39,704 nt of DNA from Eledone cirrhosa (taxonomy: Eukaryota): positions 1-39,704 of the forward strand of contig CAXHJY010000501.1 in assembly GCA_964016885.1 (NCBI GenBank). Reading direction: 5' to 3'. Below are positions 1-39,704 of this stretch, piece after piece. The number at the start of each line of letters is the position of its first letter. Position 1 is the first letter of the stretch. The position numbers and the translations under genes are program-made. Below the pieces are notes generated by a model that was not told the origin of the DNA, did not search any database, and saw only the letters and a list, made by a program, of their open reading frames with translations.

Positions 1-1840
<1,840 letters not shown>

Positions 1841-2275
1841 TAATATTTTGGTACAAATTGTGTATATTCAAATTCTATCCCTAACTTTATACATCCAGCC
1901 GATATATATTTACTCTTTCATCATTCCAGCAATCAATAGAATAAGGACTAAATCGAGTACAAAATCAATAACATTGTGGAAATGTTATTGCATTGTTTGG
2001 CGCAATTTTTAATGAAACGATATTTTTGTAATTATATCAAATATTTGTTGAAGCTTTCTACACACATACCTTTCAGTAATGAGGGCCAAACTTATACATC
2101 GCAACGTAAAAGTCAATCAGATACTAAGTCAATCAAATACAGTGCCAATATAGATATTGTAGATATTGCTGGCACATCATACATACTTCATACATTGACC
2201 CACCAACCCTAATTTTAAAGAATAGAAATTTAGAAAGATGTTCATGGTGATTATGATGATCATGATGATGACAGA

Positions 2276-2645
2276 ATAATAATTGTTTCGACTTTTGGTG
2301 GTTTATTTTATCGACCTCGTAAGGATGAAAGATAAAGTTAACCAGGGCAGATTTGAACTCAGAACGTAAAGGGCCATAATTCTATGCAGCAGAGCAAGGT
2401 GTCTGACGCTCTACCGATACTGCCAAATACTGATTTCTACTATAGGCACAAGGCCAGCAATTTTGTGGGGAGGGGGATAGTTGATTATATCGACCCCAAT
2501 GCGTCACTGGTACTTTATTTTATCGACCCTGTAAGGATGAAAGACATTCTAACGTCGGCTGGATTTTAACTCAGGATATAAAGGGCCGTAACTCTATACT
2601 ACGAGGCAGGGTGTCCGAAGCTCCCCCGATTCTGCAATTCCACCA
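2276..2645 (-). mobile_element. Two tandem copies of a tRNA-derived SINE (octopus-type, Meta/MESC-like core)
   Basis: The motif TTTATTTTATCGACC..GTAAGGATGAAAG..GATTT(G/T)AACTCAG occurs twice. On the minus strand it reads as a pol III B-box (GAGTTCAAATC) followed by a CTTTCATCCTT..GGTCGATAAAATAA..ACCA core. The first copy has an internal deletion. The same family recurs across the window. Confidence 0.8.
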
Positions 2646-3719
2646 TTCTTTATTGGCCACAATGACTACATAAAGAGGACAATACAATTGTCGGCGACAG
2701 TAGCGGTGTTTTACAAAAAAAATAGACTAATCAATATAAAAACACTAGTATATACGCCCATAGATTACGTGTTTCTTCGTGGTTGTTTAGCTGATATATA
2801 TAACTGTTGATGATATATCTGACTTCAATTACCTTTATTCTACCTTATGACATTATCACACACGTCGGTTCTTAGCGAACAACTTATGATGTAATTCAAT
2901 CCGCAAGGCATTTCAGTCAGTCTTTTACAATATGCTTAACTTCCTGGCAAAGTCTCTACGTACTCGTTTTGTTTTTATCATTTCCTTAATTTAAGATATG
3001 TTTGGCTACAATATTTAAGGCAAAAGTTGTTGTTGTGTGTTGTGGTGGTGGTGGTGGGGTTGTGGTGGTGGTGCTGCTAGTGCTGGTACGGGTCGTGGTC
3101 ATTTGTTGGGGCAAATTTAACTATTGTAACCTTATTAATGTACGTGTTTGCCAGACAGTCAATCTAATGAAGCTTATAGAAGAACCAGACAGACACATTA
3201 TAACATTCAAAAGAATTGAACTAAATTAGGTAATATTTTCTTTAGTTTGAAATAAGAATACATGCATACATGCAAACATACATATAATACACACACAGAC
3301 ACAGACACATATATGTATATATATAATGTGGGTGTGAGCGTATATATATATATAGAAAAATAAGATATTTAAATTGATGTGTGTGAGAGTAAGAGAAAGA
3401 GAGAGGGGGACCTTAAATAAATTTCTAATTTACAATGGCGACCGAGCCAATTTATGTTTGTTTAAGTTAAACAAAGAAAATTTGGTTTTCAATGTACATT
3501 ATTTCAAAACTCCATAATAAAAATTTGTTCTTTGTTTTCTGAGGGCATATGTATATAGGCATAGATTTGCATAACCAAATATATATATTAAAAAAATATA
3601 TATATTTATATATATATAAACGCTATAGATTAGAAACGTTGTTTATCTATGTATGTAGATTTATATATAGATTGATATGAAACACATATGTATAGAAAAC
3701 ATACTCATAAACACCCATA

Positions 3720-3760
<41 letters not shown>

Positions 3761-3880
3761 CACATACACACAGACACACACACACACACATATATATATA
3801 TATGCAGCATGATTAAGATATCAATTATCTGTAAAGTATATTTATACAATATAACTAACACGCCCCTGCCTCTATCTCTC

Positions 3881-3947
<67 letters not shown>

Positions 3948-4137
3948 AGAGAGAGAGAGAGAGAAATCGATACAATAATATATATATATATATATATGTA
4001 TATGTGTGTGTGTGTGTGTGTCTTTGTATACGTAAACACACACCGACAAACACACATGCACACATACGTAGACATACATACTTGTGTATGTTTGAATGTG
4101 TATGTGTATATATGTGTACATATATATGCGTGTGCGT

Positions 4138-4172
<35 letters not shown>
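3720..4172. repeat. Compound (TA)n/(CA)n/(GA)n/(TG)n microsatellite cluster
   Basis: Direct inspection. Confidence 0.9.
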
Positions 4173-4173
<1 letters not shown>

Positions 4174-4431
4174 TTACTTGCACGATAAATCAAAAGCCGT
4201 AATGCTTTGCACATTAATAGCTCTAAGTATGTTAAATATAAATATGTTTAAAAGACGTCCTCGCCGGGGAAGTGATGTGTTAGTTATATTACATATACTT
4301 CACATAAAATTGATATTTTAATTAGGCTACATTTGTTTATTGTTGTTGGTGGTAATAGTGGAACCCATACACGCACACACAAACAGGAGAATATGCATAA
4401 CACACACATGCACCCCCACCACATCATATAT

Positions 4432-4469
<38 letters not shown>

Positions 4470-4488
4470 TATAAATAAACCATCCCAC

Positions 4489-4521
<33 letters not shown>

Positions 4522-4570
4522 GGTGGATGGTTTATTTATATTATTTTTATATTTTATATATATATGTGTG

Positions 4571-4644
<74 letters not shown>

Positions 4645-4902
4645 AATATTATATTATATATATATATATGTATATATATACGTATGTATGTATGTTTCCA
4701 TGCATGCATGCGTGCATATATCAGTATTTTATCTAGCAATCACTTAACATATCGATTCAGTCCGTGCCAATGCTCATGGCATTGACTGGAACAGGAATAG
4801 AGTGAGATGATGTTGTGGAGGATGTGGCCTGGCGAAATAAAAATACGGAAAGTGGAGGGTGCCAGATAGTGTATGAGAGACACAAGCAATAACCATTACA
4901 AT

Positions 4903-5188
4903 ATGTTTCTGATTTAGGCAGAAGGCCAGCAATTTTGGGGTTGTGGAAAGTCGAATAAATCGACCCCAGTACATTACTGGTACTTTATTTTATCGACCCC
5001 GTAAGGATGAAAGGCAAAGCTAATCTTGGCAGGATTTGAACCCAGAACGTAAATGACCATAACTGTAATAATTGTTTCTACTTTTGGCACAAGGCCAGCA
5101 ATTATCCAGTACATTACTGGTACTTTATTTTATCGACCCCGTAAGGATGAAAGGCAAAGTTGACCTCGGCGGGATTTGAACTCAGAAA
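4903..5188 (-). mobile_element. Two tandem copies of the same tRNA-derived SINE
   Basis: AAGGCCAGCAATT...CCAGTACATTACTGGTACTTTATTTTATCGACCCCGTAAGGATGAAAGGCAAAG...GATTTGAAC occurs twice (~4903-5063 and ~5066-5188). Confidence 0.85.
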
Positions 5189-5872
5189 CTGTAATAATGA
5201 TAACATAAAGAAGTGCTAGTGATGGTGAAGATTACTTTTCTAATGATGACTGTTATTATAAAAAATAAATCATCCTCTGAATATCTTCTCTTATATTATT
5301 TGTATTGGGATTTTTGTTTCTTGTTTATATGTTTATTTTTGTTTGACTGTTGTTGTCATTGTTTTGTTTTTGTCTTTTATACAAATTTTCATTGCAACAC
5401 AATAATAGCAGAAATCAATATAGATGACTCAACGAAAAACACCCTGACTTCACAATACATAAATAAACGTTTGATGGCTCGAAATTTTCGTCTGGTGGTA
5501 GCCATTTTGTTTTGTTTTGCTTCATTTTGTTTTCTTTGTTTCTTCATCTTATATATTTTATATTTGGATTTTGCCGGATGATTATTTTGTTCGTTATTAT
5601 TATTGTTGTGGTTCTAGCTGTTGTTTACTGCTCATAGCCACAAGTCAATCCACTTAGCCTTGATTGAGCTATTCTATTTAGTATTCTCTAGCTGTTTTAT
5701 AGACCAACTGAACCGTAGTAAGTGTGTTGCGCTTCTCTTGAAAATAATACAAAAAAAAATTAAGAAAGAAAAATAGAGAAACTATTTCCAAACAGAGCAT
5801 ATCGGTTTGTTGTTTGCTGCACTGTCTTGTTCGTCTGTTTGTTTCGTTTGAAAATGATGTGTATATATTTTG

Positions 5873-5874
<2 letters not shown>

Positions 5875-5924
<50 letters not shown>

Positions 5925-6015
5925 GTGTGTGTGTATGTATGTATATTTATATATATATCTGTGTGTCTGTATGTTCCTATGTGTGTGTATGTATATGTAT
6001 ATATGCATATATGAG

Positions 6016-6074
<59 letters not shown>

Positions 6075-6170
6075 TATTATATATATATATATATATAAAT
6101 ATATATATTAATATATATATATATATAAATATATATATTAATATATATATATATATAAATATATATATTA

Positions 6171-6222
<52 letters not shown>

Positions 6223-6388
6223 CATATATACATATAATATACATATATACATACATACATAGAGAGAGGGAGTTTTACAGACAAAATTTAATTGACTGTG
6301 ACAAACAGATGTAAAGCAATGAATATGTATCGATATCTGACTGTCAATTTATCTCGATGTTCTTCCATATACGTGTTAGATGCCTTCA

Positions 6389-6419
<31 letters not shown>

Positions 6420-6582
6420 CATATTTATACACACTTATATATATATACATACATATATACATACACACAGGCGCATATATATACATATATATATATATAT
6501 GCGCCTGTGTGTATGTATATATGTATGTATATACATATATATAAATATATATATATATTTATATATATATATATTTATATAA

Positions 6583-6624
<42 letters not shown>

Positions 6625-6710
6625 TTATATATATAAGTGTATATATATATATACATATATATACATATATATATATTTATTTATATATATAAGTGTATAT
6701 ATATATATAC

Positions 6711-6800
<90 letters not shown>
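5875..6800. repeat. (TA)n-dominated compound microsatellite
   Basis: Direct inspection. Contains a short unique spacer at ~6260-6390. Confidence 0.9.
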
Positions 6801-7062
6801 TCATAAACATCCATATATTATTCATAAACATCCATACACTTGATAATACAACAAACACTAGCAAGATTTTGTCGTTTCAAGTGTTTATCAACTATATATA
6901 TTATCTAGTAAACTTTACTTATATATGAAAGAGAATCCTATCTCTGAAAGTTAAGTAACTCAGAAAATGTAGCGTTATGTTACCAGGTGTGACTCACTCT
7001 AAAATGACTGGCGAAAGATTTGATCTTGTGATCGATGTGGTGACAGTAAAGTACGTTATCCA

Positions 7063-7114
<52 letters not shown>

Positions 7115-7137
7115 TGCATACAATGCCTTTTCATAAT

Positions 7138-7355
7138 GATTTCTGGTTTAGACACAAGGCCAGCAATTTGGGGTGAGGAGAAAAGTCGATTAAATTGACT
7201 CCAGTGCGTGACTGGTACTTTATTTCATCGACCCCGGAAGGATGAAAAGCAAGGTTAACCTCGGCGGAATTTGAACTCAGAACATAAAGGGCCATAACTC
7301 CATGCCATGAAGCAGGCTGTCCGACGCTTTACAGATTAAACCAATTAACAGCCCT
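7138..7355 (-). mobile_element. Near full-length tRNA-derived SINE copy
   Basis: CACAAGGCCAGCAATTTGGGG...ACTGGTACTTTATTTCATCGACCCCGGAAGGATGAAAAGCAAGGTTAACCTCGGCGGAATTTGAACTCAG, with the B-box on the minus strand. Confidence 0.85.
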
Positions 7356-8119
7356 TAATGCTTTTTCATAATGCAAACAAATCATATTACTTTTTTTGTT
7401 TTTAAAAGAAGAAGCAAATACTGTAGCACATCTCTTCTGCTGCACAAGAAAGAACTTTATTAATGTAAGTAAAATGAATTCGTATCAACTGTGTATCGAA
7501 ACCTTTTCGCGTTTTTAGCCAAACAGATATATAACTCGCTCTCCGAGCTCCCTCACTAATTGTATAGTATGTTTAGCATATTAAAGCATTAACAGTGTGT
7601 GTATGAATATGTTTGTGTAGATATACCAACATTTATACGACACACAAATTTATTCAAGCGTGTAACACATGCAGATACACGCACACCAATGCGCTTGTAT
7701 GAGAAACATAAATGTGCGCGCATATGCTTGGACAAATCAGAGAGTGCTAATGTATGTGATACATACCTGTGTGAATCCGTGTATCAATTAGCCTCTGCCT
7801 GTATATATATATATTACCTGTTTGTGTGTGTTTCTGTGTGTGCACATCGCATCGTCATGATCTGACAAAGAAAATACTTCAAGTTGTACGTTTGTCATAG
7901 GCTTAGAAAATATAATTATTTCTTTGCTATTCGAAATGTTTCTTGTGTCACTGAACAATCGATGGTTTGTATATCTCTGCCATCAACCATCGCTGCATAT
8001 ATTTCGCGATGATATAAAGCTTATTATTCACCGTTTACATCTCTTTGTTCTCACACAAGTCCATCTCCCAAGAGTTTAGTCATCAAACGGCATTTGATTT
8101 TCACAAAATTAATAGACTA

Positions 8120-8222
8120 TATCATCATCATCATCGTTGTTGTTGTTGTTGTTGTTGGTGTTGTTGTTGTTGTTGTTGTTGTTATCATTATTATTAATAT
8201 TATTATTGTTGTTGTTATTATT
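8120..8222. repeat. (ATC)n/(GTT)n/(ATT)n trinucleotide repeat
   Basis: Direct inspection. Confidence 0.9.
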
Positions 8223-8857
8223 TATGATCATGATCATGATAAATCCATTTCTATTGTTAGTTTTGTTAGTGTTTTTGTTGTTTTTTTGCTTTGTTTTATT
8301 TTTGTTGTATAGTTAGTTGTTTGTAGTTAAGGCTTTCTTTTGTTATCTTTTACCTTGTATATATATATTTATCGTCATATCTATCTTTATTTACAGAAAA
8401 TCTACTTGCTAGAATGTTCTCTTTCTCTCAAATCACGCTGAAAATGTTGTTGCAACACCTGAGTCTTTGAGCTCACCATCTCTTATTCATCTCCTCCCTA
8501 CAACCGCAGTGAATATCAATCAACTTTCTATTCTTATGTCTCTATATACATCTCCTTACGAACGCAATTCATTTTATGATGTTCATATATATACGCATTT
8601 GCTTATATAAAAACCATACACATGATGTGATTTCTACACGATGTATTTCTTTTCATACCTTTCTTTTTTTTTTTACATGATGTTGTTGTTGCTGCTGTTT
8701 AACTCAAGTTCAACTATAATTGCGATCTTCGATGTCATTTTCGTTGAAGTGTCTATCTATCTATCTATCTTTTTCTATGTCAGTCTACCTACTACGTATC
8801 TCTCTGTGTGCACATACCGGTGCGTGTATGTCTTTTCTATTATATGTGTATATATAC

Positions 8858-8934
<77 letters not shown>

Positions 8935-9199
8935 TGTGTACGTATGCGTATGTGTATGTATGTGTATGTGTATATATAATTACAAAAAAAAAACGTGAAC
9001 AAAGGGATGCAAAAACACAAACTTATATATATATATATATATAAATACTACTCGAGCACTGAATAAAGAATTCACTCACGCATTTTTTCGCTGATACTAA
9101 AAAATGTATATATATATATATATTATATTATATTTTGAGAATAAACTCTCAGTCATTTACAATAATTAAGCTCCAGGAAGGGTCTCTTCCGAGCAGTTA

Positions 9200-9616
9200 A
9201 TACATTTAAAGTATACGATAAACACGTAATGTGTTTACATTGCAACAGACAAAGTTAGCTATTAATGAAATAAACTAATAAAAGTGAATACAATTTGTCT
9301 GTCTCGATATAAGTCAATAAAGACAATATTATATTGGCAACAGCCATGATTCCTGGACATATTTAAATTTCAAAATTCAAACCTGTTCTGTAGACGAATT
9401 TGAACCTCGAAACCCAAATAAGTTTCGCAACGGTGGAATGTGAATTGAAAAATAAAGAGAATCGAAATGGGATAGAAATAAAAGAGTGAAATACCCATAT
9501 CTTCTGTGCTTATATCGAGACAGACAAATTGTATTCACTTTTATTAGTTTATTTCATTAATAGCTAACTTTGTCTGTTGCAATGTAAACACATTACGTGT
9601 TTATCGTATACTTTAA

Positions 9617-9622
<6 letters not shown>
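9200..9622. repeat. Perfect 114-bp inverted repeat (9200-9313 / 9509-9622) with a 195-bp spacer; probable non-autonomous element
   Basis: The arms are exact reverse complements (ATACATTTAAAG...CTCGATATAAG / CTTATATCGAG...CTTTAAATGTAT). The right arm runs into (AT)n. Confidence 0.95.
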
Positions 9623-9662
<40 letters not shown>

Positions 9663-9758
9663 ATAATAATAAATGTGAAGACTTATATCCAAAGAGGGCT
9701 CGATAAGGATAAATATATATCAAATATATAAGAACCCTAGAGCAAATATTTATCAAAC

Positions 9759-9869
9759 TAACAGATTAAAGTTTATGCAAAGAATCGCTGCTTTCACCCT
9801 TAACGGGATCTTCTGAAGATCCCTTTAAGAGTGAAAGCACCGATTCCTTGTTTAAACTTGAATCTGTTA
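9759..9869. repeat. Imperfect 111-bp palindrome centred at 9814
   Basis: 55-bp arms TAACAGATT...GGGATCTTC-T-GAAGATCCC...AATCTGTTA. One arm recurs unpaired at 17398-17456. Confidence 0.93.
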
Positions 9870-9943
9870 TTTATATATATATATATATATATATAATTAT
9901 ATAAAATTAAAAGTGGTACATGCACTGTGTGGTTACTAATACA

Positions 9944-10681
9944 TATTGTTTAGAAAATGTTAGAGAAACACAAACATAAGAACAATTCCAGCTCTTCGGC
10001 TGTCTGATGTGAGTCAGTGATGTTTTGATGCGTTATAGACAGTACATCTCACCGCAGTGCGTTAATAACTACGAGATATAGTATTTGGGGATGGATACAA
10101 TAAAAGAAAACAGAGACGATAGCGAAGAGAACGACAGAAAAAGAAAATAAACAGAAGAAAAAACAGAAAACAACGTACCGATAGAGAGGGGAAACACGAG
10201 ACAGTAGTACACGTAAGTAGTAATAACCAATGGAAGAGAGGGAGAAGTTAAAAAAGAGACTTTATTAACAGCATGAGAAAGAGCGAGGAAGAAAACGTCT
10301 GATCTTACTTAGAGCAAGCGCAAAGAGGGAGAGACGAAAGAAAACGGAAGTGAGAGGGAGAGGAAGTGGTAAGGGGGCATAGGGGGGGGGGGGGTAGATG
10401 GTAAGAAAGAAAGAGAATAATTGAGTGGGAGAGAGAGAGAAAGGAGAGAAAGAAAGATAAATATTGTTTAGAAACACAAACATAAAGACAACTCCCGCTC
10501 TTCGGCTGTAGGTCACAAATGTTTCCAAGCATTAAAGACAGTACATCTCACCAGTGTGTTAATAACCACGAGATATACTTATTAGGGAAGGAAACAACAA
10601 AAACGCATCAGTGACTCACATCAGACAGCCGAAGAGCGAGAATTGTCCTTATGTTTGTGTTTCTCTTACATTTTCTAAACA

Positions 10682-10684
<3 letters not shown>
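9944..10684. mobile_element. Non-autonomous element with 79-bp terminal inverted repeats plus an internal direct repeat (Penelope pLTR-like arrangement)
   Basis: 9944-10022 is inverted at 10606-10684. 9943-10105 is also repeated directly (diverged) at ~10461-10600. The interior is purine-rich and the element is followed by (CA)n. Confidence 0.75.
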
Positions 10685-10758
<74 letters not shown>

Positions 10759-10768
10759 CATATATATA

Positions 10769-10825
<57 letters not shown>

Positions 10826-10981
10826 CGTCTTAGCTATGACCGTTGGTCCTTATTATGACGATGTTATAATATCTAAAACGCGCATATTTTCAAGGGATTA
10901 GAAGTGTAATTTGAGCAGGCTTTGGGTGCTATTTCTGACAAAATGAATGACTACTTATGAGGCGTTGATGTTGCTGATGTT

Positions 10982-11250
10982 GTTACTGTTCTTGTGGAGA
11001 CTTCGCGGTGCCCTTGGCACTAGGGCCACCTTCCTGCTCACCACCATTGGCACAGAGTTGGCTCCGCCCAGGTGTGATCCTCGTGACCTGGAATGGATTT
11101 TCCAGCGCTTTTCCCTCATCATCCTCCAGGGAAACGCCGTCTCTATTCTGTCCGCCGGGGTCGTGGGGCAGCCAGCGCGTGGGACCCCATTTTCTGATAA
11201 TAGTGAGAGATGGGGGAGAGACGGAGGTACTGACAGTGTACCTAGTGTAT
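10982..11250 (+). mobile_element. 3' fragment of a CRE-clade non-LTR retrotransposon (C-terminus of the restriction-like endonuclease)
   Basis: The translation VET(frameshift)GALGTRATFLLTTIG...DPRDLEWIFQRFSLIILQGNAVSILS resembles the CRE RLE terminal motif 'ETLG.WG...DPR....FQR.S.AIQRGNA.SIL'. The fragment is a GC-rich island. Confidence 0.75.
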
Positions 11251-11820
11251 ATGTATATGTTTTACGAACACACACTCAAGTATAATGATTATTTTCGAGC
11301 GCTATTGCAGAAGACAAGTAAATATATTAAGTTAGAATATTTTAATTACATGTTTAAATAACAACCATCAATGGCGAAAGAAAGTTTCTCCTGTATTTAC
11401 CATCATATCAGACAATATGTTATTTTTTTACCACTAAAAGAGTAATAGTCTGTCTCAGTAATTGAAATGGTCTATGATAATACATAAGTATGGAAGTACT
11501 TCAACCAATATTTTCACTTCCGAGACAACAACGAAACACGTTTATTTAATCTTCAATAATAAAAAAGATTATATAGGTCAAACGAATTTGACTATATATA
11601 TATCCTTTTATTTTCATAACATGAAATGTGTTTTGCTTACGTTAGTGGATTTTTGTTATTCTTGTTTTCGTAGCCGCGGTCAATTATTTGAATTGACATT
11701 CTCTTACCTCTACACTTAAGCAAATATGGATAAACGGATTTATATATATATATATACGTACGTACTTACACACAGACGCACACATATATGAACTGATACA
11801 CACACACTCACAAACAGGCA

Positions 11821-11893
<73 letters not shown>

Positions 11894-12588
11894 GAAGCAC
11901 AAGAGTTAGGATATATATATATATATGAAAACAGGGAGAAAGAGACGATTATGAGGAAGAACAATTTTTTTTTTCCTTTTTTGTTTCTCTCGCTCTTTTT
12001 TCTGGGTTAGAAAATGATTAAAACGAAATGTTTTACTTTGTGTGAAGTGTTAAGGTATTAGTTGATTTATTTATTATTTAACAATGGCATTTATTTATCT
12101 ATTTATATATTTAATTATTGCCTATTACGGGTTTCAACATTTATATGCATTATCAAATGATAGTGAAATGTATTAGTGTGGTGTCGCACATGTTAAACAG
12201 AAGGTGCAGAAAGAATAATGTTATTTACAAACAAGGTTTAAGAAGTGAAAAGAAAAAAGAAAAAGGAAAAAAAACGTGCATAATGTGGAACGTAAAAAGT
12301 CAATGTGGAAGAAAAGTTAATGTTATTTACAAGCACAGTCATTGAAGTTAAGCAGATCAAAATGTGTTAATATAGCAAGAGTGCTTAGTTGAACCATGGT
12401 TCCGTGATGGAGGCAAATGGTGGACTGAGGTTTGATATGATTTTCCTTTTTAGAGAGTTAATATGCAGGGGAAGCAATTCTTGCTGGGTGATATTTAATT
12501 TATTTACGAAAAAGGATTAGGTAGGGTGTGAGGGAGGGAACTCTTGAATTGTTTGATGGTTTGTTGCAGTATTAGATTGGTCCGATTT

Positions 12589-14155
12589 TTAGAGCATTGA
12601 GTAGTGGTTGAAATGTGTTTCCTTATTGGTACGTTGGATGAAAGTAGTGTTGTCTATGAATTTGTAAATGGGGGAAATTTTAAAGTTTGGATGTTGGTTG
12701 AGAGCACAATTGGCGATATGTTCACTAAATACAATCTTTCTGTATTCCTGTATTTTAATTTGTGATTTATGGACAATCATACGTTGACGGAGGCTGTTTT
12801 TTGTCTGTCCTATATAGTGCTCTTGACAACCTGAGCAGGTCAAAACATAGATAAGGTTTTCAGATGCGCATGTAAAGTTGTGTTTAACTCTGAAACGTTG
12901 TCCTTGTTTAAAATGGAATGTTGAACCTTCTATTATATTTATGCATATGCCACAGTTGGGCCTTCCGCATTTTGTTACTGTAGGGTTCATTGTGAGGGTT
13001 TGTTGGATTTTGGCTTCTGTGAGGATGTTTTTTATGGATTTGGGTTGTCTTTTGCTCTTTATGATGTTGTGTGTTTGGAGGATATTGTTCATTCTTGGGT
13101 CTCTTTTTTTGTAAAGGAATGTTCTGGAGGATGGTGTCGAATGCCTCATTGTTGAGGGGGTTGTGTGTGGAGATGTATGGTAGAGTTTTTTGTTGCGGTT
13201 CATTCCTGGGTTTGAGGTGTCTGAGTTCCTGGATGTCTAGTTTTAGGGCACGTTGGAATCCATTGGTGATTAGGGATGGTGGGTAGTTTCTGCTGATAAG
13301 TGTGTTTTTTAATTCTTCTACTCGTGTGTAGCATGTGTATTTATCTGAAACTATTGTGCAGATCCTTCTGGCTAGGTTATACGGAATTGCCATTTTGGTG
13401 TGTCTAGGGTGGCACGAGTTGAATGGAAGGTGTTGTTTGGAGTCTGTGGGTTTGTAGTATATGTCTGTTTCTATTATGTTACTTGTTTTCTTGATGAGGA
13501 TGTCGAGGAAAGGGAGTTGTTCATGGCTGTAATCCATTGTGAATTGTACGTTTGTGTTCAGTCAATTCAAAAGGCTTTTAAACTCAAACAGTCTATTTAT
13601 ACTTTCATGCCAGAGGATGAAGAAGTCGTCCAGATATCTCTTCCAGTTCTTTTCTATGTGTTGGTAGAAGAGGTTGCCGTATTAGTCTAGAACTTTGCGG
13701 TAGAGAATGGTTTCCAAATATCCCATGACAAGGTTGGCGTATGAGGGGGCCACTTTCGTGCCCATGGCAGTCCCAGATTTCTGTCTGTAGCATTTGGCAT
13801 TGAATTCGAAGAAATTGTTTTCCAAGATGAATTTGAGTCCCTCCAACACAAATTCTTTAGGGATGCGCTGTGGAAGTTCACTAGTGAAATTTTCCATCCA
13901 GAATTGTATTGCCTCTATACCTAGGTTGTGTGGGATATTTGAATATAAATTGATGACATCAAAGGTTACTAGTAGGGTATGTTCGTTATTGAGTGTTGTT
14001 GGGAGGTGGTTGAACATGTCAAGGTTGAACATGTCAAGCTATTTATGTTTTAGGAAAGGTTTAAGCAGAATATCTAGGAAGTTGCTTAGGCGGTGGGTTT
14101 CACATGTGGTGCCTGCTATTATGGGTCTTAATTTAAGGTCATCAGGAGGGGCGGT
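12589..14155 (-). mobile_element. Decayed, 5'-truncated Penelope-like retroelement (RT, Cys-rich linker, C-terminal GIY-YIG; Neptune-like)
   Basis: RT motifs LRPIIAG, LVTFDVINLYSNIPH, YRQKSGTAMGTKVAPSYANL, RYLDD, LPFLD and YYKPTD...SCHP; linker CGRPNCGIC; endonuclease FTCASENLIYVLTC..C.EHYIGQT..SLRQRM..H. Disabled by in-frame stops at 13682-13684 and 13562-13564 and a frameshift near 13105-13112. Confidence 0.95.
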
Positions 14156-14170
14156 CGCTCTCTCTCTTTC

Positions 14171-14212
<42 letters not shown>

Positions 14213-14357
14213 TCAATTATATTATATCAAGAATATCTATTTTGTTAATATTTTGAATTAATATTAATAACTCTGGAAAACATTTTTAGCTGTTGAGTGC
14301 TTCCAATCTATTGTGAAACTCATTCTTTGATGTATTCATTGAACCTTGTTCAACTTT

Positions 14358-14400
<43 letters not shown>

Positions 14401-15364
14401 ATATATACACACACAAATATACATACATACTTATATTCATACATGTATATATATTTATATATATATATATTTGTATCGTTATAATTTTCGAGTCATGCTA
14501 CTAATAAAAACACCTGTTGCATTTTACTTCAATTTATTATAAACTACTATGTATTTACTTTAATAACCAGATGGTTGTTTATTTGTTTGTTTCGAAAGCT
14601 CATTCTATGACCTCTTCAGTGACTAATTTGTTATTATGTGTCTCTCCTTTATTCTGTCCTACACCTGCTTGTAGGGGTTTTTTCTCAAAAGGATATGTTC
14701 TACTATTTGGAACTTTCATTTGAATACCTGGTTTTTCAACTATTCTAATATTTAATTTGAGTTTGTCTAGAGCCCATTTTTTTTATATTCTTGTTTTATG
14801 TTTGTACTTCTTGCTCTGTCGAGAGTATAATTCTTTATTCCACGTATTTATTTCCACACAAATATATTCCCTGTCACACAATTCACATATAATATCAAGC
14901 ATGTACAAAATGAGAGAAAATGAACATTATATCTAGAAGTAAGGACATTTTTAGAATATTTCTATGAAAATTAGCTTCCGACCTTATCCATATGCAAGAA
15001 AAGATAATGTACATGATTTTTGGCTTTTTTTCTATATAATTTCCATTTGTATATTTTGTTATTTTTGTCTTGTTTGAGCTATAATTTGCTGCCAACATGA
15101 TAAAGGCAAAAAAAAAAATGATAAATAATAAACAAAGTTTAAAACAATGAGAATATAATAAATAAAGATAAAATAATAGGAATAAGAGAAAAACAAACTA
15201 AGTTAATATCTACGCATGGCTAGACAAAATATTAGCCTGCTTATTATCTCCCTTTATTTATTGGACTGGCTACCACGTATGAATAATAATTAAGCTATTA
15301 ACACATTAGTCTTCTTTCTGGTGTATATGTGTTTGTGTATCTATAAATGCGTATATGTATGCAT

Positions 15365-16268
<904 letters not shown>

Positions 16269-16449
16269 TTTAGGTTTGTTGGTTAGAACTGGTCATTCCG
16301 TATGATCAACCTCGATGTAATATTATGGAGAGCTCTCGACGTAATGCAACTCATCCTTTTTCGTTTGTGTAGTTGGTGGTGCGAGTACGGAGTTAATTAT
16401 TATAAAATAACAGGAGGCTGGACTGGTGTAATTCCTTAAAAGGTTTATT

Positions 16450-16506
16450 ATACTATGAACATTTCAATAACCGGGTTCAGTTGAATCCGGTGACATTATC
16501 AGGTAT
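16450..16506 (-). ncRNA. Degenerate type I hammerhead ribozyme motif (G8A core change)
   Basis: Minus strand reads ATAC-CTGATAA-TGTCACCGGATTCAACTGAACCCGGTTATT-GAAA-TGTTCAT-A-GTAT, then AATAAA. Stems I, II and III can pair. Confidence 0.6.
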
Positions 16507-16621
16507 TCGAAATTTAACAAAGGAATATAATCCATGGGGCTGAAAAGGCAAAGAGATAAGAAGGCGGCCACACATTTAACATTTTCTAGCTCGGTCGGCC
16601 GACCGAACTAGAAACTGCTAA

Positions 16622-16705
<84 letters not shown>
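16622..16705. repeat. (TG)n microsatellite
   Basis: Direct inspection. Confidence 0.97.
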
Positions 16706-16706
<1 letters not shown>

Positions 16707-16707
<1 letters not shown>

Positions 16708-17322
16708 TATGTCAGGTCACCAGTTGGTGCTACTGGTAACATGTATCCCAGTACAACCTGTCTCATGGTCGGGTCGTTGGCAATTAAACTGGCAACCCCA
16801 CCAAGGTTTCTTGGTGAGGAGAGTGACTTTCGACATCCTGCAGGACTAAAAAAAAAACCTGTCAAAGGGCAAAGGAGCTCTTAAGAGACAATGACCATCC
16901 AAAATCACCGGGAGAAATGACCCCTTAGCCTTTGTCAAGGCAGAATTCTAGGAGAAGGAAAACTCTGATATAACACCTGCAACTCTGATGGTATCCAACT
17001 CTGATGGTATCCAATGTTCTTCTTTTTGGTAAATATCATCTTGGGTTAAGAGAGTGGGACTGCCTTTGTGCAGTGCCTTTGCTCACTATAAAAGCTTCAC
17101 GGCACAGGCATTGCTTTATATCTGGAGATCTCTCTGCACTTGTCGTCACATGGTACCATGGGCCCAGCACTATGTGTCAATAATTGTCACCAGTGTAGTG
17201 TTTGTACCAGAGTTTTAAAGTCGCTGGCTGGATAAAAAAGTCACACTCGTTCAGCGCATCGGTAGGGGTTCTCCTACATGGATATACAGTAGTAGCCGTA
17301 CTCGAAAACGAGTTGGCAGCCA

Positions 17323-17326
<4 letters not shown>
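16707..17326 (+). mobile_element. Repeat fragment resembling a LINE (RTE-type) 5' UTR; its 3' part is duplicated at 17880-18246
   Basis: The motif CTAGGAGAAGGAAAACTCTGA recalls RTE 5' UTRs (family call tentative). 16954-17326 is highly similar to 17880-18246. Confidence 0.5.
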
Positions 17327-17379
<53 letters not shown>

Positions 17380-17583
17380 CTTATTTATTTATTAAAGTAA
17401 CAGATTGAAGTTTAAGCAAAGAATCGCTGCTTTCACCCTTAACGGGATCTTCTGAAACTAAAGAAATTAATCTGTGAATGCAGAAGTAAATATTTCGAAA
17501 AACGTTGCAACCGGAGGGAGACAGAAAGACGATACTTTGGTTCGTAGAAACGTTCCATTAGTCTTCATATTTATTATTATTAC

Positions 17584-17636
<53 letters not shown>

Positions 17637-17734
17637 TATATGTATATATATGTACGTATATACATATACATACATACACACGTACAAACATACATATGTA
17701 CATATATACATACATACATACATACATACATACA

Positions 17735-17765
<31 letters not shown>

Positions 17766-17879
17766 TCATACATTCTTGCATGCATACATACACACAGTGT
17801 GTGTGTCTGTGCATGTGTGTATGTGTGTATGTATGTATGTATGTATGCTTGTATTGTATGTATATATGTACGTATGCTT

Positions 17880-18246
17880 GAAGGAAAACTCTGATATAAC
17901 ACCTGCAACCCTGATGGTATCCAATGATGTTGACTTGTTCTTCTTTTTGGTAAATATCATCTTGGTTAAGAAAGTGGGACTGGCTTTGTGCAGTGCCTTT
18001 GCTCACTATAAAAGCTTCACGGCACAGGCATTGCTTTATATCTGGAGATCTCTCTGCACTCTTCGTCACATGGTACCATGGGCCCAGCACTATGTGTAAA
18101 TAATTGTCACAAGTGTAGTGTTTGTACCATAGTTTTCAAGTCGCTGGCTGGATTAAAATGTTACACTTGTTCAGCGCATCGGCAGGGGTTCTCCTACATG
18201 GATATACAGTAGTGGCCGTACTCGAAAACGAGTTGGCAGCCACCAT
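17880..18246 (+). repeat. Direct repeat of 16954-17326
   Basis: GAAGGAAAACTCTGATATAACACCTGC ... GAGTTGGCAGCCACCAT is present in both copies. Confidence 0.92.
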
Positions 18247-18819
18247 GTACGTACGTATCTATGTATATATGTGTTTATGCATGTATATACCCATATAACT
18301 ATCAGCACTGCTGCAGTCCGTAGAGAGTATTTTTTCTCGTTTATTTGTACCCTTCTATACATAAACCAAACCGTTCATGTATCTCATCTTATCCTTGTTT
18401 CTTAGCTTTCATTCTCATTCAGTCAACCGTAATTAAAACCTTATACTTTTACGAATCTACCAAGGCTCATTCCTTCATAAACTTGTATTCATATATTCAT
18501 GTGACATCATAAAACACATGAATTATTAGGTGTCTTTCTAACCTTCATTTTCCCAGATCCTATATCTCTATCAATATGCCTGCTTTTTCGGGTCTTGCAT
18601 TATCGCATTAACTTAAGCATAGGAATTACTTCTATTCGTTTTGAACATAGATGGGCTTATTTTCAGAGTTGTACACTAAAATATTTTATTATATTTTATA
18701 ATTTAGAAAGGGTGGATGCATCAGAAAACGTAGACGAAGGTTTGTTATGCCTGATTAATAAAAGTGAGAATGTAATAATTAGAACGCATTTCACGATAGG
18801 TATGTTCGATCACAGCAGC

Positions 18820-19003
18820 AATAATTGTTTCTACTTTAGCCACAAGGCCAGCAATTACCCAGTGCGTTACTGGTACTTTATTTCATCGACCCCGTAAGGA
18901 TGAAAAGCAAAGTCAACCTCGGCGGGATTTGAACTCAGATCGTAAAGGGACATAACTATGCTGGAAAGCATAACGTCCGACCCTCTACCGATACTGCCAA
19001 TCC
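18820..19003 (-). mobile_element. tRNA-derived SINE copy (short variant)
   Basis: CACAAGGCCAGCAATTACCCAGTGCGTTACTGGTACTTTATTTCATCGACCCCGTAAGGATGAAAAGCAAAGTCAACCTCGGCGGGATTTGAACTCAG. Confidence 0.85.
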
Positions 19004-19312
19004 ACAGCAGCAATAATAATGTTTTGTTGCTGTTGATATAAAGAATGAAATGATTGGTAATTTTAAAGATAATCTGCAAACGAGGGTTAAAAGATATATG
19101 TATACTCCTAGATAAACTTTCTCGCAGACTCAGGGCTGCTAAATTGAGCCAGATAACGCATATTTAGGACAAAAAGTAGAAGATAAATATAGGAAATTAC
19201 ATGCGGGGACAGTCTGCTAATTTGGGGTTATATCGATAGCAGACGCGATCCGTCTGTTACCTTTTATTCTATGTTTGGGTTCAACCTAATCCTGTTACAT
19301 AATTCTGCAAAT

Positions 19313-19387
19313 AACGCCTGATGAAATCGCCTAGTCTTGCATCATAATCGGATGATAGCGCTAAGCCATCGAAATATGTATAGTGCT
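19313..19387 (+). ncRNA. Type I hammerhead-like motif with an extended, decayed stem II
   Basis: CTGATGA (19318-19324), stem II with an inner ATCAT/ATGAT helix, GAAA (19371-19374), stem III ATA-TG-TAT-A, and a weak stem I. A (TA)n tract begins ~55 bp downstream. Confidence 0.55.
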
Positions 19388-19439
19388 TTCGCGGAATTAA
19401 AATTCTGAAGTAAATTTTCCTGTCCGTCTTTCTGTTGAC

Positions 19440-19546
<107 letters not shown>

Positions 19547-19558
19547 CAATATATATAT

Positions 19559-20463
19559 ACATTTCAACCAGGTTTGATGGTCTTTATTCTCTCTCGTTCA
19601 CGATTTCACCGAACTTATATTCATGGAAATTTTTGGACTTGACTCGCTCTTCCTCACTTTTCGTTGCTTCACCATCTTTGTTTGTTTACACTCTCGCTGT
19701 TCCCGTTATTTACATGTCCCAACGACTTTTTTTAGCCGTTGCTCGCACCAACCGGAGGTATATGGTCTTTAAAGCGAAGAAATACCGATGATGGTTGGAA
19801 GATCACTGATGAAGGACCACTTTATTCATATGTAACCCATTTGCAACTCCGCAGCACGTTTATTCTCATATTTACACATATTTTTTTCTCCCGCTGTGAC
19901 CTGTCTATTTCGTTCTTACTGCTTCCTCTTTCTCTGTATCTTTACCCTCTCTAACAGTCACTCTCTCTTTTAGCCTCTTCCTCACCCTTCACTCACTCAC
20001 TCTCTGTTACTACCTCTCCTCCTCCTCCTTCTTCCCGTTTGACCTGTGCGTAATTCTTTTCTTTCGCACGCTTGGCCAGGCCGGTCGGCATTTTTTCTCT
20101 CTCTCGTCTACGATTTCACAGAACTTATGTTTACCGAATTCGCAGACCAGACCCCTTCTTCCTCCCGTTAGACCTGTGCGAAATTCCTTCCTTGCTCACA
20201 TTTCAACCAGGTTTGATGGTCTTTATTCTCTCTCGTTCACGATTTCACCGAACTTATATTCATGGAAATTTTTGGACTTGACTCGCTCTTCCTCACTTTT
20301 CGTTGCTTCACCATCTTTGTTTGTTTACACTCTCGCTGTTCCCTTTATTTACATGTCCTAACGACTTTCTTTAGCCGTTGCTCGCACCAACCGGAGGTAT
20401 ATGGTCTTTAAAGCGAAGAAATACCGATGATGGTTGGAAGATCACTGATGAAGAACCACTTTA

Positions 20464-20470
<7 letters not shown>
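19559..20470 (+). mobile_element. Non-autonomous element with 273-bp direct terminal repeats (19559-19831 / 20198-20470), embedded in (TA)n
   Basis: Near-identical direct repeats at a 639-bp period, a pyrimidine-rich interior, no credible ORF, and (TA)n on both sides. Confidence 0.8.
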
Positions 20471-20519
<49 letters not shown>

Positions 20520-20590
20520 GGGGGGGGTGTATATACATCATGGTTAATATTGCAGAATGACAAATTCTACCCAGTGGTAACATTTAATCG

Positions 20591-20621
<31 letters not shown>

Positions 20622-21424
20622 GGGAGGATGTATGTATATATATATTTCGCTTTTGTTTATCTTGTTTATGTTTTCCAAGGTTCACGAAGTCAAATCATGT
20701 GTTGGGACACCTATTGTTATATAATGGGATGACTATGTTACTAACAAAAACACAAGCACCAATTATCTTTCATTTTGATTTTAACATTAATCAGGTATAT
20801 AATCCATTCTTCGTTTTGTTTAGTAATCGAATGTTAATATAATCGTCAAAGATCTTTCGTCACGTATTCTGTGGCATTCTCAATGACGATTCTTTCTCCT
20901 ATGTGTCTCTTTTTCATTTTGATTTTATTCCATCTTTTCTTTCTTTGGTGTATGCGTGTGATATATGCATGTGCATGTGTGTGTCCCTAATTTTCTTATG
21001 TCAACAAATAAGAAAATATATTTAGAAGATGTAGTTTATACCCTAGCTTAATATATCTAAAGAATTAATGGTTTTGCTGGAGTATATCGTAGACTTGTTT
21101 AGATTAAGTAGGTTATATTTGAAGATATTGAAGATATGGTTATTTCCTGGATGTTAATCTCTTTTGTTGTTTTGCTGTTTCCTTTATTGTAGAAGCAAAT
21201 CTTCGATTTCATATGTTTTATCACTTATCCAGTTTCTTTGATGAGTGTTTTAACAGAGATGTTCAGTACTATAGTTTTAATAGAGTTTTTCCGGATGACG
21301 CTTAGCAAATATTTCACTGAGATATTCACAGTACTATTGTATTCGTTATTTGTACTCTAAGAGGGTGATGCATTGGCTGAACTATTATGAATGTCAGATA
21401 AATTAAAGATATTTATTCCGGATC

Positions 21425-21580
21425 TTAAGGTTCGGAGTTCAAGCCATGCCAAAGTCCACTTACTTTTTTAATGCAAAAAAAAAAAAAAAAAATCGATGAA
21501 ATCGATAATTACTGGGGTTGATATAATCAAAAATATCCCCACCCCATACCAAGTTTTGCGTCTCTATTAGAAATTATTAA
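21425..21580 (+). mobile_element. Degenerate SINE copy (plus strand)
   Basis: B-box-like GAGTTCAAGCC followed by ACTGGGGTTGATATAATC...TTAGAAATTATTA, the reverse complement of the common SINE. Confidence 0.5.
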
Positions 21581-22089
21581 CTGTACTCCATGGTTATGTA
21601 CAACGTTTATTGCAATGCTGAAGACATTAAAATAAATATAATATTGCTTTTGTTTAGTCTATTGAAAACACAATCACTTTTATATGAGAAATCTTTAAAA
21701 TAAGGTGCTGCAGTGAAGTCATAAGGCATAATTGTGACGTCGTTAGTGTCAGATTAGAATACCACAACCCATTTATTCAGACTGCGCTGTGAAACTGATT
21801 TAATTCAACCAGAGTAAACTTTTCTTTTCATCAATTCAGAGCGGACACAGGTCCAGAGCGACTGATTAGCCAAATTGATAGGACGTCGGGTGAAGTGTCG
21901 TGTGGTCTCAGTTTTAGTTATATATATTGTTTTCAAATTGTGCATCTCAAGACCAGTGACCCGTAACTGAAATGAAACAATGCGCTGTCTAGAGCAGTAT
22001 CTCAGCCGTGTCAATATGACGTGCAAAAGCCATATAAAGAAATATACAACATTAGAACAGAACAGAATCGGAAGTATGTCGAATATATT

Positions 22090-22302
22090 GGTTTCCAATA
22101 TAAGGCACAAAGTCTGAAAATTTGAAGGGAAAGGTTGATTAAATTAGCCTCAATACTTGACTGGTACTTTATTTTACTGGCCCCGGAAAGATAGAAGGCA
22201 AAGTTTATCTCGGCGGGATTTGAAATCAAGCTGTCAAGAAGGAGAACGAAGACTGCAATTGCATTTTATCGGACACTCTACTAATTCTGGCAATCCACAA
22301 CC
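22090..22302 (-). mobile_element. tRNA-derived SINE copy
   Basis: AGGCACAAAGTCTGAAAATTTG...ACTGGTACTTTATTTTACTGGCCCCGGAAAGATAGAAGGCAAAGTTTATCTCGGCGGGATTTGAA. Confidence 0.75.
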
Positions 22303-22519
22303 TTAAGTACTTGATAAGGGGATGTTTCACACCCTTGTCCTAAGGGAAGATTAAACACCCTCCTAGCAAGCCTACCGAACACTCGTTAATACTGCTCTGA
22401 CAGTGTTGTTTACAGTTATAACTTTTATAATATGATTGGAGATATTTACATCTAGTAGAGTTGGCTAGTTTTGGGACTACTAAAGGATTTGCTGGTAGAC
22501 ATATTATAGAATGAAATGG

Positions 22520-22835
22520 ACTTCCATCAGGTAATTGCTAATGTTGTTCAATCAGCGGAATAGAATCCTCATGAAATTAACGTGTAATTGGTTGGGTATT
22601 ACATTTACAAGTGTAATATTAAAATAAATCTCTGGGAGATTCAGAAAGACAGGGTATCTGTCATGGCTGGCTCTTTGAATTACAGGTACAGCTAATTTTC
22701 TTTGCAGCTGAGAAAGACTGAAGCAACGCAAAAGGAAATGTCTTGTTCAAGGAAACAATGCATGGCCATGAATGAAACTTATGACCTCACGATTGTAAGC
22801 CAAAGAGACTAACTCCTAACCCACGTGTCTTCACA
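22520..22835 (-). mobile_element. Degenerate CORE-type tRNA SINE
   Basis: The minus strand has a CORE-like TGTTTCCTTGAACAAGACATTT after a tRNA-like head. The downstream part resembles the 24250 element. Confidence 0.5.
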
Positions 22836-23634
22836 TTCATACTAGCATATATCGACATTCACACTCACACGCACACATACTCAATCATACATAAAAACCC
22901 TCATACACATAAACATCCTCATATACATAGCCTCATAAACACACATGACTATATAACTATATTCACACAACTATACATCAACATACACACATAAATTGAC
23001 CAGGACATACAAACAAAAGATGTTTATGATAAACTATTTGCAACGTTTCTATGAACATTATTATTAAAGCTGCTTTCAGATCTAAATTAGATTATTAAAG
23101 CTGACGTAGACGACTGAAGAACTTGAATACTCTTTATGAAGACAAAATCATTATGAAGCTGTTGTGACCATAAATGTACTTTCCTTTTCCATAAGTAATT
23201 TACTTCTAAGTCGGCCTTTCATCTAGAACACTAAACAGAAAAGATATAAAACCTACCTAGTTTGTAGTGATATATATAACATATATGTATATATTATATA
23301 TATATATGTGTGTGTGTGTATGTGTGTGTGTGAGAGAGAGAGTGTGTGAGTGTGTGTGTGTGTGCGTGTGTATATATGTATGTACCCAACCCCACAGACA
23401 CATACACACATTCACATATATAAAACAACCCACACACACATGAATTATAATTTGTGCTTAATATATATATATGTGTGCATATGTATCTATGTGCGTGTAT
23501 AAATGTATATATATATATATATATATATATGGAGGGTCGTATATACGTGTGTAATACACATTATATATATTGATCCTGACTATCGAGTACCCTATATAGG
23601 ATCTGTGACACGTAAGGGGGTAGAATTCAGTTGA

Positions 23635-23792
23635 TGTTGTTGTTTTCGCTGTTGGTGATGTGGCTGTAATCGTCATTTAAGCTGTTTCTTTTGTTGTTGT
23701 TGTTGTTACTGGTGTTGTTATTGCTGTTGTTGTTGTTGTTGTTGTCCTCCTCGTCGTCATCGTTGCTGTTTCTGTTATTACTGTTGTTGTTT
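23635..23792. repeat. (GTT)n-rich trinucleotide low-complexity tract
   Basis: Direct inspection. Confidence 0.85.
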
Positions 23793-24249
23793 ATCCTCAT
23801 ACCTGTCAAATCTCCCCGTCAGACTGGAAGATCTCCCATCCACTTTGGGGTGGGTGAGAGATGTCTTCTCTTGTAAAAATGGGTATAGCTTTCATTGTGA
23901 AAAACCTCCCAATTTTTTCCTCATTTTGGGGCACTTTTTTTATGGTACTCCTCGTTTCGATTTTTAGAGGCGGCAGGTATGTTTTCCCTAAGTCACTTCT
24001 AGCTGAACAGACCTGATAATTCCAGCCACATCACTGACCATCCTATCCATCTTACATATAGGGCATAGTTTATCTTGGACTACATCATTTATAATATCAC
24101 CTCTTTTTCTGATAGTGGGATGTGATTTGAGTGAAATTAGGCTGATGGTTTTAACAAGGACAACGAAACTGCATATAAGTTCCCTCATATTGGATCGCAG
24201 TGTTACAGTTGTTGTTAGGTGCTTAGTAAACTCTATACGATTTGGACAC

Positions 24250-24560
24250 AGCATGGCTGAATGGTTAAGAGGTTTGATTCGCTATCATTAGTTCTCAGGT
24301 TCAAACCTGCTGCAAGGCATCTTTAACTAGTGGCATTTGCTATAACCTGTCGTCGATCGCTATTTCGTTAATGAAATTTTGTACACCGATACTGCTTAGA
24401 AGCCCGTCGGATGGACAGTACCCGTAATTCAATGGGCTAGTCTCATCACACACCGTGCCACAATGAATTCCTTTGAGAATTACGTAAAGTAGACGTGAAT
24501 TTTATGAGCAAATCTTTCCGTTTATTGAATTATAGAGAACGACGGAGGTCGTATATGATG
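24250..24560 (+). mobile_element. Degenerate tRNA-derived SINE
   Basis: A-box-like TGGCTGAATGGTTAAG and B-box GGTTCAAACC at tRNA spacing. Confidence 0.55.
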
Positions 24561-24880
24561 AAATGAATTCAGCTGAAATTGTTTTCCTTTCTAATATTTA
24601 TAGAAGAGTGTATCTGGACTTATGTTATATGATGTATTCATTTCTCTTCAAAGTCTGTTGAGGATGGAATGAGTAGATTAACAGTTGAAAATACTGGTTC
24701 CCAATGTGAGCGTTATTGGGTCCCTAGAGATAGTAAAGAAACCGGAAGGGAATACTGGGAGGAGGTAAGCATAGAATACAAAGAAACTGGTATGGGGGTC
24801 AACGAAGTGTTCACTTCGTAATCATGTAGTTCTAGTGCATACTAATACCTTGAGAGTGGAATTTGGTAGACGAAAGCTAA

Positions 24881-24969
<89 letters not shown>

Positions 24970-24973
<4 letters not shown>

Positions 24974-25440
24974 TCTTAGTCTTAGATTCTTCCGGGCCGT
25001 TCGGCGCATCGAGCAGTGAGTACTCGTCAACGGTCACGAGCAGCGGCAACTTTTTCGAGACCGTGCCAGGTGATGTCGGCTGCCATCAGGTCCTTCCGGA
25101 ACGTTCGTCGCCAGGTGATCCTTGGGCAACACCGCCTCCGTTTACCGCCAGGCGGAGTCCAGTTCATCGGTGTTTTCAAATGCCGTTCATTTGGCAGACG
25201 CAGAATGTGGCCAGCCAGACAGTACCGACGCTCCGTGACCACTCTTTGTAGCGTCCACAACTCGGCTCTCCGCAGGATCTCCTCGTTTCGCAATCGGTCG
25301 CGCTAGAACACACGAAAGATCTTTCGCAGGCACCGCTGGTGGAAAGCGTTCAGCCGTCTCACTATTTTTGCCGTACTCTTCCAGGTCTCGCTCGCATGAA
25401 GCACTGTCGGCAGCACGATGCTCTTGTACAGGCGTTCTGC
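24970..25440 (-). mobile_element. 3' fragment of an RTE-clade LINE (pseudogenised RT thumb / C-terminus)
   Basis: Reads LYKSIVLPTVLHASETW...FHQRCLRKI..RNEEILRR...AGHILRL...WTPPGGKRRR..PRITWRRT with internal stops, and ends in a (TAAGAC)n tandem tail at ~24970-24986. Confidence 0.88.
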
Positions 25441-25708
25441 ACTGTGCTGCTGCGTCGACTCCGGCTGGGTGTCGACTCTGTTCTCCGGGAGGATATATAT
25501 ATATATTCGGATCTAGCTCTCGAAACGCCCGGAGCTCAGCCGTCGGGGTCCTGAATCTCTTCCCTATATATATATATAATGAAATACTGTTGGCTTCTTG
25601 CTCACAATAATTTTTATACTTTTCATTTATATATATATATATATATATATATAAATGTGAGAAAAACCACAGATGTGAGAAAAACCACAGACCCTCCATC
25701 TCAACTCA

Positions 25709-25746
25709 CCTTTTGAAAAGCAGAAGAACTGCGAAACCGGTAAAGG
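25709..25746 (+). ncRNA. Minimal type I hammerhead ribozyme, U3-A8 core variant
   Basis: CCTT-TTGAAAA-GCAG(AAGAA)CTGC-GAAA-CCGGT-A-AAGG: perfect stems I and II, palindromic stem III ACCGGT, GUA cleavage triplet. Confidence 0.7.
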
Positions 25747-25869
25747 AACCAAATAAATATATATATTTTTTTTTTAAATAAGACTCCAGTTACATTTTCG
25801 CTTTCATCTTTTTTTCTTTATACTTTCACTCGGTTATTTTTCAATTTGTAAAAAAAACCTCACTTTCTA

Positions 25870-29268
<3,399 letters not shown>

Positions 29269-30027
29269 TTGGAAAAGAGGATGCTCTGAAACTCCCGTAC
29301 TCCTTTCCCTCCGGGGAAACTCTCGTGGCATCTAACAACATCAGAGACTTGGGAGTAACCTTGGACAGCAACATAAGCTGGACCACGCATATAAGCACCA
29401 TTATCCTTCTCTTCTCTACTTTTGCCCGACCACACCTTGAATACTGTTGTCCACTGTGGTCTCCCCACACGAAACAAAGTATCATGAAACTTGAAGCTCC
29501 TCAAAGGGCAATCACGAAAAAGATAGATGGCATGTCAGACCTTGACTACTGGGGTCGATTAGAAAACCTAAAACTTTACTCACTCCAACGTCGCCGTGAG
29601 CGTTATATTATCTGCATGATGTGGAAAATGTTCCGTCATCACTGCCCAAATGATGTTGGCATCGCCTTCAAGATACAGCCAAGGCTTGGGCCCCGTGCTA
29701 TCCGTCCCATTCAAAAATCTAAATCTCAACTCATAACAACAATACGGCACAATTATTTCACCTCAATCGGCCCTGCTCTCTTCAACATCACACCAGGACA
29801 CGGCAAAACAGAAACTGACCGCACAAAATTCAAGAAGTCTTTGGACAAATTCCTCCAAGTAATCCCGGACAAACCACCCACACCCGGATACGTCTCCGCA
29901 AACAGTAATTCTCTTCTCGAATGGGCCATGGTGACCAAATCCTGAATTGAAAGACTTCGCCAGGTGGTGCTATTAAGTTAGACATGGCCTGGGCCAATAC
30001 TGGCCAAAACATTTCAAAGTCAAAGTT
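29269..30027 (+). mobile_element. CR1-group LINE 3' fragment, copy A (69-bp internal deletion)
   Basis: [47 protein letters not shown]; stop at 29943-29945, short 3' UTR, (TCAAAG)2 tail. Confidence 0.9.
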
Positions 30028-31652
<1,625 letters not shown>

Positions 31653-32018
31653 TATTTTGAAACTTTTTCATTATTTACTAAACCTTGTTTATATTTGTTC
31701 TGGCTCGTTAATTTATTAACCCGCCATTGAACCACACTGGCACTTGGTTGGACAATACATGCGTACCTTAGCGCCTTGTGCGTGAAAGGACGTATTTCAT
31801 ATTACTACTACCTCCACAAACGTTGAGAACAAACCGGGTCATTCCGACTGCTGCTGATAACAGCGGTGGCTAGTTTGACCTACCTCCTTTTGCCTCTATC
31901 TTTACTACGGCCCTTGATAAACCTGTTCTACATCATCCACTCTCATCCCAGGAACAGTCTTTGATAGCGCTAGTTTGTGATTTAAATTCAGGAATTTTAT
32001 ATTCTTTGAATGAAAAGA

Positions 32019-32102
32019 ACCTTCTGACGAGAATCTCTCTTTGCAACGAAGGCCGTATGGCCTACGTTTTATTTTTGGGATTCGAAACCGATCGGTAAAG
32101 GT
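32019..32102 (+). ncRNA. Type I hammerhead ribozyme (intact core)
   Basis: Stem I ACCTT/AAGGT; CTGACGA 32024-32030; stem II GAATCTC/GGGATTC with an inner AGGCC-GTAT-GGCCT hairpin; GAAA 32084-32087; palindromic stem III ACCGATCGGT; predicted cleavage after GUA at 32097. Confidence 0.9.
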
Positions 32103-32501
32103 AACTATAGTAGGTAAAGTCAATTTTTTTAATTTATTTTGAAACTTTTTCATTATTCACTAAACCTTGTTTATATTTGTTCTGGCTCGTTAATTTATTA
32201 ACCCGCCATTGAACCACACTGGCACTTGGTTGGACAATACATGCGTACCTTAGCGCCTTGTGCGTGAAAGGACGTATTTCATATTACTACTACCTCCACA
32301 AACGTTGAGAACAAACCGGGTCATTCCGACTGCTGCTGATAACAGCGGTGGCTAGTTTGACCTACCTCCTTTTGCCTCTATCTTTACTACGGCCCTTGAT
32401 AAACCTGTTCTACATCATCCTCTCTCATCCCAGGAACAGTCTTTGATAGCGCTAGTTTGTGATTTAAAATTCAGGAATTTTATATTCTTTGAATGAAAAG
32501 A

Positions 32502-32585
32502 ACATTCTGACGAGAATCTCTCTTTGCAACGAAGGCCGTATGGCCTACGTTTTATTTTTGGGATTCGAAACCGATCGGTAAAGGT
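32502..32585 (+). ncRNA. Type I hammerhead ribozyme, second copy (one stem I mismatch)
   Basis: Same core as 32019-32102. The stem I 5' strand is ACATT (C>A at 32504). Predicted cleavage after 32580. Confidence 0.85.
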
Positions 32586-32652
32586 AACTATAGTAGGTAA
32601 AGTCAATTTTTTAAAATTTATTTTGAAACTTTTTCATTATTTACTAAACCTT

Positions 32653-32691
<39 letters not shown>

Positions 32692-32696
32692 TATAC

Positions 32697-32729
<33 letters not shown>

Positions 32730-32774
32730 CATACATATATATACATATATAACATATATATATATATATACATA

Positions 32775-32805
<31 letters not shown>

Positions 32806-32834
32806 CATATATATATATATATACATATATATAC

Positions 32835-32865
<31 letters not shown>

Positions 32866-32883
32866 CATATATATATATACATA

Positions 32884-33710
32884 TTGGAAAAGAGGATGCT
32901 CTGAAACTCCCGTACTCCCTTCCCTCCGGGGAAACTCTCGTGGCATCTAACAAACATCAGAGACTTGGGAGTAACCGTGGACAGCAACATAAGCTGGACC
33001 ACGCATATAAGCAGCAAAGTTGACATGGCCCGCAGAATGTGTTCCTGGATCCTCAGAACCTTCCAGTCGAGAGATTCCCGCACCATTATCCCTCTCTTCT
33101 CTACTTTTGCCCGACCACACCTTGAATACTGTTGTCCACTGTGGTCTCCCAACACGAAACAAAGTATCATGAAACTTGAAGCTCCTCAAAGGGCAATCAC
33201 GAAAAAGATAGATGGCATGTCAGACCTTGGCTACTGGGGTCGATTAGAAAACCTGAAACTTTACTCACTCCAACGTCGCCGTGAGCGTTATATTATCTGC
33301 ATGATGTGGAAAATGTTCCGTCATCACTGCCCAAATGATGTTGGCATCGCCTTCAAGATACAGCCAAGGCTTGGGCCCCGTGCTATCCGTCCCATTCAAA
33401 AATCTAAATCGCAACTCATAACAACAATACGGCACAATTATTTCACCTCAATCGGCCCTGCTCTCTTCAACATCACACCAGGACACGTCAAAACAGAAAC
33501 TGACACACAAAATTCAAGAAGTCTTTGGACAAATTCCTCCAAGTAATCCGGACAAACCACCCACACCCGGATATGTCTCCGCAAACAGTAATTCTCTTCT
33601 CGAATGGGCCATGGTGCCCAAATCCTGAATTGAAAGACTTCGCCAGGTGGTGCTATTAAGTTAGACATGGCCTGGGCCAATACTGGCCAAAACATTTCAA
33701 AGTCAAAGTT
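32884..33710 (+). mobile_element. CR1-group LINE 3' fragment, copy B (undeleted)
   Basis: Same ends as copy A; retains [23 protein letters not shown]; carries small frameshifting indels. Confidence 0.9.
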
Positions 33711-36566
<2,856 letters not shown>

Positions 36567-37322
36567 TTGGAAAAGAGGATGCTCTGAAACTCCGTACTCC
36601 TTTCCCTCCGGGGAAACTCTCGTGGCATCTAACAACATCAGAGACTTGGGAGTAACCTTGGACAGCAACATAAGCTGGACCACGCATATAAGCACCATTA
36701 TCCTTCTCTTCTCTACTTTTGCCCGACCACACCTTGAATACTGTTGTCCACTGTGGTCTCCCCACACGAAACAAAGTATCATGAAACTTGAAGCTCCTCA
36801 AAGGGCAATCACGAAAAAGATAGATGGCATGTCAGACCTTGACTACTGGGGTCGATTAGAAAACCTAAAACTTTACTCACTCCAACGTCGCCGTGAGCGT
36901 TATATTATCTGCATGATGTGGAAAATGTTCCGTCATCACTGCCCAAATGATGTTGGCATCGCCTTCAAGATACAGCCAAGGCTTGGGCCCCGTGCTATCC
37001 GTCCCATTCAAAATCTAAATCTCAACTCATAACAACAATACGGCACAATTATTTCACCTCAATCGGCCCTGCTCTCTTCAACATCACACCAGGACACGGC
37101 AAAACAGAAACTGACCGCACAAAATTCAAGAAGTCTTTGGACAAATTCCTCCAAGTAATCCCGGACAAACCACCCACACCCGGATACGTCTCCGCAAACA
37201 GTAATTCTCTTCTCGAATGGGCCATGGTGACCAATCCTGAATTGAAAGACTTCGCCAGGTGGTGCTATTAACTTAGACATGGCCTGGGCCAATACTGGCC
37301 AAAACATTTCAAAGTCAAAGTT
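36567..37322 (+). mobile_element. CR1-group LINE 3' fragment, copy C (same deletion as A)
   Basis: Shares the deletion and diagnostic SNPs with copy A. Confidence 0.9.
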
Positions 37323-37519
37323 ATATACATATATATATATTTGTTCAATTAACACTTAGAATTTAATATTCTATCATACTATTTCATTATAATACCATTA
37401 TATATATTTTAAAGGATTGTAAATAAAACGAGTAAATCAGACAAAGTTGGAATTCCTCTTATTAATATAATCTTCTATACACAATCATTCACACCCGTGT
37501 ATATTTACCTATCTATATC

Positions 37520-39244
<1,725 letters not shown>

Positions 39245-39704
39245 TTGGAAAAGAGGATGCTCTGAAACTCCCGTACTCCCTTCCCTCCGGGGAAACTCTC
39301 GTGGCATCTAACAACATCAGAGACTTGGGAGTAACCGTGGACAGCAACATAAGCTGGACCACGCATATAAGCAGCAAAGTTGACATGGCCCGCAGAATGT
39401 GTTCCTGGATCCTCAGAACCTTCCAGTCGAGAGATTCCCGCACCATTATCCCTCTCTTCTCTACTTTTGCCCGACCACACCTTGAATACTGTTGTCCACT
39501 GTGGTCTCCCAACACGAAACAAAGTATCATGAAACTTGAAGCTCCTCAAAGGGCAATCACGAAAAAGATAGATGGCATGTCAGACCTTGGCTACTGGGGT
39601 CGATTAGAAAACCTGAAACTTTACTCACTCCAACGTCGCCGTGAGCGTTATATTATCTGCATGATGTGGAAAATGTTCCGTCATCACTGCCCAAATGATG
39701 TTGG
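39245..39704 (+). mobile_element. CR1-group LINE 3' fragment, copy D (like B; cut by the window edge)
   Basis: Undeleted; shares the GTGGAC, CCCAAC, CTTGGC and AACCTG variants with copy B. Confidence 0.9.

Follow-up and report, generated by a model that had tools for sequence, protein, structure and literature searches.

Evidence for a hammerhead retrozyme family, probably Penelope-mobilised, at (TA)n sites of the Eledone cirrhosa genome

On sequence grounds, a non-coding tandem repeat that carries a hammerhead motif in each unit and occupies hundreds of (TA)n sites in the genome of Eledone cirrhosa is a non-LTR retrozyme family. That this retrozyme is mobilised by Penelope-type machinery we hold with high confidence, and we consider it probable that it is a non-autonomous element copied by a Penelope-like reverse transcriptase (RT)/GIY-YIG protein, for which a circular monomer RNA of 483 nt is the likely template. 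The retrozyme class and its Penelope link have already been published and the element itself is no surprise; the value of the family lies in making the insertion mechanism and the role of the hammerhead testable. With subfamilies that look very young, insertion ends that are exact, arrays marked by their haplotypes and a young candidate helper, the family allows circle and linear multimer to be tested against each other directly, with a 483-nt RNA and one protein.

The array in the window and its hammerheads

The window is the whole 39,704-nt stretch of contig CAXHJY010000501.1 that was analysed. In it the array extends from 31653/4 to 32660, corresponding to 2.09 units, and is flanked on both sides by TA/CA microsatellites, the left target at 30027–31653 and the right target at 32661–32884, the latter lying between the array and an unrelated LINE fragment. 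The units at 31655–32136 (482 bp) and 32137–32620 (484 bp) differ by four substitutions and two 1-base gaps, and self-BLAST of the array gave 98.7% identity over 526 nt, bearing out the non-coding 482–484-bp unit in ~2.1 copies described in the first-pass annotation; the longest frame entirely within the array has 83 amino acids (stop-to-stop frames). Counting unit position 1 as the base after the predicted cut, the array (31654–32660, + strand) is a single-arm insertion that is 5'-truncated at unit position 38 and stops at a fixed end, position 79 of the next unit, which matches the earlier placing of its start ~37 nt past the cut and of its end 42 nt into a third unit.

Each unit contains CTGACGA (at 32024 and 32507), a 7-bp stem II, GAAA, CCGATCGG and TA, with GAAACCGATCGGTA at 32084 and 32567, and this core pattern occurred twice in the window and not once in 100 shuffles. 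From the motif positions, cuts are predicted after 32097 and 32580, at the 483-nt spacing that had been proposed, and the predicted cut-to-cut monomer (32098–32580, +) of 483 nt carries four variants absent from the first unit; its GC content, like that of the unit, is 39%, below the 50% retrozyme bound. The first type I hammerhead (32019–32102, +; GUA cut predicted after 32097) is composed of stem I (32019–23/32098–102, 5 bp), CUGACGA (32024–30), stem II (32031–37/32077–83) with an inner hairpin at 32050–63, and GAAA (32084–87). The second (32502–32585, +; cut predicted after 32580) has the same anatomy, with an A at 32504 that breaks stem I (ACATT versus AAGGT). This mismatch is atypical, as ACCTT/AAGGT forms stem I in 427 of 459 motif matches (partly overlapping genomic loci), and hammerhead 2 folded worse than hammerhead 1 (z of -1.7 versus -2.9). 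The view that every unit holds a full type I hammerhead stands for the core and the three stems, with stem I of hammerhead 2 as its weak point.

Stem III has only 3 bp and is closed by the palindrome CCGATCGG (32088–32095 and 32571–32578, +), for which pairing in a dimer is predicted: the two-motif duplex reached -18.6 kcal/mol against -1.9 kcal/mol for the hairpin. By this prediction stem III would be of the dimer-acting type, weak as a hairpin but strong in the duplex form. In an older subfamily CCGATCGG is replaced by CCGCGCGG, still palindromic, with 272 genome matches. Across subfamilies, 97.4% of the helix cells were paired and six pairs had changed on both sides in 16 motifs, chosen by hand among 82 distinct ones so as to represent the subfamilies; since these sequences are related and an insertion breaks the palindrome in 4 of the 16, we take this covariation as support rather than proof. 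Identity to the window in 30 old copies was 92% over stem I and CUGA, compared with 61–63% in mid-unit. The hammerhead looks as if it were under selection, a reading that these comparisons support but do not prove. The circular monomer folded at a z of -2.6 against 60 shuffles, stem I being absent from that fold, which we did not count as evidence. The Rfam search suggested in the first-pass annotation left the array unmatched at E<=10; for the whole window, the 150 matches listed of 385 were to miRNA/snoRNA models and lay below their cut-offs, and those displayed with alignments fell on microsatellites. The core pattern had no match in a metagenome scan.

Insertion ends, arms and relation to Penelope-like elements

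The copy-number check proposed earlier yielded a multi-locus family, with 590 exact junctions between unit position 79 and (TA)n across the 3.0-Gb genome, where the ribozyme core was matched 1,234 times. The 40 scored of 1,759 candidates contained 208 matches, 31 junctions at position 187 were counted using the letters of the youngest subfamily, and 20 loci with an isolated hammerhead were all family copies. Identity among subfamilies spans 99% down to 72%. A 485-nt subfamily is 88% identical to that of the window, and one of its insertions holds 10 identical full units, with identical units at another locus, so that two subfamilies look very recent. The old, 72%-identical subfamily is likewise tandem, and the units of three older arrays differ by 2–5 substitutions on average, consistent with ageing.

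Throughout the family, arms stop 79 or 187–195 nt past the predicted cut, at TATA-like words, and their 5' truncation points vary. In the window, fixed 3' end 1 (TTTATA/T, unit position 79; a presumed RT start) lies at 32654–32660 (+) and is joined to (TA)n, internal copies of its word occurring at 32170–32176 and 31688–31694 (+). Fixed 3' end 2 (TTCATAT, unit position 187; the presumed second start), at 32278–32284 and 31796–31802 (+), is not used as an end by the window copy. Between the two ends lies a 108-nt 'tail' (32177–32284, +), whose first half is 85% conserved in the old subfamily, versus 61–63% beyond it. That half also resembles a second tandem family with a 459-nt period. A hairpin after end 1 displayed no compensatory change in four sequences.

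Among the 40 best-matching young insertions, 26 had two inverted arms that meet with their 5' sides, and each of these paired end 79 with end 187–195; ten of the 14 single arms stopped at 79, three at 187–192 and one at 120. An LTR-internal-LTR layout was found in none of these 40. A second set comprised 99 loci from the first 100 listed end-79 junctions, chosen solely by that junction. Here an inverted partner arm was present in 50 loci, two of them cut by the locus edge, and 47 of the 48 fully seen partner arms ended at 187–195, the remaining one at 79. The far flank was TA-like in 87 of 97 loci, the near flank being part of the selection, and the arms, 409 nt long in the median, began at points scattered along the unit. 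Their 5' ends were mildly enriched near the cut (12/99 and 8/47 within -10..+12; p 0.004–0.04, windows chosen post hoc), and of the 20 near-cut ends 2 lay no more than 1 nt from the cut, 5 falling on a TATA word; we rejected clustering at the cut as weak, post hoc and confounded by the TATA word and the palindrome.

Because the ends are fixed family-wide at 79 and 187–195 and the 5' ends are spread over the unit, the window copy is an ordinary single-arm insertion, and its apparent 'permutation' is a fixed 3' end combined with 5' truncation. The expectation of variable permutation points thus failed, only the 5' start being variable. Nor does the case for an RNA circle that had been built on the endpoints of this copy hold as stated, as position 79 is a fixed end and the 5' start one of many truncation points, and an uncleaved tandem transcript predicts a more-than-unit-length copy equally well.

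In none of the 99 loci did an arm run into a coding Penelope element; long arms continued as further units, up to 10. Penelope-like protein matches lay upstream in 3 of the 99 loci, two on the arm's strand; across the loci the upstream room had a median of 2,970 nt and was less than 1,500 nt in 27. Two apparent attachments were rejected: at L259 the unit is separated from the coding element by TA and an inverted arm, and at L271 the coding element has its own motif/end and a TA tract before the array. The lack of attachment in 99 loci argues for a retrozyme rather than a plain pLTR. Of the annotated alternative, tandem pLTRs of a Penelope element, the plain-pLTR part falls away and the Penelope-type insertion signature holds, so that the two alternatives largely merge; the same signature narrows the suggested mobilisation by Penelope-like or LINE RTs to Penelope-like machinery, against LINE.

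Penelope-like RT and GIY-YIG domains are abundant in the genome (14,924 and 10,597 candidate places). One coding element, L236, carries Pfam RVT_1 and GIY-YIG and has its ends on TATA words that abut (TA)n, +82 or +150 past a hammerhead-like motif of its own; opposite arms pair both ends in at least 8 loci of one set and in 4 of 12 of another. Its copies are young in appearance, 145 of 145 scored being 98–100% identical over 264 residues and 25 having a 775-residue open frame, and its linker C-x4-C-x2-C fits the Neptune/Nematis motif as given in the main text of 10.1101/2021.04.23.441226. Coding elements form partial tandems in this genome. The hammerhead of the L236 terminal repeat has a U3-A8 core (UUGAAAA) and a CCUU/AAGG stem I as in the retrozyme family. 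A BLAST search of 80 Penelope-like loci with two versions of the unit and a search of 93 such loci with a 48-unit profile brought up nothing beyond neighbouring retrozyme copies and a weak match to the second tandem family; a helper with a homologous terminal repeat was absent from these 93 loci, out of >10,000 candidate places. L236 is therefore a candidate helper only, since its anatomy and age fit, yet homology to the unit was lacking in the 93 loci. In the window itself, the 3' end (+150 site) of a young L236-type element, joined to (TA)n, lies at 25654–25876 (+), and a broken Penelope-like element, its RT and following GIY-YIG spread over three frames, lies at 12592–14170 (-), with a decayed hammerhead-like motif downstream and relatives that also have inverted arms.

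Template of the insertions and competing explanations

The nature of the template was approached through 40 young insertions with 206 pieces and 85 full units, homopolymer columns 22–42 and piece ends being excluded. Divergence per 100 nt rose from 0.157 differences within an arm to 0.356 between arms and to 0.704 between insertions; lineage markers were fixed within the insertion in 36/39, and 20 of 21 multi-unit arms, across 12 haplotypes, were homogeneous at marker columns. Fifty-one of 56 private variants were singletons, one was partial and four were fixed in all covering units, three of these on both arms. Genome-wide checks of three of the four placed 136A four times, all in L031 (4/4 units, both arms), 110T seven times, all in L033 (7/7 units), and both full-context occurrences of 446A in L040 (3/3 units, both arms). 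The cut-site junctions were length-exact in 125 of 125 cases, two with substitutions. One haplotype per insertion together with length-exact junctions points to one monomer read repeatedly, and hence to a circle; repeated seamless copying of one monomer, likely a circle, fits the haplotypes best, and we lean towards a circular monomer as the main template.

Mosaic insertions also occur (L042, L046, L050, L058, L062 and L033), for instance with 438A in five of six units of L058, 447T/450C in one L042 unit and 333T in two of seven L033 units, and the second unit of the window has four variants missing from the first. In the young subfamily (L031–L065), the marker combinations 15G, 21G, 204T, 261C and 436G fit no single tree, hinting at recombination between templates.

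In the cycle that we propose, tandem copies would be transcribed, two hammerheads would pair via the stem III palindrome to excise a monomer, and a host ligase would close it into a circle; RtcB closed the RNA of other retrozymes in vitro (PMC7229834, main text). The helper would nick both (TA)n strands and prime at unit position 79 on one and 187 on the other, probably helped by TATA microhomology, and each RT would travel round the circle 0.1 to 10 times before stopping. The far ends of the two cDNAs would then be joined into an inverted pair, or one arm would be joined to the target, as in the window. The main text of PMC11167929 describes for the Poseidon element of anole two internal RT starts that bound a tail and the extension of both target strands in vitro; the microhomology priming proposed here differs from the non-homologous start reported there. 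Whether every insertion is a fossil left by a single RNA circle that two Penelope-like RTs read simultaneously we regard as evenly balanced, and we are just as divided over its corollary, that both nicked (TA)n strands prime at the two fixed internal sites and roll up to ten times. If true, this would provide genomic evidence for the rolling-circle step proposed for animal retrozymes and assign the hammerhead of pLTRs a role that in vitro work did not find.

The most serious competitor, which we rate as possible though clearly less probable than the circle, is a linear uncleaved multimer transcript as template, for the same family and helper type, with a hammerhead that matters little for insertion and a homogeneity that comes from homogeneous parents or, on the same tentative footing, from later slippage and conversion. 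For Poseidon in vitro, hammerhead cleavage was dispensable and unprocessed RNA was used, indeed as the dominant substrate (PMC11167929, main text), so linear multimers can be templates, and eight of nine Xenopus retrozyme dimers were without cleavage in vitro in the text of bioRxiv 10.64898/2026.07.22.740005. Seamless cut-site junctions fit a multimer equally well, a few mosaic insertions are present and the coding Penelope-like elements here also stand in partial tandems. Against it, 5' truncation (median arm 409 nt) would shrink the arrays in each round, yet homogeneous arms of 5–10 units exist in several haplotypes, and 136A, 110T and 446A, two of which span both arms, have no parent in the assembly; that parent array could be absent from a single assembly. 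A cleaved linear monomer on which the RT, having reached the 5' end, repeatedly jumps back to the 3' end of that molecule or of one like it would account for one haplotype per insertion and for the mild, post hoc enrichment of 5' ends near the cut (12/99, 8/47). Template jumps usually leave gained or lost bases, as is known from R2, and with all 125 junctions length-exact and just two of 20 near-cut ends within 1 nt of the cut, five being on the TATA word, we consider this explanation improbable.

We give even less credence to the unit being merely the terminal repeat of a coding Penelope-like element, derived from 5'-truncated insertions. Its ends, tail, inversions and target are as in coding L236, and its stem I (CCUU/AAGG) and distance to end 1 resemble that element; on the other side, long arms enter more units and never an ORF, the 72%-identical old subfamily is tandem as well, and the 93 Penelope-like loci hold no homology. 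An ancient origin of the unit from a Penelope-like terminal repeat is nevertheless likely. The least credible explanation is DNA-level recombination spreading a satellite, or a SINE-like element carried along by the adjacent LINE, which the tandem form and a LINE fragment 225 bp away could suggest, since the insertions are dispersed, their 3' ends fixed at two points and their 5' ends variable, and the self-BLAST matches listed include no similarity between unit and LINE fragment.

Comparison with known systems and neighbouring repeats

A circle-templated, PLE-driven cycle was proposed for non-LTR retrozymes by Cervera and de la Pena 2020 (PMC7229834), and the main text of Li et al. 2026 (bioRxiv 10.64898/2026.07.22.740005) argues for a retrozyme origin from pLTRs and calls the mechanism unresolved. 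Like the metazoan non-LTR retrozymes portrayed in the main text of PMC7229834, the present family has non-coding tandem units with a type I hammerhead each, a GC content <50% and dispersed dimers to multimers, and it occurs alongside Penelope-like elements. Its 483-nt unit is above the 150–450 bp given there but within the 51–972 bp of bioRxiv 10.64898/2026.07.22.740005. It differs in that target duplication cannot be discerned in (TA)n. In the main texts of these papers we found no retrozyme described as having two fixed ends, paired arms or a haplotype particular to each insertion; the family may already have a name.

With EN+ Penelope-like elements of the Neptune/Nematis type, as presented in the main texts of 10.1101/2021.04.23.441226 and PMC11167929, the family shares 5' truncation, partial tandems, an inverted 5' arm, a tail on one end only, a microsatellite/AT-rich target and a hammerhead upstream of two ends. 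Unlike them, it has no ORF, reaches up to 10 whole units and has ends on TATA-like words that match the target, and its tail measures 108 nt versus 30–40 bp in EN+ Penelope-like elements (68 nt in coding L236). The hammerhead core is the canonical C3-G8 in the retrozyme, whereas L236 has the U3-A8 variant, which resembles a Schistosoma variant in the text of PMC4209133. A short, palindrome-capped stem III with expected dimer cutting is shared with newt/axolotl satellite 2 and dimer-acting hammerheads as described in PMC7229834 and PMC4209133 (main texts); in contrast to satellite 2, the stem II region is long (53 nt, inner hairpin), Rfam gives no match, and activity is predicted only.

Hammerhead repeat families seem common in this genome. 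The second tandem family, with the 459-nt period, was seen at L237:6510-7419 and has, just after end 1, a GTTCTGG...CCATnGAACCACA motif in common with the retrozyme family, possibly a helper-binding signal as far as the shared letters suggest. Further hammerhead-bearing repeats, one with a 511-nt period, occur at L246:7768-8300 and many other loci, and at least six other types of motif are found repeatedly in flanks, in many cases as inverted pairs. Within the window, other CTGAnGA words lie in small repeats at 19318, 19806, 20445 and 14619 (-). Four near-identical 5'-truncated LINE 3' fragments, which gave no Pfam match and which a motif tentatively places in the CR1 group, sit in TA/CA tracts at 29270–30026, 32885–33709, 36567–37519 and 39245–39704, apparently as a higher-order duplication, and the fragment at 36567–37519 runs into the apparent 3' end of another Penelope-like family.
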